A stretch of DNA of 64,000 bases, taken from Clostridia bacterium (GTDB taxonomy: Bacteria > Bacillota > Clostridia > Christensenellales > Aristaeellaceae). Positions 1 through 64,000 of this stretch are shown here, piece after piece. The notes under the pieces were generated by a model. It did no database searches. It was given only the letters and a program-made list of their open reading frames with translations, and had not been told where the DNA came from. A program made the translations under genes and the position numbers. The DNA lies in assembly GCA_017547805.1 (NCBI GenBank), contig JAFYOR010000064.1, forward strand, positions 24,578 through 88,577. The letters run 5' to 3'. How positions within the stretch are numbered: the stretch's first letter is position 1; each line of letters starts with the position of its first letter.

Positions 1-35
1 GTTTGTCAAAAAACCTCAATAGAACGCAAAATCAA

Positions 36-235
36 ATCGGTCGCGGCGGCGTGTACGGCGCGACCGCAGCGATTTTTCTGAAGGGAAATCCCATTTCCCG
101 GAAGAAAAATCGTTTCCTTGCAGATTTTACGACCGGAAGCCGTAGGCTTCAAGTAAAATCTGGTAGGGGTGGTCGTGGCGGGGGAGCTTGCTCCCCCGTC
201 CACCAGCCTGTCAAAATTCTTTTTTGACAGGCTGG
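36..235 (+). repeat. Family-1 structured repeat, copy A (five consecutive stem-loops; candidate ncRNA or structured mobile element)
   Basis: Stem-loops at 38-45/59-66, 70-79/103-112 (inner GGGAAAT/ATTTCCC), 121-130/153-162, 175-185/192-203 and 204-216/222-235. The reverse complement aligns with 30147-30341 except for one swapped hairpin cassette. The strand given is the inferred transcript strand. Confidence 0.85.
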
Positions 236-264
236 AACGCATGCTGCAGGGCATGCGTTTTTTT
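236..264 (+). terminator. Rho-independent terminator directly after Family-1 copy A
   Basis: AACGCATGC-TGCAGG-GCATGCGTT stem-loop followed by a run of 7 T. Confidence 0.7.
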
Positions 265-446
265 GTGAAAAACAACGCGGACTGTGAGCTGCATTTGCAA
301 AAAAGAAGCATGAAGAGGGGAAAATGCCGGCGGATAATGCGCGGTTCTCTACTGGCGGTAAAGAACGCGTGGAAGAAAATAAGATATACTCAATTCATCC
401 TAAGAAACAACACAAAAACCAACAGAACAAATGAGGAGGATGAACA

Positions 447-1064
447 ATGGGTGGTATGCTGAAGATGGCGATTCGCGGTTTGTGTGAGCTGGCCAGACAT
501 GAACTGCAAAAGGAGGTCGATCCCGAGAGGTTGGAAGAGATTATCATGCTTCATGCAATTGGAGCGGCGGTTTCTGCGATGGCCTCCGGCTGGATTCCCG
601 GCGCGGGCGGTGTTGTGGCGATGGGCATCGGCGTGACCTTTGTGTGTTCGATGTATATCCGGCTGGGAAATGTGCTGGGGATCACGTTCAGCAAGGGTAT
701 GATCCGCGCTGTTGCATCGGCGGTGGTTGCGGATCTGGCATCCTATGTGGCAACGCTGCTGGCGATTTCTGCGGCGGTTTCGTTCATTCCCTTTGTGGGC
801 AGCATGTCCGCTTCGACGCTGACGGCGCTTGCCAACTTCGCCTGCGTCTATCTGGCTGCGATAATCTTCATCAAGATGCTCGGCGCACTGATGCGCACCG
901 GCAAGGACGTTGGCGGCATGTCTGAAGATGAACTGATTACCGCCATCAAGCGGGAGAAAGACAACGTGGATATTGACAGAGCAATGGCCGAAGCAAAGAA
1001 GCAGTTCAAGAAAGCTGAGGCAAGCGGCGATCTGAAGAAGCCGGGCTTTACTCCGGGTGATTGA
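447..1064 (+). CDS. small membrane protein, DUF697-like glycine-rich hydrophobic core
   Basis: GAGGAGG lies 7 nt before the ATG. The 205-aa ORF has an amphipathic N-terminus, then a Gly/Ala-rich hydrophobic segment (ASGWIPGAGGVVAMGIGV...) and a charged tail. The function call is from weak motif memory only. Confidence 0.6.
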   Translation: MGGMLKMAIRGLCELARHELQKEVDPERLEEIIMLHAIGAAVSAMASGWIPGAGGVVAMGIGVTFVCSMYIRLGNVLGITFSKGMIRAVASAVVADLASYVATLLAISAAVSFIPFVGSMSASTLTALANFACVYLAAIIFIKMLGALMRTGKDVGGMSEDELITAIKREKDNVDIDRAMAEAKKQFKKAEASGDLKKPGFTPGD

Positions 1065-1140
1065 GCGCGATGTTCAGGATTTCTGTGCGCTGTATGGAGG
1101 ATTATGGTATAATCCGAATCGGAGGGAGGCGGCACAGTTT

Positions 1141-3168
1141 ATGTTCGTGAAGGAGATACTATACTGCCCGGAATGCGGAGCGGAGCTGCGCGCGGGCGAG
1201 GCGTGCGCAAAGTGCGGCGTGAACAGCCAGGGCGGCAATGCGCGACCGGCAAGGATTGAAAGCGTGTACTATTGTTCACGCTGCATGCGCAGAATTGAAG
1301 CGGACGGCGTTTGCCCGCATTGCGGTTATGACCACCGGACAGGCAGAAACGAATCGCCTGCCTTGTGTATCGGTACGCTCCTGTGCGGTCGCTACCAGCT
1401 GGGTACCGTGCTGGGGCAGGGCAGCTACGGGATCACCTATGCCGGATGGGACGAGACGCTGGAAGTCCCTGTGGCGATCAAGGAGTATTTCCCGCAGGGC
1501 ATCGCCGTGCGCGAGGAGATGATGGACGCGGTCTGCGCATCCGAGGGGCATGAGATGGAGTTTGCGGTCTGCCGGGATCGTTTTCTTCGGGAGGCGCGTG
1601 TGCTGGCGATGATGCAGGAGATGCCGGGCGTTGTCCGCGTGCAGAATCATTTTGAGGAAAACGAGACGGCGTACATCGTGATGGAATACCTGCACGGAGA
1701 GACGCTGGCGCAGTACGCCGCGTCGCATGCGATCGGTGCAAAGGAGCTGCTCGATAGGCTGCTTGACCCGGTGAACGCGCTGGATGCGCTGCACCGGCAG
1801 GGCATCCTGCACTGCGACATCAAGCCGCAAAACATCATGGTGCTTGAAGACGGCAGGATGAAGCTGATCGACTTCGGTGCGGCTGCACAGGTCGACCGGA
1901 ACGAAACGGTGCGCTTTGGTTCTCCCGGGTATGCGGCCATTGAGCAGGAGCAGACGGAAGAAGGAAAATACAGCATCGGCGCGTGGACGGATGTTTACGG
2001 TCTGTGCGCGACGATTTACGATGTGCTCTCCGGCGGAAAGATGAAGCGGGCGGCTGAACGGGTGCTGAGCGACGGACTCAAGCCGATCAGGAAGCTGTGC
2101 GGACGCCTGAAGCGCAGGCAGGCGAAGGCGATCATGGACGGCCTGGCGGTCAAGCCGGACAGGCGGATTCAGAGCATGGCCGAGCTGCGCGCCCTGCTGT
2201 ATAACATGCCGCTGCCTGAGGAGGCGAGGCGGCGCAGACGGATCCTGCGAGGTGTGACGGCGATTGCAGCGATATTCACGGCACTGACGCTGGTGCTGTC
2301 GGCTTCTTTCTTCCTCGGCTATATCCGGCCGCAGATACTAGTCTGGCCGTACGATGAGGAATATGCTGCGTTAGCCTTGAAAAACGTGCGGATAAGCTAT
2401 GACCAGCAGATGGGTGAACTGGACAGCATAGAAGAAGTCTTGAAGCAGGCGGCATCGGGAAACATTCCGAATTTTCTGGACGGCTATAAAGCCTATGCTA
2501 TCGCAAGTCGTGTTTTGCAGAGTTATGCGCAGGAAAACGAAGACTGGGCGAATCGTATCCTACAGATAATGACAGGCCTTGGTCAGGTCTTTGAATGGTC
2601 AGAACGTTCTCTGGATGAATACAGCTATCTGGAAATGATTGAGCGCAGCGGTGAACGAAATACGTTCTATGGTCAGTACATGCCGCTTCTGCGCAGGATT
2701 GTGCCGGATGAGGAACTGCGGGAAGCGTATGCCGATGAATATATTGCGCTGCTTTCCGATGTGCTGCAGTGTGATCGGCGTGCTGTGAGCAGCCTGAATG
2801 CGATGGTTGTCGGGAATTTTGTCAACATGAATCCAGCCCAACGCGTTGATTTCCTTGACGATCCGGCGTCGGTGTGGATGACGCAGAAAGATTGGGAAAC
2901 GTTGTCTTTTTATACTTATCCGGCGTCGGTGTGGATGACGCAGAAAGATCGGGAAACGTTGTCTTTTTATCCGGCAGATGGATGGCGGACGCAGTACATG
3001 AAGGATCTTCGCGCGCTGTGGAAAGCGGAGGATGCACTGAGCGCGTTTGCCGAAGCGTTCATTGCGCAGCACGGAGAAGACGGGAAGACGGATCCGGAAA
3101 GTCAGCCGGCTTTGACGCCGCTGCCCATTCCCGATGTAGCTATCCCAACTGGCATCAAGCTCTTTTGA
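1141..3168 (+). CDS. Hanks-type Ser/Thr protein kinase with N-terminal double zinc ribbon, one TM helix and an uncharacterised extracytoplasmic domain
   Basis: CPECG..CAKCG and CSRC..CPHCG zinc ribbons. Kinase motifs GQGSYG, VAIKEY, HCDIKPQN and DFG. TM helix ILRGVTAIAAIFTALTLVLSASFF. Start chosen at ATG 1141 after GGAGGGAGG; the ORF track begins at GTG 1057. Confidence 0.85.
   Translation: MFVKEILYCPECGAELRAGEACAKCGVNSQGGNARPARIESVYYCSRCMRRIEADGVCPHCGYDHRTGRNESPALCIGTLLCGRYQLGTVLGQGSYGITYAGWDETLEVPVAIKEYFPQGIAVREEMMDAVCASEGHEMEFAVCRDRFLREARVLAMMQEMPGVVRVQNHFEENETAYIVMEYLHGETLAQYAASHAIGAKELLDRLLDPVNALDALHRQGILHCDIKPQNIMVLEDGRMKLIDFGAAAQVDRNETVRFGSPGYAAIEQEQTEEGKYSIGAWTDVYGLCATIYDVLSGGKMKRAAERVLSDGLKPIRKLCGRLKRRQAKAIMDGLAVKPDRRIQSMAELRALLYNMPLPEEARRRRRILRGVTAIAAIFTALTLVLSASFFLGYIRPQILVWPYDEEYAALALKNVRISYDQQMGELDSIEEVLKQAASGNIPNFLDGYKAYAIASRVLQSYAQENEDWANRILQIMTGLGQVFEWSERSLDEYSYLEMIERSGERNTFYGQYMPLLRRIVPDEELREAYADEYIALLSDVLQCDRRAVSSLNAMVVGNFVNMNPAQRVDFLDDPASVWMTQKDWETLSFYTYPASVWMTQKDRETLSFYPADGWRTQYMKDLRALWKAEDALSAFAEAFIAQHGEDGKTDPESQPALTPLPIPDVAIPTGIKLF
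2861..2970 (+). repeat. in-frame 57-nt tandem duplication inside the kinase extracytoplasmic domain
   Basis: ATCCGGCGTCGGTGTGGATGACGCAGAAAGAT(T/C)GGGAAACGTTGTCTTTTTAT occurs twice head to tail (2861-2917, 2918-2970) with one mismatch. It encodes PASVWMTQKD(W/R)ETLSFY twice. Confidence 0.9.
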
Positions 3169-3210
3169 CGCGCTGCAGAAGACGTCGCCGTCAGCAGTAC
3201 GGCGGACAGA

Positions 3211-3245
3211 AAAAGCCCCGATTTCCATGAAATCGGGACTTTTTG
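3211..3245. terminator. bidirectional terminator between kinase (+) and pfk (-)
   Basis: CCCGATTT-CCATG-AAATCGGG hairpin flanked by an A-run on the left and a T-run on the right. Confidence 0.65.
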
Positions 3246-3275
3246 TGCTTCGCTTTATTCGGATGAATTCCGGGT

Positions 3276-4355
3276 TTACTTCTTCACGCCGAAGGAAACG
3301 CCCATGTTCAGCGCCGCCTTGACCGCCTGCGCGTCCTGCGGGACGAACTTGGTTTTGCCGGCGACTTCCTTGAGCGGGTTGTGACCGACGGTGCTGCCCA
3401 GCATGGCGACGGCCTGACCATAGTGCTCCTGCGCAATGAGCTGCGCCGCGTGCACGCCGAAATTGGTGGAGAGCATGCGGTCGTAGGCGCTGGGGCTGCC
3501 GCCGCGCTGCATGTGGCCCGGGATGACGGCGCGCGCTTCCACGCCGACCTTCGCCTCGAGCTCCTTGGCGATGCGGTTGGCGATGCCGGAAAAACCGTTT
3601 TCCGCGCGGTATGCGGCGCGCTCTTTTTTCTTCATCGCGGCTTCCTGAATGGTCATTGCGCCCTCGGCGACGGCGATGATAGAGAAGTTCTTGCCGCTCT
3701 GTGCGCGCTTTAAAACCGCGTCAGCGACGGCGTCGATGTCGTAGGGGATTTCCGGCAGGAGGATGATGTCCGCGCCGCCGGCGATGCCGGAATACAGCGT
3801 CAGCCAGCCGGCTTTGTTGCCCATGATTTCAATCACCATGCAGCGGCCGTGGCTGGCGGCGGTGGTGTGGATGCGGTCGATGACGTCGGTGGCGATGTCC
3901 ACCGCCGTGTGGAAGCCGAAGGTCACGTCCGTTCCCCAGATGTCGTTGTCGATCGTCTTGGGCAGACCGATGACGTTGAGCCCCTCCTCGGAAAGGAGGT
4001 TGGCCGTCTTGTGCGTGCCGTTGCCGCCAAGGCACACCAGGCAGTCCAGCTTCATCTTCTTATAGTTCTGCTTCATGGACTTGACCTTGTCCACGTTGTC
4101 CTCTTCGATGACGCGCATGTTGCGGAAGGGGGTTCTGCGCGTGCCCAGAATCGTGCCGCCAAGGGTCAGAATACCGGAAAAGTCCGACTGCTTCATTTCT
4201 TTATAGTCGCCGGAGATCAGGCCTGCGTAGCCGTCCTGAATGCCGATAATCTCCGCGTCGAACATGGAATAACTCGCGCGTGCAACGCCGCGGATACAGG
4301 CGTTAAGCCCCGGACAGTCGCCGCCGCTGGTGAGGATGCCGATGCGTCTTTTCAT
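3276..4355 (-). CDS. 6-phosphofructokinase family protein (phosphoryl donor uncertain)
   Basis: MKRRIGILTSGGDCPGLNA, GGNGT, GLPKTIDND and MQRGG motifs. GGGAGG RBS 8 nt upstream. Confidence 0.9.
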   Translation of the reverse strand: MKRRIGILTSGGDCPGLNACIRGVARASYSMFDAEIIGIQDGYAGLISGDYKEMKQSDFSGILTLGGTILGTRRTPFRNMRVIEEDNVDKVKSMKQNYKKMKLDCLVCLGGNGTHKTANLLSEEGLNVIGLPKTIDNDIWGTDVTFGFHTAVDIATDVIDRIHTTAASHGRCMVIEIMGNKAGWLTLYSGIAGGADIILLPEIPYDIDAVADAVLKRAQSGKNFSIIAVAEGAMTIQEAAMKKKERAAYRAENGFSGIANRIAKELEAKVGVEARAVIPGHMQRGGSPSAYDRMLSTNFGVHAAQLIAQEHYGQAVAMLGSTVGHNPLKEVAGKTKFVPQDAQAVKAALNMGVSFGVKK

Positions 4356-4549
4356 GATGAGTACCTCCCGCTTGGTTAATCATCTGCCGATTAAGTCGAT
4401 CCGGCAGGAAAGATATTCTTATTTTACCACCTGACGGCGGCTGTGACAAGGAATTTCCGCTCGTGATAAAGCCGGCGTATAAAAATCCTTTGACATCTGA
4501 TGATTTATTCACCATTGACAAAATGAACCGCCGGATTTTGCCTGAAACC

Positions 4550-4589
4550 TTGACGCAAAAAAAACACGATGATATACTGTATACAGTAT
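4550..4589 (+). promoter_or_regulatory. uxaB promoter with overlapping perfect 16-bp palindromic operator
   Basis: TTGACG (4550-4555), 17-nt spacer, TATACT (4573-4578). ATACTGTATACAGTAT (4574-4589) is a perfect palindrome with a GT-N-AC core, as in GntR-type operators. Confidence 0.5.
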
Positions 4590-4668
4590 GCATGGAAGAT
4601 AGGTGCAGTATGCGTTTTCGTGCCTGTGCTGCGCTTGACACTTGCTTTTGTTCAGGAGGGACTTTCAT

Positions 4669-6153
4669 ATGATTCAGCTTAATTCTGCCTCTCTTGCTTC
4701 TGTCGGCACGGTGCGCGGCGTGAAGCCGACGACCGAGCGCGTGATTCAGTTTGGCGAGGGCGGCTTCCTTCGCGCCTTCTGCGACCAGATGATCGATCTG
4801 GCGAACGAAAAGGCCGGCATGGACGCCGGTGTGGTGATCGTTCAGCCCATCGAGCGCGGCATGATTGGCATGCTTAACGAGCAGGACGGCCTGTACACCC
4901 AGATCCTGCGCGGACAGGTGGACGGCAAGGCCATGAAGGATGTCCGCATTATTCAGTGCGTTTCCCGCGGTCTGTCTCCGTATGAGGATTTTGAAGGCTA
5001 TCTCGCGCTGGCGCGCAACAGGGAGATGCGCATCATCATCTCCAACACCACCGAGGCTGGCATCGTCTATACCGGTAAGGACGCCTTTGACGACAAGCCG
5101 CAGGCCTCCTTCCCCGGCAAACTGACCCGTCTGCTCTACGAGCGCTTCACCGCCTTTGGCGGCGCGAAGGGCACCGGCTTTATCCTGCTTCCGTGCGAGC
5201 TGATCGACTACAACGGCCGCAACCTCAAGGAGTGCTGCCTGAAGACCGCCGATCAGTGGGGACTTTCCGCCGAGTTCAAGGCGTGGGTTGAAGAAGAGAA
5301 CGTCTTCTGCTCCACGCTGGTTGACCGCATCGTTACCGGCTATCCGCGCGGCGAGGCCGAGGCGATCTGGGAGGAACTGGGCTACAAGGACAACATGCTC
5401 AACACCGCCGAGCCCTTTGGCCTGTGGGTGATCGAAGGCCCGGCGTGGATCGAGGAAGAACTGCCCTTTAAGAAAGCCGGCTGCAACGTGATCTTCACGC
5501 AGGACGTCTCTCCCTACAAGCTGCGTAAGGTCCGTATGCTCAACGGCGCGCATACTTCCATGGTGCTGGGTGCGTACCTCGCCGGTCACGAGATCGTCGG
5601 CGACTGCATGGCCGATCCGGATACCCGCAAGTATATGTCCGACGCGCTGTATAAGGAGATCATGCCGACCCTCGACCTTCCGAAGGACGAGCTGGAGGCG
5701 TTCGCTTCCGCGATCTTTGAGCGCTTCTCCAACCCCTTCAACCGTCATCTGCTGCTCTCCATCTCTCTTAACAGCCAGTCTAAGTTCCGCGCCCGCGTCC
5801 TGCCGACGATCAAGGAATACGTCGCGCGCAAGGGCGAGCTCCCCAAGATCCTGACCTTCTCCATGGCGGCGTTCATCGCTTTCTACTGCGGCAAGAAGCA
5901 GGCCGACGGCAGCTTCGCCGGCGTGCGCGCGGCGGGCAACAGCTACCCGATCGTGGACGACCAGTTCGTGCTGGATTTCTTTGCTGGCATGGACGGCAAG
6001 ACCGCTGCGGAAATCGCCAAGGCTGTTCTGACCAACGTCGATTTCTGGGGCGAGGACCTCACCGCTATTGAGGGCTTTGAGGCGAGCGTTGCGGCTTCCC
6101 TCGCTGAGGTTCTCACGGACGCCAAGGCTGCGATTGCAAAGGTTGTGGGCTGA
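4669..6153 (+). CDS. uxaB: tagaturonate reductase (altronate oxidoreductase), mannitol dehydrogenase family
   Basis: N-terminal VIQFGEGGFLRAF motif, about 494 aa, directly upstream of uxaA. AGGAGGG 8 nt before ATG 4669. Confidence 0.85.
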   Translation: MIQLNSASLASVGTVRGVKPTTERVIQFGEGGFLRAFCDQMIDLANEKAGMDAGVVIVQPIERGMIGMLNEQDGLYTQILRGQVDGKAMKDVRIIQCVSRGLSPYEDFEGYLALARNREMRIIISNTTEAGIVYTGKDAFDDKPQASFPGKLTRLLYERFTAFGGAKGTGFILLPCELIDYNGRNLKECCLKTADQWGLSAEFKAWVEEENVFCSTLVDRIVTGYPRGEAEAIWEELGYKDNMLNTAEPFGLWVIEGPAWIEEELPFKKAGCNVIFTQDVSPYKLRKVRMLNGAHTSMVLGAYLAGHEIVGDCMADPDTRKYMSDALYKEIMPTLDLPKDELEAFASAIFERFSNPFNRHLLLSISLNSQSKFRARVLPTIKEYVARKGELPKILTFSMAAFIAFYCGKKQADGSFAGVRAAGNSYPIVDDQFVLDFFAGMDGKTAAEIAKAVLTNVDFWGEDLTAIEGFEASVAASLAEVLTDAKAAIAKVVG

Positions 6154-6156
6154 TTT

Positions 6157-7626
6157 ATGAGCAGATTTATTAAGATCACCGACCGGGATAACGTCGCTGT
6201 TGCGCTGGAGCCGATTTCCGCGGGCGAATGCATCCTCGGCGTCACGCTGCTGGAGGATGTGCCAGCCGGTCATAAGTTCGCGCTGGTGAACATCGCTGAG
6301 GGCGAAAACGTCATCAAGTACGCTTTTCCGATCGGTCATGCGACCAAGGCGATTGAGGCGGGCAGCTGGGTGCACACCCACAACGTCAAGACCAACCTCT
6401 CCGGCCTGCTTGAATACACCTATAACCCGCATCCCTGCGCCGTGACGGTTGACCGCGAGGCGACGTTTGAAGGCTATGTCCGCGAGGACGGCCGCGTCGG
6501 CATCCGCAACGAGGTCTGGATTGTCAATACGGTCGGCTGCGTCAACGGAACGAGCAAGACGCTGGAGCGCCTTGCGCAGGAAGCCTATGGCGACCGCGTG
6601 GACGGCGTGCACTGCTTCGTGCATCCTTACGGCTGCAGCCAGCTGGGCAGCGACCACGAGAACACTCAGAAGCTCCTCGCGTCGATGGTTCGCCATCCCA
6701 ACGCGGGCGCGGTGCTGGTGCTTTCTCTGGGCTGCGAAAACAACAACGTCGCGGAATTCAAGAAGGTTTTGGGCGATTACAACCCCGAGCGCGTCAAGTT
6801 CCTCATCACCCAGAACGTGGAGGATGAGATTGAAGAGGGCATGAAGCTTCTTGACGAGCTGACGGCGTACGCCAGCCAATTCAAGCGTGAAACCGTTCCG
6901 GCTTCCGAGCTGGTGATCGGCCTCAAGTGCGGCGGCAGCGACGGCCTGTCCGGCATCACTGCCAATCCGCTGCTGGGTTCCGCTTCCGATCTGCTTGCGC
7001 GCCACGGCGGCACCACGCTGCTGACCGAGGTGCCGGAGATGTTCGGCGCGGAAACGATCCTCATGGATCGCTGCAAGGACGAGGAAACCTTCAAGAAGGC
7101 TGTTGCGCTGATCAACGACTTCAAGGCGTATTTCATCCGCTATAATCAGGAAGTTTACGAGAACCCGTCCCCCGGCAACAAGGCCGGCGGCATCACGACA
7201 CTGGAGGATAAGTCCCTTGGCTGTACGCAGAAGGGCGGTACCGCGGAAGTGCGCGGTGTGCTCAAGTACTGCGAGCAGGTCACGGAAAAGGGCCTCAATC
7301 TTGTTCAGGGTCCGGGCAACGACATCTGCGCGATCACCGCGCTGATGGCTTCCGGCGCGCAGATGGTGCTTTTCACCACAGGACGCGGAACGCCGGTCGG
7401 CGCGCCGATTCCCACGGTGAAGGTGGCGACCAATACGCCCCTGGCGATGAAGAAGCACAGCTGGATAGACTTCAACGCCGGCGTGCTCGTTCAGGGCGCG
7501 GGCATGGAAGAGACCACCGAGGAATTCTTCAAAAAGCTGCTGGCGATCGCCTCGGGCGAAAAGACCCAGAGCGAAAAGCACGGCTACCGCGAGATTGCGA
7601 TCTTCAAGGATGGCGTCACACTCTGA
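6157..7626 (+). CDS. uxaA: altronate dehydratase
   Basis: 489 aa with an N-terminal SAF-like domain (ITDRDNVAVAL) and a UxaA-family C-terminal region (GCENNN, CGGSDG, TGRGTP). Starts 4 nt after the uxaB stop. Confidence 0.9.
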   Translation: MSRFIKITDRDNVAVALEPISAGECILGVTLLEDVPAGHKFALVNIAEGENVIKYAFPIGHATKAIEAGSWVHTHNVKTNLSGLLEYTYNPHPCAVTVDREATFEGYVREDGRVGIRNEVWIVNTVGCVNGTSKTLERLAQEAYGDRVDGVHCFVHPYGCSQLGSDHENTQKLLASMVRHPNAGAVLVLSLGCENNNVAEFKKVLGDYNPERVKFLITQNVEDEIEEGMKLLDELTAYASQFKRETVPASELVIGLKCGGSDGLSGITANPLLGSASDLLARHGGTTLLTEVPEMFGAETILMDRCKDEETFKKAVALINDFKAYFIRYNQEVYENPSPGNKAGGITTLEDKSLGCTQKGGTAEVRGVLKYCEQVTEKGLNLVQGPGNDICAITALMASGAQMVLFTTGRGTPVGAPIPTVKVATNTPLAMKKHSWIDFNAGVLVQGAGMEETTEEFFKKLLAIASGEKTQSEKHGYREIAIFKDGVTL

Positions 7627-7650
7627 TGCTGTTTCATCATTGAAACATTG

Positions 7651-7730
7651 CTTAAAACCGCGCGAAGCGAAGAAGGGAGTCTGAGGGATGAAGTTCCTCA
7701 GGCGGGTTTGGGCGGCGGCCCAACGTATCT
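7651..7730 (+). repeat. Family-2 post-stop-codon repeat, copy 1 (core only)
   Basis: CTTAAAACCGCGCGAAGCGAAGAAGGG + hairpin CTGAGGGA-TGAAG-TTCCTCAG + hairpin TTGGGC-GGCG-GCCCAA + CG. It lies 25 nt after the uxaA stop, inside the uxa operon. Confidence 0.8.
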
Positions 7731-7814
7731 TTGATCTTACTGACGCGGAGTTTTATAGAAATAACTGTAATCCACCGCAATATGCGGTCAAGATATCAAA
7801 GGAGGATGAATCCA

Positions 7815-9224
7815 ATGAAAAAGTTTATGGACGCCGACTTCCTGCTTGAAAGCGAAGTCGCGAAGAAGCTCTACCACGACTATGCGGAGCATATGCCGAT
7901 TTACGACTATCACTGTCACATCTCTCCGGCGCAGATCGCTGCCAACCACAAGTTTGAAAACATCGGCGAGCTGATGCTCGGCGGCGACCACTACAAGTGG
8001 CGCGTGATGTTCTCCAACGGCGTGGAGGACAAGTACTGCCGTGGCGACGCGACCTGGTTTGAAAAGTGGATGGCGTTCGCCTCTTCCCTCAAGTACTGCG
8101 TCGGCAACCCGATGTACCACTGGACGCATCTTGAGCTCAAGCGCGTTTTCGGCATCGAGGAAGTGCTCAGCGAGAAGACCGCCGAGGACATCTGGAACCG
8201 TGCCAATGCGCTGCTGGCAACTGAAGAATACCGCTGCCACGGCCTGATCAAGAAGTTCGGCGTTAAGCTCATCTGCACCACCGACGACCCGATCGACGAT
8301 CTGGCGGCGCATGCGGAAATCGCCAAGCAGAACAACCCGTTCAAGGTTTACCCGGCCTGGCGCCCGGACAAGGCGATCAACATCGACAAGGTCGGTTTCG
8401 TCGAGTACATGGCGAAGCTCTCCGAGGTTGCCGGCGTGAAGTTTGAGACCATCGACGACGTCGTTAAGGCGCTGGACATCCGTCTGGATTACTTCCATGC
8501 GCATGACGCCCGCCTGGCTGACCACGGCATGGACACCGTGCCCTACGCCAAGCCCGACGCGGAAGCGGCGACCAAGGCCCTGAAGGCGGCGCTTGCCGGC
8601 GAGGAAGTCTGTGAGTACGGCGTTGCCGTTTACAAGACCTACCTGATGGTCAAGCTCGGCGCGATGTACAAGAAGCGCGGCTGGGTGCAGCAGTACCACA
8701 TGGGCGCGATGCGCAACAACAATCCGCGCATGTTCGAGATGTACGGCCCGGACGTCGGATTTGACTCCATCAACGACACCTGCATCGCCGAGAACCTGTC
8801 CCACCTGATGGCGGATCAGGAGCGCACCGGCGACCTGCCCAAGACCATCCTTTACTGCCTCAACCCGAAGGACAACTACGTTATCGGCACGATGCTGGGC
8901 AACTTCCAGGGCGAAGGCATCCCGGGCAAGATCCAGTTCGGTTCCGGCTGGTGGTTCTGCGATCAGCAGTTCGGCATGATCGAGCAGATGAAGTCTCTGG
9001 CTTCCCTGGGTCTGCTGGGCCGCTTCGTGGGCATGCTGACCGACTCCCGTTCCTTCATCTCCTACACCCGTCACGAGTACTTCCGCCGCATCCTGTGCAA
9101 CCTGATCGGTCACTGGGTTGAGAACGGCGAGTATCCGGAAGACTATGAGGTGCTCGGCGAGATCGTCAAGGGCATCTGCTACAACAACGCCGTCGCTTAC
9201 TTCGGCATGGACGTTGACTGCTGA
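7815..9224 (+). CDS. uxaC: glucuronate isomerase
   Basis: MKKFMDADFLLESEVAKKLYHDYAEHMPIYDYHCHISP matches the conserved UxaC N-terminus. Start set at ATG 7815, 9 nt after GGAGG. Confidence 0.92.
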   Translation: MKKFMDADFLLESEVAKKLYHDYAEHMPIYDYHCHISPAQIAANHKFENIGELMLGGDHYKWRVMFSNGVEDKYCRGDATWFEKWMAFASSLKYCVGNPMYHWTHLELKRVFGIEEVLSEKTAEDIWNRANALLATEEYRCHGLIKKFGVKLICTTDDPIDDLAAHAEIAKQNNPFKVYPAWRPDKAINIDKVGFVEYMAKLSEVAGVKFETIDDVVKALDIRLDYFHAHDARLADHGMDTVPYAKPDAEAATKALKAALAGEEVCEYGVAVYKTYLMVKLGAMYKKRGWVQQYHMGAMRNNNPRMFEMYGPDVGFDSINDTCIAENLSHLMADQERTGDLPKTILYCLNPKDNYVIGTMLGNFQGEGIPGKIQFGSGWWFCDQQFGMIEQMKSLASLGLLGRFVGMLTDSRSFISYTRHEYFRRILCNLIGHWVENGEYPEDYEVLGEIVKGICYNNAVAYFGMDVDC

Positions 9225-9234
9225 GGAGTGCGCG

Positions 9235-9564
9235 ATGCTGACTTTTGCCAAGCACGATGAAGTAAAGCTCATCGAACTGCCCGGCGGCATGACCCGCCGC
9301 ATCCTCTGCCATAACCCTGAGATGATGGCGGTGGAGGTCGGCTTTGAGGCCGGCGCTGTCGGCGCGGATCACGTGCATCCGCATACGCAGATTTCGTATG
9401 TCATTTCCGGCGAGTTTACCTATCACATCGAAGGCGAGACGCGCGTCATGCTGCCCGGAGATTCCATCGTCGTTGATGGCGGCAAGGTGCATGGCTGCGC
9501 CTGCGTGAAGGCGGGCACCCTGCTGGACATCTTCACCCCGATGCGCGAGGATTTCGTCAAGTAA
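9235..9564 (+). CDS. cupin-fold protein, KdgF-like by size and context
   Basis: About 109 aa from ATG 9235 with cupin His motifs (GADHVHPHTQ, VHG). It sits between uxaC and eda. Confidence 0.7.
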   Translation: MLTFAKHDEVKLIELPGGMTRRILCHNPEMMAVEVGFEAGAVGADHVHPHTQISYVISGEFTYHIEGETRVMLPGDSIVVDGGKVHGCACVKAGTLLDIFTPMREDFVK

Positions 9565-9605
9565 TCAATTTATCTATCCGATAAGGATTTCAGGAGGTAA
9601 TACCC

Positions 9606-10562
9606 ATGGACGTTATGAAGCAGCTTTCCAAGATCGGCATCGTGCCGGTTATCGCTATCAACGACGCGGCTGACGCTGTGCCGCTTGCCAAGGCCCTCAT
9701 CGAGGGCGGCCTGCCCTGCGCGGAGGTCACCTTCCGTACCGCCGCCGCTGCGGATGCCATCAAGGCGATGAGCGACGCGTTCCCGGAGATGGTCGTCGGC
9801 GCGGGCACCGTGCTGACCACCGAACAGGTTGACCGTGCGGTTGCCGCCGGCGCGAAGTTCATCGTTTCCCCGGGCCTCAACCCGACCACCGTCAAGTACT
9901 GCCAGGAGATCGGCGTCCCGGTTTGCCCGGGCACCGCGAACCCGAGCGATATCGAAGTGGCTCTGTCTCTGGGCCTTAAGACCGTCAAGTTCTTCCCGGC
10001 GGAAGCGGCGGGCGGCCTGAAGTACATCAAGTCCATCGCGGCGCCCTACGGTGACGTGACCTTCATGCCCACCGGCGGCGTGTCCGAAAAGAACCTGCTG
10101 GACTACCTCTCCTTCAAGAAGATCATCTGCTGCGGCGGCTCCTGGATGGTGCCGGGCGACGCGATCAAGGACAAGGATTGGGATCGCATCAAGGCGCTGA
10201 CCGCCTCCGCCGTGCAGCTCATGCTGGGCCTTGAGATCGCGCACGTTGGCATCAACTGCGAGAACGAAGAGGAAGCCATGGACGCGGCGACCAAGCTGTG
10301 CAAGATGCTCGGCTGGGCGCTGAAGGTCGGCAACAGCTCCATCTTCGCCGGCACGGGCGTTGAGGTCATGAAGAAGCCGGGCCGCGGCAAGAACGGCCAC
10401 ATCGGCATCAAGACCAACTTCATCGAGCGCGCGAAGAACTATCTGGAGACCCAGGGCTTCGAGTTCGACGAGGAGAGCGCGGTTGTCAAGGACGGCGCGC
10501 TGAAGGCCATCTACATCAAGGGCGAGATCGCCGGCTTCGCTATCCACCTCGTCCAGAAGTAA
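9606..10562 (+). CDS. eda: KDPG/KHG aldolase fused to a C-terminal VOC/glyoxalase-like domain of about 105 aa
   Basis: The first roughly 210 aa match Eda (VPVIAI, AEVTFRT, GAGTVL, KFFPAE, MPTGG). The tail LEIAHVGINCENEEEA...GHIGIKT...GFAIHL resembles a VOC fold. Confidence 0.85.
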   Translation: MDVMKQLSKIGIVPVIAINDAADAVPLAKALIEGGLPCAEVTFRTAAAADAIKAMSDAFPEMVVGAGTVLTTEQVDRAVAAGAKFIVSPGLNPTTVKYCQEIGVPVCPGTANPSDIEVALSLGLKTVKFFPAEAAGGLKYIKSIAAPYGDVTFMPTGGVSEKNLLDYLSFKKIICCGGSWMVPGDAIKDKDWDRIKALTASAVQLMLGLEIAHVGINCENEEEAMDAATKLCKMLGWALKVGNSSIFAGTGVEVMKKPGRGKNGHIGIKTNFIERAKNYLETQGFEFDEESAVVKDGALKAIYIKGEIAGFAIHLVQK

Positions 10563-10673
10563 GCACCTGCGGTGCGGCTGCATTGCTTCGCGGCGGTGTA
10601 AGCCGCTGCGTTCGGGCGGAGGGCCCTCCGCAGCTGAGAGTTGCGGAAGAAATGGAATTTTTGCCAAAAGCAC

Positions 10674-10710
10674 GAAACCGGAGACGAAAGTCTCCGGTTT
10701 CTTTCTTATT
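10674..10710 (+). terminator. terminator after eda
   Basis: GAAACCGGAGAC-GAAA-GTCTCCGGTTTC (12-bp stem) followed by TTTCTTATT. Confidence 0.8.
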
Positions 10711-10722
10711 ATGGCTCAATGG

Positions 10723-10912
10723 CTTAAAGCTGCGCGAAGCGATGTGGGGTCAAGGGGCTCAGCCCCTTGGCAGGCAGGCGAAGCGTCTGGAATCGCAAGG
10801 AGCAGCAGATTGCTGCGACTATGCGAATTCCCTGGATCGGCAGCCCAACGCATCCCAAGCCTTCCCCTTTGGGGAAGGTGTATCGCCGAAGGCGAGACGG
10901 ATGAGGTCTCCG
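10723..10912 (+). repeat. Family-2 repeat, copy 2 (divergent, long internal cassette)
   Basis: It starts CTTAAAGCTGCGCGAAGCGA. Farther along it has the family's GGCAGCCCAACG block, which is followed by a further GC-rich hairpin tail. The interior has different hairpins (CAAGGGGC-TCA-GCCCCTTG, GCAGCA-GAT-TGCTGC), a second GCGAAGC and a CGCCGAAGGCG mini-hairpin. Confidence 0.65.
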
Positions 10913-10915
10913 CCC

Positions 10916-12985
10916 TTACCCTTCGCAGTAAAAATCGTCCTTTTTTTCCGACATGACGAGATAGCACTCTTTTCCGTAGAGCAGCCTTGCCGGAACGCGC
11001 CACGCCTTGCCGGTATAGAAATTGTCGGCAACCAGCTGACCGTCTGCGTAAATCTGCGCGGCGTCGTAGTCTTCCCGGATGTGAATCAATCCTTCGCCGG
11101 ATGTGACCTCGACGCGCATCCATGTGCGCTTTCTCGCGCCGCCGAGTTCCAGCTCGCGCGCGTAGGGCGGCGCAAAAGGCTCGCTGACGGGCGTAAGCTT
11201 GCAGACGGCGGGGATAAAGTCAAGCTGCACATGGCGCTGGGCAAAGCTGCCCTCTTCATACACGCAGTAGTCAAAGCTGCCGTTCTCGACAGCGCGGATT
11301 TTGCCGCCGAGCGAATAAAGATTGACGTTTTCGCCGACATACAGGCGGCTTTCCAGCCTGCGCGTGAACCGCGCCTGATCCCATGCGAGGGTGATGATGC
11401 GCGAATCGCCGGCGTCAAACGCCGAATGAAGACCGGCTTCGGGGCGGACGGTCCTTGTGCTGCCGTTTGCAAGCGTGATATCGTACTGCGCGGGGATGCC
11501 CGGGATTTCGGCAAAGAAGAACGTATTGCCCTCCCGGCATAGCGGCTGCGCCGTCGCGCAGCGGATGACGGCGCCGTCAAGCGGCATATTCACCGGCAGG
11601 AAGAAGCTGACGTCGCCCCTGACGTCAAGCGCGGGGAAGGCAACGCCCAGCGCGCTGATTTCCGCGCCCCAAACATCGCGAAGCGCCATGCCGCGCTGAT
11701 GATGATTGACAAAGACGAAGCCGGATGCGCCGTCCGTGCGCAGGCAGCAGCGCAGACGGGTGTTGTCCGTGCAGGGCACAAATTCCTCTGCCGGCACGTG
11801 CTCCATCGGCGCAAGCAGAGCGCCGAAGCTATGGGCGAACAGGTGCAGCATGTTGAGCAGGCCGTATTGATCCCGCGCCTCGCCGTACTGGCTCAGGCAG
11901 GTCTGGAAATCGTAATTGAGGATCGGCACGTCGTTGGGATAGCCGGTGTCGGTGGACTCCTGGAAGGTGGAGCACTTGCCGATTTTATTGGTGCCGCCGT
12001 GATACATGTAGTAGCCGATGAGGTTGTTACCGCAGCCCAGCTTCACCAGCGACAGCGCGTAGGCATCCATCGCGGAGACGAGCGGACGGCGGTGATGCGT
12101 GACCTGCAGTCCGCTGCCCAGCTCGCAGGTGGCAAAGGGATAGCGCTCATACGGCAGCCGCCAGCCGCTTTCGTCGGCGTCCTTCATCAGATCCATGCCG
12201 ACGGCGGCGTCGTTGCGGGTGGGATCGAAGGAGAAATGATGCGAAGGCGGGAGTTGCTTAAGCGATGCGTCCCACGGCGCGTCCACATACCCGGCAAAGA
12301 CGGGCAGCATCTCGTCCACGGGCATCTTCGCGCCGTATTGGCTGTTCCAGCCGGTGGCGGTGTACAGCGGCGCGTCATAGCCGATCAAAAGCGCCATGTT
12401 CTTGAGCGCCATCAGGTGTTCGGCCTGATCGACCAGCTCGTTTTCAAACTGAATGCCGATGATCGGGCCGCCATCCCTAAAGAACAGGCCCTTGACCTGT
12501 TCATAGATCTGTTCATACCAGATCCGTGCTTTTTCCATGTATCGCGGATCGTTGCAGCGCAGCGGAATGCCGCTGTGCACAAGCCAGTCCGGGAAGCCGC
12601 CGTTGCGGCATTCGCCGTGCGCCCATGGACCGATGCGGATGATAACCTCCAGTCCCTGCGCGGCGCATTGCGTGATGAACGCGCGGATATCAAGATCGCC
12701 GGAGAAGTCAAATTCGCCTTCGATCTCTTCATGATAGATCCAGAACAGATACGTCGCGACGATGCCGACGCCGCCGGCCTTGATCTTCGCCAGCTCGGCT
12801 GCCCAGTTTTCCCGGCTGTCGCGGCAGAAGTGGTACTCGCCCATGACGGGGATGACGGGCGTCGCGTCTCTTTTGATATACAGGCTGTTGACGGCGATTT
12901 CTTCGCCCTGCGGATTCTTGCCGCCCATGCGCAGATGACCGCTGAGGACGGGCGAGGGATGATAGGGCTTAAAGCGGATGCGCAT
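10916..12985 (-). CDS. beta-galactosidase, glycoside hydrolase family 35
   Basis: GEYHF, TYLFWIYHE, IRIGPWAHGECRNGGFPDW and FENE motifs typical of GH35. GGGAGG RBS. Confidence 0.85.
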   Translation of the reverse strand: MRIRFKPYHPSPVLSGHLRMGGKNPQGEEIAVNSLYIKRDATPVIPVMGEYHFCRDSRENWAAELAKIKAGGVGIVATYLFWIYHEEIEGEFDFSGDLDIRAFITQCAAQGLEVIIRIGPWAHGECRNGGFPDWLVHSGIPLRCNDPRYMEKARIWYEQIYEQVKGLFFRDGGPIIGIQFENELVDQAEHLMALKNMALLIGYDAPLYTATGWNSQYGAKMPVDEMLPVFAGYVDAPWDASLKQLPPSHHFSFDPTRNDAAVGMDLMKDADESGWRLPYERYPFATCELGSGLQVTHHRRPLVSAMDAYALSLVKLGCGNNLIGYYMYHGGTNKIGKCSTFQESTDTGYPNDVPILNYDFQTCLSQYGEARDQYGLLNMLHLFAHSFGALLAPMEHVPAEEFVPCTDNTRLRCCLRTDGASGFVFVNHHQRGMALRDVWGAEISALGVAFPALDVRGDVSFFLPVNMPLDGAVIRCATAQPLCREGNTFFFAEIPGIPAQYDITLANGSTRTVRPEAGLHSAFDAGDSRIITLAWDQARFTRRLESRLYVGENVNLYSLGGKIRAVENGSFDYCVYEEGSFAQRHVQLDFIPAVCKLTPVSEPFAPPYARELELGGARKRTWMRVEVTSGEGLIHIREDYDAAQIYADGQLVADNFYTGKAWRVPARLLYGKECYLVMSEKKDDFYCEG

Positions 12986-13021
12986 AAGACAATTCCTCCC
13001 AAATGACAGCGGCCGTATGGC

Positions 13022-13459
13022 TTAGTCCTTCTGCTCCCTGCGCTTGATGACCATTTCCGTTACATTGGACAGGACGCAGACGCCGTGCTGGTTGCAGATG
13101 GTGACGGTGACTTCCACGATGCCGTTGCGGGCATTTCGGACGGTCAGTGCGGTAACCTCTGACCGGGCATACAGCGTATCGCCGGCATACACGGGCTTGT
13201 GCCATTCAATCTTTGTGGACTTTCCGGCGATCAGCTCGTCGCCAAAGAGATTCTGAGAAAGAAAGCTGGCCCAAACGGACATGAAGGTCATCACGCCCGG
13301 CGCGATCAGCGCGCCGAAGTGCGTGCCTTTGGCATATTCTTCGTCGGTATGGATTGCGATCGGATCGTATTCGCGGGCGAATGCGATCATTTTTTCTTTT
13401 TCAACGACAACGGGTGCAACATCCCATGCGTCATGCAGGGAGAAATCATCAAAATACAT
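13022..13459 (-). CDS. MaoC-like (R)-hydratase/dehydratase, hotdog fold
   Basis: 145 aa; YDPIAIHTDEEYAK..FGALIAPG fits the MaoC dehydratase motif. Confidence 0.75.
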   Translation of the reverse strand: MYFDDFSLHDAWDVAPVVVEKEKMIAFAREYDPIAIHTDEEYAKGTHFGALIAPGVMTFMSVWASFLSQNLFGDELIAGKSTKIEWHKPVYAGDTLYARSEVTALTVRNARNGIVEVTVTICNQHGVCVLSNVTEMVIKRREQKD

Positions 13460-13474
13460 GACTTCGTGTTCCTT

Positions 13475-14635
13475 TTATCCGTTTTCCTTGGGGAGATTTT
13501 TGATGAAGCAGCGGCGGCGCTTGTGCTGCTCATGCTCAAAGAACTTCCACTGGCTCTGGACCTTTTCGTTGGTTTCCAGCGTCGGGCCGCTCTCGGCGTA
13601 GCGGATGCCCATTCTGATCGCGCCCTGAACGATGTGATCCATGACGATTGCATTGATGCCCGAACCCTGAAGCTCCGGCTTGACGGCGATGAGCATCATA
13701 TCCAGCGTATCGTTATACCTGAGCGCGCGCAGGACATGCAGCCAGCCCAGCGGGAAGAGATGGCCGCGGCATTTCTTCATTGCTTCGGCCAGAGAGGGCA
13801 GGCACATGCCGAAGGCGACCAGCTCGTCCTGCTCGTCCATGACCATGCAGAAGAGGTTGGGGTTGATCATCGGGACGAATTCCTTGGCGTATTTATCGAT
13901 CTGGCTCTGTTCCAGCTCGACCACGCCGTACAGCGGCGCATACGCGGCATTGAGCAGGCCAAAAACCTGATTGATCTGCTTTGTCGTGATGTCCTTGGAG
14001 CTCCTGATATCGACCTTGTGCAGCTTCTTGCGCTTGAGCACCCACTCGGACAGGCGGCTGAGCTTCTGGGCGGTTTCGCTGTCGGCTGTGGGGAGCGTGA
14101 TGAGATTCTCCACCCAGTCGGTATCCTTGCCGTAGCCAAGGGCCTCCAGATGGTCTTTGTAGTAGGGATGATTGTAGTAGGTGATGAACATGCCGCGGCG
14201 GTCAAAGCCTTCCACCAGCATGCCTTCGCGGTTGAGATCGCAGAAGCCCAGCGGACCGTGCACCTGATCGCAGCCCTTTTCCCGCGCCCAGTTTTCTACG
14301 GCGCCAAAAAGGGCTGCGGAAACCTCGCGATCGTCGATAAAATCGACCTGAGAAAAGCGCATGCGCTTCGTGTTCCACGTTTCGTTGGCTCTGTGGCTGA
14401 GGATTGCGCCGATTCTGCCGACGATCTTTCCGTCTCTGTATGCAAGGAAGCACTTGGTCTCGCAGTAGGAGAATGCGGGATTCTTCCTGGGATCCCAGTC
14501 GTTGAGATCATCGGAGAAGAGCGCGGGGACAAACGCCTCTACGTCTTTGTAGAGGATGTTGGGAAAATCCACAAACCGGCGAAGGTCAGCCTTAGAGGTG
14601 ATTTCGCGGATTTCGATGCTGCTGTGTTTTGTCAT
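13475..14635 (-). CDS. GNAT-family N-acetyltransferase, long (386 aa) form
   Basis: The C-terminal part shows an acetyl-CoA-binding-like segment (LIAVKPELQGSGINAIV). AGGAGA RBS 7 nt upstream. Confidence 0.65.
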   Translation of the reverse strand: MTKHSSIEIREITSKADLRRFVDFPNILYKDVEAFVPALFSDDLNDWDPRKNPAFSYCETKCFLAYRDGKIVGRIGAILSHRANETWNTKRMRFSQVDFIDDREVSAALFGAVENWAREKGCDQVHGPLGFCDLNREGMLVEGFDRRGMFITYYNHPYYKDHLEALGYGKDTDWVENLITLPTADSETAQKLSRLSEWVLKRKKLHKVDIRSSKDITTKQINQVFGLLNAAYAPLYGVVELEQSQIDKYAKEFVPMINPNLFCMVMDEQDELVAFGMCLPSLAEAMKKCRGHLFPLGWLHVLRALRYNDTLDMMLIAVKPELQGSGINAIVMDHIVQGAIRMGIRYAESGPTLETNEKVQSQWKFFEHEQHKRRRCFIKNLPKENG

Positions 14636-14681
14636 ATGCTGTTCTCCTGCGGCATGCCGCGGTCATCGGTAGTATGGGCAA

Positions 14682-15155
14682 TCAGGAACTGTAAAGCAGG
14701 GATTCAATGAATCGGATCTTCTCGTGGTCCTTCTTGTTCCGGGTGTTGATCCGGTAGCCGTCCTTCGCGGAAGCGGTATACACCTTAAGATACTGCTCAA
14801 GGGAAAGAAGCTGAAAGGGGACGCCGTTGTCCGTTCGCTGCGCAATGTCCGTCAGGCGGATTCCCGCAAAGGAGCCAAGCTCCTCGATGCAGGCGTAGGC
14901 GAAATGAACGCCGTCCTTTTCAAATTCGTGTTCATGCTCGTCAATGAGCGTGTAGCCGTGCTTTTCCAGCAGGGCTTTGAGCGCCTGCCATTTTTCCCCG
15001 ACATAAACGCCGGGAATCAGGATGTCGACGTCATCTGCATTCAGCGGCTTGCCTGTCAGGTATTCCAGCCCGAGGGAGCCGTACATCAGCGGAAGGATGC
15101 CGAGCGTGCGCAGTAGACGGGCGTTTTCAAGGAAGGCTGCGGTTTTGCTGTTCAT
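14682..15155 (-). CDS. nucleotidyltransferase-fold protein (Lnu/ANT-like minimal NTase)
   Basis: GSLGLEYLTGKPLNADDVDILIP fits the G-S...D-x-D NTase signature. Its ATG overlaps the rlmD stop as ATGA. Confidence 0.55.
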   Translation of the reverse strand: MNSKTAAFLENARLLRTLGILPLMYGSLGLEYLTGKPLNADDVDILIPGVYVGEKWQALKALLEKHGYTLIDEHEHEFEKDGVHFAYACIEELGSFAGIRLTDIAQRTDNGVPFQLLSLEQYLKVYTASAKDGYRINTRNKKDHEKIRFIESLLYSS

Positions 15156-16522
15156 GCGTCTTCTCCCGTGCTGCGCGCAAAGCACATCACCGTCTCCACT
15201 GCGCCCGTCCAGCAGAACATGTCCACGCACTGCACTGCCGTTGCGGTATAGCCGCCCTCGGTCAGGAGCTTGGCGTCGCGCGCGAGCGTCGGCGCGCCGC
15301 AGGAGACGTAGACCACGCGCTCCGGCTGCGCCTTGATGATTGCCTCCAAAACCTGCGGCTCGCAGCCCTTGCGCGGCGGATCCACGACGATCACGTCCGG
15401 GCGAAGGCCGTTTTCCACCAGCTTGGGCAGCAGCTCTTCCGTTGCGCCGACGAGGAATTCGGCGTTGCTTACGCCGTTGGCCGCAGCGTTTTTCTTCGCG
15501 TTGTCGATCGCCTCCGGGACGATTTCAATGCCGATGACGCGCCTGGCCTTTTTTGCCAGCATCAGGGAAATCGTGCCCGCGCCGCAGTAGGCGTCCACGA
15601 CGGTCTCTTCGCCAGAGAGCTGCGCGTAGTCAAGCGCAAGGCCGTAGAGCTTCTCCGTCTGCACGGGGTTGACCTGAAAGAAGGAAAGCGGGGAAACCTC
15701 AAAGCGCAGGCCGTGGATGGTGTCCTCCATCACGGCTTCTCCCCAGAGCACGCGGATGTCCGTGCCGAGGATGACGTTGGTGCGCTTGCTGTTGATGGAC
15801 AGGCACACGCTCACAAGCCCCGGAACGGCCTTTTTAAGCAGTTCGATGAGCAGCGGCTGATTGGGAATCTGCGCAGAGGTGACGACGAGCACGACCATGA
15901 GCTTTCCGTCGGTCGTGCAGCGGGTCATGATGTGGCGCACCAGTCCCCTGCCGGATACCTCGTCATAGGCGCGCACGCCGGTCTTCTTCATCCACGCAAG
16001 CACCGCCTGCGTCGCATCGCGGGAGTCCTCGCCCTGAATGCGGCAGCCCTGCTTTGGCAGGGGGATGAGATCGTGGCTGCGCGGGGCGAAGAAGCCGCAG
16101 GCCGGCTCGCCCTTGATGTCGGCGACGGGGTACGCGCCCTTGTTGCGATAGGCGAACGGCACCTCCATGCCCAGCACGGATGGAACCGTGATATCAAGCC
16201 CGCCGACGCGGCGCAGCAGCTCCTGCACCTGACTCTGCTTGAAGCGCAGGCTCGTGTCATACGTCATGTGCTGGCAGGAACAGCCGCCGCAGCGCTTGTA
16301 GGCGGGGCAGAACGGCTCGGCGCGGTCGGGGCTTTTTTCAAGCAGCTGTTCCACACGCCCAAAGGCGTAGCGCTTTTCCGGCTTGACGATGCGCACCAGG
16401 GCGCGCTCGCCCGGCAGAAGACCGGGCACAAACACGGCGATGCCGTCGTGACGGCATACGCCCTGCGCATCCTGACCGAAGCCCTCGCAGGTCATTTCAA
16501 AGATGGCGTTTCTAGAAAGCAT
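15152..16522 (-). CDS. rlmD: 23S rRNA (uracil-C5)-methyltransferase, RlmD/RumA family
   Basis: N-terminal TRAM-like domain, Cys cluster CPAYKRCGGCSCQHM, SAM motif DAYCGAGT and catalytic VSCGAPTLARD. Confidence 0.88.
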   Translation of the reverse strand: MLSRNAIFEMTCEGFGQDAQGVCRHDGIAVFVPGLLPGERALVRIVKPEKRYAFGRVEQLLEKSPDRAEPFCPAYKRCGGCSCQHMTYDTSLRFKQSQVQELLRRVGGLDITVPSVLGMEVPFAYRNKGAYPVADIKGEPACGFFAPRSHDLIPLPKQGCRIQGEDSRDATQAVLAWMKKTGVRAYDEVSGRGLVRHIMTRCTTDGKLMVVLVVTSAQIPNQPLLIELLKKAVPGLVSVCLSINSKRTNVILGTDIRVLWGEAVMEDTIHGLRFEVSPLSFFQVNPVQTEKLYGLALDYAQLSGEETVVDAYCGAGTISLMLAKKARRVIGIEIVPEAIDNAKKNAAANGVSNAEFLVGATEELLPKLVENGLRPDVIVVDPPRKGCEPQVLEAIIKAQPERVVYVSCGAPTLARDAKLLTEGGYTATAVQCVDMFCWTGAVETVMCFARSTGEDA

Positions 16523-16552
16523 GAAATCCTCCGTCGCGCATTGATTGATGTC

Positions 16553-16597
16553 TGAAAAAACAAAGGGATTTCCGGGGCGGGTGCTCCGGAAATCCCC
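16553..16597 (-). terminator. terminator after the second pfk gene
   Basis: On the minus strand, GGGATTTCCGG-loop-CCGGAAATCCC is followed by TTTGTTTTTT. Confidence 0.75.
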
Positions 16598-16609
16598 GTG
16601 GGCATTTGC

Positions 16610-17665
16610 TTAGTGATCGGAGATGCCGTTGATCATCTCATACAGCGGGAGGTTGAACTCGCGCTTGGTAGCCAGCGCCTCGTCGATGGGCAGATAATAC
16701 ACGCGGCCATCCTTGATGCCGATGACCTGGTTGCCCAGACCGTGGGCGAGCATCTTGACGGCCAGCGTGCCGGCCTCAAAGGCGAACCAGCGGTCATAAG
16801 CGGTCGGCGTGCGGCCGCGCTGTGTGTAGCCGCAGACGGTCGGGCGGATTTCCGCCTTGGTCTTCACCTTGAGCACCTTGGCGAGGTAATCGGTGGAGAT
16901 CACGCTGTCCGCATGGCAGCGGACGCCGTTTTCCATGAGGACCTTCTGCCAGTCATAGGGGGCCATGGAATCCCACGCGCCTTCGGCGATGACGATGGTC
17001 GCGCGCGGATTGCCGTTGTCCACCTGACGGGCGAGGCGGTCGGAAACCTCCTGAATGCTCCACGGCACCTCGGGCACGATGCAGATTTCCGCGCCGGAAG
17101 CGGCGGCGGTGCGCAGGGCGAGGTCGCCGCAGTGACGGCCCATGACCTCGACAATGTGCGGTCTGTCGTGGGAACGGCTGGTGGCGCGGATGGCGCGCAC
17201 GTCCTCCATACAGGAGTTGGAGGCGGTGTCGTAGCCAAGCGTCATCTCGGTGTAGGCAAGGTCGTTGTCGATGGTGCCCGGAATACCGATGCACGGGATG
17301 CCCTGCCTGCAAAGCGCGCGGGCGCCCATGTAGGAACCGTCGCCGCCGATGACAACGACGCCCTCGATGCCCATTTCGCGCAGGTTGTTTGCCGCGCGGA
17401 CCTGATTGGGCAGATCCTTGAACTCGGGGCAGCGGGCGGTGCGCAGGAACGTGCCTGCCTGGTCGGCAATGTCAAGGATCGTATCCAGATCCAGATTGAT
17501 GATGTCATCTTCAAGGCGCGCGCTCTTGCGCAGAGCGCCGTCATAGCCGCGCTTGATGCCGACAAGTTCCATGCCGCGATGACGGGCAGCCATCGCAACC
17601 GCCATGATGGCGGCGTTCATGCCCGGCGCGTCGCCGCCGGAGGTAAGAACTGCAATTCGGCGCAT
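16610..17665 (-). CDS. pfkA: ATP-type 6-phosphofructokinase
   Basis: MRRIAVLTSGGDAPGMNAAI, IGGDGSYMGA, GIPGTIDNDL and TQRGG motifs. Confidence 0.9.
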   Translation of the reverse strand: MRRIAVLTSGGDAPGMNAAIMAVAMAARHRGMELVGIKRGYDGALRKSARLEDDIINLDLDTILDIADQAGTFLRTARCPEFKDLPNQVRAANNLREMGIEGVVVIGGDGSYMGARALCRQGIPCIGIPGTIDNDLAYTEMTLGYDTASNSCMEDVRAIRATSRSHDRPHIVEVMGRHCGDLALRTAAASGAEICIVPEVPWSIQEVSDRLARQVDNGNPRATIVIAEGAWDSMAPYDWQKVLMENGVRCHADSVISTDYLAKVLKVKTKAEIRPTVCGYTQRGRTPTAYDRWFAFEAGTLAVKMLAHGLGNQVIGIKDGRVYYLPIDEALATKREFNLPLYEMINGISDH

Positions 17666-17866
17666 AGGAAAATCTCCCTTCTGTTATGTAAGGACGGTCA
17701 AGCCGCCGCATATGATTGTGTGACCGGACGGGTCCGGATCAAAAAACTTCATTTGGAGATATTATACGATGCAACCTCAAGTGAAGTCAATATCAAACCC
17801 TGTGCTTTGGGGCAAATCATTGCCGCTCAGCCGGCGTATTTGGCTGATAATGGCTGGAAAATCTGG

Positions 17867-17944
17867 TTTTGCTTGATTTTTCGGCTCTTTTTCAGGCTTT
17901 GGCTGAAAATCCTCTTGACTTGTTACAGCTTTGTGAAGTATACT
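17867..17944 (+). promoter_or_regulatory. rpmH promoter with phased T-tracts upstream
   Basis: TTGACT (17915-17920), 18-nt spacer, TATACT (17939-17944). T-tracts start at 17867, 17877, 17888 and 17898 (about 10-11 nt phasing), as expected for bent or UP-element DNA. Confidence 0.55.
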
Positions 17945-18033
17945 ATACTAGCTTACGCATGGAACAACGTACCGCCCGGCGGTACGGCACCCAAATCAGC
18001 TTAAAACAACCTTAATATAAGGAGAGTGTAATT

Positions 18034-18189
18034 ATGGCTTCCTCTGTCAGAACTTATCAGCCCAAGAAGCGTCAGCGCGCGAAGGTGCACGGCTTCCGTT
18101 CCCGTATGTCCACCAAGAATGGCCGCAAGGTTCTTGCCCGCCGCCGCGCTCGTGGCCGCGCCCGCCTGACCGTTTCCAATCCCGTGTAA
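18034..18189 (+). CDS. rpmH: 50S ribosomal protein L34
   Basis: Not in the ORF track (51 aa). Translation is [60 protein letters not shown] is upstream and rnpA follows. Confidence 0.95.
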
Positions 18190-18350
18190 TTGCCTGACGG
18201 CATGATTGCCGTCATCCGCCTTCTGGCGGTGCCCGTTTCTAACGCAGCCCGGCTGCGCAGTGTTATTAGAAGCGTTCGGTCCGGCCCGGACAAGTCCGGG
18301 AACGGGCCTTTTTCTTTAGTGCCGCCGCACGGAGGGAGCGTTTCCCTCCT

Positions 18351-18755
18351 GTGCGGCATGATTGGAGCGAAGGAATTTTGCAGAGAACATACAGCCTGAA
18401 AAAGAACGCGCAGTTCAAATACGTCTATCGCCGCGGCGCGTCCGGCGGCTCGCATGAGATGGTCATGCTGTATGTGCGCTCAAAGCAGCTGAAGGTCGGT
18501 TTTTCCGTCGGAAAAAAGATCGGCTGCGCCGTGGAGCGCAATCGTGTCAAGCGCCGTCTGCGCGCTGCTGCCGCCGAGCTCCTCCCCCGAATGAAGCCGG
18601 GGCTTTATGTCTTCATTGCCCGCCAGCCGGCCCTCACAGCGGAGTATTCGAAGCTGTGCCGTTCCATGCAGTACCTGCTGCGCAGGCAGAACCTCCTCCT
18701 TCCCGAAGATAAGCAGATCGGAAAGGACGATGAAAAAGTGGGTGAACAGGCATGA
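18351..18755 (+). CDS. rnpA: ribonuclease P protein component
   Basis: [14 protein letters not shown]...[17 protein letters not shown] matches the RnpA signature. The start is uncertain: GTG 18351 lies inside a hairpin, and TTG 18378 is the alternative. Confidence 0.85.
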
Positions 18756-18961
18756 TCAAGCGTGCGCTGCTTGCGCTGATCCGTTTTTACCGGAAGCATC
18801 TGCGCCATGCGCCCTGCTGCCGCTTTACGCCCACCTGTTCCCAGTATGCTCTTGAGGCGATCACCAAATACGGTGCGCTCAAGGGGAGCTATCTGGCCGT
18901 GCGGCGCATTCTGCGCTGCCATCCCTTTTACAAGGGAGATCTCTATGATCCGGTACCGTGA
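18752..18961 (+). CDS. yidD: membrane protein insertion efficiency factor YidD
   Basis: LIRFYRKHL...[19 protein letters not shown]...RILRCHPF matches the YidD signature. ATGA overlap with the rnpA stop. Confidence 0.92.
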
Positions 18962-19090
18962 CGGCTTTTGCCGCAGTCGCCGCTTCTGCCAAGAGGAGCG
19001 GCGCACGGGAATCTCCGGCGTTTTGCCGGGCTTTTCTGCGGGCGGATTGCCTGCATCTTTCTGAAAAGAAATTAAGGAGGACGCAAGTCC

Positions 19091-20092
19091 ATGGGTTTTC
19101 TTAACTCCCTGCTGCTCACGATCATCCGTGCGCTGCACTCGATCATCAATAACTACGCGCTAACGATTATCATTTTCACGATTCTCATCAAGGTGGCGGT
19201 GCTTCCGCTCAACATCAAGAGCCGCCGTTCCACCATGCGCATGTCCGCCCTGCAGCCGCAGATGAAGGCCCTGCAGGACAAGTACAAGGACGATCAGGAG
19301 AAGCTCAATCAGAAGATGAGCGAGCTCTACCGCAAGGAAGGCGTCAGCCCCCTGGGCGGCTGCCTGCCGATGATCATTTCCATGTTTGTTCTCTTCGCGA
19401 TGTTCTATGCGCTGCGCGCCTTTGCCGATACGCAGCTCATCACCCAGTTCCTGACCTTCTACCACAACCCGGAAATCGACCCGCGCACCATGTGCGAGCC
19501 GTTCCTGTGGATCCGCAACTTCTGGATGCCGGACAGCCCGTTCGCTTCCTACATGCCCAACGCCAACGCCCTGCGCATGGCGGACTTCAAGGTCTGGAAC
19601 GAGGTCAGCGCGAATCTGGCTGCCTCCGGTGTGATCCCGCAGGCGCTCAACTTTGCTGATTCTTCCGCTGTCCAGACGTATGTCAACGAAGTCGTCGCGC
19701 CGTTCATTGCTTCTGAAGCGTATGCGCCGTATGTCGCTGTCGTTCCGGGTCTGGAGAACCTGAGCATTCTGGGTCTGATCAAGCTGACCATCTTCAAGGA
19801 AGGCAACGGCTGGTTCATCCTCCCGCTGCTGTCCATGGGCACGCAGATCCTCATGCAGAAGCTGACTATGGGCGCTCAGCAGATGGATCCGTCCCAGCAG
19901 AGCACCCAGAAGACCATGATCTATGTCATGCTCTTCATGTCTCTGTATTTCTGTGCGAGCTACAACTCTGCGTTCGCTCTGTACTGGGTTGTTGGCAACG
20001 TCTATGCGATCTTTGAGCAGCTGGGCATGAACAAGTACTTCAAGACGCAGGAGCTCAAGGCGGCGAAGGCCGAGGAGGTTGGCATTTTATGA
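19091..20092 (+). CDS. yidC: membrane insertase YidC/Oxa1 family
   Basis: Conserved LPLNIKS...MSALQPQMKALQDKYKDD...MSELYRKEGVSPLGGCLPM segment and multiple TM helices. Confidence 0.9.
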   Translation: MGFLNSLLLTIIRALHSIINNYALTIIIFTILIKVAVLPLNIKSRRSTMRMSALQPQMKALQDKYKDDQEKLNQKMSELYRKEGVSPLGGCLPMIISMFVLFAMFYALRAFADTQLITQFLTFYHNPEIDPRTMCEPFLWIRNFWMPDSPFASYMPNANALRMADFKVWNEVSANLAASGVIPQALNFADSSAVQTYVNEVVAPFIASEAYAPYVAVVPGLENLSILGLIKLTIFKEGNGWFILPLLSMGTQILMQKLTMGAQQMDPSQQSTQKTMIYVMLFMSLYFCASYNSAFALYWVVGNVYAIFEQLGMNKYFKTQELKAAKAEEVGIL

Positions 20093-21351
20093 GAACGCAG
20101 GAATTTACCGGCAAGACGACGCAGGAAGCGATTGACGCCGGCCTCGCCGCGCTGGGCGTCACGATTGCCGATGTGCATGTCGACGTCATTCAGGAAGGCG
20201 CGAAGGGTTTGTTCGGTCTGTTTGGCAGCAAGCCGGCTTGCGTCCGCCTCACCGTCATGGAGGACGAGCAGGAAGACGATCATGGCCTGAGCGATCTGCT
20301 GGGCAGCTTCTCCCTGAGCGATCCGAACCAGAAGAAGAAGCCGCAGCCCAAGGCTGCCAAGCCGGAAGCCAAGAAGGAAGCGCCGAAGGCCGAAGCCAAG
20401 AAGGAAGCGCCCAAGGCGGAACCCAAGAAGGAAGCCCCGAAGGCGGAAGCCAAGAAGGAAGCGCCGAAGGCCGAACCCAAGAAGGAAGCGCCCAAGGCCG
20501 AGGTGAAGGCGGAAGCCGAGCAGGAAGCGCCGAAGGCCGAAGCCAAGAAGGAGCGCGCGCCCAAGCAGCCGCGCCCGGCCAAGAAGGAGCGCGCCCCCAA
20601 GGCGCCCAAGGCGGAAGCCAAGGCCGAAGAGCCGAAGGAAGAAAAGGAATACGCCCCGATGACGCCGGCCGAGCCTTTCAACCCGACCGAGCCGCCGGTG
20701 ATGCACGACGAGGCCACGCCGGCCGGCCGTGCGCAGCGTTTCCTCATGGATGTGACCGAGCGCATGAACGTGAAGGTGGACGTCTATGTGGATGATTCCA
20801 AGGAAGATAATCTCTACATTCACATGATCGGCGATACGCTGGGCATCCTCATCGGACGCCGCGGCGAAACGCTGGATGCGCTGCAGTACCTCACCAGCCT
20901 GCAGGTCAACAAGGGCCGTGACGGCTATATCCGCGTCACGCTGGATACCGAAAACTATCGCGCCAAGCGCGAGGACAGCCTGCGCCGTCTGGCGCAGCGC
21001 ATGGCCAACCGTGCGCAGAAGACCGGCCGCAAGGTCGTGCTGGAGCCGATGAATCCGTATGAGCGCCGTGTGCTGCACACCGCGCTGCAGAATCATCCGG
21101 CGGTCACGACCCATTCCGAGGGCGAGGAGCCGAACCGCCGCGTGGTCATCATGCTGGCGGGCCAGACGGAGAACAGCGCCAAGGCCGAGCGCGGCGAGCG
21201 TGCCGAGCGCGGCGAAAAGCCGTCTTCTTCCCGCCGCAGCCGCAGCCGCCGCCGTGGCCGCCGCGGTTCCAAGAAGGACGGCCAGAACGCTCCGCAGACG
21301 GAAAACGCGCAGGAGACTGTCGTTTCCGCTGAGGCCGGCAGCGAAGAATAA
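20089..21351 (+). CDS. jag: Jag/KhpB RNA-binding protein (Jag_N, KH, R3H) with expanded lysine-rich linker and basic C-terminal tail
   Basis: Jag_N start (FTGKTTQEAIDAGLAALGV), a KH-like IGRRGETLDALQYL segment and an R3H-like EPMNPYERRVLHTAL segment. ATGA overlap with yidC. Confidence 0.88.
   Translation: MRTQEFTGKTTQEAIDAGLAALGVTIADVHVDVIQEGAKGLFGLFGSKPACVRLTVMEDEQEDDHGLSDLLGSFSLSDPNQKKKPQPKAAKPEAKKEAPKAEAKKEAPKAEPKKEAPKAEAKKEAPKAEPKKEAPKAEVKAEAEQEAPKAEAKKERAPKQPRPAKKERAPKAPKAEAKAEEPKEEKEYAPMTPAEPFNPTEPPVMHDEATPAGRAQRFLMDVTERMNVKVDVYVDDSKEDNLYIHMIGDTLGILIGRRGETLDALQYLTSLQVNKGRDGYIRVTLDTENYRAKREDSLRRLAQRMANRAQKTGRKVVLEPMNPYERRVLHTALQNHPAVTTHSEGEEPNRRVVIMLAGQTENSAKAERGERAERGEKPSSSRRSRSRRRGRRGSKKDGQNAPQTENAQETVVSAEAGSEE
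20365..20499 (+). repeat. coding 27-nt tandem repeat (about 5 units, E-A/P-K-K-E-A-P-K-A) in the jag linker
   Basis: GAAGCCAAGAAGGAAGCGCCGAAGGCC-type units follow each other in frame. Degenerate K/E/A/P-rich sequence continues to about 20640. Confidence 0.85.
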
Positions 21352-21356
21352 TCAGG

Positions 21357-21386
21357 GGCGGGGGGAGGAATCCTCCCGCCTTTTCG
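21357..21386 (+). terminator. terminator after jag
   Basis: GGCGGGGGGAGG-AAT-CCTCCCGCC followed by TTTT. The stem has a small G bulge. Confidence 0.55.
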
Positions 21387-21428
21387 CTCTCCCGAAGAGG
21401 AAAAAGAAGGAGGAGAAGGAAATCGGGC

Positions 21429-22889
21429 ATGAAAATGGAAATAAGCATGAATAAGGCTGTTCGTTTCGTTCGCAGGATGATTGTGAATGCAGTGACGGAT
21501 GCCGGATTGTTTGTTTTTGTGTCGTTCATGATGGCATTCTTTTCCAGCATGGATCCATTCCTGCTTACCAGGGAAGAGCTTTCGCTGCTCAGGCAGTATG
21601 TGTTTATCCCCTGGGGGGCTGCGCTGTGTATATATCGTATGCAGCGTGCGAATGAAAGAAACCTGAAGACGCGCGCCGAGGTCGGGGCGCTCTTTGTGCT
21701 CTGGCTGTGGCTGGTTGTGCCGTTTGCGCTGCGCTTTGGATTCCCTGCGCGTGCGGTCGGCGGATGGCACAGCTATGGCGTGATGTTCTTTGCGATCTAT
21801 GCGCTCGTCAGTGAGGAGGAGCGAAAGCGCAGAGAAGCGGCGTTTGATCATGTCACGCTGCTCTTTGCGGTGCTTGGCTGGATTCTGGGCGTTACGCTGC
21901 TGTATTGTGCGGTGACAGCCAAGTCCTTTATGACGGAGTTTGGCAGCTTTTCCTATGGCGTTCATCAGGACATGCACCTGACCAGCGGCCATTACTACAA
22001 TACGACGGCCCTGATCGGGCTGTATACCGCGCTGATGTGTCTGGCGGGCATGAGCCGCAGCAAATGCGCGCGCTCCCGGCTGCTGTATGCCGTTCCAGCG
22101 GTGATGATGAGCGTTGTTACGATTCTGACCCAGAGCAGAACGGCGCGGTATGCGCTGCTTACCGCGCTTGCGCTGGGCACATATGGTGTGGCGAGCTGCC
22201 TGCTGAAGGGAAGACGCCTGCTTGTGCGGCAGTTCTGTGCGCTTGCGCTGGGCACGGTGGTGCTCGTCGGCGGCTATTTTGGCGCCGACTATCTGACGGA
22301 GAAGGCGCTTGTTCACTTTGCTACCCATGAGACGAAGACCAATATGCTCACGCTGATTGCGCCGGCGGTGGCGGAGGAGGCGGAGCCAGAAATGCAGGCG
22401 GAGGAAGTTGACGTCGATGACCTCAAGCGAGGCTTTGGCGATGCGACGTTCACCGGAAGAACAAAAATCTGGAAAAACGCGATAGCGATCTGGAAGGGAA
22501 CGCCCAGGTATATGTTTATCGGCGTGGGTGCCGGCAATTCCGGCATGCTGCTGGCTAAGAACTTCTGGGCGTTTGAACAGATCGGCGGGGTGGAGGCGCA
22601 CAATGCGTGTCTGCAGTTTGCCGTGGATTATGGCATCATCGCGCTGGCGCTGATTTTCGCGTTTTCGGGTCTTGTGTTCGGACCGGCGCTGCGGGTGTTC
22701 TGCAGGGACGACTGGCGCAGTGGCTACGGCGTCATGGCGATGCTCGTGGCGGCGGTGATGCTCGTGGGCCTGATGGAAAGCGACCCGCTTGCCGGGCTGA
22801 CGCTCAGCAGTACGCTGCTGTTTTTCGCGCTGGCAATGCTTGCCGCGCGCGGCAGGGAGCTGAAGCAGGCTGAAAATGAAAAGGAGTGA
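21429..22889 (+). CDS. O-antigen ligase/polymerase-like (Wzy_C family) polytopic membrane protein
   Basis: About 10 or more hydrophobic helices, LTQSRTARYAL and VGAGNSG...GVEAHNACLQFAVDYG motifs and a large loop. Confidence 0.7.
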   Translation: MKMEISMNKAVRFVRRMIVNAVTDAGLFVFVSFMMAFFSSMDPFLLTREELSLLRQYVFIPWGAALCIYRMQRANERNLKTRAEVGALFVLWLWLVVPFALRFGFPARAVGGWHSYGVMFFAIYALVSEEERKRREAAFDHVTLLFAVLGWILGVTLLYCAVTAKSFMTEFGSFSYGVHQDMHLTSGHYYNTTALIGLYTALMCLAGMSRSKCARSRLLYAVPAVMMSVVTILTQSRTARYALLTALALGTYGVASCLLKGRRLLVRQFCALALGTVVLVGGYFGADYLTEKALVHFATHETKTNMLTLIAPAVAEEAEPEMQAEEVDVDDLKRGFGDATFTGRTKIWKNAIAIWKGTPRYMFIGVGAGNSGMLLAKNFWAFEQIGGVEAHNACLQFAVDYGIIALALIFAFSGLVFGPALRVFCRDDWRSGYGVMAMLVAAVMLVGLMESDPLAGLTLSSTLLFFALAMLAARGRELKQAENEKE

Positions 22890-22895
22890 AATTCG

Positions 22896-24467
22896 ATGAA
22901 GCAGAAAACTCTGGGCATGCTCCTTTGCATGTGTCTGTTGATGATGGCTTGCTGTGCCGCTGCGCAGAATGCCACCTATGTCTTCCCCTATGAGGGGCTG
23001 CGCTATACGCAGCAGGATAACGAGGTGGTGCTTACCCAGACCAACCTTGATGAACATGCTGCGCTGATTGAGTCGATGGGCACGACGCCCGACGCCATTC
23101 TCGCCAGCTATATCGCCTCCAGCATCGTGCTGGAAGTGATTCCGCAGGAAGGCGGGCAGATTGCCGTGAGTCTTGCGGACGCCGGCGCGTATGCCGGCGT
23201 GAAGGCGATGGACGAGATGGACGAAGCGGCGCTCGCGGCCTTTGCCGCGCAGTTTGAAGACAGCGGTCTGTATCAGAGCGTTTCCTTTGCGCAGACGCAG
23301 CCGCTGTGCCTGCGCCTGACGTCCTCGGCGATGTATGGCTCCATGCCGGTGTATTCGCTGCGCTATGCGACGCTGCACCTGGGACGGCTTGTTCTGCTGA
23401 CGCAGACGATCGTCGGCCGTACGCCGGATGAGCAGGATGACGCGCAGATGGAACGCGTGCTTGCCGGCGTCAAGCTGCTTTCCGCGCTTCCTACGCCCAC
23501 GCCCGCACCGACTGCCGTGCCCACGCCGACCCCCGTGCCCACGCCCAAGCCCACGCCCGGCGTTGCCGAGGTGGTTGCGGCGGAGGGCAACATGACGGTT
23601 GAAGGCGTGCCCGCGTTCACGGAGAATGCTCTGCTTGAGATCAGCGGCACGACGGATGCATCCGCCGAGGTTCGCGTGGTGATTGATGCGGAAACGATCG
23701 GCAGAACGACCGCCAAAAAGGACGGCACGTTTGCGCTGAACGTGAGGCTTCCCTATGAGGGCGATCTGACGCTGGCGGTGATGACCGATTCGGCGGAGCA
23801 GATGCTTTCCGTGCACTACGAAATGACGCAGGCTAAGCTTGTGATCACCGGTCCGCAGGAGACGGTCTTCACCGGAAAGACCAACACCATTCGCGGCGAA
23901 ACCGAGCCGGAAGCCACGGTATATGTGGAGGGCGGCAGCGTCAAAACGAATGTGAAGGCGGGTCGGACCGGCGTGTTTACCGTGCGCATCAATCAGGAGA
24001 CGGAAGGCGCTGTGGAATACACCGTGCGCGTCAAGGCGGACGGATTCAAGGAAACCAGCACGGTTGTATCGCTGACGCGCGAACTGACCGAACGCGAGGG
24101 CATTGCGCTCTTCCGACAGAAGATGGTGGAGCCCAAATACGACGAGTATGTGCGCAATGCGGAGAAATACGCCGGACGCAGCGTCAAGTACCGCGGAAAG
24201 GTGATGACGTTCACCGACTATAACGGCAGCCCGTGCGCGCTGGTCTGCGTGAGCAATCCGGGCGTCGGCCTGTGGGAGGATCCGATTTACGTCATCCTTG
24301 ACCCGGCGGTGGAGCTTGAGGTTGGTCAGGTTGCGACGTTCTATTTCATCGGCGAGGGCCAGACGCTGCCCGCCGGCGGGGAATATACGTCCGATGGCGC
24401 GGAGATTGAGGCGCCTGTCGGCCGCGCAAAGTACGTGACCGATATCAAGACGCCGAATATCCAGTAA
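22896..24467 (+). CDS. secreted or lipid-anchored protein with Pro/Thr linker and Ig-like repeats
   Basis: Signal peptide MKQKTLGMLLCMCLLMMACCAAAQ, linker PTPTPAPTAVPTPTPVPTPKPTP, then beta-rich repeats. No family recognised. Confidence 0.7.
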   Translation: MKQKTLGMLLCMCLLMMACCAAAQNATYVFPYEGLRYTQQDNEVVLTQTNLDEHAALIESMGTTPDAILASYIASSIVLEVIPQEGGQIAVSLADAGAYAGVKAMDEMDEAALAAFAAQFEDSGLYQSVSFAQTQPLCLRLTSSAMYGSMPVYSLRYATLHLGRLVLLTQTIVGRTPDEQDDAQMERVLAGVKLLSALPTPTPAPTAVPTPTPVPTPKPTPGVAEVVAAEGNMTVEGVPAFTENALLEISGTTDASAEVRVVIDAETIGRTTAKKDGTFALNVRLPYEGDLTLAVMTDSAEQMLSVHYEMTQAKLVITGPQETVFTGKTNTIRGETEPEATVYVEGGSVKTNVKAGRTGVFTVRINQETEGAVEYTVRVKADGFKETSTVVSLTRELTEREGIALFRQKMVEPKYDEYVRNAEKYAGRSVKYRGKVMTFTDYNGSPCALVCVSNPGVGLWEDPIYVILDPAVELEVGQVATFYFIGEGQTLPAGGEYTSDGAEIEAPVGRAKYVTDIKTPNIQ

Positions 24468-24617
24468 AACAATGCAAGCGCGCCCGCTTCGACTGATGCA
24501 GGCGCGCTTGTTTTGAAAAGAGGCAATGCCGGGTGCAAGGCAGTCGCGCAGCGCGCGACACAAGAGCGCGGTGATGTGGTAAGATATAGTTGCAGAAAAC
24601 AACAAGGAGGCAGGCAT

Positions 24618-25511
24618 ATGTACGGTGCGATTATTGGCGATATTGTGGGCTCTGTGTATGAAAGAAGACGCGACAGGATCAAGACGAAGGAGTTTCCGCT
24701 GTTTAAGGAAAAAAGCCGCATCACGGATGACAGCGTGCTGACCATCGCCGTGGCGCGCGCGCTGATGCGCGGCTATGCGGAGGAGCGCGAATATGCGGAT
24801 ATCCTCGTGGAGGAGATGCAGCGCATCGGCCGCAAGCACATCGACGCGGGCTTCAGCGATGCAACGCAGGCATGGCTCCTTTCCGACGATCCCAAGCCCT
24901 ACGGCAGCTCCGGAAACGGCGCGGCGATGCGCGTATCCCCGTGCGGCCTGATGGCGGTGGCGCTGGAGGAGGCGCTGATCCTTGCGGAAGCGACGGCCAA
25001 TGTGAGCCACAATCACCCCGAAGGCGTCAAGGGCGCGCAGGCGACGGCTGCCGCGGTGTATCTGGCGAAGGAAGGTAAGAGCAAGGAAGAGATCGCGGCG
25101 TATATCCGCGAGCACTTCTATCCGCTGGATAAGACACTGGATGAAATCCGTCCGGTGTATCAGTTCGACTATACCTGTCAGGGTTCCGTGCCGGAGGCGA
25201 TCCAGTGCTTCCTTGAATCCGACAGCTATGAAGACGCCATCCGCAATGCGGTCTCCCTCGGCGGAGACGCCGATACGCAGGCGGCCATCGCCGGCGCGAT
25301 TGCGTGGACGTATTATCTGCGCAGGGATGATCTGCTCTACACCGGGTCGGATGGCTGGCCGGAAGCCTACGCAAGCCTCATCCGGGAGGCGGACAGCCGC
25401 ATGGACGCGGAGGAGATTGAGGATATCCGCAGGTTCCGGGAGATGTGGATGTATCGTGAGGGCGCGTACGACCGCATCGGCATGGTGCGCAGGATCGTGA
25501 AGAACAGATAA
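24618..25511 (+). CDS. ADP-ribosylglycohydrolase family protein
   Basis: MYGAIIGDIVGS, ITDDSV, GNGAAMRVSP and SLGGDADTQAAIAGAIA motifs. Start at ATG 24618 after AAGGAGG. Confidence 0.85.
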   Translation: MYGAIIGDIVGSVYERRRDRIKTKEFPLFKEKSRITDDSVLTIAVARALMRGYAEEREYADILVEEMQRIGRKHIDAGFSDATQAWLLSDDPKPYGSSGNGAAMRVSPCGLMAVALEEALILAEATANVSHNHPEGVKGAQATAAAVYLAKEGKSKEEIAAYIREHFYPLDKTLDEIRPVYQFDYTCQGSVPEAIQCFLESDSYEDAIRNAVSLGGDADTQAAIAGAIAWTYYLRRDDLLYTGSDGWPEAYASLIREADSRMDAEEIEDIRRFREMWMYREGAYDRIGMVRRIVKNR

Positions 25512-25530
25512 ACCATACCGGCTTCAACAA

Positions 25531-25564
25531 AAAAACGGACGGCTTTTGCCGTCCGTTTTTGTTT
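25531..25564. terminator. bidirectional terminator between ARH gene (+) and addA (-)
   Basis: AAAAACGGACGGC-TTTT-GCCGTCCGTTTTT. Confidence 0.8.
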
Positions 25565-25614
25565 GTCCAAAACCTTGCGTGAAGCTGAATGTTGAATCGA
25601 TCGCGGCTGCAGGC

Positions 25615-28600
25615 CTACACCTGATAGCCGACGCCGCCGCGCACGAGATAGAGGATTCGCTCCTGCACAGGCGTATCCGTCAGGCTTTCAAGCGCATCGG
25701 CGTAGAGCGCAAGCTGGGGACGATGCTTCGTGATGGCGGCAGGCGCGTCCTTGGCGCTGTCGGTCTTGTAATCCACGAGGATCCAGCGTCCGTTTTCCAT
25801 GAAGCAGCAGTCGATGATGCCCTGCAGCAGCTGCACGCTGCCGTCTGGCGTCGTGCGCTTCCATGTGAACGCCCATTCCCTTTCCACCCGCGGGGAGGCG
25901 AGGAGACGGACGCCCAGCGGCTGAGCGAAGAAGCGGACGAGCATATGCGCGGGAACAGCGTCGTATTGTGCGCGTGTGAGCACGCCGTCGCCCAGCATGC
26001 CGCTCAGCTGGGCAGCGATCTCCTTTTCAAGCTGCGTGGTCATGCGCAGCGCGTCAAGATCGATCATGCGCATCATCCGGTGGAAGACCGTGCCGATTTG
26101 CGCGCCCGTCATGCCTGCTTCCTGCATGAAGCGCGGCAGGCGCATGACCTCGACGTCGCGCTGGTGGATTTCATCGTCTGCGGCGCGTTTTTCGTCGCGC
26201 AGGATCGAGGAAACGCTTGCCTTGCGCACGCTTTCACCCGCGCGCTGCGGCGTGAAGGCGAGAAGCGCGGCGAGGTCGTGGTCTTCAAGCGGCGTGCTTT
26301 CCAGCTGCGCGATCAGGCGCATGACGCCTTCCTGTGTGCGCGCAGAAAGGGAAGCGCCGCCGCTAGCCGTGTGGGCAAAGATGCGCCAGCTGGAATCGCC
26401 GGCCTGAATGGCTTCCTCGCGGATGGTCATGACAGCGCCGGCCTGCATCAGCGCGGGCGCGATCATGTCAAGGCCTGTGCGCATGGCGCTCAGCACGGCT
26501 TTCTCGCCGCCCCGCTTCCAGCGGGCGGGCGGCTCCTGCGCCGCGGCGTCGCCGATGAGGATCAGCCGTTCGCGCGCGCGCGTCATGGCGACATACAGGA
26601 TGCGAACCTCCTCGGCCAGCTGCTGACGGCTGAGCTTGATGCGCATGGCGCGCCGCAGCAGCGTGTCGCGCTCGCTGCCCAGCTCCGTGTCCACGCAGGG
26701 CAGGCCGACGCCCAGCTGCGCATCGGTCAATACGGGATCGCGCGGGGACGCGGTGCGCATCTTCCGCCCGAGTCCCAGCACAAACACGACGGGGAACTCC
26801 AGACCCTTGCTTTTGTGGGTGGTCATGATGCGCACGACGTCTTCGCTTTCCGTGATGGCGCTGGCGGTCATGCTGTCCCCGCCGGCCCTGAGCCTTGCCG
26901 CGTAGCGCAGGAAGGCGTGGAGCGAACCGCCCTGTGTGCGCATGAACGCGCGGGCGCGGGTGGTCAGCAGGTGCAGATTGGCCTGCCGCGCAGCGCCGCC
27001 GGGCAGCGCGCCGGCAAGGGCGAGGAAGTCCGTTTCGCCGTAGATGGCTTCGATCAGGCGGTCTGTGCCCTCGTGGCGGGCAAGCAGACGCCAGCGGTTC
27101 ATCCGCGATTCGAATTCGCGCAGCTTGTGGGCCAGGTCGTCCTCCATCTCCTCCCTGTAGCGGCAAACGGCGACGTGATAAGGCGTTTTGGTGTCCGGCG
27201 TATGGATGCGGATCTGCGCCAGCTCGCTGTCGCTGAGCTCAAGCGCAGGGCCGGTCAGGGCGGAGAGCAGCGCTTCGTCCTTGGCGGAGTTGTCGATGGC
27301 GGTCAAAAGAGCCATCATGGCGCGGACTTCCGGGATGTCAAAATACCCTTCGCCCGCATCACAGAAGACGGGGATGCCCTGCGACTGGAGGATGTCGGCG
27401 GCAAGGGGCGCGCAGCCGTGCGCCACGCGCATGAGCACTGCCATGTCCCGATAGCACAGCGCGCGCTCACAGCCCTGCTTGGCGTCATAAAACGGCGTGC
27501 CTACCAGCACATGAATGCGCTGGGCGGCGATCATCGCTTCCTGCTCGATGCTCTTGAGATCGGCGCTTTCTTCGTCCTCGTCGTGCGCCGCGTCCGGCGC
27601 AGCCGCATCGGCGTCTTCGCTGCGGTAAAGGATGTGCAGCTCCAGCGGGGGATCATCCTGACGCGTAGGCAGGCCGGCAATCAGCCGTTCGCGCTCGTCA
27701 TACTGGATTTCCGTCACGTCAGCGCGCATGATCTGCTCAAAGACTGCGTTGACGCCCGCGAGCACATTGGCGCGCGAGCGGAAGTTCTTCTGCAGATCGA
27801 TTCTGCGTGAGAACGCCTCATCTTCCCGGTCGAAACGGGCGGCCTTTTCAAGGAAGAGCGCAGGCTCCGCCTGACGGAAGCGATAGATGCTCTGCTTGAC
27901 GTCGCCCACGAGGAACAGCCCGTCCTCCCGTGCAAAGCAGCCGATGATCGCTTCCTGAATGGCGCTGGAATCCTGATATTCGTCGATGAAGATGTAACGG
28001 TATTTTTCCCGCAGCGCGGCGCGGACGCTATCCATGCGCAGGGCGCGCAGCGCCAGATGCTCAAGATCATTGAAATCCAGCACATTGCGCCGGCGCTTGG
28101 CAGCGCAATAGAGCGCGTCGTATGTGCGGATCAGCTCGCTGAGTCCTTCAAGCGGGAGCTGCGTCAGCTGCATATCCTGTGCGGCGTCCGTCAGGGAAAC
28201 GGAGAATTCCTCTTTAAGCGCCGTGAGCGCTTTTTTCAGCGCATCGCGGCGGGCTTTGACGGTTTCGGCAATGTCTTCGCTGAATACATCGCCCTTTTTC
28301 TTTCTGCCGAGCGCGGCGAAGGAAACATCCGCAAGCGCACGACGCAGCGCGCCGTAGCCGTCCGGGCAGGCGGCAAGCAGGTCGTCCATGATGGCGGCGT
28401 CCTGAGCACATGCGGGGAGATAATGCGCGGGGCCGTCGTCCTGACGGCAGAGGGAAAGCGTCTGCCGCGCATCGGCGGCGAGGGCGCAAAGGCGGTCCTT
28501 CGCGCTGTCCAGAAGAAGGGAAACGGCTTCGCTGTCTTCAAGCGTCTCTTCGTCCGTGCTCAGGGCATGCGCCGCGCGGTCAAGCCATTCAAAGGGATCG

Positions 28601-29124
28601 GGGCGCGTCATCATGAAGCGGTGGATTTGGCTGGCGATATCGGCGATGGCCTCCTGTTCAAAACAGGCGTCAAGGCGCATGAAGGCTTCGCTTGAAACGT
28701 CATAACAGGCGTAAAGCGCGTCGTCCATCGCCTGCGCGCTGAGCACGGCGCACTCCTGCTCGTCGGCGATGCGGAATGCCGCGTCGATGCCCAGCGCATC
28801 AAAATGCTCCCGGAGCAGACTGCCGCAGAAGCGGTGCAGTGTGGAGATGCTCGACCGGGAAAGGGCGGTCACCTGCTCGCCGAGCGACGGCTGCGTTTTT
28901 GCGGCAGAGGTCAGGGCTTCGCCGATGCGCTGGCGCATTTCGCTGGCAGCAGCGTTTGTGAAGGTGACCACGAGCATGCGGTCGATGGGGCAGCCCTGCG
29001 CGACAAGCTGTGCAATGCGGCTGACGAGCACGGCAGTTTTACCGGAGCCGGCGGCTGCGCAGACGATCAGGCTATGTCCGCGATCGTTGATTGCATCAAG
29101 CTGTTCGTTTGTCCAATTGGGCAT
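25615..29124 (-). CDS. addA: ATP-dependent helicase/nuclease, AddA-type (UvrD/Rep helicase + C-terminal RecB-family nuclease)
   Basis: WTNEQLDAI, AAAGSGKT, TFTNAAASEM, IDEYQDS and TTHKSKGLEF motifs. C-terminal nuclease motif GIIDCCF...LVDYKTD. Confidence 0.88.
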   Translation of the reverse strand: MPNWTNEQLDAINDRGHSLIVCAAAGSGKTAVLVSRIAQLVAQGCPIDRMLVVTFTNAAASEMRQRIGEALTSAAKTQPSLGEQVTALSRSSISTLHRFCGSLLREHFDALGIDAAFRIADEQECAVLSAQAMDDALYACYDVSSEAFMRLDACFEQEAIADIASQIHRFMMTRPDPFEWLDRAAHALSTDEETLEDSEAVSLLLDSAKDRLCALAADARQTLSLCRQDDGPAHYLPACAQDAAIMDDLLAACPDGYGALRRALADVSFAALGRKKKGDVFSEDIAETVKARRDALKKALTALKEEFSVSLTDAAQDMQLTQLPLEGLSELIRTYDALYCAAKRRRNVLDFNDLEHLALRALRMDSVRAALREKYRYIFIDEYQDSSAIQEAIIGCFAREDGLFLVGDVKQSIYRFRQAEPALFLEKAARFDREDEAFSRRIDLQKNFRSRANVLAGVNAVFEQIMRADVTEIQYDERERLIAGLPTRQDDPPLELHILYRSEDADAAAPDAAHDEDEESADLKSIEQEAMIAAQRIHVLVGTPFYDAKQGCERALCYRDMAVLMRVAHGCAPLAADILQSQGIPVFCDAGEGYFDIPEVRAMMALLTAIDNSAKDEALLSALTGPALELSDSELAQIRIHTPDTKTPYHVAVCRYREEMEDDLAHKLREFESRMNRWRLLARHEGTDRLIEAIYGETDFLALAGALPGGAARQANLHLLTTRARAFMRTQGGSLHAFLRYAARLRAGGDSMTASAITESEDVVRIMTTHKSKGLEFPVVFVLGLGRKMRTASPRDPVLTDAQLGVGLPCVDTELGSERDTLLRRAMRIKLSRQQLAEEVRILYVAMTRARERLILIGDAAAQEPPARWKRGGEKAVLSAMRTGLDMIAPALMQAGAVMTIREEAIQAGDSSWRIFAHTASGGASLSARTQEGVMRLIAQLESTPLEDHDLAALLAFTPQRAGESVRKASVSSILRDEKRAADDEIHQRDVEVMRLPRFMQEAGMTGAQIGTVFHRMMRMIDLDALRMTTQLEKEIAAQLSGMLGDGVLTRAQYDAVPAHMLVRFFAQPLGVRLLASPRVEREWAFTWKRTTPDGSVQLLQGIIDCCFMENGRWILVDYKTDSAKDAPAAITKHRPQLALYADALESLTDTPVQERILYLVRGGVGYQV

Positions 29125-29390
29125 GGCAGTTTTCCCCCCTTTTTACTGATCGGTAGAGGTATTATAGCATAAACCGGCTGCTGATGAACAGCGCAAACCA
29201 TCATGCTTTGCGCACCAATGTTTTTTACATGAATACGCAACAGGACAACTATCATCGATGCTCATAGTACGCTCTGCGTACATAAAAAAGTTCCCGGTTT
29301 TCCCCTCTCAGCTTTCCCCCTGCTTCCAAAACACGGAGGATTTCTGCGGGGCAAATGCATGGATAAATCCCTGAAGAAGTCAGGGATTTA

Positions 29391-29419
29391 TTGACTTTGT
29401 GACAAATGTGTGTTATTAT
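29391..29419 (+). promoter_or_regulatory. promoter of the Tat-signal C_GCAxxG gene
   Basis: TTGACT (29391-29396), 17-nt spacer, TATTAT (29414-29419). An 11-bp-stem hairpin TAAATCCCTGA-AGAAG-TCAGGGATTTA abuts the -35 box. Confidence 0.5.
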
Positions 29420-29499
29420 GTTATCAAATGAACTGCCTTGAAAGCCGAGAACGACCATGTCGACTTTCTGACAGCAAGTGTTTTCAGGAGGAATTTGTT

Positions 29500-30093
29500 A
29501 TGATTCAGACCCGCCGCGATTTTCTGAAGAACGCTGGCAAGCTCGCTGTTGCCGCTTCTGTCGCTTCTGTGATCCCGATGAGCGCCATGGCTGAAGCCCC
29601 GGCCCATCCGTATGCCTACACCAAGCTCGATCCGGACGCCACCGCGAACCTCGCGTACGAGTCCTTCTCCGCCATGGGCGGCTGCTGCATCGGCGTTGCC
29701 AACGCCCTGATCGGCCAGCTCTATCCGGAGTTCCCGGTTCAGATGTTCGGCAACGGCGCTGCCGGCTACACCGCCAACTCCCTGTGCGGCTGCATCGGCG
29801 GCGCGGCTGCTGCGTTCGGCCTGTACTGCCCCAATGCGGACTCCAAGGCCCTGCTCAAGGAGCTCATGGCCTGGTACAAGGAGAGCACCCTGCCGATGTT
29901 CGAGCGTGACGAACCGGTCGTCGCTCAGGTTGTTCCGGGCAGCGTGAACTGCGCTGACTCCGTCGGTAAGCTGTTCCAGGCGACCGACATCCGCGAGATG
30001 AGCGACCCGCGCCGCATCCATCGCTGCGCCCTGCTGACCGCTGACGTTGCCAAGAAGGCTGCGGAGCTGCTCAACGCGCACTTCGGCGTGTAA
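29500..30093 (+). CDS. Tat-signal protein of the C_GCAxxG_C_C (putative redox-active) family
   Basis: MIQTRRDFLKNAGKLAVAA is a twin-arginine signal. Cys motifs GGCCIGVANA, LCGCIGGAAAAFG, NCADSV and HRCALL. AGGAGG RBS. Confidence 0.7.
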   Translation: MIQTRRDFLKNAGKLAVAASVASVIPMSAMAEAPAHPYAYTKLDPDATANLAYESFSAMGGCCIGVANALIGQLYPEFPVQMFGNGAAGYTANSLCGCIGGAAAAFGLYCPNADSKALLKELMAWYKESTLPMFERDEPVVAQVVPGSVNCADSVGKLFQATDIREMSDPRRIHRCALLTADVAKKAAELLNAHFGV

Positions 30094-30116
30094 TTCAGTT
30101 TCGAAAAAGACATAAT

Positions 30117-30146
30117 AAAAGACGCTTCCTTTCGGAAGCGTCTTTT
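30117..30146. terminator. bidirectional terminator abutting Family-1 copy B
   Basis: AAAAGACGCTTCC-TTTC-GGAAGCGTCTTTT, with an A-run and a T-run on either side. Confidence 0.8.
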
Positions 30147-30341
30147 CAGACTGTCAAAAAAAGTTTTTGACAGTCTGGTGGACGGGGGAACCTTTCCCCC
30201 GCCACAACCACCCCCTACATTTTTCAGCCGCGCCCTATGGGCACAACTGAAAAATGCAAGGAAACGATTTTTCTACCGGGAAATGGGATTTCCCTCACGA
30301 AAAATCGCTGCGGTCGCGCCGTACGCGCCGCCGCGACCGAT
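30147..30341 (-). repeat. Family-1 structured repeat, copy B
   Basis: Same five-helix layout as 36-235 in reverse complement: 30147-30160/30164-30177, 30178-30188/30196-30205, 30218-30227/30247-30256, 30265-30273/30299-30307, 30311-30318/30332-30339. Confidence 0.85.
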
Positions 30342-30420
30342 CCCATTGGCTGCTCGATGCAGATTTGGGGGAGAAACGGAAAGGACGCTTCCGGAAGGAA
30401 ACGTCCTTTGTCTGTGAAAC

Positions 30421-31200
30421 TCAGTGGCCGCCGCGACGCTGCGCAAGAACCTCGGCAAAGGGATCGGATTGCTCTTCCTCCTCGTCGATCAGGCCGTCGG
30501 CAAGCATCATGTCGCGCAGGACGTCCATTTCGCTTTCCAGATCGATAAACCGGTACTCGTCCAGCGATTCGACCTGTTTGAGGAAGGCCTTGGCGATCAC
30601 GCCGAGCGCCTCTGAGATCTTCGTGCGCACCTCACGCGCCTTGGGCGTGTTGGCGGTCAGCTCCAGCTTGGCGCGGGCGTCGAGCAGACGCAGCGTGGTG
30701 GGCAGATAATAGCGAAGGAACGTGCGCAGCTGGGGCAGCAGCTGCGCACGCTGCTGCAGGATGGAAAGAATCTGACCGCAGCTGGTTTCAATGGAATCGA
30801 TCTGGGAGGAGAGCAGCGGATCGGGAATCAGATCGTTGGCGCGGCGGATGCGGCGCATGGCGTCGCGGCCTTCATTGAGTACGTCGTCAAGCGTCGCGTT
30901 CTCATCCAGCGGTCTGTACAGCGTTTCCTGCTCCATGGCGGTGCGTGCGGAAGCTTCGGTCTGCTGCCAGCGCATCTGGATGTCGTGCTGATCATCCTGC
31001 TGTTCCTGTGCGGCAGAGGCGGAAGCGTTGGCGGTGTTTTCGCTCCGGTATTCCTGATCCAGCTTATTGAGAACATGGAACACAAGGTACACCAGCAGCA
31101 GGCCAATGGGACCGCCGGCAAAGAGGAAGCCGAGCAGATACCATGCCCAGCGGGGCAGGTAATCGAGCGTTTTGAGCAGTTTCTGGGGATTGAATTTCAT
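30421..31200 (-). CDS. XpaC-like protein (5-bromo-4-chloroindolyl phosphate hydrolysis family), two N-terminal TM helices
   Basis: N-terminal WAWYLLGFLFAGGPIGLLLVYLVF, then a helical domain (LRYYLPTTLRLLD...). The family call is from memory of the architecture. Start taken at MKFNPQK. Confidence 0.5.
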   Translation of the reverse strand: MKFNPQKLLKTLDYLPRWAWYLLGFLFAGGPIGLLLVYLVFHVLNKLDQEYRSENTANASASAAQEQQDDQHDIQMRWQQTEASARTAMEQETLYRPLDENATLDDVLNEGRDAMRRIRRANDLIPDPLLSSQIDSIETSCGQILSILQQRAQLLPQLRTFLRYYLPTTLRLLDARAKLELTANTPKAREVRTKISEALGVIAKAFLKQVESLDEYRFIDLESEMDVLRDMMLADGLIDEEEEQSDPFAEVLAQRRGGH

Positions 31201-31338
31201 ATAGATTGGCCTTTCCGGGGCAATGCCCATCAAGATTCACGACAGATATACGTATATTATATCAAAGAGCGGGGCTGATGTCATCCGGAAAGTGCATTTC
31301 CCGGCGGAAGAACAGACAGAAAATATGCGCAACGGTCG

Positions 31339-32223
31339 TCACTTCGCCGCCTCGGCGCTTTCGCCCGGATAGCCGAGCGCCTCAAGGAGCATGGGACGAT
31401 TGGCCTTGTAGAGCTCGACGCCGTCGTTGCCATACTGCCACTGGCCTTCGAAGGGGACGGTGTAGGCAGTGACCTTTGCGCCGCGCAGCCACAGCGCCTG
31501 GGAGAGCAGCACGCCCTGCTCGCCGGCGCTCATGGAAGAGCGCCACATGTTTTTGAGGGACTGGAAGACGTTCACAAGCTTGGGAATGGTCAGCTTCTTC
31601 GTCTGTGCAACCATGGCGGAGAGGAGCTTGCCCTGACGGGCGCCGCGGCCGATGTCGTTGTCAAGCTTGCGGCAGCGGGCAAAGGTGAGCGCCTGTTCGC
31701 CGTTGAGCAGACAAAGCCCTTCGCTGAGCGGGTGATCGTCGTATTTGCCGATCTGGTTGTCGATATACATGGCTTCCTGGCTGGTCAATTCCACCTGAAC
31801 ATCGCCCAGAGCCTCGACCAGAAGGATGACGGAGGCAAAATTCACGCGGAACCAGTCGTCGATGGAGACGCCGAAGTTGCTTTCAATCGCGCTGACCAGC
31901 GCATCCTCGCCGCCCAGACGGATGATCGTATTGAGCTTTGCGTCGCGGTTGTCCTTGTCCTTGACGATCATATCGCGTGCGAAAGAGACGGTTTTGATCT
32001 GCGAACGCGTGAAGTCGATCTGAACGAGCATGGTTACGTCGCTTCGTCCGTTGTTCTTGTCAAGGGAGTCGTAGTTATCCACGCCGATGATCAGGAAGGT
32101 TTTGGTTCCCTTGGGGTGAAGGATCAGGATGACGGCGAGCAGCAGCGCTGCGACGATCAGCGCGATGCGTGCGGCACGATGCGCCTTGAAAAAGGCGGCA
32201 ATGCGCGAAAGCGTGGATTTCAT
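31339..32223 (-). CDS. LytR-CpsA-Psr (LCP) family protein
   Basis: TM anchor, then FLIIGVDNYD...GRSDVTMLVQID and LNGEQALTFARCR motifs. The upstream part of the 748-aa track ORF is antisense to rnj and is not coding. Confidence 0.85.
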   Translation of the reverse strand: MKSTLSRIAAFFKAHRAARIALIVAALLLAVILILHPKGTKTFLIIGVDNYDSLDKNNGRSDVTMLVQIDFTRSQIKTVSFARDMIVKDKDNRDAKLNTIIRLGGEDALVSAIESNFGVSIDDWFRVNFASVILLVEALGDVQVELTSQEAMYIDNQIGKYDDHPLSEGLCLLNGEQALTFARCRKLDNDIGRGARQGKLLSAMVAQTKKLTIPKLVNVFQSLKNMWRSSMSAGEQGVLLSQALWLRGAKVTAYTVPFEGQWQYGNDGVELYKANRPMLLEALGYPGESAEAAK

Positions 32224-32406
32224 GGGCATATCTCCTTGGATTCTGGTCAGAATATGAGGAACAAAGAAAAATGAAAGCGGAACGGTCCGGGTGATAACGA
32301 CCGTATTATTGGCAGACAATTGACATACAATATAGCATAATTTGGGGGTGAAATCAAGCTGACACCAGCCTTTTTCGGGCTTGTCCATGTCGTTTGCCGA
32401 AAAGGC

Positions 32407-32435
32407 TTGAATTGGTCTGATGTTTTGTGTATAAT
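32407..32435 (+). promoter_or_regulatory. rnj promoter
   Basis: TTGAAT (32407-32412), 17-nt spacer, TATAAT (32430-32435). This leaves a leader of about 150-190 nt. Confidence 0.55.
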
Positions 32436-32589
32436 AAAAGAAGTATGGCTTTTTGCATGGGATGCCCGTGCTTGAGACAGGCGCTGATACGGGATGACCT
32501 CCGGGTGCGCCGAACATAGATATAAACCGCGGCAAAATGACCGAAACGGCGAAGAAAGCGATGCGTATCCCTGCATGGCTTAGCGCCGG

Positions 32590-34779
32590 ATGATCGATAT
32601 TTACCCCCAGAGAAAGGAAAAATCCGTGACTGAAAACGAAAACAAGAACATAAACAGCGAGGGCGGCAAGGAGCAGAGCCCCAAGACGGCTGCCCGCCGC
32701 CGTTATCCGGCGCGCAAGCCGGCGGCAAAGAAGACGGAAGCCGCCCAGAAGAAGCAGGAACAGAAAACCCCGGCGCAGCGCAAGCCGCGCGCCGTTCATA
32801 AGAATCCCGCCAAGCCGGCAAAGAAGGCAGCGCAAGCGCCCGAGGCCGCGCAGGAGAAGAAGACCGAGGCGTTCTACAAGCCGGTGACGGCCAAGAAGAG
32901 CGCAGCAGCCAAGGGCAAGGCGAACGCCAAGCCGGCGGAAAAGCAGGCAAAGAAGCCCGCTGCCAAGGCGGCGAATTCCCGCGCGCAGGGCGGCAAGCGC
33001 CGCATCACCGCGCCGGCGGTGCAGGCGGACAAGCCGATCATCTCCGCGACGCTGCAGCTGGTGGGCAAGAAGCCCCCGACGCTGCGTTCCCGCGCGAGCG
33101 AGCATCCTTCCCGCGCGACGCTGCGCATGATCCCGCTGGGCGGCATGTGCGAAATCGGCAAGAACATGACGGCCTATGAATACGGCAGCGACATCATCAT
33201 TGTCGACTGCGGCCAGTCCTTCCCGGACGAGACGATGCCCGGCGTCGATTCCGTCATCCCGGACTTCACCTACGTCCTGCAAAACCGCGACCGCGTGCGC
33301 GGTATCTTCATCACCCATGGCCACGAGGACCACATCGGCGGCCTGCCGTATCTGCTGCGCGAGTTCAAGGCGCCGGTGTACGGCGGACGCATGGCGGTGG
33401 AGCTGCTCAAGTACAAGCTCGACGACCGCGTTCCGGGTCTTGGCAAGAGCTGCGATCTGCGCGCGGTGGAGGCAGGCGATAAGGTCAGCGCCGGCTGCTT
33501 TGCCGTCGAGTTCATCCATGTGAACCACTCGATCGCCGATGCGTTCATGTTTGCGATCAAGACCCCGATCGGCACGGTTGTGCACAGCGGCGACTTCAAG
33601 ATTGACTATACGCCCATCAACGGCGAGATCATGGATCTGCAGCGCATTGCGCAGCTGGGCCGCGAGGGCGTGCTGCTCTTCGTGTGCGAATCGACCAACA
33701 TCGAGGTGCCGGGCTTTTCAAAGTCCGAGCGTCACGTCGGCGAATCCATGGCGGAGATGTTCAAGGGCGCGCAGGGCCGCATCTTTGTGGCGACGTTCTC
33801 CTCCAATACCTCCCGCCTGCAGCAGATCTTTACCGCTGCCGAGCGTCACGGCCGCAAGGTTGCCCTCGTGGGCCGCAGCATGCTCAACGTCTTCAACGCC
33901 GCCAACAACCTCGGTTACATCCAGATGAAGCCGGATACGCTGATTGAAGCATCTCAGGTGGATAAGTATCCGCCGGAGCAGGTCGTGATCATCTCCACCG
34001 GCTCTCAGGGCGAACCGATGAGCGCGCTTACGCGCATCGCCTTTGCCAATCACCGCGAGATCGAAATTCAGCAAGGCGACACCGTCATCATCTCCGCCAC
34101 GCCGATTCCGGGCAACGAGAAGCCGATCTATAAGGTCATCAACGAGCTTTACCGCCGCGGCGCGAAGGTGTATTACTCCGCGCTGGCGGACGTGCACGTT
34201 TCCGGCCATGCCTCGCAGGAGGAGATCAAGCTGGTGCACAGCCTCGTGCGCCCGAAGTTCTTCATTCCCGCGCACGGCGAAACGCGCATGCTCTATCAGC
34301 ACAGCGAGCTGGCGCATAAGCTGGGCGTGCCGTTTGAGAATATCTTCATCCTCGCCAACGGCGATATCTTTGAGATCAGCAAGGGCAGCGCGAAGGTGAC
34401 GGGCTTCACCAACGGCGACGCCGTGCTCATCGACGGCAGCTCCAAGGGCGAGGTGGATAACCTCGTGCTGCGCGAGCGCAAGCTTCTCTCCGACGACGGT
34501 GTGGTGTCCATCGCCCTGTGCGTCAATAAGACCACCGGCGCGATGATGGCGCAGCCTGTCGTCAGCGCGATGGGCTTCCTCTACGAAAGCGAGCATCAGA
34601 AGATCGAGGCGGGCTGCCGCCAGCATGCGGCGAACATGGTGACCCGCGCGATTTCCAGCGGCAAGAAGGTGGCCGACATGGTCGCTTCCGGCCAGATGCA
34701 GGGCCAGATGCGCTCCTTCCTCTACGAGCGTACCAAGCGCCGCCCGGTCGTGCTGATCAACCTGATCGAGGTCGAGTAA
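32590..34779 (+). CDS. rnj: ribonuclease J with an N-terminal Lys/Ala/Pro-rich extension of about 175 aa
   Basis: Core from LRMIPLGGMCEIGKN, with ITHGHEDHIGGLPYL, SGDFK and HVSGHASQEE motifs. The start is uncertain: 32590, or GTG 32626 after AAAGGAAAAA. Confidence 0.88.
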   Translation: MIDIYPQRKEKSVTENENKNINSEGGKEQSPKTAARRRYPARKPAAKKTEAAQKKQEQKTPAQRKPRAVHKNPAKPAKKAAQAPEAAQEKKTEAFYKPVTAKKSAAAKGKANAKPAEKQAKKPAAKAANSRAQGGKRRITAPAVQADKPIISATLQLVGKKPPTLRSRASEHPSRATLRMIPLGGMCEIGKNMTAYEYGSDIIIVDCGQSFPDETMPGVDSVIPDFTYVLQNRDRVRGIFITHGHEDHIGGLPYLLREFKAPVYGGRMAVELLKYKLDDRVPGLGKSCDLRAVEAGDKVSAGCFAVEFIHVNHSIADAFMFAIKTPIGTVVHSGDFKIDYTPINGEIMDLQRIAQLGREGVLLFVCESTNIEVPGFSKSERHVGESMAEMFKGAQGRIFVATFSSNTSRLQQIFTAAERHGRKVALVGRSMLNVFNAANNLGYIQMKPDTLIEASQVDKYPPEQVVIISTGSQGEPMSALTRIAFANHREIEIQQGDTVIISATPIPGNEKPIYKVINELYRRGAKVYYSALADVHVSGHASQEEIKLVHSLVRPKFFIPAHGETRMLYQHSELAHKLGVPFENIFILANGDIFEISKGSAKVTGFTNGDAVLIDGSSKGEVDNLVLRERKLLSDDGVVSIALCVNKTTGAMMAQPVVSAMGFLYESEHQKIEAGCRQHAANMVTRAISSGKKVADMVASGQMQGQMRSFLYERTKRRPVVLINLIEVE

Positions 34780-34783
34780 GCTT

Positions 34784-34920
34784 CTTAATACCGCGCGAAG
34801 CGAAGAAGGGGGTTGGGGATGAAATCCCCAAGCAGGTTTGGGCGGCAGCCCAACGTATCTCTCTGGGAAATAACCAGAACCGAACAGGAGCCGAAGGCGA
34901 CGCTTTCGGTTCCGTGTTTG
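34784..34920 (+). repeat. Family-2 repeat, copy 3 (core + 3' hairpin module)
   Basis: CTTAATACCGCGCGAAGCGAAGAAGGG, TTGGGGAT-GAA-ATCCCCAA and TTTGGGC-GGCA-GCCCAA, then GAACCGAA-loop-TTCGGTTC containing GCCGAAGGC. It begins 5 nt after the rnj stop. Confidence 0.85.
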
Positions 34921-35073
34921 TACAGAGCTGCTTTTCTCCAATCAAAGCGATGATGAAAATCATATCAACGCCTGTTTCCGCAAGGAAACAGGCGTTTTTG
35001 TCGCACAAAAAGCAACTGCGTACAGATGAAAACCGTGTATAATAAGCATATCGACAGAAGGGAGGTGCAGAAG

Positions 35074-36231
35074 ATGAAGCTGAATCGCAGATTTGCAGGC
35101 AGGAACACAGCGGACGGCACATACCGCGTGCAGTGCGGCGGCGCGCAGCGCATGCGCCTTGCATGGGATGCAAAGGATGGCGAAATGGAGGATTATCTCG
35201 ACTTTGCGTGCCTTCCGATGGATGAAAACGGCTGCGCGGAATTCGTGCTCAGCGGGGAGCACAGCGTGCCGCCCGGGGCAACGCATATCCGCCTGACCGC
35301 TGAATTTGCCGACGGACATACGCGAACGCGCCGTTTCCTCATTCCCGAAACGCGAAGGACGCAGCCGATCGCCCCTGCGCTTCGCCTGTGCCTGATGAGC
35401 GACCTGCATATGACCAAGAAGCCGTTCCGCCTGCGCAACGCCATCCGCATGGGCAGTGCGTACGATGCAATTCTCTTTGCCGGAGATATCACCAACGACG
35501 GCACGCCGGAGCAGTTTGAGCGGGTCAGGCAGATCATCGAGGAGGAAGCGCCGGATACGCCGGTGATCGCCGTGTGCGGCAATCACGACTGGCCGCACAG
35601 ACCGATGCCGGAGATTTTCGACGGTGTGAGCAATTATTACCTGTTTCAGCGCTGGCTGCTTGAGCGCGCGCAGAGAATGGGCGTTGAGGTCAGCGAGGAT
35701 GACAGCGGCGCGTTTGCTGCCCGGATCAAGGGCGTGCCCATCTTCGGGCTCAATGCCGTGAGCCATTTCCGCCGGTTTATCTTCCACGACGGAAGGCAGC
35801 TTGACTGGCTGGAAAGGCAGCTTTCTGCTGCGGGCGATGGAACCAAGATCGTCATGTGCCATGCGCCGCTGCGCGCGCACCGCCCGGCAAAGGAGAGCGA
35901 AGCGCCGTATCTCAGCCGCGACGCCCGGCTGCAGGCGATCATCAATGGCGCGAAGAACGTCGTCTTCCATTCCGGACATACGCATGTGACGCTCAACGAA
36001 ATGAACGGCTGCGTGGAGCATGACCATGAGCGCGGACATGTGTATCTCAATGACGGCAGCATCTGCGTGACGACCTTCCGCGTGCACGAAGCGATCGAAG
36101 AGGAAGACTGGCTTGCCGGGGCGGTTGCCGAGCTGAGCATTGCAGGGGATGAGATTGAAATCGCCGGACGCACGATTTACGGCAGAAAGCGGTTTGGCCG
36201 GGCGTATTACCGGTTTGGCAGAAAAGAATGA
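35074..36231 (+). CDS. metallophosphoesterase (calcineurin-like)
   Basis: LMSDLHM, AGDITNDG, CGNHDW, MCHAPL and HSGHTH motifs. Start at ATG 35074, 8 nt after GGGAGG. Confidence 0.8.
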   Translation: MKLNRRFAGRNTADGTYRVQCGGAQRMRLAWDAKDGEMEDYLDFACLPMDENGCAEFVLSGEHSVPPGATHIRLTAEFADGHTRTRRFLIPETRRTQPIAPALRLCLMSDLHMTKKPFRLRNAIRMGSAYDAILFAGDITNDGTPEQFERVRQIIEEEAPDTPVIAVCGNHDWPHRPMPEIFDGVSNYYLFQRWLLERAQRMGVEVSEDDSGAFAARIKGVPIFGLNAVSHFRRFIFHDGRQLDWLERQLSAAGDGTKIVMCHAPLRAHRPAKESEAPYLSRDARLQAIINGAKNVVFHSGHTHVTLNEMNGCVEHDHERGHVYLNDGSICVTTFRVHEAIEEEDWLAGAVAELSIAGDEIEIAGRTIYGRKRFGRAYYRFGRKE

Positions 36232-36422
36232 AGAAAGGGGCTGTCAGGATAAAACCGAACATTCTAAGAAGTGATTTTTCTAAGTATAGCTTGCTTTTAA
36301 GGCATGGGGCTCTGCTCCATCGCCCCGCCAAAGGGCTTTCCGGTCGCCCTTTGGAAACCTTCGGCGCGAAATACTTAGTTTTTCTTAGAATATCTGGTTT
36401 CTTATCCTGACAGCCCCATTTC
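36232..36422. repeat. long-stem palindromic element (MITE-like or giant bidirectional hairpin)
   Basis: GGGGCTGTCAGGATAA (36237-36252) pairs perfectly with TTATCCTGACAGCCCC (36402-36417). Pairing continues through ATTCTAAGAA/TTCTTAGAAT and CTAAGTAT/ATACTTAG. The core is about 83 nt. The element fills the whole gap between two convergent stop codons. Confidence 0.8.
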
Positions 36423-37061
36423 TTATGGGGTGTGTTTGAGCGGAATTTCGTCGCCAATAAATGCGTTATCTTCGGGGCGGAGGATCAGGCTGCTCGTGTC
36501 CGTGGGCAGATCAAACTCGAACAGAACGTGATACTTCCCCTCCTCGTTCAGACCGAAGCCGCCGCCGATGTTGGCAAGCACTTCCTCTCCGGCGATAAGC
36601 TGATAGCTGGTGATCATGTCGGGCATGACGGGCGGTTCGCCTTCGCGCCCGGTCTTCCAGAAATCGGCCTGCGCCTGACAGGCTGCCGCCCATACGGGCG
36701 CGTCAAAGATGACTTCGCCGTAAGCGGTCACATCGGAAAACGTGATCGACGCATCTGCGGTATACCCCTGCGCGTGGAGCGTGCCGGTCATCACGTTGGT
36801 GCTGCCGCCTACGGTCACGCTGAAGGGGATGCGCAGGATGCCGCGGTTTTCTGCCTGCCGGATGCCCATGCAGTATACGCCGGTTTCGTCCTGATAGTAG
36901 ACATTCGTGCTGTAGAGGACGGGCATCAGCAGTTCGATGGTTTCTCCGGCGGCATACGCTCCGGGCAGCTCAACCTCCTGAAAGCCGCGCAGGGTCGTCT
37001 CGTCAATCCATTCCTCGGCGGAGTCAAGGATCATCGCCGGAATGCCCTTGGCGCTGCCCAT
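36423..37061 (-). CDS. hypothetical protein
   Basis: The ORF is open for 218 codons. Start placed at the third ATG (37061), 8 nt after AAGGAGG. No family recognised. Confidence 0.55.
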   Translation of the reverse strand: MGSAKGIPAMILDSAEEWIDETTLRGFQEVELPGAYAAGETIELLMPVLYSTNVYYQDETGVYCMGIRQAENRGILRIPFSVTVGGSTNVMTGTLHAQGYTADASITFSDVTAYGEVIFDAPVWAAACQAQADFWKTGREGEPPVMPDMITSYQLIAGEEVLANIGGGFGLNEEGKYHVLFEFDLPTDTSSLILRPEDNAFIGDEIPLKHTP

Positions 37062-37179
37062 GCTCATCACCTCCTTCATCAGTAAAGACGGACGCAGCCT
37101 TGTGTTTTTCGCATGAATTCCGGTGTGTGGGAGAAAATATTTTTGCCCGGCCTCCCGGACAACGGTTTGGCGCTGGGGG

Positions 37180-37208
37180 TTGACAAACGGAAGAAATCGG
37201 CGTATTGT
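37180..37208 (+). promoter_or_regulatory. mgtE promoter
   Basis: TTGACA (37180-37185), 17-nt spacer, TATTGT (37203-37208). Confidence 0.55.
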
Positions 37209-37437
37209 TAATTTGGCGTTAGATTGATCATGAATTGCCGGAGGTGAAAGACGTGGACGATTATCCCAGTAGCGCAGCGGGCAACCCCCGAGAACGTGTG
37301 GCGCATTGCGCCCGATTGGCTGCGTCTTTTGCTTAAAGGATGATAAGCAAAGCGCGCGGCCGGTGTCTGCGCGCTTTTTTGCGCCGTTTTTGGGAGCCCT
37401 GCATTTTCAAGCATGAAAATGATAGGAGGGATTCCGT
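37209..37437 (+). promoter_or_regulatory. structured mgtE leader with internal terminator (riboswitch-like; not clearly a canonical M-box)
   Basis: Long-range pairing GAAAGACG (about 37247)/CGTCTTTT (about 37328) encloses several hairpins. It is followed by terminator 37351-37381 and a hairpin next to the RBS. Confidence 0.45.
37351..37381 (+). terminator. leader terminator upstream of mgtE
   Basis: AGCGCGC-11 nt-GCGCGCT followed by TTTTTT, 57 nt before the mgtE ATG. Confidence 0.65.
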
Positions 37438-38796
37438 ATGGAAGAGGAAATCCGCAAAGATTTTAATGAACTGCTGCGCCTGATGATGGAGGGCAAGCGC
37501 CTTCTTTTCAAGGAGAAGGCTACCGAGTGCCTGCCGGTGGATATTGCCGAGGGGCTGGAGGAGATCGAGGACGATTCTCTGGTCATCAAGCTTTTCCGCC
37601 TGCTGCCCAAGGACATTTCTTCGGACGTGTTCGCGTACATGACCAGCGACCAGCAGCGCGTCATCGCTGAGAGCGCGACCAACGCAGAACTGAAGGCGCT
37701 GGTTGACGACATGTTCATCGATGATACGGTCGACTTCCTTGAGGAGATGCCGGCCAACGTCGTCAAGAAGGTTCTTCAGAATGCGGACGAAAACACCCGC
37801 ACGCTGATCAACCAGTTTCTCAATTACCCGGAGAACAGCGCCGGCAGCCTGATGACGATTGAGTACGTCGATCTGCACGACTATTTCTCCGTGCGTAAGG
37901 CGCTTGACTACATCCGCCGCACGGGCATCGATAAGGAAACGATCTACACCTGCTATGTCATCGACGACAGGCGGCATCTGGTGGGTCATGTTTCCCTGCG
38001 CAGGCTGATTCTCGCGCCGGAAAACGCGTCCATCCGCGAGATTATGGAAACGAACACCGTATCTGTTTCCACGACGGACGACCAGGAAGCCGTTGCCGAC
38101 GACTTCCGCCGCTACGACCTGACCTCCATCGCCGTGTGCGATAAGGAGAACCGCCTGGTCGGCATCATCACCGTTGACGACATCGTTGACGTCATTCAGG
38201 AAGAGAACACCGAGGACATCAAGAAGATGGCCGCGATTATCCCTTCCGATGAGGAATACATGGACGCCAGCGTTCTGCATCTGGTGGCGCACCGCCTGCC
38301 GTGGCTGATGATCATGATGCTTTCGGCGACGCTGTCCTCCACGATCATCACGCATTTTGAATCCGTCCTCGCGGGCGCGGTGGCCCTGACGGCGTTTATC
38401 CCGATGCTCACGGGCTCCGCCGGTAACTCCGGCAGCCAGACGTCGGTTACGATCATCCGCAACATGTCCCTTGGCGAGGTGGAGCTTGCCGACTGGCTGC
38501 GCGTGCTCTTTAAGGAGGTGCGCGTCGCGCTGGTGACGGGTCTTGCGCTGGCCGTGGTCAACTTTGGCCGCATGATGGTCTTTTCCGGCACGGGCGCGAT
38601 GATCAGCCTGACGGTTTCCGTGACGCTGCTCTTTGCCATCGTGCTGGCGGCGAGCGTTGGATGTCTCTTGCCGATGGGCGCCAAGCGTTTGGGCCTTGAC
38701 CCGGCGGTCATGGCCAGCCCGATGATTACCACGATCGTTGACTGCGCCGCGCTGCTGATCTATTTCATGGTTGCGGGCGCGATGCTGGGGCTGTAA
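37438..38796 (+). CDS. mgtE: magnesium transporter MgtE
   Basis: N-domain, CBS pair, and a C-terminal TM domain with IPMLTGSAGNSGSQ and PMITTIVD motifs. Confidence 0.92.
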   Translation: MEEEIRKDFNELLRLMMEGKRLLFKEKATECLPVDIAEGLEEIEDDSLVIKLFRLLPKDISSDVFAYMTSDQQRVIAESATNAELKALVDDMFIDDTVDFLEEMPANVVKKVLQNADENTRTLINQFLNYPENSAGSLMTIEYVDLHDYFSVRKALDYIRRTGIDKETIYTCYVIDDRRHLVGHVSLRRLILAPENASIREIMETNTVSVSTTDDQEAVADDFRRYDLTSIAVCDKENRLVGIITVDDIVDVIQEENTEDIKKMAAIIPSDEEYMDASVLHLVAHRLPWLMIMMLSATLSSTIITHFESVLAGAVALTAFIPMLTGSAGNSGSQTSVTIIRNMSLGEVELADWLRVLFKEVRVALVTGLALAVVNFGRMMVFSGTGAMISLTVSVTLLFAIVLAASVGCLLPMGAKRLGLDPAVMASPMITTIVDCAALLIYFMVAGAMLGL

Positions 38797-38808
38797 AACG
38801 CCGTGCTG

Positions 38809-38950
38809 CTTTAAACAGCGCGAAGCGAAGAAGGGAGTTTGAGGGATGAAATCCCTCAAGCGGGTTTGGGCGGCAGCCCAACGCCTCCTTATAGTCGAAG
38901 GGAAAACAGAACCGAACAGGAGCCGAAGGCGACGCTTTCGGTTCCATATT
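38809..38950 (+). repeat. Family-2 repeat, copy 4 (core + 3' hairpin module)
   Basis: CTTTAAACAGCGCGAAGCGAAGAAGGG, TTGAGGGAT-GAA-ATCCCTCAA and TTTGGGC-GGCA-GCCCAA. The 3' module is the same as in copy 3. It begins 13 nt after the mgtE stop. Confidence 0.85.
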
Positions 38951-39036
38951 CTGCAATAAAGCTTTTCGATTATCAGATTGCATAAAGTAATATACGGGTT
39001 CATTCTAATTTGAGAATCGTATAGGATAGCTATAAA

Positions 39037-39067
39037 GAAAAGAGCAGGTTGTCCTGCTCTTTTTTTG
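39037..39067. terminator. bidirectional terminator between mgtE region and HTH-TPR gene
   Basis: AGAGCAGG-TTGT-CCTGCTCT flanked by an A-rich run and TTTTTT. Confidence 0.75.
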
Positions 39068-39071
39068 ATGG

Positions 39072-40097
39072 TCAAATCAGCTTGCGCAGCCGTTCGATTT
39101 CTCTGCGTCTGCTGTCTGCCTGCTCGCTTTCAATGATATCGTAATCCTTCTTAAGGCAATCAAGAATTCTTTCGTTTGCCTGAATTGCCAGTGCGTATTC
39201 GCCTCGCTTTTCGTGAAGCTGCGCCAAAGAATACAGCCCGTCGACGATTCGGTGTGGATGCTGCATGACGACGCAAGTTTCATAATCGCGGATTGCTTCG
39301 TCTTCCATGCCGAGCTTTTTGAGTCTGTCAGCTCGGGCGCAGTACGCCTGCCATTCGTCCGGATACGCTTCAACCGATTGATTCCATAGGCGCAGTGCTT
39401 CCTCGCGCTGACCTTTTCCAAACGCGATGTCACCTAGATACCGCAGAACCTGAGAATTGCTGCGTACTTTTCTCAGCATTTCAACGTATTCAAGCGCTTC
39501 GTCATAGCGTGCGTCTGCAAGCATATTCTCGATGATCGCGTACAGACCGCGGAAATTATACGGATTTTTCCGCAGAAACTCCCGGAAATACTCGATGACG
39601 GCAAAATGATTATCGTACCACTCATCGCCTGTAACGCCGCCCATTGCCTCTAGATAGGCAACCCAGCCAGACTTGCTCTGCGGATCCATCTCAAGAACAC
39701 GCTTTGCATATTCTGCTGCCCTCTCGTGATCGGACGCAGCGCGGTGATTGTACAAGTATGCCAGACATTCGTAAGCGCGTACCTGCTGTTTCCGGTTCAC
39801 CGTCTGTTTGTCAAGAAAGCGTTTGATCCGGTCAAAGCGTTCCGGTGAAAACTCACGCTGGCTGAAGAAGCTGTTTTCAATCCGTTCAAATTCATCTTCT
39901 TCCGGAAATGCAAACAGCTCGTCAATCGTTATGCCAAAATACACCGCAATCTGCGGCAGCAGCTCGATGTCGGGCGTACTGGCGCAGGTTTCCCACTTGG
40001 ATACTGCCTGTTTAGAAATGTGCAGGAAATCTGCAAGATCTTCCTGCTTAATCCCCTTTTCCGTTCTCAGCATTTTGATTTGATTGCCGATATTCAC
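39072..40097 (-). CDS. XRE-family HTH + TPR-repeat transcriptional regulator (RNPP-like architecture)
   Basis: IKMLRTEKGIKQEDLADFLHISKQAVSKWE HTH segment, then TPR-like helical repeats. GTG start 8 nt after AAGGAGG. The gene is visibly more AT-rich than its neighbours. Confidence 0.8.
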   Translation of the reverse strand: MNIGNQIKMLRTEKGIKQEDLADFLHISKQAVSKWETCASTPDIELLPQIAVYFGITIDELFAFPEEDEFERIENSFFSQREFSPERFDRIKRFLDKQTVNRKQQVRAYECLAYLYNHRAASDHERAAEYAKRVLEMDPQSKSGWVAYLEAMGGVTGDEWYDNHFAVIEYFREFLRKNPYNFRGLYAIIENMLADARYDEALEYVEMLRKVRSNSQVLRYLGDIAFGKGQREEALRLWNQSVEAYPDEWQAYCARADRLKKLGMEDEAIRDYETCVVMQHPHRIVDGLYSLAQLHEKRGEYALAIQANERILDCLKKDYDIIESEQADSRRREIERLRKLI

Positions 40098-40218
40098 GAT
40101 ATCATCCTCCTTGGCGGAGTCTTTCTGCCGGCCGGCGCATCTCCGATGTCTATATCATACCGAAATAGAGTGCCCATATCAATGGAGGCGAAGTTTATTG
40201 CGGTCAACCGTTGGTGGA

Positions 40219-40242
40219 CAAAAAAGGCGGGCCAAGCCCGCC
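40219..40242 (-). terminator. terminator immediately after the TetR gene stop
   Basis: Minus strand: GGCGGGC-TTG-GCCCGCC followed by TTTTTT. Confidence 0.75.
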
Positions 40243-40827
40243 TTACGCCACCAGCCGATCGCACGCCCCGGCGACGATTTCATAGAGCGCCGGGAAGTAA
40301 TTCTCACCCAGATCGCCAAAGTTCAGAATAGAAAGGTACAAAAGCTGAATCACCGAGGAAACGGTTTCGTCCGGCGCGGTGAAGCGGATGTTCGCCTCGC
40401 GCAGCGCCTCAAAGAGCAGCTGCGCGGAGGAAAGCATGTGCGCCTTGACCTGCTTTTCCTGCAGAAGCTCATTAAGCAGCGGCGCATCTTCGCGCAGGAA
40501 GCGGGCGATGCCCAGCTCATGAATCGTCTTGAAGACGGAAAAGACCATCGCCGCCGCGCGTTCTTTGTCGCTCAGGTGGCCGTTCTCCGCAAGCGTCTGC
40601 TGGACCCGTGCGTGGATGTCCGTCTCCCAGCGCGCGCCAGCCTCCAGAAAGAGCAGCTCCTTGCTCTCGTAGAACTTGTAGAACGAGGATTTGGCGATGC
40701 CCGCGTCCTGGGCGAGCATGTCAAGCGACGTCTTTTTGATGCCGATTTTGAGCGCGTGCTTCATCGCGCTTCTGAGCAGACGTTCCTTGATCGTGTTTTT
40801 CTGTTTGTCCGTAAAGGGGAGCGCCAT
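40243..40827 (-). CDS. TetR/AcrR family transcriptional regulator
   Basis: N-terminal HTH KKTSLDMLAQDAGIAKSSFYKFYESKE. 194 aa. Confidence 0.85.
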   Translation of the reverse strand: MALPFTDKQKNTIKERLLRSAMKHALKIGIKKTSLDMLAQDAGIAKSSFYKFYESKELLFLEAGARWETDIHARVQQTLAENGHLSDKERAAAMVFSVFKTIHELGIARFLREDAPLLNELLQEKQVKAHMLSSAQLLFEALREANIRFTAPDETVSSVIQLLYLSILNFGDLGENYFPALYEIVAGACDRLVA

Positions 40828-40862
40828 TGCAGTCCCTCCTTTCTGCGGATGGATCCTGCGGA

Positions 40863-41903
40863 TTACTTGCCGAGTGTGACGGTGCCGTTCATGCCGGGCA
40901 GGATGTTTCTTTCGGAATGGATGGACAGGCGCACGTCAAAGTACGATGCGTTCTGGCGCTGCATGCCCAGCGGGCGGATTTCCTTAACCGTGCCGGTGAA
41001 GGTCTGGCCGGCGTATGCATCCAGCGTATAGGTAAGCGTATCGCCTACGCGCAGGCCGTCAAGATCCATTTCGTCGACCTCCACGCTCAGCTCCAGCGCG
41101 TCAAGGTTCGCGATTTCGCACAGCAGCTGGCCGCGATAGACCTGCATGCCGCCGACTGCGTACAGCGCGGAGAGCACGCCATTTGCCGGGGCGGTCAGGG
41201 AGAGCGGCTCAAACGGCTTGCTGCTTGCATCCACAACCTCAAAGAGCAGATCGCCGTCGGCAACGGTGTCGCCTTCCTTGACGTGGATGGCGGTGATGCG
41301 GCCATGCGCCTGTACGGCGGTATCCGCATAGCGGGCGACGGTGCCGCGGCCGGTTTCCTCCTCGGCCTTCATGTCGCTCTTGCGGAAGCAGCGGACGTTG
41401 TCGCGCAGCTCAAAGTCGCCGTCGAGGATTTCAACGATGTAGTTCGCGCCGTCGATGTTGGTGATGCGGCCTTCGCCCTCTTCGCTGCCGCACTTGAGGT
41501 ACAGCGTCTGACCGACGTGGAGGAAGCGGTTTTCCTCCTTGTTGTACGCCTGCGCGGTGGAGGCGGCGATATACAGCGCGTTCTTGGGCTCGATGACGGC
41601 CAGCGCGCCGTAACGCTCCATCACGCCGGCGCCGCTGGCGCCTTCCTCGGCAAAGATGGCGACAACCTTGCCGCTGCTCTGGGCATAGACCGGAATGGTA
41701 TCATAGGTAAAGAGCGTATCGCCCGCCGCAACGCGGTCGCCTGCGACAAAGTCAAAGGGAAGCAGGATGCCGCTCATCGCCGCGGTGATTTTCGTCGTTT
41801 CGGGCGCGACGACGGTCGCATTCGCGGTCACGGCGAACGCGAGCGCACAGGAAAGGGTCAGCGCCAGCAGCAGCGCGGCGAAGGTGATCAGCTTGGTTTT
41901 CAT
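40863..41903 (-). CDS. efflux periplasmic adaptor (HlyD/membrane-fusion family)
   Basis: Signal or anchor MKTKLITFAALLLALTLSCALA, lipoyl-like segments (VAAGDTLFTYD, VKEGDTVADGDLLFEV) and a beta-barrel tail. Confidence 0.75.
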   Translation of the reverse strand: MKTKLITFAALLLALTLSCALAFAVTANATVVAPETTKITAAMSGILLPFDFVAGDRVAAGDTLFTYDTIPVYAQSSGKVVAIFAEEGASGAGVMERYGALAVIEPKNALYIAASTAQAYNKEENRFLHVGQTLYLKCGSEEGEGRITNIDGANYIVEILDGDFELRDNVRCFRKSDMKAEEETGRGTVARYADTAVQAHGRITAIHVKEGDTVADGDLLFEVVDASSKPFEPLSLTAPANGVLSALYAVGGMQVYRGQLLCEIANLDALELSVEVDEMDLDGLRVGDTLTYTLDAYAGQTFTGTVKEIRPLGMQRQNASYFDVRLSIHSERNILPGMNGTVTLGK

Positions 41904-41944
41904 GGTAGCGTTCCTTTCTATATTTGGATGATTGATTTGGATAC

Positions 41945-42100
41945 GACAAGGGCTGCCGCCCTTATGATCCTGCGCAGGGGCCTTTGTCTCTTTGCTCGTC
42001 GGTCAGGGCGGCTCTGACAGCCCGCTGGGCTGTCATTCACTCCCGTCCCAGTTTGGCGAGAGCCAAACCCCTGCACCCCATATCGCTTCGTGCGGTAAAA
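41945..42100 (-). repeat. Family-2 repeat, copy 5 (divergent, different internal cassette)
   Basis: The minus strand reads TTTTACCGCACGAAGCGATATGGGG ... GGGCGGCAGCCC. The interior has GTTTGGC-TCTC-GCCAAAC and GACAGCCC-AGC-GGGCTGTC hairpins. It starts 2 nt after the permease stop. Confidence 0.65.
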
Positions 42101-42102
42101 AG

Positions 42103-44412
42103 TTACTCGACGGATTTCAGCGCTTCAACCATGTCGATCTTCCTGACCTTGCGGGTGAGCACCAGCTGGATGAAGATGGAGAAGAAGAACGTGATGACGC
42201 AGGCGAGGATGACCGACTGAAGGTTGGGCATGCCGGGATAGTAGGACGTTTCCGGCTCGCAGGTGTGCATGACGACGTCTGTGAGCAGATAGCCCGGATA
42301 GACGCCGCACAGGACGCCGAGGATCGTGATGATCAGGTTTTCATTAAGGATCAGCCTTCGGATCTCCTTCTGATGATAGCCAAGCACCTTGAGCGTGGCG
42401 TATTCGCGCAGGCGCTCGACAAAGTTCATCAGGCCCATGTTATAGCAGATCACAAACGCCAGCGCCAGGGCGATGCACGTCAGCAGCGAGAAGACGGAGT
42501 TGAGCGCTTCCAGAAGCGCGAGCATGTCGCGGATCTGATCCTGAGGATTGTCAAGCGTATCCACTTCGTCCATGTCTTCAAGCTCCGCAATCAGCGCATC
42601 GCTCACGCCCTGCAGCTGGATGGCGGTGGGGACGAAGTCGCCCTTGCGCTGTGCCTCCCATGTGCTGCGGTTCATGTACACGCCCTGCACGGTATTGTTG
42701 TGCGCGATCTGCCCGACGGTCATGACGAGCGGCTCGTCATCGCCGGGGAGATACAGGCGAACCGTGTCGCCGATGCGGATGCCCAGCGTCTTGGTCATCT
42801 TGAGCGTCACGGCGATGGTGCCCGTTTCAAGCGGGAGATACGTTTCGTTTTCGCCCAGGTGCTGCATCGTCTGGTTGTCGCCAAGGATCGTGCACATGAC
42901 CGTGCGCGCGCCGCCGTCCGCCCGCAGGGAGACGGACGTTTCCATGATGCATTCAACCTTGTCGGCGGCGAGCCTGCGCTCGTAGCTTTCCGCCGTGCCG
43001 ACGCTGCCCGTCAGGTTGGCGCGCAGGTCATAGCGCAGGGTTTCCGTGTAGTATTTGTTGGAGATGCGCTTGACGGAGTCCTGCAGGCCGAAGGAAAGGA
43101 TGATCATCATCGTGCAGCACAGCAGGCCAACGAAGGACATGATCGTGCGCAGCTTGTTGCGCATGAGGTTGCGGATGATCATCTTGCTGTTGAAGGACAG
43201 GCGCTTCCACAGCGGTGTGATCCGTTCCAGCAGAATGCGCTTGCCGTCCTTGGGCGGCTTGGGACGAAGGAGCGCGGCGGTGGTTTCCTTCGCGCTCTTG
43301 CGGTAGGTGAAGTAGCAGATCGTGACGCTCATCACGACTGTCAGGCCGACCATGGCCCACGCAGGCAGGGAGATCGGCGGACGCAGCCGGTAGGGCATCT
43401 CGCTCTGGCTCATCAGCGCGTTCCATAGCAGCGGCGGCAGCGCGGTATGCCCTGCGATTGTGCCGAAGAGCGCGCCCAGCAGCGAGGGCAGGATGGCGTA
43501 GGAAAGATAGTGATCGCGGATCTGCCGGGCGGAGAAGCCCAGCGCCTTGAGCGTGCCCATCTGCATGCGCTGGTTGTCGATCATGCGCGAGAGCGTCGTC
43601 ATGACGATCAGCGCGGCGATGGCGTAGCTGAGCAGGGGGAAGATATACGTCATGTTTTCAAACATCTGCGCGTCGTTTTCGCAGCGCGCGGTGCTCGTGT
43701 GCGCCTTGCGGTCCAGCACCAGCGCGTCGGGCAGCACCTGTTCGATCGCCTGCTTCACGCCTTCCACATCCACGCCGTCCTTAAGCGTGACGACAGCCTG
43801 TGTCAGCGGCAGCGCAGGCAGCGCGCAGCTGTTGGTGAGGATGAAGCCGTATTTTTCCGGATCCGCCGCCACGCCCAGCGAAAGCGCGACGTATTCCGGG
43901 CTGACGACGATGCCGCGGATGACAAAGGTGTGCTCCTGACCGGCGAGCTTGACGCTCAGCCGGTCGCCCACGCCAAGCCCCTGAACCTGAGCAAAGCGTT
44001 CCTGAATGAGGCAGCCGCGCGTATCCAGCGGGTCAAGCAGCTCGCCCTCGCGCAGCAGCGGCGCGTTGATTGTCATGGCGCCGTCGTAGGAGGTGAGGTT
44101 GACGTTGATCTGCGGGCCGAGCGTCGTTTCAAGGTCCGTGACCGTCCGGGCGATGACCTCCTCGATGCCGTCAACCGCCTGCAGTTTGGCCAGCGTGACG
44201 CGGTTGACGCCGGCGGGAATCGTCACCCAGAAGTCTGCCAGATTGTTTTCCTCAAAATAGGTGTCGATGGTCGTGCGCGTCATGCGCGCCATGCCGTCCA
44301 GCGCGGCGAAGGCGAACGTGCCCAGCGCACACAGGAGAATGATGGAAAGAAACTGCATCGCCGAGCGGGCCATGTCCCGCAGGAGTTTCTTTCGCAGTGT
44401 GTTTTTTACCAT
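42103..44412 (-). CDS. ABC transporter permease, FtsX/MacB type (two FtsX modules)
   Basis: 769 aa with an N-terminal TM helix, a large extracytoplasmic domain and repeated FtsX-like 4-TM units. Confidence 0.85.
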   Translation of the reverse strand: MVKNTLRKKLLRDMARSAMQFLSIILLCALGTFAFAALDGMARMTRTTIDTYFEENNLADFWVTIPAGVNRVTLAKLQAVDGIEEVIARTVTDLETTLGPQINVNLTSYDGAMTINAPLLREGELLDPLDTRGCLIQERFAQVQGLGVGDRLSVKLAGQEHTFVIRGIVVSPEYVALSLGVAADPEKYGFILTNSCALPALPLTQAVVTLKDGVDVEGVKQAIEQVLPDALVLDRKAHTSTARCENDAQMFENMTYIFPLLSYAIAALIVMTTLSRMIDNQRMQMGTLKALGFSARQIRDHYLSYAILPSLLGALFGTIAGHTALPPLLWNALMSQSEMPYRLRPPISLPAWAMVGLTVVMSVTICYFTYRKSAKETTAALLRPKPPKDGKRILLERITPLWKRLSFNSKMIIRNLMRNKLRTIMSFVGLLCCTMMIILSFGLQDSVKRISNKYYTETLRYDLRANLTGSVGTAESYERRLAADKVECIMETSVSLRADGGARTVMCTILGDNQTMQHLGENETYLPLETGTIAVTLKMTKTLGIRIGDTVRLYLPGDDEPLVMTVGQIAHNNTVQGVYMNRSTWEAQRKGDFVPTAIQLQGVSDALIAELEDMDEVDTLDNPQDQIRDMLALLEALNSVFSLLTCIALALAFVICYNMGLMNFVERLREYATLKVLGYHQKEIRRLILNENLIITILGVLCGVYPGYLLTDVVMHTCEPETSYYPGMPNLQSVILACVITFFFSIFIQLVLTRKVRKIDMVEALKSVE

Positions 44413-45110
44413 GCGATGTCCTCCACGCCGGCGGGGGTGTCCGTCGTTTCAATGGACTCGATGCCGCCGTTTTTGACACGGATGACGCGGTTGCCCAGCG
44501 GCGCGATCATCGCGTTGTGCGTGATGATGATGACGGTGGCGTTCTGCTCCCGGCAGATATCCTTGAGCAGGGCGAGCACCTGCACGCCGGTTTTGGAATC
44601 CAGCGCGCCGGTCGGCTCGTCGCACAGAAGCAGCGCGGGGTTTTTGCACAGCGCGCGGGCGATGGACACGCGCTGCTGCTCGCCGCCGGAAAGCTGCGCC
44701 GGGAAGTTATACAGGCGTTCGCTCAGACCCACCTGCTCCATCACCTCGCGGGGATTGAGCGCCTGCTTTTTGCAGACCTGACGCGCCAGCTCGACGTTTT
44801 CAAGCGCGGTCAGGTTGGGCATGAGGTTGTAAAACTGGAAGACAAAGCCGACGTCGTGGCGGCGGTATTCCGTCAGCTGCGAGCTGCGCAGGCCCGTGAT
44901 GACCTTTCCGCCGACAGTGATGGTGCCGCTGGTCGCCTTGTCCATGCCGCCCAGCAGGTTGAGAATCGTCGTCTTGCCCGCGCCGGAGGGACCGAGCACC
45001 ACGCAGAACTCTCCCTTCTCAATTTCGAAGCTTACGTCGTCGACCGCCTTGACGACGGCGCCGCCGGTCTGGTAGTGCTTGCAGACGTTTTCAAATGTGA
45101 TATAGCCCAC
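44406..45110 (-). CDS. ABC transporter ATP-binding protein (MacB/LolD-like)
   Basis: Walker A GPSGAGKTT, signature LSGGEQQRVSIARAL and Walker B LLLCDEPT. GTG start at 45110, 7 nt after AAGGAGG. Confidence 0.9.
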   Translation of the reverse strand: MGYITFENVCKHYQTGGAVVKAVDDVSFEIEKGEFCVVLGPSGAGKTTILNLLGGMDKATSGTITVGGKVITGLRSSQLTEYRRHDVGFVFQFYNLMPNLTALENVELARQVCKKQALNPREVMEQVGLSERLYNFPAQLSGGEQQRVSIARALCKNPALLLCDEPTGALDSKTGVQVLALLKDICREQNATVIIITHNAMIAPLGNRVIRVKNGGIESIETTDTPAGVEDIAW

Positions 45111-45184
45111 GGGGAAACCTCCTTGCTTGCGCCGCAGAGCGGGCATAAAAACGAATATTTCAAGTTGTTTTCACCGATGACCGG

Positions 45185-45211
45185 AAAAAACCGCCGGAGA
45201 ATGCCGGGCGG
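45185..45211 (-). terminator. hairpin+T6 inside the leader of the ABC efflux operon (possible attenuator)
   Basis: Minus strand: CCGCCCGG-CATTCT-CCGGCGG followed by TTTTTT, about 75 nt before the GTG start. Confidence 0.5.
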
Positions 45212-45247
45212 CGCATCGCGTAAAAACGAATGTCAAAATCTGTTTTT

Positions 45248-45276
45248 ATTATAGGGTGGAAGATGACCGCTGTCAA
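45248..45276 (-). promoter_or_regulatory. consensus sigma-A promoter of the ABC efflux operon
   Basis: Minus strand: TTGACA (45276-45271), 17-nt spacer, TATAAT (45253-45248). Confidence 0.65.
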
Positions 45277-45782
45277 TAAAGATTATGATAAATTCATTGA
45301 CCGGCGGCGGGCGCGAAGGGCTCGTGTGTCTTCGCGGAATCGTTCCTCTGGCTGGTACGAAAACCATGGAGTGTGCACCAGTACAAAAGCACGCAGCCAT
45401 GCAACAAACATACGTTCAGCGCCCGCTGGCTCCCTCAGTCTGCCTACGGCAGACAGCTCCCTCCCGGAGGGAGCCTCCTCGTATACGTTTCTTCTGTAAA
45501 TCAGCGGCTTATTTTCTCAGAGGCAGCGCTTTTTCAAGCCTCCCTCCGGGAGGGAGGGGGACCAGCCGCAGGCTGGTGGAAGGAGCCTGCGGGCGTGAAG
45601 GTTTCGTGCATTATTGCAGTAACGTTCTTTTGATTGGTGCACACCTCATGCCTTGCGTGCCGCTGCAAAGCCGCTATGCAGCAAAAAAGCGCGCAGTGCG
45701 CGCTCCCACTTCCGAAACACTCCGTGATCTCTGTTTCTTCTGCGTACGCGGCTGATGATTTTTGCGCAATTTCCTGTAACGC

Positions 45783-45810
45783 AAAAAGCCCGCAGGCACT
45801 GCCTGCGGGC
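45783..45810 (-). terminator. terminator after the PPIase gene
   Basis: GCCCGCAGGC-ACT-GCCTGCGGGC, with a T-run on the minus strand (A-run at 45783-45787). Confidence 0.8.
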
Positions 45811-45823
45811 TTTATAATGTGGA

Positions 45824-47800
45824 TCAGTCAGCGAGCTTGGTGAACTCGTAGGTCTTGCCGTAGGTCTGCACGAACACTTCGCGCATGGCCTGCTCGGTTC
45901 TGGGCTTGTCGTTGCTGTCGGTCTGCACGGAGGCGATCAGGTCGACCGTCTCGATGCCGCCCAGCACCATGCCGAACGCCGCGTAGTCGCTGTCCAGATA
46001 GTCGCTGTCAGCATGCATGATGAAGAACTGGCTGCCGGCGGAATCCATCGCGGAGGAACGCGCCATGGAAATGACGCCGCGCACATGGGAGATGCCGTTC
46101 TCCACGCCGTTGTTGGCGAATTCACCCTTGATGGCATAGCCCGGGCCGCCCGTGCCGTTGCCGGCCGGGTCGCCGCCCTGGATCATGAAGCCCGGGATGA
46201 CGCGATGGAAGATCAGGCCGTTGTAGAAGCCCTGATTGGCAAGGCTGATAAAGTTGCCCACGGACTCGGGCGCGGTCTGCGGATACAGTTCGCCGAAGAT
46301 CACGCTGCCGTCGTTCATGGCGATGGTGAAGGTCGGGTTCTTGTCAAGCGCGTCGGCCGCCTTGACGAGCGCGGCGTTGTCCGCGGCCAGCGCGGTTTCC
46401 TCTTCCACGGCGATCACGCCAGCTACGTTGACGAAGCCCTTGAACTCGGTACCCGGAACGCTGGCGAAGACAAACTCTTCACCGTCGATGCCGATGGTAC
46501 CAAGGATGTACAGGGACGCGCCAGCATTAAGGGTGGCGATGGTATCACCGAAGGGGATGTCGGTCAGCACGGTGTCCTCGCTGATGGAGACATAGGCGAT
46601 GGACGGCTCGATGCTCTCGGAAACGTAGATGTGATAGAGCGCGGAGGTGTCCAGCACTTCGATGTTCGCCTCAAGGAGCACAGCCTCCAGATAGGCGCCG
46701 AAAACCTCGTCCTTCTTGGCGGCGAGGGCGTCTTCCGTTTCGGCTTCCATGCGGGACGCATAGTCGGCAGCGCCGGCTTCAAGATCCGCGGCGTAGCGCA
46801 GGATGAAGCAGCCGTATTCGGTCACCAGCACTTCGGACACATCGCCGATGTTTTCAAGCGCCATCGCGGCGTTCTTGAAGTCCTCGCTGTAGGTGGCGGA
46901 GGCGTCGCAGATCGGATAGCCGGCGAGCAGCTGCTCGGCGGTGGAGGTATCCTCGTTGTAGGCGATCATGGTTTCTTCGAAGTCGGCGCCGTCCTTAATC
47001 AGCGCGAGAACGGCTTCGGCCTTCGCCTGACCGGCGAGCGCGTCGATGCCGGCCGCATCGGCGGCGGGCTCGGCCGCTTCATCGGCGAGCGCGAAGTAGA
47101 TGCTCTGCACGATGCGCATGCCTTCCGGCGTGTAGAGGATGTCGGCGGCGTTGATATAGTCGGAGATGAAGGTGTCGGCGTCAGCGTAGGCGGCCTTCGC
47201 CTCTTCCACCTTCGCGTCAAACGCGGCCTTGACCTCTTCCTCGGTCACGGTCACGTCCTCGGTAGCCAGCGTGAGCAGGTGACGGAGCATGTCGTTGAGC
47301 TTGGCGTTTTCGTAAAGGGCTTCAAAGGTGTAGCCTGCGGCAAGCAGCTCTTCCTCGACAATCTGGGCGAGCTCTTCGCCGCTGAAGCCGTAATATGCCA
47401 GATAGCTCTCGTAGTATTCGCGCGCGCTGTCCAACTGCGCGTTGGTCTGCGCGGCGAGCTCCTCTTCCTTTTCAGGCGTGAGGGCGTAGCCGGTGTTGGC
47501 GGCGTGGAGCTCGACGGCCTTCATGCTCAGCACGCTGTTGACGGTTTCCTGTGCGATGTAGGACTGGAACTCCACATCGTACTCATCCATCGTATAGCCG
47601 TACTGCGCGTAGTAGTTCAGATAGTAAGCCAGCATGCTCTCAAAGTCATCTCTGACTTCGGACAGCGTGACGGTCACTTCGCCGCCATACGCTTTGCCCA
47701 CGATGGGATCTTCCGCCGCTTCGCTTTCGGCGAAGGCGCAAACGCTCGTCAGGGTCAGCACAAGCGCCAGAAGCAGCGCCAGCAGTTGATTCTTCTTCAT
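45824..47800 (-). CDS. secreted peptidyl-prolyl isomerase: SurA/PrsA-like N-terminal region fused to a cyclophilin-type PPIase
   Basis: Signal or lipobox-like MKKNQLLALLLALVLTLTSVCA. C-terminal FHRVIPGFMIQGGDP...GVISMAR...SQFFI cyclophilin motifs. Confidence 0.85.
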   Translation of the reverse strand: MKKNQLLALLLALVLTLTSVCAFAESEAAEDPIVGKAYGGEVTVTLSEVRDDFESMLAYYLNYYAQYGYTMDEYDVEFQSYIAQETVNSVLSMKAVELHAANTGYALTPEKEEELAAQTNAQLDSAREYYESYLAYYGFSGEELAQIVEEELLAAGYTFEALYENAKLNDMLRHLLTLATEDVTVTEEEVKAAFDAKVEEAKAAYADADTFISDYINAADILYTPEGMRIVQSIYFALADEAAEPAADAAGIDALAGQAKAEAVLALIKDGADFEETMIAYNEDTSTAEQLLAGYPICDASATYSEDFKNAAMALENIGDVSEVLVTEYGCFILRYAADLEAGAADYASRMEAETEDALAAKKDEVFGAYLEAVLLEANIEVLDTSALYHIYVSESIEPSIAYVSISEDTVLTDIPFGDTIATLNAGASLYILGTIGIDGEEFVFASVPGTEFKGFVNVAGVIAVEEETALAADNAALVKAADALDKNPTFTIAMNDGSVIFGELYPQTAPESVGNFISLANQGFYNGLIFHRVIPGFMIQGGDPAGNGTGGPGYAIKGEFANNGVENGISHVRGVISMARSSAMDSAGSQFFIMHADSDYLDSDYAAFGMVLGGIETVDLIASVQTDSNDKPRTEQAMREVFVQTYGKTYEFTKLAD

Positions 47801-47932
47801 TTTCTTAACCCTCCATCAGTTCTGTCGGATAAACGGTGTTCCCATTATACCTGCGGCTATGCGAAAACGCAACGATTTTGAGAAACTTCCACCGCGATAC
47901 CTTGGTTGCTTCACATTTGCTCCACATTCTTA

Positions 47933-49117
47933 TCAGCCGTTCAGGCTGCGGACAAATTCCTCGATGCGCTTGAGGGCTTCGGCCAGGTTTTCAAGGCTGG
48001 TGGCGTAGGAGCAGCGGATGTGCCCTTCGCCGCTTTCGCCGAAGGCCGTGCCCGGCACGCAGGCGACCTGCTTTTCCTTGAGCAGGCGGGTACAGAATTC
48101 CTCGCTGGTAAGCCCCGTGCTTTCAATCGACGGGAAGACGTAGAACGCGCCCCTGGGCTCAAAGCAGGTCAGGCCCATCGCATTGAGCTTTTCCACCATG
48201 AGCCGGCGTCTGCGGTCATAGGAGCGCACCATCATCCTGACGTCTTCAAATCCGGTTTCAAACGCGCGGCCAAGCGCCCTGTCAGCGGCGATCTGTCCCT
48301 GAATCGACGCGCAGAGCATCGTATACTGGTGAATCTTGAACATCGGGGCGAGCAGCTCGCGCGGGGCACACAGATAGCCCACGCGCCAGCCGGTCATGGC
48401 AAAGGCCTTGGAAAAGCCGTTGATGGTGACCGTGCGCTCGCGCATGCCCGGCAGGGCGGCAAAAGACGTATGCTCGTGACCGGAATAAACCAGCTCGGAA
48501 TAAATCTCGTCGGAGATGACGACGATGTCCGTATCCATGAGCAGATCGGCGATTTCGCGCAGCTGCTCTTTATTCATCACGCCGCCGGTGGGGTTGTTGG
48601 GATAGGGAAGGATGAGCGCCTTGGTTTTGTCCGTGATGGCGGCGCGCAGCGCTTCGGGCGTGATGGCGAACTCTTCCTGCGCGTTGGTTTTGACCGGAAC
48701 GGCGACGCCGCCGGAAAAGGTGACGCAGGGCGCATAGCTGACGTAGCTGGGCTCGGGGATGAGCACCTCGTCGCCCGGGTCAATGAGCGCGCGCAGGGAG
48801 ATGTCGATGCCTTCGCTGGCGCCGACGGTCACCAGCACCTCATCCTTCGGGCTGTAGGAGACGCGATAGCGCATGCGCAGGTATGCGGCGATCTTTTCGC
48901 GCAGGCTTTCAAGACCCCAGTTGGAGGTATACTGCGTCTGTCCGTCCTCGATGGACTGGATCGCGGCGTCGCGGATCTGCCACGGCGTGATGAAATCCGG
49001 CTCGCCCACGCCCAGCGAAATCGCCTCGGGCATCTGGCGGACGATGTCAAAAAACTTGCGGATGCCGCTTGGCGGCACGTTGGCGATGCGCTGGTTGATG
49101 ACTCGGCTGTAATCCAT
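47933..49117 (-). CDS. class I/II pyridoxal-phosphate aminotransferase (AspB-like)
   Basis: PPSGIRKFFD, LGVGEPDF and PNNPTG motifs, plus NGFSKAFAMTGWR containing the PLP lysine. Confidence 0.88.
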   Translation of the reverse strand: MDYSRVINQRIANVPPSGIRKFFDIVRQMPEAISLGVGEPDFITPWQIRDAAIQSIEDGQTQYTSNWGLESLREKIAAYLRMRYRVSYSPKDEVLVTVGASEGIDISLRALIDPGDEVLIPEPSYVSYAPCVTFSGGVAVPVKTNAQEEFAITPEALRAAITDKTKALILPYPNNPTGGVMNKEQLREIADLLMDTDIVVISDEIYSELVYSGHEHTSFAALPGMRERTVTINGFSKAFAMTGWRVGYLCAPRELLAPMFKIHQYTMLCASIQGQIAADRALGRAFETGFEDVRMMVRSYDRRRRLMVEKLNAMGLTCFEPRGAFYVFPSIESTGLTSEEFCTRLLKEKQVACVPGTAFGESGEGHIRCSYATSLENLAEALKRIEEFVRSLNG

Positions 49118-49611
49118 CAGGGCATCACCGCCTGACGCCTGTCGGCATGACCGCTTTCAAAGAGCACGCCGCCGTACTTATAGGTTTTGAGCATGAAATG
49201 GGTGCTCGTGCCGGTCACGCCTTCCAGCACGGACAGGCGGCTGTGCACGAAGGAGGCCAGCTCCTTGAGCGTCGCTGCTTCGCACAGCACCATCAGGTCG
49301 TATGCGCCGCTCATCAGATACAGCGACTTGACCTCGTCGTGCTGCATGATGCGCTGGGCGATCGCGTCAAAGCCCTTTTCGCGCTGGGGCTGAACATTGA
49401 CCTCGATGACCGCCTGCACGAATTCCTTCTCCGTGCGCTCCCAGTTGATCAGCGCCTGATAGCCCACCAGCACGCCTGCGCGGCGCAGCCCTTCAAGGGC
49501 TGTGTTGACCTGGTTTTCATCGCTGCCGGTCATGACGGCGATTTCGCGCGGGGAGACGCGGGCGTCTTCGCAGAGGATTTCGAGAATATGCATATCGAGC
49601 GTAGAGAACAT
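49117..49611 (-). CDS. Lrp/AsnC family transcriptional regulator
   Basis: N-terminal HTH (LDMHILEILCEDARVSPREIA) and a C-terminal RAM-like domain. Its stop overlaps the aminotransferase start (TGATG). Confidence 0.8.
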   Translation of the reverse strand: MFSTLDMHILEILCEDARVSPREIAVMTGSDENQVNTALEGLRRAGVLVGYQALINWERTEKEFVQAVIEVNVQPQREKGFDAIAQRIMQHDEVKSLYLMSGAYDLMVLCEAATLKELASFVHSRLSVLEGVTGTSTHFMLKTYKYGGVLFESGHADRRQAVMP

Positions 49612-49790
49612 ATCGGTTCCCTCCTTCAGAAATAGAGTCGGATAAACGGGAGAATAGCGCTATTATACATGACAAATGATTTTATGTAAAGAAAAAGAGG
49701 CGCGCGCGAGGGCTGCGACTGTTTCTTCCGGCCGCGGATGGTGGTATAATAAAGGAAGATTTTTGCTTTGCATGATGAAAGGAGTCTGCT

Positions 49791-50636
49791 ATGTCCATCC
49801 TGCACATCCCGGCCAATCCCGCCATGAACGGTCAGGCGCGCCTGACCATGAACGTCGTGTTTTCCGAGGCGACGGGCACGGCGCTTTCCTGCGCCATCCT
49901 CTCCCCGTGGAACGAGACGCCCGAAAAGCCGTATCCCGCAATCGTCTTCGTGCAGGGCAGCGCGTGGCAGTTCCCGGATATTGGTTATGAAATTCCGCAG
50001 CTCAGCCGCTACGCCCGCGCAGGCTATGTCGTGATGACCGTCACGCACAGGAACTGCCTTGAAGGCCATCCCTTCCCGGCATTTCTGGAGGATGTGAAGA
50101 CGGCTGTGCGCTTCCTGCGTGCCAATGCGGAAAAGTACCATGTCGATCCCGAGCGCATCGCCGTGTGGGGCACGTCCTCCGGCGGCAATACGTCCATGCT
50201 TGTGTCCATGACGGGCGACGACCCGCGCTACAACACGGGCGAATACGGCGGATATTCCGACGCCGTACGCTGCGCGGTGCAGTGCTTTGGACCGACGGAT
50301 ATCCTGACGCTCTTTGAGTATCATTTTTCCGGCGGAAACAGTGACCGCACGCTGGCCAATGCGCTCGCCGGCGAGCGGCCTTATGAAGAGGTTGCGCAGG
50401 AGATGAGCCCCTACCGCATCGCGGAAAAGGGAAAGAATTACCCGCCGATCCTGATGATTCAGGGCAACGCCGATCCGGTCGTGCCGTGGGATCAGGCAGA
50501 GATGATGTATGGCAAGTATCAGGAGGTCGGCGCGGACGCGCAGCTCATCTGCATCGACGGCGCGCCGCATGAAGGCCCCTTCTGGAGCGACGCGGTGCAT
50601 GATCAGATCATGGCGTTCTTCAAAAAGAATCTCTGA
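49791..50636 (+). CDS. alpha/beta hydrolase (esterase/lipase-type)
   Basis: Oxyanion-like VFVQGSAW, nucleophile elbow GTSSGG, C-terminal GNADPVVP and a His near the end. Confidence 0.8.
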   Translation: MSILHIPANPAMNGQARLTMNVVFSEATGTALSCAILSPWNETPEKPYPAIVFVQGSAWQFPDIGYEIPQLSRYARAGYVVMTVTHRNCLEGHPFPAFLEDVKTAVRFLRANAEKYHVDPERIAVWGTSSGGNTSMLVSMTGDDPRYNTGEYGGYSDAVRCAVQCFGPTDILTLFEYHFSGGNSDRTLANALAGERPYEEVAQEMSPYRIAEKGKNYPPILMIQGNADPVVPWDQAEMMYGKYQEVGADAQLICIDGAPHEGPFWSDAVHDQIMAFFKKNL

Positions 50637-50645
50637 TAAAACAAA

Positions 50646-50677
50646 CAGCGGGTGGCTGATAGCCGCCCGCTGTTTTT
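50646..50677. terminator. bidirectional terminator between hydrolase (+) and EamA gene (-)
   Basis: CAGCGGGTGGC-TGATA-GCCGCCCGCTG followed by TTTTT. Confidence 0.75.
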
Positions 50678-50682
50678 CTGCT

Positions 50683-51558
50683 TTACTTGCTTTCCTTTGG
50701 CGTCAGCTCGCTGATGAGCACCGCGGCAAAGATGATCACGAAGCCCAGCGCCATTTTCGCAGTAACCACTTCGCCAAGAATGATGCAGGAGAAAATCACG
50801 CCGAACACCGATTCAAGCGAGAGGAGTATGGAGGCGTGTGAAGCCGGCGCCATGCTCTGGCCGATGTTCTGCATGCTCATGGCGATGGTGGTGGAAAAAA
50901 CCGCCAGATAGAGCAGGCCGCCGATGCTGCCGGGGGTGAAGGACAGCGGCAGACCGCGCTCAAAGAGCAGATAATAGGAAAGCGCAAAGACCGCGCAGAA
51001 GGCAAACTGCAGCACGATCAGCGCGTAGGTATCGGTCTTTTTCTGGCAGCGCTCCACGGCGATGATGTGTCCGGCGAAAAGACCGCCGGAAATCAGCGTG
51101 AGGCCGTCGCCGATGTTCAGCCCGCCGCCTTCTCCGTCAAGGGACAGAAGGCCGATGCCGGCGAGCATCATGCCGGCGGCGATGAAATTGGCGCTGCGCA
51201 GCTTCTGATGGAAGAGTATGCAGCAGCAGAAGGGAACCAGCAGCACATAGATGCCCGTCAGGAACGCATTCTTTCCCGCCGTCGTATGCTGAAGGCCGAT
51301 GGTCTGAACGATATATGCCGCAAAGAGCATCGCGCCCACCAGCGCGCCGCGCATGATGTCGGCGGGGGTGAGGCCGCGCAGGTGTTTTCTGAAAAAGAGC
51401 GCCGTGAGCGTGGTGGCGATGGTGTAGCGCATGGTGATGATGGCCGCGGGAGAAAAGCTGTCCAGCGTGTTTTTGACGATGGCAAATGCGCTGCCCCAGA
51501 TCAGCGCCGTGGCAAGAAGAATGCCGTCGGCAAGCAGCTCGCGTTTGGTCATGTGCAT
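50683..51558 (-). CDS. DMT-superfamily (EamA-like) transporter
   Basis: About 10 TM helices in two EamA-like halves (LLATALIWGSAFAIVK...). Start at ATG 51558 after AAGGAAG; the longer track ORF lacks an RBS. Confidence 0.8.
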   Translation of the reverse strand: MHMTKRELLADGILLATALIWGSAFAIVKNTLDSFSPAAIITMRYTIATTLTALFFRKHLRGLTPADIMRGALVGAMLFAAYIVQTIGLQHTTAGKNAFLTGIYVLLVPFCCCILFHQKLRSANFIAAGMMLAGIGLLSLDGEGGGLNIGDGLTLISGGLFAGHIIAVERCQKKTDTYALIVLQFAFCAVFALSYYLLFERGLPLSFTPGSIGGLLYLAVFSTTIAMSMQNIGQSMAPASHASILLSLESVFGVIFSCIILGEVVTAKMALGFVIIFAAVLISELTPKESK

Positions 51559-51802
51559 AACAATACTTCCTTTATGAACTCTTCTGTTGTCTGATTTCAT
51601 TCTGAAACGACATTCTACCACAAATGGATAACAAAGAAAAGCTTTACACCCCCGATAATTTGGTGTATCATGAACATTAAGAGGCTGCTGCAGTCCGGCG
51701 GCGGCGTGATCATATGATGGGAAAACTGTCTTTACCGCCCGGAACCGTCCCTGAAGAGTGGGGATGGACGATGGGATTTCCTGATGAAAAGGAGATGCTG
51801 TT

Positions 51803-53002
51803 ATGGATAAGAACATTCCGATTCTGGTGCTTCCCGGCGAGGAAAAGCCTGAGCAGACCGAAGCTGCGCCGCAGGCGCAGGCTGCCGCTGCCGTTCAGGC
51901 TGCGCCTGAAGCCCCCAAGGCCGAGGAAAAGCCGATGGAGCCGGTCGACGCGAAGGACGATTCTCTGAATATTGAGAATCTTTCCGAGCAGGAGCGTGCC
52001 GCGGTGCTTGCTTTTGTCGACCGCATCGACGTCAGCGACAGCGAGACTGTTCTCAGGTACGGCAATGCTGCTCAGCAGAAGATTTCTCAGTTCTCTGACA
52101 AGATTCTGCAGGATGTGAAGACCAAGGATACCGGCGCGATTTCCGATATGCTTGCCGACCTTGTCGCCGAGCTCAAGGGCTTTGACGTGGACGAGAGCAA
52201 GAAGGGCGGCCTGTTTGGCCTGTTCAAGAAGGCCGGCACCAACATCGCTCAGCTCAAGGCAAAGTTTGAAAAGGTCGAAGAGAACATCGTGGAGATCGTT
52301 GCGACCCTTCAGGGCCATCAGAAGCAGCTGATTTCCGACTGCCGCATGCTTGACGAGCTGTATGCGCAGAATGAGCAGTACTATCATGAACTGACGCTTT
52401 ACATCATCGCGGGTGAAATCAAGCTTCGCCGCCTTCGCGAGGAGGAGCTGCCCACGCTGCTGGCCAAGGCGCAGGAGACGGCGGATCCCGCCGACGCGCA
52501 GGCTGCCAACGACTTCGCCCAGCTCATCGACCGCTTTGAAAAGCGCATCCATGACCTCAAGCTCACCCGCATGGTGTCCATCCAGATGGGTCCGCAGATC
52601 CGCCTGATGCAGAGCAACGACAATGTGCTCGCCGAGCGCATCCAGTCCACGATCGTCAACACCATTCCGCTGTGGAAGAGCCAGATGGTCATCTCCCTTG
52701 GCATGCAGCACGCCAACGAGGCGCTCAAGGCGCAGCGCGCTGTGACCGACATGACCAACGAGCTGCTCCGCTCCAACGCCGAGCGCCTGAAGATGGGCAC
52801 CATCCAGACGGCGAAGGAAGCCGAGCGCGGCGTGGTGGATCTGGAAACCATCCGCACCGCCAACACCGCCCTCATCGATACCCTTACCGAGGTGCAGAAG
52901 ATCCAGCGCGAAGGCGCGCTTAAGCGTGCCGAGGCGTCCATTGAACTTGGCCGCCTGGAGAAGGAGCTGCGCGACAAGGTGCTCTCCATTCACAACAGCT
53001 GA
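51803..53002 (+). CDS. telA: toxic anion resistance protein TelA family
   Basis: All-helical, 399 aa, with YGNAAQQKISQFSDKILQDVKTKDTG and downstream TelA-like segments. AAGGAGA RBS. Confidence 0.8.
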   Translation: MDKNIPILVLPGEEKPEQTEAAPQAQAAAAVQAAPEAPKAEEKPMEPVDAKDDSLNIENLSEQERAAVLAFVDRIDVSDSETVLRYGNAAQQKISQFSDKILQDVKTKDTGAISDMLADLVAELKGFDVDESKKGGLFGLFKKAGTNIAQLKAKFEKVEENIVEIVATLQGHQKQLISDCRMLDELYAQNEQYYHELTLYIIAGEIKLRRLREEELPTLLAKAQETADPADAQAANDFAQLIDRFEKRIHDLKLTRMVSIQMGPQIRLMQSNDNVLAERIQSTIVNTIPLWKSQMVISLGMQHANEALKAQRAVTDMTNELLRSNAERLKMGTIQTAKEAERGVVDLETIRTANTALIDTLTEVQKIQREGALKRAEASIELGRLEKELRDKVLSIHNS

Positions 53003-53020
53003 TTATTCTGATTCCAATAA

Positions 53021-53053
53021 AAGCCGTGAAGCAGGTCTGCTCCGCGGCTTTTC
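53021..53053 (+). terminator. hairpin+T-run between telA and the Abi gene (possibly a partial terminator)
   Basis: AAGCCG-18 nt-CGGCTT with an inner GCAG/CTGC stem, followed by TTTTCTC. Confidence 0.45.
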
Positions 53054-53070
53054 TCAAATCCGGAGGCAAT

Positions 53071-53958
53071 ATGGCAAGACAGCGTACGTATGCGCCCGTG
53101 AAGCCCGCGCGCAGCTACGAAGGACAGATTGAGCGGCTCATTCAGGCGCACGGCCTGACCATCGGCGATGCCAATCGTGCCCGGGAAATCCTTTCCACCG
53201 TCAACTACTACCGTTTGACGACCTATGGCAAGCATCTGCGCAGAAGCGACGACCCGGAGCGCTTTGCCGACGGCGTGTCGCTTGATACGCTCTATGCGCT
53301 GTATCAGTTTGACATGGGGCTGCGCCATGCGATTCTGCCGGTGCTGGAATTCTTTGAAATCCAGCTGCGCGCGAAGATCGCCTACCATCTGGCGATCACC
53401 TATGGCTCGCTCGGATACACGCAGGCGGAGAATTTCCGCGGCGACCGCCAGTCTCAGGGCTGGTTCAAGGACATGCACAACAAATTCCGCACGGAGGTGC
53501 GCCGCTGCAACGATCTGGCTTTTGTCCGCCATCACAAGGACAAATACGGCGGGAAGTTCCCCGTCTGGGCGGCGGTGGAGCTGTTTTCCTTCGGCATGCT
53601 CGGTCAGCTGTTTGCCATCATGCGGGAAAGCGACCAACGGGCGGTTGCCGGGGAATACGGCATGGACGCGGCGCGGCTTTCCGCGCTGATCGGCGCGGCA
53701 ATTGACGTGCGCAATATCTGCGCGCACTATAACCGTCTGTATAATCAGGCGATCGAGGACCAGCCGCAGCTTGGCGCGGAGCAGAAGGTGTATGAAAGCG
53801 ACAGGGTGTTCCCCACGATTCTGGCGCTGCGCGCCGTCGCTGGTCGGGAGCGCATCTGGCAGGAGATGAAGCAGTCGGTCAAGCGGCTGTGCGCGGAGTT
53901 CCCGCAGGCGGATCTTTCCCTGTGCGGCTTCCCGGAGAATTGGGAAGACGTCCTGTAA
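53071..53958 (+). CDS. Abi_2 (AbiD/AbiF-like) abortive-infection family protein
   Basis: LSTVNYYRLTTY, YALYQFDMGLRHAILPVLEFFEIQLRAKIAYHLA, FPVWAAVELFSFGMLGQLF and IDVRNICAHYNRLYN match the Abi_2 pattern. Start at ATG 53071 after GGAGG. Confidence 0.8.
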   Translation: MARQRTYAPVKPARSYEGQIERLIQAHGLTIGDANRAREILSTVNYYRLTTYGKHLRRSDDPERFADGVSLDTLYALYQFDMGLRHAILPVLEFFEIQLRAKIAYHLAITYGSLGYTQAENFRGDRQSQGWFKDMHNKFRTEVRRCNDLAFVRHHKDKYGGKFPVWAAVELFSFGMLGQLFAIMRESDQRAVAGEYGMDAARLSALIGAAIDVRNICAHYNRLYNQAIEDQPQLGAEQKVYESDRVFPTILALRAVAGRERIWQEMKQSVKRLCAEFPQADLSLCGFPENWEDVL

Positions 53959-53980
53959 TCAGCAAAAGAATCGGCATAAT

Positions 53981-54012
53981 AAAAGGGAGGAGATGATCTC
54001 CTCCCTTTTGTT
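53981..54012. terminator. bidirectional terminator between Abi gene (+) and gluQ (-)
   Basis: GGGAGGAGA-TGA-TCTCCTCCC with flanking A-run and T-run. Confidence 0.8.
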
Positions 54013-54049
54013 GTATATAGGAGCGTGTGGAATCGCAAGCGAAGCGCAC

Positions 54050-54991
54050 TTATTCCCGCTTCGTCAGCTCCGCGGGCAGGCGCATATCCTGCGTCTTTAC
54101 GTTCTTCCAGTCAAAGACGCGCGTCAGCTCCTCAAGCGTTACGCTGCGCCATTCATTAAGCACGCCGCACGTATAGGCCAGCATGCCCAGCAGCTGCTGA
54201 GGCGTATAGCGCTTTGAAAGCTCGTCAAGGCTCAGATCCTTGTCCCGCTTGGCAAGCCGCCGCCCTTCGCTGTCCATGAGCAGCGGGATGTGCGCGTACT
54301 GCGGCACGGAAAAGCCGAGCGTGCGCAGCAGATGAATCTGGCGGGGCGTGGAGGCGAGGATGTCGCGTCCGCGCACAACCTCGGTCACGCCGCTGAGCGC
54401 GTCGTCCACGACGGCCGCCATCTGATAGCCAAAGAGTCCGTCCGAGCGGCGGATGATGAAGTCGCCGGTTTCCCTTGCGAGGTTTTCGCTGAAAGGGCCG
54501 TAGTGCCGGTCGGTAAAGCTGACCGTCTCATCCGGCATGCGCATGCGCATGGCAGGCCGGCGCGTCTTTGCATGCTCGGCGATCTCTTCGGGGGTCAGCG
54601 CTGCGCAGGTTCCCGCATAGACGGGCTCCCGGTCGCCGAGGTTCGGCGCCTGCGCGGCATGCAGCTGCGCGCGGGTGCAGAAGCACGGATAGATCAGCCC
54701 GAGGTCGTCAAGCCGATCAAAATACCGCTGGTAGATTGCCGTGCGCTCGCTTTGAAAAAGCGGCGGTTCATCCCACGAAAAGCCCAGATATTCAAGATCC
54801 GCGATGCACTGATCGGAAAGCCTTTTCGGGCAGCGCGGCACATCGACGTCCTCGATGCGCAGCAGGAATCTGCCGCCCGCGCTGCGTGCGGAAAGATAGG
54901 AAAGCAGCGCGCACAGAAGGTTGCCCAGATGCAGCCGCCCGCTGGGCGTGGGCGCAAAGCGGCCAACAGGCTGCGTGCATGGCGCGCTCAT
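54050..54991 (-). CDS. gluQ: tRNA glutamyl-Q(34) synthetase (GluQRS)
   Basis: GRFAPTPSGRLHLGNL (HIGH-type), RIEDVD and the class I catalytic core, with no anticodon-binding domain (313 aa). Confidence 0.85.
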   Translation of the reverse strand: MSAPCTQPVGRFAPTPSGRLHLGNLLCALLSYLSARSAGGRFLLRIEDVDVPRCPKRLSDQCIADLEYLGFSWDEPPLFQSERTAIYQRYFDRLDDLGLIYPCFCTRAQLHAAQAPNLGDREPVYAGTCAALTPEEIAEHAKTRRPAMRMRMPDETVSFTDRHYGPFSENLARETGDFIIRRSDGLFGYQMAAVVDDALSGVTEVVRGRDILASTPRQIHLLRTLGFSVPQYAHIPLLMDSEGRRLAKRDKDLSLDELSKRYTPQQLLGMLAYTCGVLNEWRSVTLEELTRVFDWKNVKTQDMRLPAELTKRE

Positions 54992-55290
54992 GCGTCCATG
55001 ATCGGCGAGCGCGCGCCGGAGGATTTCTTTGCGCCGTCGGGCATGATCAGCTCAATCTCCAGCCTCTCAAAGTCGACGCTTTCGGTGAAATGCTCGCGGG
55101 CATAAAACGTCCGTCCGAAGCGTTCAAACTCGCGGTTGTGCTTGGGCAGCTGAATGGGGCGCTGGACGTCAAAGCGGCGGCAAAGCTCAAGGAAGGCTTC
55201 CTCCATGTCGTCGTCTTCGATGGTCACCGTTTCGTTTTTGAAGATCCTGTGGTTTTTGATGATCCGGCCCCAGAGGCGGTTTTTATCCAT
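54988..55290 (-). CDS. hypothetical 100-aa protein translationally coupled to gluQ
   Basis: AAGGAGA RBS before ATG 55290. Its stop overlaps the gluQ ATG. No family recognised. Confidence 0.6.
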   Translation of the reverse strand: MDKNRLWGRIIKNHRIFKNETVTIEDDDMEEAFLELCRRFDVQRPIQLPKHNREFERFGRTFYAREHFTESVDFERLEIELIMPDGAKKSSGARSPIMDA

Positions 55291-55432
55291 GATTGTCTCC
55301 TTTACGCAGGCGGGAAAATACGCTATAATGAGGTGCCGTTTCGGCATTGGCGATACATAATCACAAAAGAGCGCGCCGCCGGCAGCATGCCGGCCCGCTC
55401 ATTGTACTGGATGAAAGGGAATTTGTAAAGAG

Positions 55433-56245
55433 ATGCGGCTCACACTTTGTCCGTTGTTTTCCGGCTCGTCGGGAAACTGCATTTATGTTGCCTGCGGCGG
55501 CGTCCGGCTGCTGGTGGATGTGGGCATGGCGGCTTCACGCATCGAGGCGGAGCTGCGGGAGATCGGCGTGGATATCCGCGATCTTGACGCGGTGCTCATC
55601 ACCCATGAGCATGTCGACCATATCCGGGGAATCGGCGTGCTGTGCCGCAAGTATGGTCTGCCGGTTTACGCCAACGAGGGCACGTGGAACGGGATCATGG
55701 CCAAAGACAGCCGCATTCCGGCGCGCTGCATGCGCACGTTTTTTACCGGCGAGGATTTCTATATCGGCGATGTGAACATTCATCCCTTTTCCATTCCGCA
55801 TGACGCGCTGGAGCCGGTTGGCTATGCCTTTTCCTGCAAGGGGCTCAGGTGCGCGGTGGCGACGGATATCGGACATATCCGCGCGGACTGGATGGAAGCG
55901 GTGGCGGGCAGTCAGGCGATTGTCCTTGAAGCCAACCATGATATCGATATGGTACACATGGGTCCCTATCCGCAGCGGCTCAAGCAGCGGATTCTGGGCA
56001 GGCATGGCCATCTCAACAACACGGATTGCGCAAAAGCCCTGCTGGAGCTGGTGAAAACCGGCACACAGGCGGTTTTTCTTGCGCATTTGTCCAATGACAA
56101 TAATTTGCCGGAATTGGCATATAATACTGTATGCGAGGCGCTGAAAGCGGCAGGATACGACGCGGACGATGAAATCTGCGTCCATGTCGCCAGACGCGAC
56201 AGGGTGTCTGATCTGCTGATTCTGGATACCGGCGATCCGGCCTGA
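55433..56245 (+). CDS. MBL-fold metallo-hydrolase (YycJ/WalJ-like)
   Basis: SGSSGNC, ITHEHVDHIRG and GHLSN-like motifs. About 270 aa. Confidence 0.82.
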   Translation: MRLTLCPLFSGSSGNCIYVACGGVRLLVDVGMAASRIEAELREIGVDIRDLDAVLITHEHVDHIRGIGVLCRKYGLPVYANEGTWNGIMAKDSRIPARCMRTFFTGEDFYIGDVNIHPFSIPHDALEPVGYAFSCKGLRCAVATDIGHIRADWMEAVAGSQAIVLEANHDIDMVHMGPYPQRLKQRILGRHGHLNNTDCAKALLELVKTGTQAVFLAHLSNDNNLPELAYNTVCEALKAAGYDADDEICVHVARRDRVSDLLILDTGDPA

Positions 56246-56284
56246 TGCGCGCCTTGCGCAAATGAGCCCATCAGGAGGCATGGC

Positions 56285-56551
56285 ATGGTCAGGAAAATCA
56301 CGCTCAGGCTGACAAAAGAGGACGCCGGGGAGCTGGCGTATCTTTCATCCGCAGTCGGCTATCCGCCGGAGCTGGCGGCGTTGTATGCCGTGCGGCTGGT
56401 GAGCGCATGCGTGAAAGAGGGGCTGTTTGCCGATATGCCGGGCAGCGCATGGCCGCAGGAAGCGCGGCTGCCGGGCCTTTTTGACACGGGAACGGGCGGG
56501 AAAATCCTCGCCTTCAAACGGGACGACCGGGAAGAAGAGGCGCATGTATAA
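56285..56551 (+). CDS. hypothetical small protein (possible ribbon-helix-helix N-terminus)
   Basis: AGGAGG RBS 6 nt before the ATG. KITLRLTKEDAGELAYL looks like an RHH strand-helix. Confidence 0.5.
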   Translation: MVRKITLRLTKEDAGELAYLSSAVGYPPELAALYAVRLVSACVKEGLFADMPGSAWPQEARLPGLFDTGTGGKILAFKRDDREEEAHV

Positions 56552-56600
56552 TGGCGCGCCTTTCTGCGCAGACTTGTTTTCGCAGAAAGGAGTGGATCAG

Positions 56601-56834
56601 ATGGATCGTCTGTCCCTTGCGCTGGTGATTGTCGGCGCGATCAACTGGGGCCTTGTCGGCCTGTTTCAGTTTGACCTGATTGCCTTCCTCTTCGGTGGTC
56701 AGGCTTCCCTGCTTTCCCGCGTGCTGTATTCCATTGTGGGCGCGGCCGGCCTTTGGAGCATTTCGCTGCTGTTCATGGGCCGTGAACGCGACAGGGATGA
56801 AAAGCATCTGCGCGCCGACGGCGCCGGAGCGTAA
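56601..56834 (+). CDS. DUF378-family small membrane protein
   Basis: LALVIVGAINWGLVGLFQFDLIAFLFGG matches the DUF378 signature. AAAGGAG RBS. Confidence 0.8.
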   Translation: MDRLSLALVIVGAINWGLVGLFQFDLIAFLFGGQASLLSRVLYSIVGAAGLWSISLLFMGRERDRDEKHLRADGAGA

Positions 56835-56852
56835 AAACCCAGCTGAAGAAAA

Positions 56853-56904
56853 CCCCCGTTCATGCGGCGCACCGCCGCTGTGAACGGGGTGAAATTTTGT
56901 TTTC
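56853..56904 (+). terminator. terminator after the DUF378 gene
   Basis: CCCCGTTCA ... TGAACGGGG stem with an inner GC hairpin, followed by a T-rich tract. Confidence 0.55.
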
Positions 56905-57038
56905 AAAAACCGTCGATTTCCTCTGTCATATCCCATGGTGATGGTGTATAATAAAGCGGTAAGATGGATGCTCTGCTTTATTGTGATGCGCAGAGCGGAC
57001 ATTCAGCCTGAAGCCGGATGGGAAAGGGGGAGTCTGCC

Positions 57039-57929
57039 GTGAACGATATTGCCGGGCAGGTGTCTGCAATTATCTGGAATATCTTCAATCGGCCGCGTCT
57101 GGTGGACGTCATTGACATCCTTCTGCTGACTGCGGTGATTTATTATGCGCTGACGCACGTGCGCCATACCCGCGTATCCCAGACGATCAAGGGCATCGCG
57201 ATCCTGCTGCTGGCGACGTGGCTGTCTGACGCCATCGGCATGCGCACCGTTCATGCGCTGCTTTCCTGGCTGATCAACGCCGGCCCTGTGCTGCTGATCG
57301 TGCTTTTCTCGCAGGAAATCAGGCGAATCCTGGAAGAACTGGGCCAAAGCAGCGTGCTGGATACCGCTGCGCGCCTGCGCCAGACCGACAATTCCGAGAT
57401 GATTATCGACGAGCTCGTGCTTGCCCTTGAGCGGATGTCCCGCCGCCGCGTCGGCGCGCTGATCGTCTTTGAACGCAAGATTCTCCTCAATGACGTCATC
57501 GCCACCGGTACGCATGTGGACGGCGCCGTTTCCCAGCCGCTGCTTGAAAATATCTTTGAACCCAACACGCCCCTGCATGACGGCGCGGTCATCATCCGCG
57601 GCGACCGCGTGATGAGCGCGGCATGCCTGCTGCGCCTGTCGGATTCCACGGGCGTGGGACGCGACCTTGGCACGCGCCACCGCGCCGGTCTTGGCATCAC
57701 CGAGGTCAGCGATGCGACGGTCTTTATCGTTTCCGAGGAGACGGGCATCATTTCCATGGCGGAGGGCGGTCATCTGGTCAGGCATCTTGACGAGGCTTCC
57801 ATGCGCCGGATCCTGCATGGCATTTACGACAAGGAAACCAAGGATCTGCGCCTGACCATGCCTAAACTTCAGCTCAAGGGAAGGAGGCGCGTCAAGCATG
57901 ATGAACAGCAGACCGACAAAAAAGCCTGA
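57039..57929 (+). CDS. cdaA: diadenylate cyclase CdaA (three N-terminal TM helices + DAC domain)
   Basis: GALIVFE, HDGAVII, GTRHRAG and IVSEETG motifs. GTG 57039 follows AAGGGGGA; ATG 57018 is the alternative start. Confidence 0.9.
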   Translation: MNDIAGQVSAIIWNIFNRPRLVDVIDILLLTAVIYYALTHVRHTRVSQTIKGIAILLLATWLSDAIGMRTVHALLSWLINAGPVLLIVLFSQEIRRILEELGQSSVLDTAARLRQTDNSEMIIDELVLALERMSRRRVGALIVFERKILLNDVIATGTHVDGAVSQPLLENIFEPNTPLHDGAVIIRGDRVMSAACLLRLSDSTGVGRDLGTRHRAGLGITEVSDATVFIVSEETGIISMAEGGHLVRHLDEASMRRILHGIYDKETKDLRLTMPKLQLKGRRRVKHDEQQTDKKA

Positions 57930-59226
57930 GACGCGCGGGCCTTTCAAGAGCCTTCGCAAGAGCATCGGCCGGATTCTTTCCAGCAATGCGTTTCTGCTGA
58001 TCGTATCCTTCCTGACCGCGCTGCTGACGTGGGGCGTTCTGGTCGCCTCCGACGGCACGCTGATGCGGGAAAAGACGCTCAATAACGTTTCCGTCAGCGT
58101 CAGCGGCGAAACCGCGCTGCGCACCCGCGGCTATGTTGTCATGGACGATATCAAGGCGCTGCTGCCCGGCATCAAGATGAATGTCGAAGTGACGCAGAGC
58201 AATTACAGCCGCGTGACGGGCGCTTCCTTCAACCCGCATATCGACCTGACCGACGTGACGGGCGTGGGCGAAAACGAGCTGCAGGTCAGTTTCGGCACGA
58301 CGGCGTACGGCCGCGTGCTTTCCTGCGAGCCCAAGAGCATCACGGTGAATGTCGACCGTTACATCACAAGGCGCGTGCCCGTCCTGCTTTTGACCCATGG
58401 TCAGATTCCTGACGGCCTGTATATGGACAGCGCGAAGAGCGATCCGAGCAGCCTGTCCATTTCCGGTCCGCAGTCTATCGTTTCCACCATCGCGCGCGTT
58501 GTGGCCCGCGCGGATCTTTCCCAGATGAGCGCCGAGCGCATGAGCGACCGCATTTCGGTGCCCATCGAGCTGCAGACGACGTCGGGCGAGGTGATCGTCT
58601 CGGACAAGGTGCAGGTCACCAACCAGTCGGTCATCACCGATACGGTCATCGTGGAGGTGGAGCTGCTGCCCATCCGGGAGATTCCGCTTGCGCTTGACGC
58701 CTTTGTTACCGGCGAGCCTGCGCAGGGCTATGAACTCTATGCCGTTGAACCGGCGCAGACGCATCTTTCCGTTTCGGCGAAGCAGGAGGTGCTCGACGCG
58801 CTGGAGTACCTGACGACGGATAATCCGCTGAACATCAGCGGCGCGACGCAGGACGTCGCGGGCATGATCCGCCTTAAACGGCCTACAGGAATTGAAAACG
58901 GCGTTCCCTACGACGTGAGCGTTACGGCGAAAATCCGCGAAAAGGTGATCGAACGCACGTTCCGCTCGGTGAACGTTGAAGTGATGGGCGTGGATGAAGC
59001 GATGAGCGCCACGCTTGACAAAAAGCAGCAGACTGTTCAGCTCAGCGGCGGCTATGGCTTCATCTCCGCGCTTGAAAAGGACGAGATTCGCCTGTTTGTC
59101 GATGCGGCTGGACTTGCGCCGGGCGAATACACGCTTCCGGTTCAGATCGATATTGATAACGCGCCGGAATTCTCCTGTGCGCTGAGCGCGCCGGAAATTC
59201 TGGTGACGATCAGCGAAAAGCCGTAA
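57898..59226 (+). CDS. cdaR: CdaA regulatory protein CdaR (YbbR-repeat protein)
   Basis: N-terminal TM helix, then four YbbR-like beta repeats. It overlaps the cdaA 3' end by 32 nt, as is typical. Confidence 0.85.
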   Translation: MMNSRPTKKPETRGPFKSLRKSIGRILSSNAFLLIVSFLTALLTWGVLVASDGTLMREKTLNNVSVSVSGETALRTRGYVVMDDIKALLPGIKMNVEVTQSNYSRVTGASFNPHIDLTDVTGVGENELQVSFGTTAYGRVLSCEPKSITVNVDRYITRRVPVLLLTHGQIPDGLYMDSAKSDPSSLSISGPQSIVSTIARVVARADLSQMSAERMSDRISVPIELQTTSGEVIVSDKVQVTNQSVITDTVIVEVELLPIREIPLALDAFVTGEPAQGYELYAVEPAQTHLSVSAKQEVLDALEYLTTDNPLNISGATQDVAGMIRLKRPTGIENGVPYDVSVTAKIREKVIERTFRSVNVEVMGVDEAMSATLDKKQQTVQLSGGYGFISALEKDEIRLFVDAAGLAPGEYTLPVQIDIDNAPEFSCALSAPEILVTISEKP

Positions 59227-59284
59227 ACGGATGAAAGACGGCGTCCGGGAAACCGGAAAAAAGAAGCGGAACATCGCTTAACAG

Positions 59285-59318
59285 ATTCCGGCCGCCTGAT
59301 CGCGACCGGAATTTTTTT
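59285..59318 (+). terminator. terminator after cdaR
   Basis: ATTCCGG-14 nt-CCGGAAT followed by TTTTTTT. Confidence 0.65.
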
Positions 59319-59387
59319 GAAAGAGCATATGAATGGTTTTCTGAACGATTTTCTCAATGCTGGAAGGATCTGAAAGGGGGAGAACAC

Positions 59388-60620
59388 GTGGGCGCATTTG
59401 CCGATTCTCTGTTTGCTGTGCTGATGAGCTGGGTGCGGGCGCTGGTCAATTCCCTCTGGGCGCTGATCACCTCGGAAGAAACGACGGTGCTTGAGTTTCT
59501 GGGGAAAAACTGGCTGCTGATCGTCATCGTGCTCATTGCAGGCGGACTGCTGATTGACTGGATTATCTGGATGATCCGCTGGAAACCGTATGCCCTGCGC
59601 GCAAGGATGCGCGAGGCGGAAGCGCGGGATGAGGAAGAGGACATCGAACGCCGCGCGCGGGAGATGTTTGCGCTGGATGACGAGGCGGACGACGACTTCT
59701 TTGGCGGGGATGACGGCTCGGCGGACGAGTTCTTTGATGAAGAAGAGGAGGCGGACTGGCTGCCGGAGCGTCCTGTGATGGATGAAGAAGACGAGCAGCA
59801 GGCCATCGAGCGCGCGGAGGCGATGCCGGACGATGCGCTGGCAAGCTATCCGGGCAGGCGCTACAGCGAACAGACGCATGCCGTGCCGGCGCAGGATGTG
59901 GCGGGTGAAACGCAGCGCTATGCCGCAGTGCACCACGAAGGCCCCGGCGCTGCGGAGGTCAGCCGCCGCAGGGCGGAGATTGACGCATGGCAGCAGCAGA
60001 TGCAGGATGAAGCCCGTGCCGAGCGCATGAGACGCCTTGAAGAGATGCGCAGCGCCGAGGCGGCAAAGCAGGCCGAAGAGGAACGCCTTGCGCAGGAAGC
60101 AAGACGGGCGCAGGAAGAGAAGGCGCAGGAAGAATCCCGCCGCGCGCAGGAGGAATACCGGCGCCAGCTGGAGGAATACGAGCGTCAGAAGGCGCAGTAC
60201 GAACAGGAAATGGCGCAGTATGAGCGCGACCTTGCCGCCTATGAAGCGGCGATGGCGCAGCGGCAGGCGGACGCCGAGACGGCGCAGGAAATTGCGCCTG
60301 AAACGGGGGAAAAGCGCAGCCGCGCACGCCACCGGACGTCGACCTACAGCGACATGGTGCAGGGCGATGCGGTGGAAGCGCTGCCGGGTACGCCCGCATG
60401 GCCGAAAATGGAGGAAACGGTTTCCACCGTCAAGCGGAGCGCCGCGCCCAAGGAGCGGACGGCGAAGTCCGGCGGGCTCATGGGCAGGATGGCGCATCTG
60501 ATTGAGCCGGAGCAGGAAGAGATATCCGGCGTGGGCGCGCTGCCGCCCCGGGTGGATCCGCAGGAGGCCTACAAGCCGGCGGCACAGCCCGAAGGCACGC
60601 AGAGAAGGCGCAGAAAATGA
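59388..60620 (+). CDS. membrane-anchored protein with long E/R/A/Q-rich charged (coiled-coil-like) region
   Basis: GTG start after AAGGGGGAG. Two N-terminal TM helices, then low-complexity EEERLAQEARRAQEEKAQEESRRAQEEYRRQLEEYERQKAQYEQE. Confidence 0.65.
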   Translation: MGAFADSLFAVLMSWVRALVNSLWALITSEETTVLEFLGKNWLLIVIVLIAGGLLIDWIIWMIRWKPYALRARMREAEARDEEEDIERRAREMFALDDEADDDFFGGDDGSADEFFDEEEEADWLPERPVMDEEDEQQAIERAEAMPDDALASYPGRRYSEQTHAVPAQDVAGETQRYAAVHHEGPGAAEVSRRRAEIDAWQQQMQDEARAERMRRLEEMRSAEAAKQAEEERLAQEARRAQEEKAQEESRRAQEEYRRQLEEYERQKAQYEQEMAQYERDLAAYEAAMAQRQADAETAQEIAPETGEKRSRARHRTSTYSDMVQGDAVEALPGTPAWPKMEETVSTVKRSAAPKERTAKSGGLMGRMAHLIEPEQEEISGVGALPPRVDPQEAYKPAAQPEGTQRRRRK

Positions 60621-61885
60621 GTGAAAACCTGATCGTGATCTGCCAGAGGGCGGCGTCGCTTCTCTCCCTTGCGCTGATGGGCGCGGCGGGCGTTCAGCTG
60701 CTTTTTCGTCTGGTTCGTGTGCTCCGGGGCGAGGAACGGGCGGAAGGCAGCCTGAAGCGGACGCGCGGCGCGCGGCATAAGGAGATGCTGCTGGCGGCCG
60801 GCGCGGCGCTGGCCTCGCGCGTACTCGTGGCGGCGGCTGCCTATGCGATGATGCGCATGGCGGGCATTGAAGAAGGCCCGATTGAATCGCTTGAGCGCCT
60901 GTGGCTGCATTGGGATACGCGCCACTATATCGGCATTGCACAGGAAGGATACACCGCCGTGGGCGACGAACGCCTGCGGCTGGTGTTTTTTCCGCTGTTT
61001 CCGCTGCTGATGCGCGCGTTCTCCATCTTCACGGGCGGCAGCGTGTTTTATGGCGGACTGCTGGTATCGCTGCTGTGTTCGTGTGTCTGCGCCGCGCTTT
61101 TGTGCGATCTGGGTATGCGGCACGGGGGAAAGAAGACGGCGGCGCTGAGCGTCGGCTATTTTCTTTTGAGTCCGATGAGCGTGTTTCTCAATTGCGCGTA
61201 TACGGAGGCGCTGTTCATTGCGCTGACGCTGGGTGCTGTGTGCCTGCTGCGGCGCGGGCATCCGTGGCTGGCGGCGCTGTGCGGCGCGGCGAGCGCGCTG
61301 ACGCGCATGCCGGGCGTGATCTGCGCCGGCTTTTTCATCATCGCATGGATAGGAAAATACGCCGGGAAGCGCGCGGGCGCGAAGGATCTGCTGGCTTGTG
61401 CGCTTCAGGTGCTCATCGTCTTTTCCGGCTTGCTGATCTATTGGGGGATCAACTGGGCGGTCACCGGCAATGCGCTGATGTACCTGACCTATCAGAAAGA
61501 GAACTGGTTTCAGTCTGCCGGGTCGTTCTGGGAGACGGCGGCGACGACCGTATACTACACGATCAGAACCGTCGGCGAGGAGGACTGGTTTTTCTGCTGG
61601 GTGACGCAGCTGGCGGCGATGTTTGCCATCTATGCGCTGCTTGCCCTGCGCCAAAAACGCCTTCCGTTTGATCTGGCGGCGTACAGCTTTGTCTATATCG
61701 CGGTGATTTTCGCGCCGTCGTGGCTGCTTTCCGGTCCGCGCTATCTGTACGGACTGTGCGCGCTGCCGCTGCTCAAGGCGAAGATGATCAGGAGCGGCGC
61801 GGTGCACGGCGTGCTGCTGACGCTTTCTGCTGCGCTGCTTGTGATCTATACATTCGGCTACACGCTGGCGGTTGCCGTGCTGTAA
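60617..61885 (+). CDS. polytopic membrane glycosyltransferase-like protein (PIG-V/mannosyltransferase-like)
   Basis: WDTRHYIGIAQEGY motif followed by about 9 or more TM helices. ATGA overlap with the upstream gene. Confidence 0.6.
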   Translation: MSENLIVICQRAASLLSLALMGAAGVQLLFRLVRVLRGEERAEGSLKRTRGARHKEMLLAAGAALASRVLVAAAAYAMMRMAGIEEGPIESLERLWLHWDTRHYIGIAQEGYTAVGDERLRLVFFPLFPLLMRAFSIFTGGSVFYGGLLVSLLCSCVCAALLCDLGMRHGGKKTAALSVGYFLLSPMSVFLNCAYTEALFIALTLGAVCLLRRGHPWLAALCGAASALTRMPGVICAGFFIIAWIGKYAGKRAGAKDLLACALQVLIVFSGLLIYWGINWAVTGNALMYLTYQKENWFQSAGSFWETAATTVYYTIRTVGEEDWFFCWVTQLAAMFAIYALLALRQKRLPFDLAAYSFVYIAVIFAPSWLLSGPRYLYGLCALPLLKAKMIRSGAVHGVLLTLSAALLVIYTFGYTLAVAVL

Positions 61886-61910
61886 TACATAATATGAAGG
61901 GATGCCCGTC

Positions 61911-62852
61911 ATGATTCACGTTCTGTGCCTCAATCCCGCAATCGACAAGTTTTATGAAATCGACGGTTTTGCTGCCGGGGAGGATTATCCCGGGCAGCGT
62001 CCGCGCTGCATCAACGGCGGCAAGGGCGTGAATGTCGCGCGCGTGCTTGCGCAGCTTGGCGAGCAGCCGACGCTGTATGCATTTGTGGGCGACGGCGCGA
62101 AGGCGCTTGAGCAGGAGATGCGTTCGCTGTGCCGGTGCGTGTTTTTCCCGGTCGTGGGAAGCTGCCGCACGACGATCAACATCCTTGACCGGGCAAACGA
62201 TCGGGAGACGGTCATCACCGAAGCCGGACCGGCGATTACAGCGGCCAATGTCAGTCAGCTGCTCATTGCGCTGGAGGAAATGATTGCGCCGGGAGACATC
62301 GTCGTTTGCTCCGGATCGCTCATTGCCGGCGCGCCGGCGGACCTGTATGCGCAGATTAGCCGGCTGTGCGCGCAGTCCGGCGCGGTGTGCGTGCTTGACT
62401 GCAACGCCAAGACGCTGTCCGCCTCGCTTGACGGGGCGTGCTATGCGCTGGGCAAGCCGAACGAGCGGGAGCTGTGCGCGCTGATGAACGCTGCGCGCAC
62501 GCAGGAGCCGGAGGAGATTGCGCAGCTGGCGCGCAGGCTGATGCCGCCGTACAACGCGCTGTTGGTTTCCATGGGCGGCGCTGGCGGCGTGTATGTGACG
62601 CGGGAGGGCGCCGCGTATTCGCCGGGGGCGAAGGTGAACGTCGTATCCACCGTCGGCAGCGGCGATGCGTGCCTTGCCGGCGCGGTATATGCCATGGCGC
62701 GCGGATATAATATGGAAGAAACGCTCAGACTTGCCATGGCCTGCGGCGCGGCGAACGCGCAGCGGGAGGAAACGGGCGTAGGGAAGGGTGCGGACGTGTT
62801 TGCGCTGAAAGAGAGGATCGCGGCAAAGGCGCTGCGAGGAGGAGCGAAATGA
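61911..62852 (+). CDS. PfkB-family sugar-phosphate kinase (1-phosphofructokinase/tagatose-6-P kinase-like)
   Basis: MIHVLCLNPAIDK, GGKGVNVARVL and C-terminal VSTVGSGDACLAG motifs. Confidence 0.82.
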   Translation: MIHVLCLNPAIDKFYEIDGFAAGEDYPGQRPRCINGGKGVNVARVLAQLGEQPTLYAFVGDGAKALEQEMRSLCRCVFFPVVGSCRTTINILDRANDRETVITEAGPAITAANVSQLLIALEEMIAPGDIVVCSGSLIAGAPADLYAQISRLCAQSGAVCVLDCNAKTLSASLDGACYALGKPNERELCALMNAARTQEPEEIAQLARRLMPPYNALLVSMGGAGGVYVTREGAAYSPGAKVNVVSTVGSGDACLAGAVYAMARGYNMEETLRLAMACGAANAQREETGVGKGADVFALKERIAAKALRGGAK

Positions 62853-63862
62853 TTTACGTTACCTATGACGAAGCCGTGGCGGCGATGGCGCGCGGGCTTG
62901 CGCGCTGCATGGATGAGGAGCGGGCAAAGCGGTTTGCAGAGGTTTTTGCCGGCAATTCGATGGACGGCGTGTACAGCCACGGCATGAACCGATATCCGCG
63001 CTACATCCGCACGATTGAAAGCGGAATGTGCGATGCGTCCGTACTGGAGATTGAGAAGGTTTCCGGGGTTGGCGCGCTGGAGGTCTGGGACGCGAAAAAT
63101 GGCATCGGTCCGCTGATGGCGGATCAGGCAGCGGAACGCGCAATTGAGCTGGCGAAGGCGCACGGCATTGGCTGCGCGGCGCTCAGAAACAACAGCCACT
63201 GGCTGCGCGCCGGACGCTTTGCGCTGAAGATGGCGCAGGCGGGTCTGTGCGGTATCTGCTTTACGAATACCTGTCAGAATCTGGCGCCGTGGGGCAGCAT
63301 GACCAAGGCCATCGGCAACAATCCCATCGCCATGGCGATCCCGGCTGCCAAAGGACCGCTGCTCATGGATATGGCGGTCAGCCAGTACGCCTATGGCAAG
63401 ATGGAAGTGATGGCCAAGCAGGGAAAGGTGCTGGACGTCCCCTGCGGATACGACAAGAACGGGAAGGAAACCTGCGATCCGCGTGAAATCGTCGACGGCG
63501 GCGTGATGACGCCGATGGCGATGTGGAAAGGAAATGCGCTGTCCATCATGCTTGATCTGATGGCGGCGATGTTCAGCGGCGGCAAAACCTGCCTTGATCT
63601 TGGCGCGGATGCGGCAAAGGAGCAGGGGATGAGCCAGATCTTTATCGCGGTGCATCCCGCTGCGGTCCATGATATGGAAGAGATTGAAGCGCGCATGCAG
63701 AAAACGCTTGATTTCCTGCATGGCCTTGAGGTGATGGACGGGATGCCCGGCGTGCGCGCGCCCGGAGAGAATCTTGAAAAGACCAGAGCGCGGCATGCGC
63801 AGGAAGGCATCCCCGTGGCGCGGGACACATGGGAACAGATCTGCAGGGCGGCAGACGCATAA
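62849..63862 (+). CDS. Ldh_2-family (malate/L-lactate/2,3-diketo-L-gulonate-type) dehydrogenase
   Basis: GVYSHGMNRYPRYI, NNSHWLRAG and GNNPIAMAIP motifs. ATGA overlap with the kinase gene. Confidence 0.8.
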   Translation: MIYVTYDEAVAAMARGLARCMDEERAKRFAEVFAGNSMDGVYSHGMNRYPRYIRTIESGMCDASVLEIEKVSGVGALEVWDAKNGIGPLMADQAAERAIELAKAHGIGCAALRNNSHWLRAGRFALKMAQAGLCGICFTNTCQNLAPWGSMTKAIGNNPIAMAIPAAKGPLLMDMAVSQYAYGKMEVMAKQGKVLDVPCGYDKNGKETCDPREIVDGGVMTPMAMWKGNALSIMLDLMAAMFSGGKTCLDLGADAAKEQGMSQIFIAVHPAAVHDMEEIEARMQKTLDFLHGLEVMDGMPGVRAPGENLEKTRARHAQEGIPVARDTWEQICRAADA

Positions 63863-64000
63863 GCAGGACAAAGATGAAATAAACTCATTGATGAGACGCT
63901 TGCGCTTAATTCTACTACACTATCCGCGCAAAAATGCATTATTGTATGCATAACGATTCATAAAAAACCAGAATGACAGCCATAAGCCCCTGCTTTTGAC

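Follow-up and report, generated by a model that had tools for sequence, protein, structure and literature searches.

The window, i.e. the whole 64,000-nucleotide stretch of DNA analyzed here, contains two copies of a hairpin-rich element, of which copy A lies on the minus strand at the very beginning of the window and copy B on the plus strand next to a converging gene (30421-31233, minus strand) (Table 1). A covariance model made from the element family (model R1) finds exactly two matches in the 64 kb, namely these copies, with 189 bits (E = 3e-47) for copy A and 147 bits (E = 2e-36) for the core of copy B. They had been noticed in a preliminary description of the sequence as a repeat at 36-234 and 30147-30341, and both copies are indeed present at those coordinates; in a global alignment with copy A reverse-complemented, this core is 80% identical (168 of 209 columns). 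The core so delimited is real but its boundaries were drawn too short, as the homology runs on 3' of hairpin P5, reaching about position 30379 in copy B and base 1 of the window in copy A, and the full elements in the window measure about 233 bp.

Five perfect hairpins are common to the two copies, and the five-helix fold previously proposed for them is upheld by folding against shuffled sequences: the minimum free energy is -96.9 kcal/mol for copy B versus -56 +/- 4.4 for its shuffles (z = -9.2) and -101.8 kcal/mol for copy A (z = -8.5), and none of 200 shuffles reaches the stability of either copy. The compensatory differences reported between them were also read correctly, with the outer stem of P3 being CATTTTTCAG/CTGAAAAATG in copy B and CAGATTTTAC/GTAAAATCTG in copy A, and an A-T pair of P1 in copy B corresponding to a C-G pair in copy A. 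The limits of copy B are defined by two flanking copies of a host hairpin, and its length of 233 bp agrees with that of a full-length copy from another locus (L064, 234 bp). Comparison with this copy and a further one (L008) indicates that the right terminal inverted repeat of copy B has decayed, ending in TTTGGGGGAGAAACGG versus TTTTTGACAGTCTG in the family. The two flanking hairpins are identical at 23 of 30 bases in an ungapped comparison, with four of the seven differences falling in the loop. The left one is scored as terminator-like by a terminator scan, and the right one, situated shortly downstream of the converging gene's stop codon, would act as the terminator of that gene.

Table 1. 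Coordinates of the two element copies, their parts and the adjoining host hairpins in the window.
Feature	Position	Strand	Details
Copy A	1..234	-	P1 204-234; P2-P5 core 35-203; right-end repeat remnant GGTTTTTTGACAAAC at 1-15
Host hairpin at copy A	236..266		AACGCATGC-TGCAGG-GCATGCGTT followed by a T-run; abuts the P1 end of copy A
Left host terminator hairpin copy	30117..30146	+	AAAA-GACGCTTCC-TTTC-GGAAGCGTC-TTTT; abuts the left end of copy B
Copy B, complete element	30147..30379	+	233 bp; P1, P2, linker, P3, P4, P5 and decayed right end
P1	30147..30177	+	left terminal inverted repeat CAGACTGTCAAAAA (30147-30160), then its own inverted copy (30164-30177)
P2 hairpin	30178..30205	+	GTGGACGGGGGAA-CCT-TTCCCCCGCCAC
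Unpaired linker	30206..30217	+	AACCACCCCCTA
P3 hairpin	30218..30256	+	subfamily-specific outer stem and apical hairpin
P4 hairpin	30265..30307	+	inner hairpin GGGAAAT-GGG-ATTTCCC at 30278-30294
P5 hairpin	30311..30339	+	conserved loop CCGTACRCGCCGC
Right end of copy B	30340..30379	+	homologous with copy A's right end in the global alignment of A and B
Right host hairpin copy	30380..30409	+	AAAGGACGCTTCCGGAAGGAAACGTCCTTT

Copy A is cut by the window edge, which removes about 2 nt of it. The contigs of four other assemblies also stop within copy A, and in all assemblies examined every contig bearing the neighboring gene ends inside the element. The hairpin abutting copy A is presumably one half of its target duplication, as the analogous arrangement of copy B and of the 36 copies with confirmed target duplications suggests; its partner would lie beyond base 1 of the window.

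Full-length members of the family are about 235-340 bp long, begin with CAGNNTGTCAAAAA and end with TTTTTGACAGTCTG. The left end is directly followed by its own inverted copy, the pair constituting hairpin P1, and the right end reads TTTTT(C)GACAGTCTG; the consensus of 36 elements gives terminal inverted repeats of CAGCTTGTCAAAAA on the left and, as reverse complement, CAGACTGTC(G)AAAAA on the right. Between these ends are 4 to 10 short perfect hairpins, comprising P2-P5, often P6, and optional extra modules which are assorted mosaically between the copies of one genome, and elements with confirmed target duplications span 160-360 bp. No open reading frame is conserved between copies, which makes the element non-coding and bears out the earlier contention that no peptide is under constraint. 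The P1 palindrome opens not only the full-length copies of this family but also those of a second one from human-gut metagenomes, about 165 bp long, with the same ends, the same hairpin duplication and a different hairpin-rich interior; 108 of the 120 metagenome loci with the P1 palindrome run into this ~165-bp interior. Many other copies have neither P1 nor the right repeat and start at P2 just past a stop codon. Some of these occupy one gene junction in four species (L061, L077, L106 and L110), and could have been retained there for a host function.

Counting of copies, which had been suggested as a check, points to a dispersed family of many copies. An 18-nt pattern from P4 matches more than 109 loci in contigs from one genome per species, with more than 30 matches in the metagenome-assembled genome (MAG) CAKUKM01, several in other MAGs, and many at contig ends, while the strong copies recovered by model R1 number about 78 in the 543 kb of loci fetched. 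Scanning metagenomes with a 25-mer specific for copies A and B gave no match, and a scan of viral contigs for P1 also gave none. BLASTN of both families against plasmid and phage collections returned a single unannotated match of 70%. Rfam 15 yields no hit at the gathering threshold on the window and no match on full-length copies of either family, and the best sub-threshold matches of a permissive search are at chance level (e.g. isrG, 17.8 bits against a threshold of 100), in agreement with the earlier failure to assign the element to a known RNA family.

The nature of the family becomes apparent from its flanks. Full-length copies are bounded by exact direct duplications of a locus-specific hairpin of 19-37 bp. 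Of 20 non-redundant full-length copies, 16 have the 19-32 bp of the left flank repeated at the right flank, and the repeats form hairpins with -7 to -26 kcal/mol. Across 36 elements of the two families with confirmed duplications the length is 19-37 bp (median 29), compared with a duplication rate of 3 in 4000 at random control positions; a few copies show duplications of 4-5 bp at sites that are not hairpins. The insertion in the window also has its empty site, in that copy B is absent from strains whose flanking protein is 90-93% identical. Two such relatives (L123 and L124) have the hairpin once, as AAAAGGACGCTTCCGTCAGGAAGCGTCCTTTTTT, whereas the window has it on both sides, and the intergenic region which replaces copy B differs among the close strains examined. 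These observations establish that the element inserts at the base of an existing DNA palindrome, which usually is an intrinsic terminator's stem-loop, and that the whole stem-loop is duplicated, one on each side; both neighboring genes therefore retain a terminator hairpin.

In view of terminal inverted repeats, target duplications, the empty site and the tens of copies per genome, the two copies probably belong to a family of MITEs, i.e. miniature, non-coding, non-autonomous transposable elements, of uncultured gut Clostridia. The size below about 600 bp, the want of coding capacity and the dispersal of the copies conform to this description. Of the two readings offered in the preliminary description, the structured mobile element is hence supported by the ends, duplications, empty site and copy number, while the undescribed structured RNA is not. 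The inferred route is one in which a transposase provided in trans connects each end of the element to a different strand flanking the hairpin, perhaps with a short stagger spanning the base of an extruded cruciform, after which repair synthesis would copy the hairpin. Some observations sit uneasily with a MITE: the right repeat of copy B is unrecognizable and the second flank of copy A lies beyond the window; a double-stranded DNA cut-and-paste transposon has no obvious need for a covarying hairpin interior; symmetric attack on a symmetric hairpin offers no obvious cause for a strong orientation bias; and some copies without P1 and the right repeat are shared at one gene junction in four species.

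This bias is strong. The upstream gene is co-directional with the element in 43 of 47 copies, orientation being assigned by an amino-acid-composition score, and an independent gene call gives 40 of 46, i.e. 87-91% of the copies are sense-oriented; the same is true of 9 of the 12 loci whose other genes mostly run opposite to the element. About 12 of 16 copies have a T-run after the right hairpin copy, and the left hairpin copy loses its own. With a left hairpin devoid of its T-run and the element in sense orientation, the element would be expected to be transcribed as a structured extension of the 3' UTR, which would terminate at the right hairpin copy. No promoter-like site is found within or ahead of copy B, and a promoter scan of copy A detects merely two weak matches at 9 of 12 positions.

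The other feature demanding explanation is the covariation of the hairpins. The earlier observation that pairing is preserved by compensatory change is statistically upheld on alignments of 33 and 69 copies, in which 97% of stem cells are paired and two-sided changes occur at 22 of 46 and 36 of 46 pairs respectively, far above shuffled and slid controls in both sets. Helix 1 (P2) is 97% paired in either set, two-sided changes are seen at 8 of 10 pairs of the P3 outer stem and 6 of 9 pairs of P5, and the outer stem of P4 covaries across the family; the P3 type of copy B recurs at another locus (L001). The apparent invariance of the P4 inner hairpin in the first alignment was produced by the search pattern and excluded as evidence, and in copies outside this selection the hairpin does covary (e.g. 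GGAAAAT/ATTTTCC in L065). The conserved unpaired motifs are CCACCCC in the linker, which is nearly invariant family-wide (columns 30-42 of alignment A2), GCAAGG, and the loop of P5, which is retained even in a distant relative (L110:4019-4210).

The strong covariation above controls, the conserved unpaired motifs, the sense bias relative to the upstream gene, the 24 UNCG tetraloops of the sense strand against 0 on the antisense strand, and the maintenance of some copies at one gene junction in four species would all suit a new family of free-standing non-coding RNA genes or cis-regulatory RNAs, with helices selected as RNA at each locus. This interpretation nevertheless appears very unlikely, being at odds with the terminal repeats, target duplications, insertion polymorphism and contig breaks, and with the wholesale exchange of the interior in a sister family that keeps the ends. 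The UNCG loops, the one strand-specific signal, are not independent of each other: their count is inflated by shared descent and reduces to about 4-5 distinct hairpins. Moreover, the stems are almost purely Watson-Crick (2886 cells, against 37 G.T and 45 A.C), and G.T being no commoner than A.C, there is no strand-specific tolerance of wobble pairs; private substitutions amount to 0.42 per paired column versus 0.50 per unpaired column. Together with the lack of an evident promoter at copy B and the two weak matches at copy A, this leaves the earlier inference of a constraint on an RNA without support. Symmetric, Watson-Crick-only stems with equal private mutation instead point to a constraint on propagating lineages, or to palindrome correction, rather than to a constraint on the individual copy as an RNA: pairing is kept between propagating lineages and not detectably within individual resident copies. 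Possible reasons for its preservation are competence for transposition, a compact RNA or DNA fold of low cost, or correction of palindromes by template switching. In the last case the compensatory changes would have come about without selection, through intramolecular template switching (quasi-palindrome correction) that converts a single arm mutation into a double change, or alternatively through gene conversion between copies. The changes are nearly all from one Watson-Crick pair to another, with one-sided change in only 4 cells against 146 two-sided cells among the 33 sequences, and this, with the parity of G.T and A.C, the equal density of private mutations in stems and loops, and the mosaic assortment of modules within a genome, gives the idea some substance. 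It leaves unexplained the very existence of the hairpin array, the conserved loop and linker motifs, and the sense-only UNCG loops, and we consider it a tentative but serious possibility, one that is compatible with the MITE explanation and adds to it rather than replacing it.

The orientation bias raises the question of whether copies of a mobile element were exapted as stabilizers or processing sites of RNA in 3' UTRs or within operons, comparable to E. coli REP/BIME or the Neisseria Correia elements. Such a function would explain both the hairpin array and the orientation bias, and is consistent with the read-through into the element expected from a left hairpin lacking its T-run, with the 87-91% sense orientation, with the confinement of UNCG loops to the sense strand, and with the repeat-less copies between co-directional genes (15 P1-less copies in +,+ context), including the orthologous junction of four species. 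Within individual copies no excess purifying selection on pairing can be detected, and the close strains examined do without copy B and vary in what replaces it; exaptation is thus conceivable but doubtful. The perfect strand-symmetric hairpin array, the shuffling of modules among copies, the extragenic location at gene 3' ends and an orientation bias typical of elements that target single-stranded DNA are also reminiscent of REP/BIME-like or IS200/IS605-derived palindromes moved as single-stranded DNA by a Y1/HUH transposase (RAYT, TnpA). A link to IS200/IS605, TnpB or IscB had been raised in the preliminary description, but it is not supported, since most full-length copies have terminal inverted repeats and target duplications and such elements have neither. 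A conserved tetranucleotide target is likewise absent, no gene for a Y1 transposase, TnpB or IscB and no recurrent protein lies near any copy, and the orientation of the element tracks the adjacent gene in 9 of the 12 opposite-strand loci, which argues weakly against a replication-strand rule. Mobilization of this kind is therefore extremely improbable.

With regard to the machinery that moves the MITE, neither the window nor about 1.5 Mb of loci fetched yielded an autonomous element or a transposase having these ends. An autonomous partner was found neither in plasmid and phage collections, nor at lone terminal repeats in the fetched loci, nor between hairpin-forming direct repeats 0.45-4 kb apart, and no proteins recur near the copies. 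Inverted pairs of ends 0.7-3.5 kb apart gave a sole candidate (L196), which turned out to be two small elements flanking an ordinary gene. A Pfam search with ten ORFs of the window, picked from its 42 called genes, did not reveal a transposase. This absence is weak evidence, since MAGs and short contigs often lose insertion sequences. It is conceivable, if unlikely, that the TTTTTGACAGTCTG and P1 palindrome ends mark a widespread superfamily of hairpin arrays in gut Clostridia with a novel, structure-specific integration machinery, rather than a mere deletion derivative of an IS30- or IS1182-like element. Such a machinery would recognize the base of the extruded terminator hairpin or cruciform and not a sequence, would copy the hairpin as a whole, and would always insert in one polarity with respect to transcription. 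The covarying internal hairpins would then be needed when the element passes through a single-stranded DNA or RNA stage in its life cycle.

On the whole, what appeared to be a new RNA can be recast as a concrete mobile-DNA system, for which terminator hairpins are safe landing sites with the hairpin regenerated on each side. This behavior, so far reported mainly for one mycoplasma insertion sequence, is now documented in uncultured gut Clostridia, where two families with unrelated interiors have identical ends. The repeats break metagenome assemblies, would lengthen many 3' UTRs by about 230-340 nt of highly structured sequence, and might pass for non-coding RNA genes in screens based on covariation. 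Were the transposase to be found, it would represent a structure-directed, sequence-independent and gene-sparing integrase of mechanistic interest and possibly of practical use.

Several small bacterial MITEs, co-transcribed and folding as RNA, are comparable in scale, namely Correia/NEMIS of Neisseria, BOX, RUP and SPRITE of S. pneumoniae, bcr1 of the Bacillus cereus group, in which compensatory changes have been reported, and ERIC; to our knowledge, none of these has been reported from these Clostridia. All are non-coding, intergenic, multi-copy repeats with terminal repeats and stable predicted folds, BOX being modular and SPRITE terminator-like, and the 2024 review describing them mentions no terminator-duplicating MITE (PMC10969869). 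These MITEs generate short target duplications (e.g. TA, TTTAT) and do not duplicate a whole terminator, whereas the gut element duplicates the entire hairpin. REP/BIME, which are able to stabilize the upstream mRNA, share with the gut element the mosaic arrays of perfect palindromic units at gene 3' ends; they depend on a Y1 transposase and have no terminal inverted repeats or target duplication, whereas the gut element, near which no RAYT gene is seen, has both.

The nearest precedents are two insertion sequences that target hairpins, IS1630 and IS1272, while in the IS4/IS1634 literature we found nothing on hairpin targets. IS1272/TnSha1 of staphylococci, of the IS1182 family, has DNA hairpins as its targets, most of them confirmed terminators, irrespective of their primary sequence, and other members of that family also target palindromes according to the same authors (PMC4923244). 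Hairpin targeting is thus common to IS1272 and the gut element; however, IS1272 deletes part of the hairpin, produces no target duplication and shows no orientation bias, as opposed to the intact duplicated hairpin and strong orientation of the latter. IS1630 of Mycoplasma fermentans, of the IS30 family, targets inverted repeats of variable sequence and duplicates them, the inverted repeats being given as 19-26 bp and the long, variable target duplications as 16-26 bp in two accounts that cite Calcutt et al. 1999 (PMC2853133; PMC3317919). It is a 1.4-kb autonomous element with 27-bp terminal repeats and its own transposase, unlike the non-coding gut element of 165-340 bp, which has terminal repeats of about 14 bp with a back-to-back left copy, duplications of up to 37 bp and a strong orientation bias. 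Its target repeats were reportedly described as terminator-derived by Calcutt in 1999. As far as described behavior goes, which is the sole basis of the likeness, IS1630 and the gut element both insert at inverted repeats and duplicate them.

The window carries two copies of one sequence, at 36-234 on the minus strand (copy A) and 30147-30341 on the plus strand (copy B), and in this the preliminary description was correct, as it was in assigning five hairpins (P1-P5) to each copy and compensatory differences between them to P1 and P3. The cores are 80% identical (168 of 209 aligned columns), and folding gives five perfect hairpins in each, with minimum free energies of -101.8 kcal/mol for copy A (z = -8.5 against dinucleotide shuffles) and -96.9 kcal/mol for copy B (z = -9.2), neither of which was reached by any of 200 shuffles. 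A search of the window with sub-patterns of the element recovered nothing besides these two copies, and the family covariance model likewise produced exactly two matches. The same description had left open a structured RNA or a structured mobile element; the repeat and the conservation of its structure are real, and of these two readings the second applies, the sequence being a transposable element of the non-autonomous kind rather than a gene for an RNA. Shared ends and duplication of a whole hairpin at the target define the superfamily in which it falls.

The core extent originally proposed for the element stood and its outer limit did not, as the homology between copies A and B extends beyond P5. 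The left flank of copy B (30117-30146, AAAAGACGCTTCCTTTCGGAAGCGTCTTTT) recurs as its right flank (30380-30409, AAAGGACGCTTCCGGAAGGAAACGTCCTTT) with 23 of 30 positions identical and four of the seven differences falling in the loop. This repeat on both sides delimits copy B as 30147-30379 (233 bp), between two convergent genes. Copy A is cut off by the window edge at base 1, with about 2 nt of the element missing, and contigs with its neighbouring gene in four other assemblies all terminate inside it, which matches the assembly behaviour of a dispersed repeat.

Strains with a 90-93% identical C_GCAxxG protein share the gene order of the window, and model search detected no element at their site orthologous to copy B. 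At L123 and L124 (L-numbers denote loci fetched from other genomes or metagenome contigs) just one hairpin, AAAAGGACGCTTCCGTCAGGAAGCGTCCTTTTTT, comes after the stop codon, and it is the sequence seen on both sides of copy B. The remaining intergenic region is unlike that of the window and contains small repeats of other kinds; the comparison therefore lends support but falls short of a perfectly clean excision footprint. At this locus of a close relative the element is replaced by a tandem repeat of ~96 nt (2 or 4 units, GAAAATTGYGTGAWAAC...GACGAAGCGTGCAGACC.GGGCGGATGTGG...CTGCCCGCTTTT) with a terminator-like hairpin at the end of each unit, and the repeat number varies between samples with identical flanking protein.

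Exact matches to an 18-nt pattern taken from the inner hairpin of P4 were obtained at more than 109 loci of a one-genome-per-species collection; among the matches listed ~70 are true relatives, the remainder being chance matches in coding sequence. Across 543 kb of fetched loci the covariance model R1, built from 33 sequences, identified ~78 strong copies, nine of them not picked by the 18-nt pattern. Copies of the element share descent, and their counts do not represent independent events. More than 30 copies reside in the Hadza-gut Clostridia MAG CAKUKM01, and others in MAGs from sheep, goat, chicken and rumen, among them Candidatus Faecivicinus and Candidatus Fimadaptatus (Clostridia, Eubacteriales incertae sedis in the NCBI taxonomy); one diverged copy lies on an IMG/VR contig.

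The left end of a full-length copy is CAGCTTGTCAAAAA; an inverted repeat of it lies 1-7 nt further on, the pair forming P1, and the right end reads TTTTT(C)GACAGTCTG. Both ends are adjoined by one locus-specific sequence, a strong hairpin with a T-run usually on the right side only. A duplication of 19-32 bp, folding at -7 to -26 kcal/mol, is present in 16 of 20 non-redundant full-length copies, and a duplication by the same criterion was scored at 3 of 4000 random positions in the same loci. Individual hairpin duplications measure 36 bp (L041), 31 bp (L024), 29 bp (L067) and 28 bp (L081), with 4-5 bp duplications at a few non-palindromic sites (L095 CGTA, L042 GTCAT, L060 TGGC).

In metagenome contigs, a scan located the P1 palindrome at no fewer than 120 loci; among the matches listed, 108 of 120 have no P2 next to P1 and a different interior, GTGCGGTTTTTCAGAACTTAAAAAGTTCTGAAAAACC...GAAAGACACCCCTGATGGGTTTCTTTC..., terminating in the same right repeat, GAGTTTTTCGACAGTCTC. 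This sister family, ~165 bp long, duplicates flanking hairpins of 33 bp (L135), 36 bp (L146) and 29 bp (L168), and at L152 a 10-bp non-hairpin sequence. Duplications are confirmed for 36 elements of the two families together and measure 19-37 bp, with a median of 29; these elements cluster in length at 160-180, 220-280 and 320-360 bp, none exceeding 450 bp. Solo P1 palindromes also exist, between terminators (L154, L160, L225). The combination of shared ends and duplications with different interiors indicates that the ends constitute the transposition module and that the interior is interchangeable.

Certain copies depart from the full-length form. At L026 the left target hairpin (AGCGGCGGGGGAAGG...) is similar to P2, and recombination between the two appears to have removed P1 together with the 5' arm of P2, a deletion representing one route from full-length copies to those without P1. 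One two-gene junction, shared by four MAGs (L061, L077, L106, L110), holds copies with neither P1 nor the right terminal repeat; the flanking genes, judged from their sequence ends only, resemble those for subunits of an oxaloacetate-decarboxylase-type enzyme. P3 and P5 vary among the four through compensated changes, and the junction could hold an old insertion that has simply persisted, or one that the host has exapted for a function.

The compensated pairing noted between copies A and B was borne out by alignments of 33 and 69 copies. RNAalifold on 33 MAFFT-aligned copies recovered P2-P5 with 46 pairs, 22 of them changed on both sides; 97.2% of cells are paired, versus 86.8% in shuffles and 40-52% with slid partners, and double-change cells number 146 versus 32.5 in shuffles, values attained by none of 500 shuffles. 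In the 69-copy alignment, which is fitted to the model and leans towards it, 96.2% of cells are paired and double changes affect 36 of the 46 pairs (360 cells). The inner P4 hairpin is invariant in the first set because it served as the search pattern, and it covaries in copies not so selected (for example, GGAAAAT/ATTTTCC). Three results nevertheless speak against individual copies being selected as RNAs: one-side-only changes occupy four cells in 33 sequences, the changes passing from Watson-Crick to Watson-Crick with intermediates nearly absent; G.T cells (37) do not outnumber A.C cells (45), against 2886 Watson-Crick, so that neither strand is favoured; and private substitutions are similarly dense in paired (0.42) and unpaired (0.50) columns. 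The covariation thus divides subfamilies, that is, propagating lineages, rather than reflecting upkeep of resident copies. Copies within one genome are mosaics of different P3, P4 and P5 variants, extra hairpin modules being gained and lost, and clean double changes would also be expected if template switching corrected the palindromes. The single strand-specific signal, UNCG tetraloops (24 on the sense strand, none on the antisense), derives from only four or five distinct hairpins, and could equally be explained as inheritance from captured terminator stem-loops.

By heuristic gene calls, the upstream gene is co-directional with the element in 43 of 47 informative copies (amino-acid-composition score) or 40 of 46 (independent greedy call). 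This also holds for nine of 12 loci in which most other genes oppose the element, offering weak evidence that orientation is set by terminator or gene polarity and not by replication direction. The left hairpin copy runs into the element with no T-run and the right copy retains one, an arrangement from which transcription would be expected to continue into the element and to terminate beyond it. Copy A, judged from its one flank inside the window, seems to belong to the minority: the hairpin beside it has a T-run on the window plus strand and would be a predicted terminator of plus-strand transcription crossing the element in antisense. A promoter scan found no promoter-like site within or ahead of copy B and two weak matches only for copy A.

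Other features were encountered in the window and the fetched loci. A second, unrelated dispersed repeat of ~85 nt, CTTAAAACCGCGCGAAGCGAAGAAGGGAGTTTGAGGGATGAAGTCCCTCAGGCGGGTTTGGGCGGCAGCCCAACG, with two short hairpins, occurs four times in the window. In the Ser/Thr kinase gene a 57-nt segment encoding PASVWMTQKD(W/R)ETLSFY is directly duplicated in tandem with 98% identity; the kinase has 703 aa in the window, while two shorter versions from other assemblies of this organism have 675 and 656 aa, and the 19-aa step between these two suggests that repeat copy number varies. A 27-nt (9-codon) tandem array within a coding region specifies a Lys/Pro/Ala/Glu-rich low-complexity stretch of KKEAPKAEA-like units, and an Abi_2 (abortive-infection-like) protein (Pfam E = 1e-45) is unrelated to the element. 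The goat caecum MAG JAFQKN01 harbours a separate multi-copy intergenic repeat, GCTTTACAGGAAATTCCTCCTGCAAAGCAAAAAAGATTTTATGTCCCGCCGAA-CGGGAAATGGGATTTCCC-TTAGGCG..., which has only the inner P4 hairpin in common with the studied family; it follows terminator T-runs, sometimes in tandem, and no hairpin duplication was apparent around the copies inspected.

Coordinates of genes, repeats and related loci (window positions unless a locus is named)
Feature	Position	Strand	Remark
Ser/Thr kinase gene	1057-3168	+	
57-nt tandem duplication	2861-2970		within kinase gene
~85-nt repeat	7647-7732, 10719-~10830, 34780-34860, 38805-38890	+	one with internal insertion
27-nt tandem array	20332-20650	+	
C_GCAxxG_C_C protein gene	29500-30093	+	left of copy B
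Halogen_Hydrol-like protein gene	30421-31233	-	right of copy B
Abi_2 protein	52945-53958	+	
~96-nt tandem repeat	L123:3140-3335, L124:3140-3527		orthologous to window 30094-30420
Element copy with deletion	L026:2385-2640		
Sister family	L135:9228-9390, L146, L152, L168		~100 other human-gut metagenome loci (L126-L245)
JAFQKN01 repeat	L002, L027, L037, L053, L054, L066, L078, L085, L101, L109		

A transposase for the element was not found by any route searched. The fetched loci contained no recurrent protein adjoining element copies, no lone element end as part of a larger unit and no hairpin duplication enclosing a segment of 0.45-4 kb, and there was no transposase among ten window ORFs scanned against Pfam; MAGs and short contigs lose insertion sequences, making this absence weak evidence. 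A 2024 review of prokaryotic MITEs does not mention a terminator-duplicating one (PMC10969869). IS1630, of the IS30 family, duplicates inverted repeats of 16-26 bp (PMC2853133; PMC3317919). For IS1272/TnSha1, of the IS1182 family, the insertion targets are terminator hairpins, but part of the hairpin is deleted and there is neither a duplication nor an orientation bias; other IS1182 members target palindromes too (PMC4923244). The behaviour of IS1630 and IS1272/TnSha1 shows that DDE transposases are able to target hairpins.
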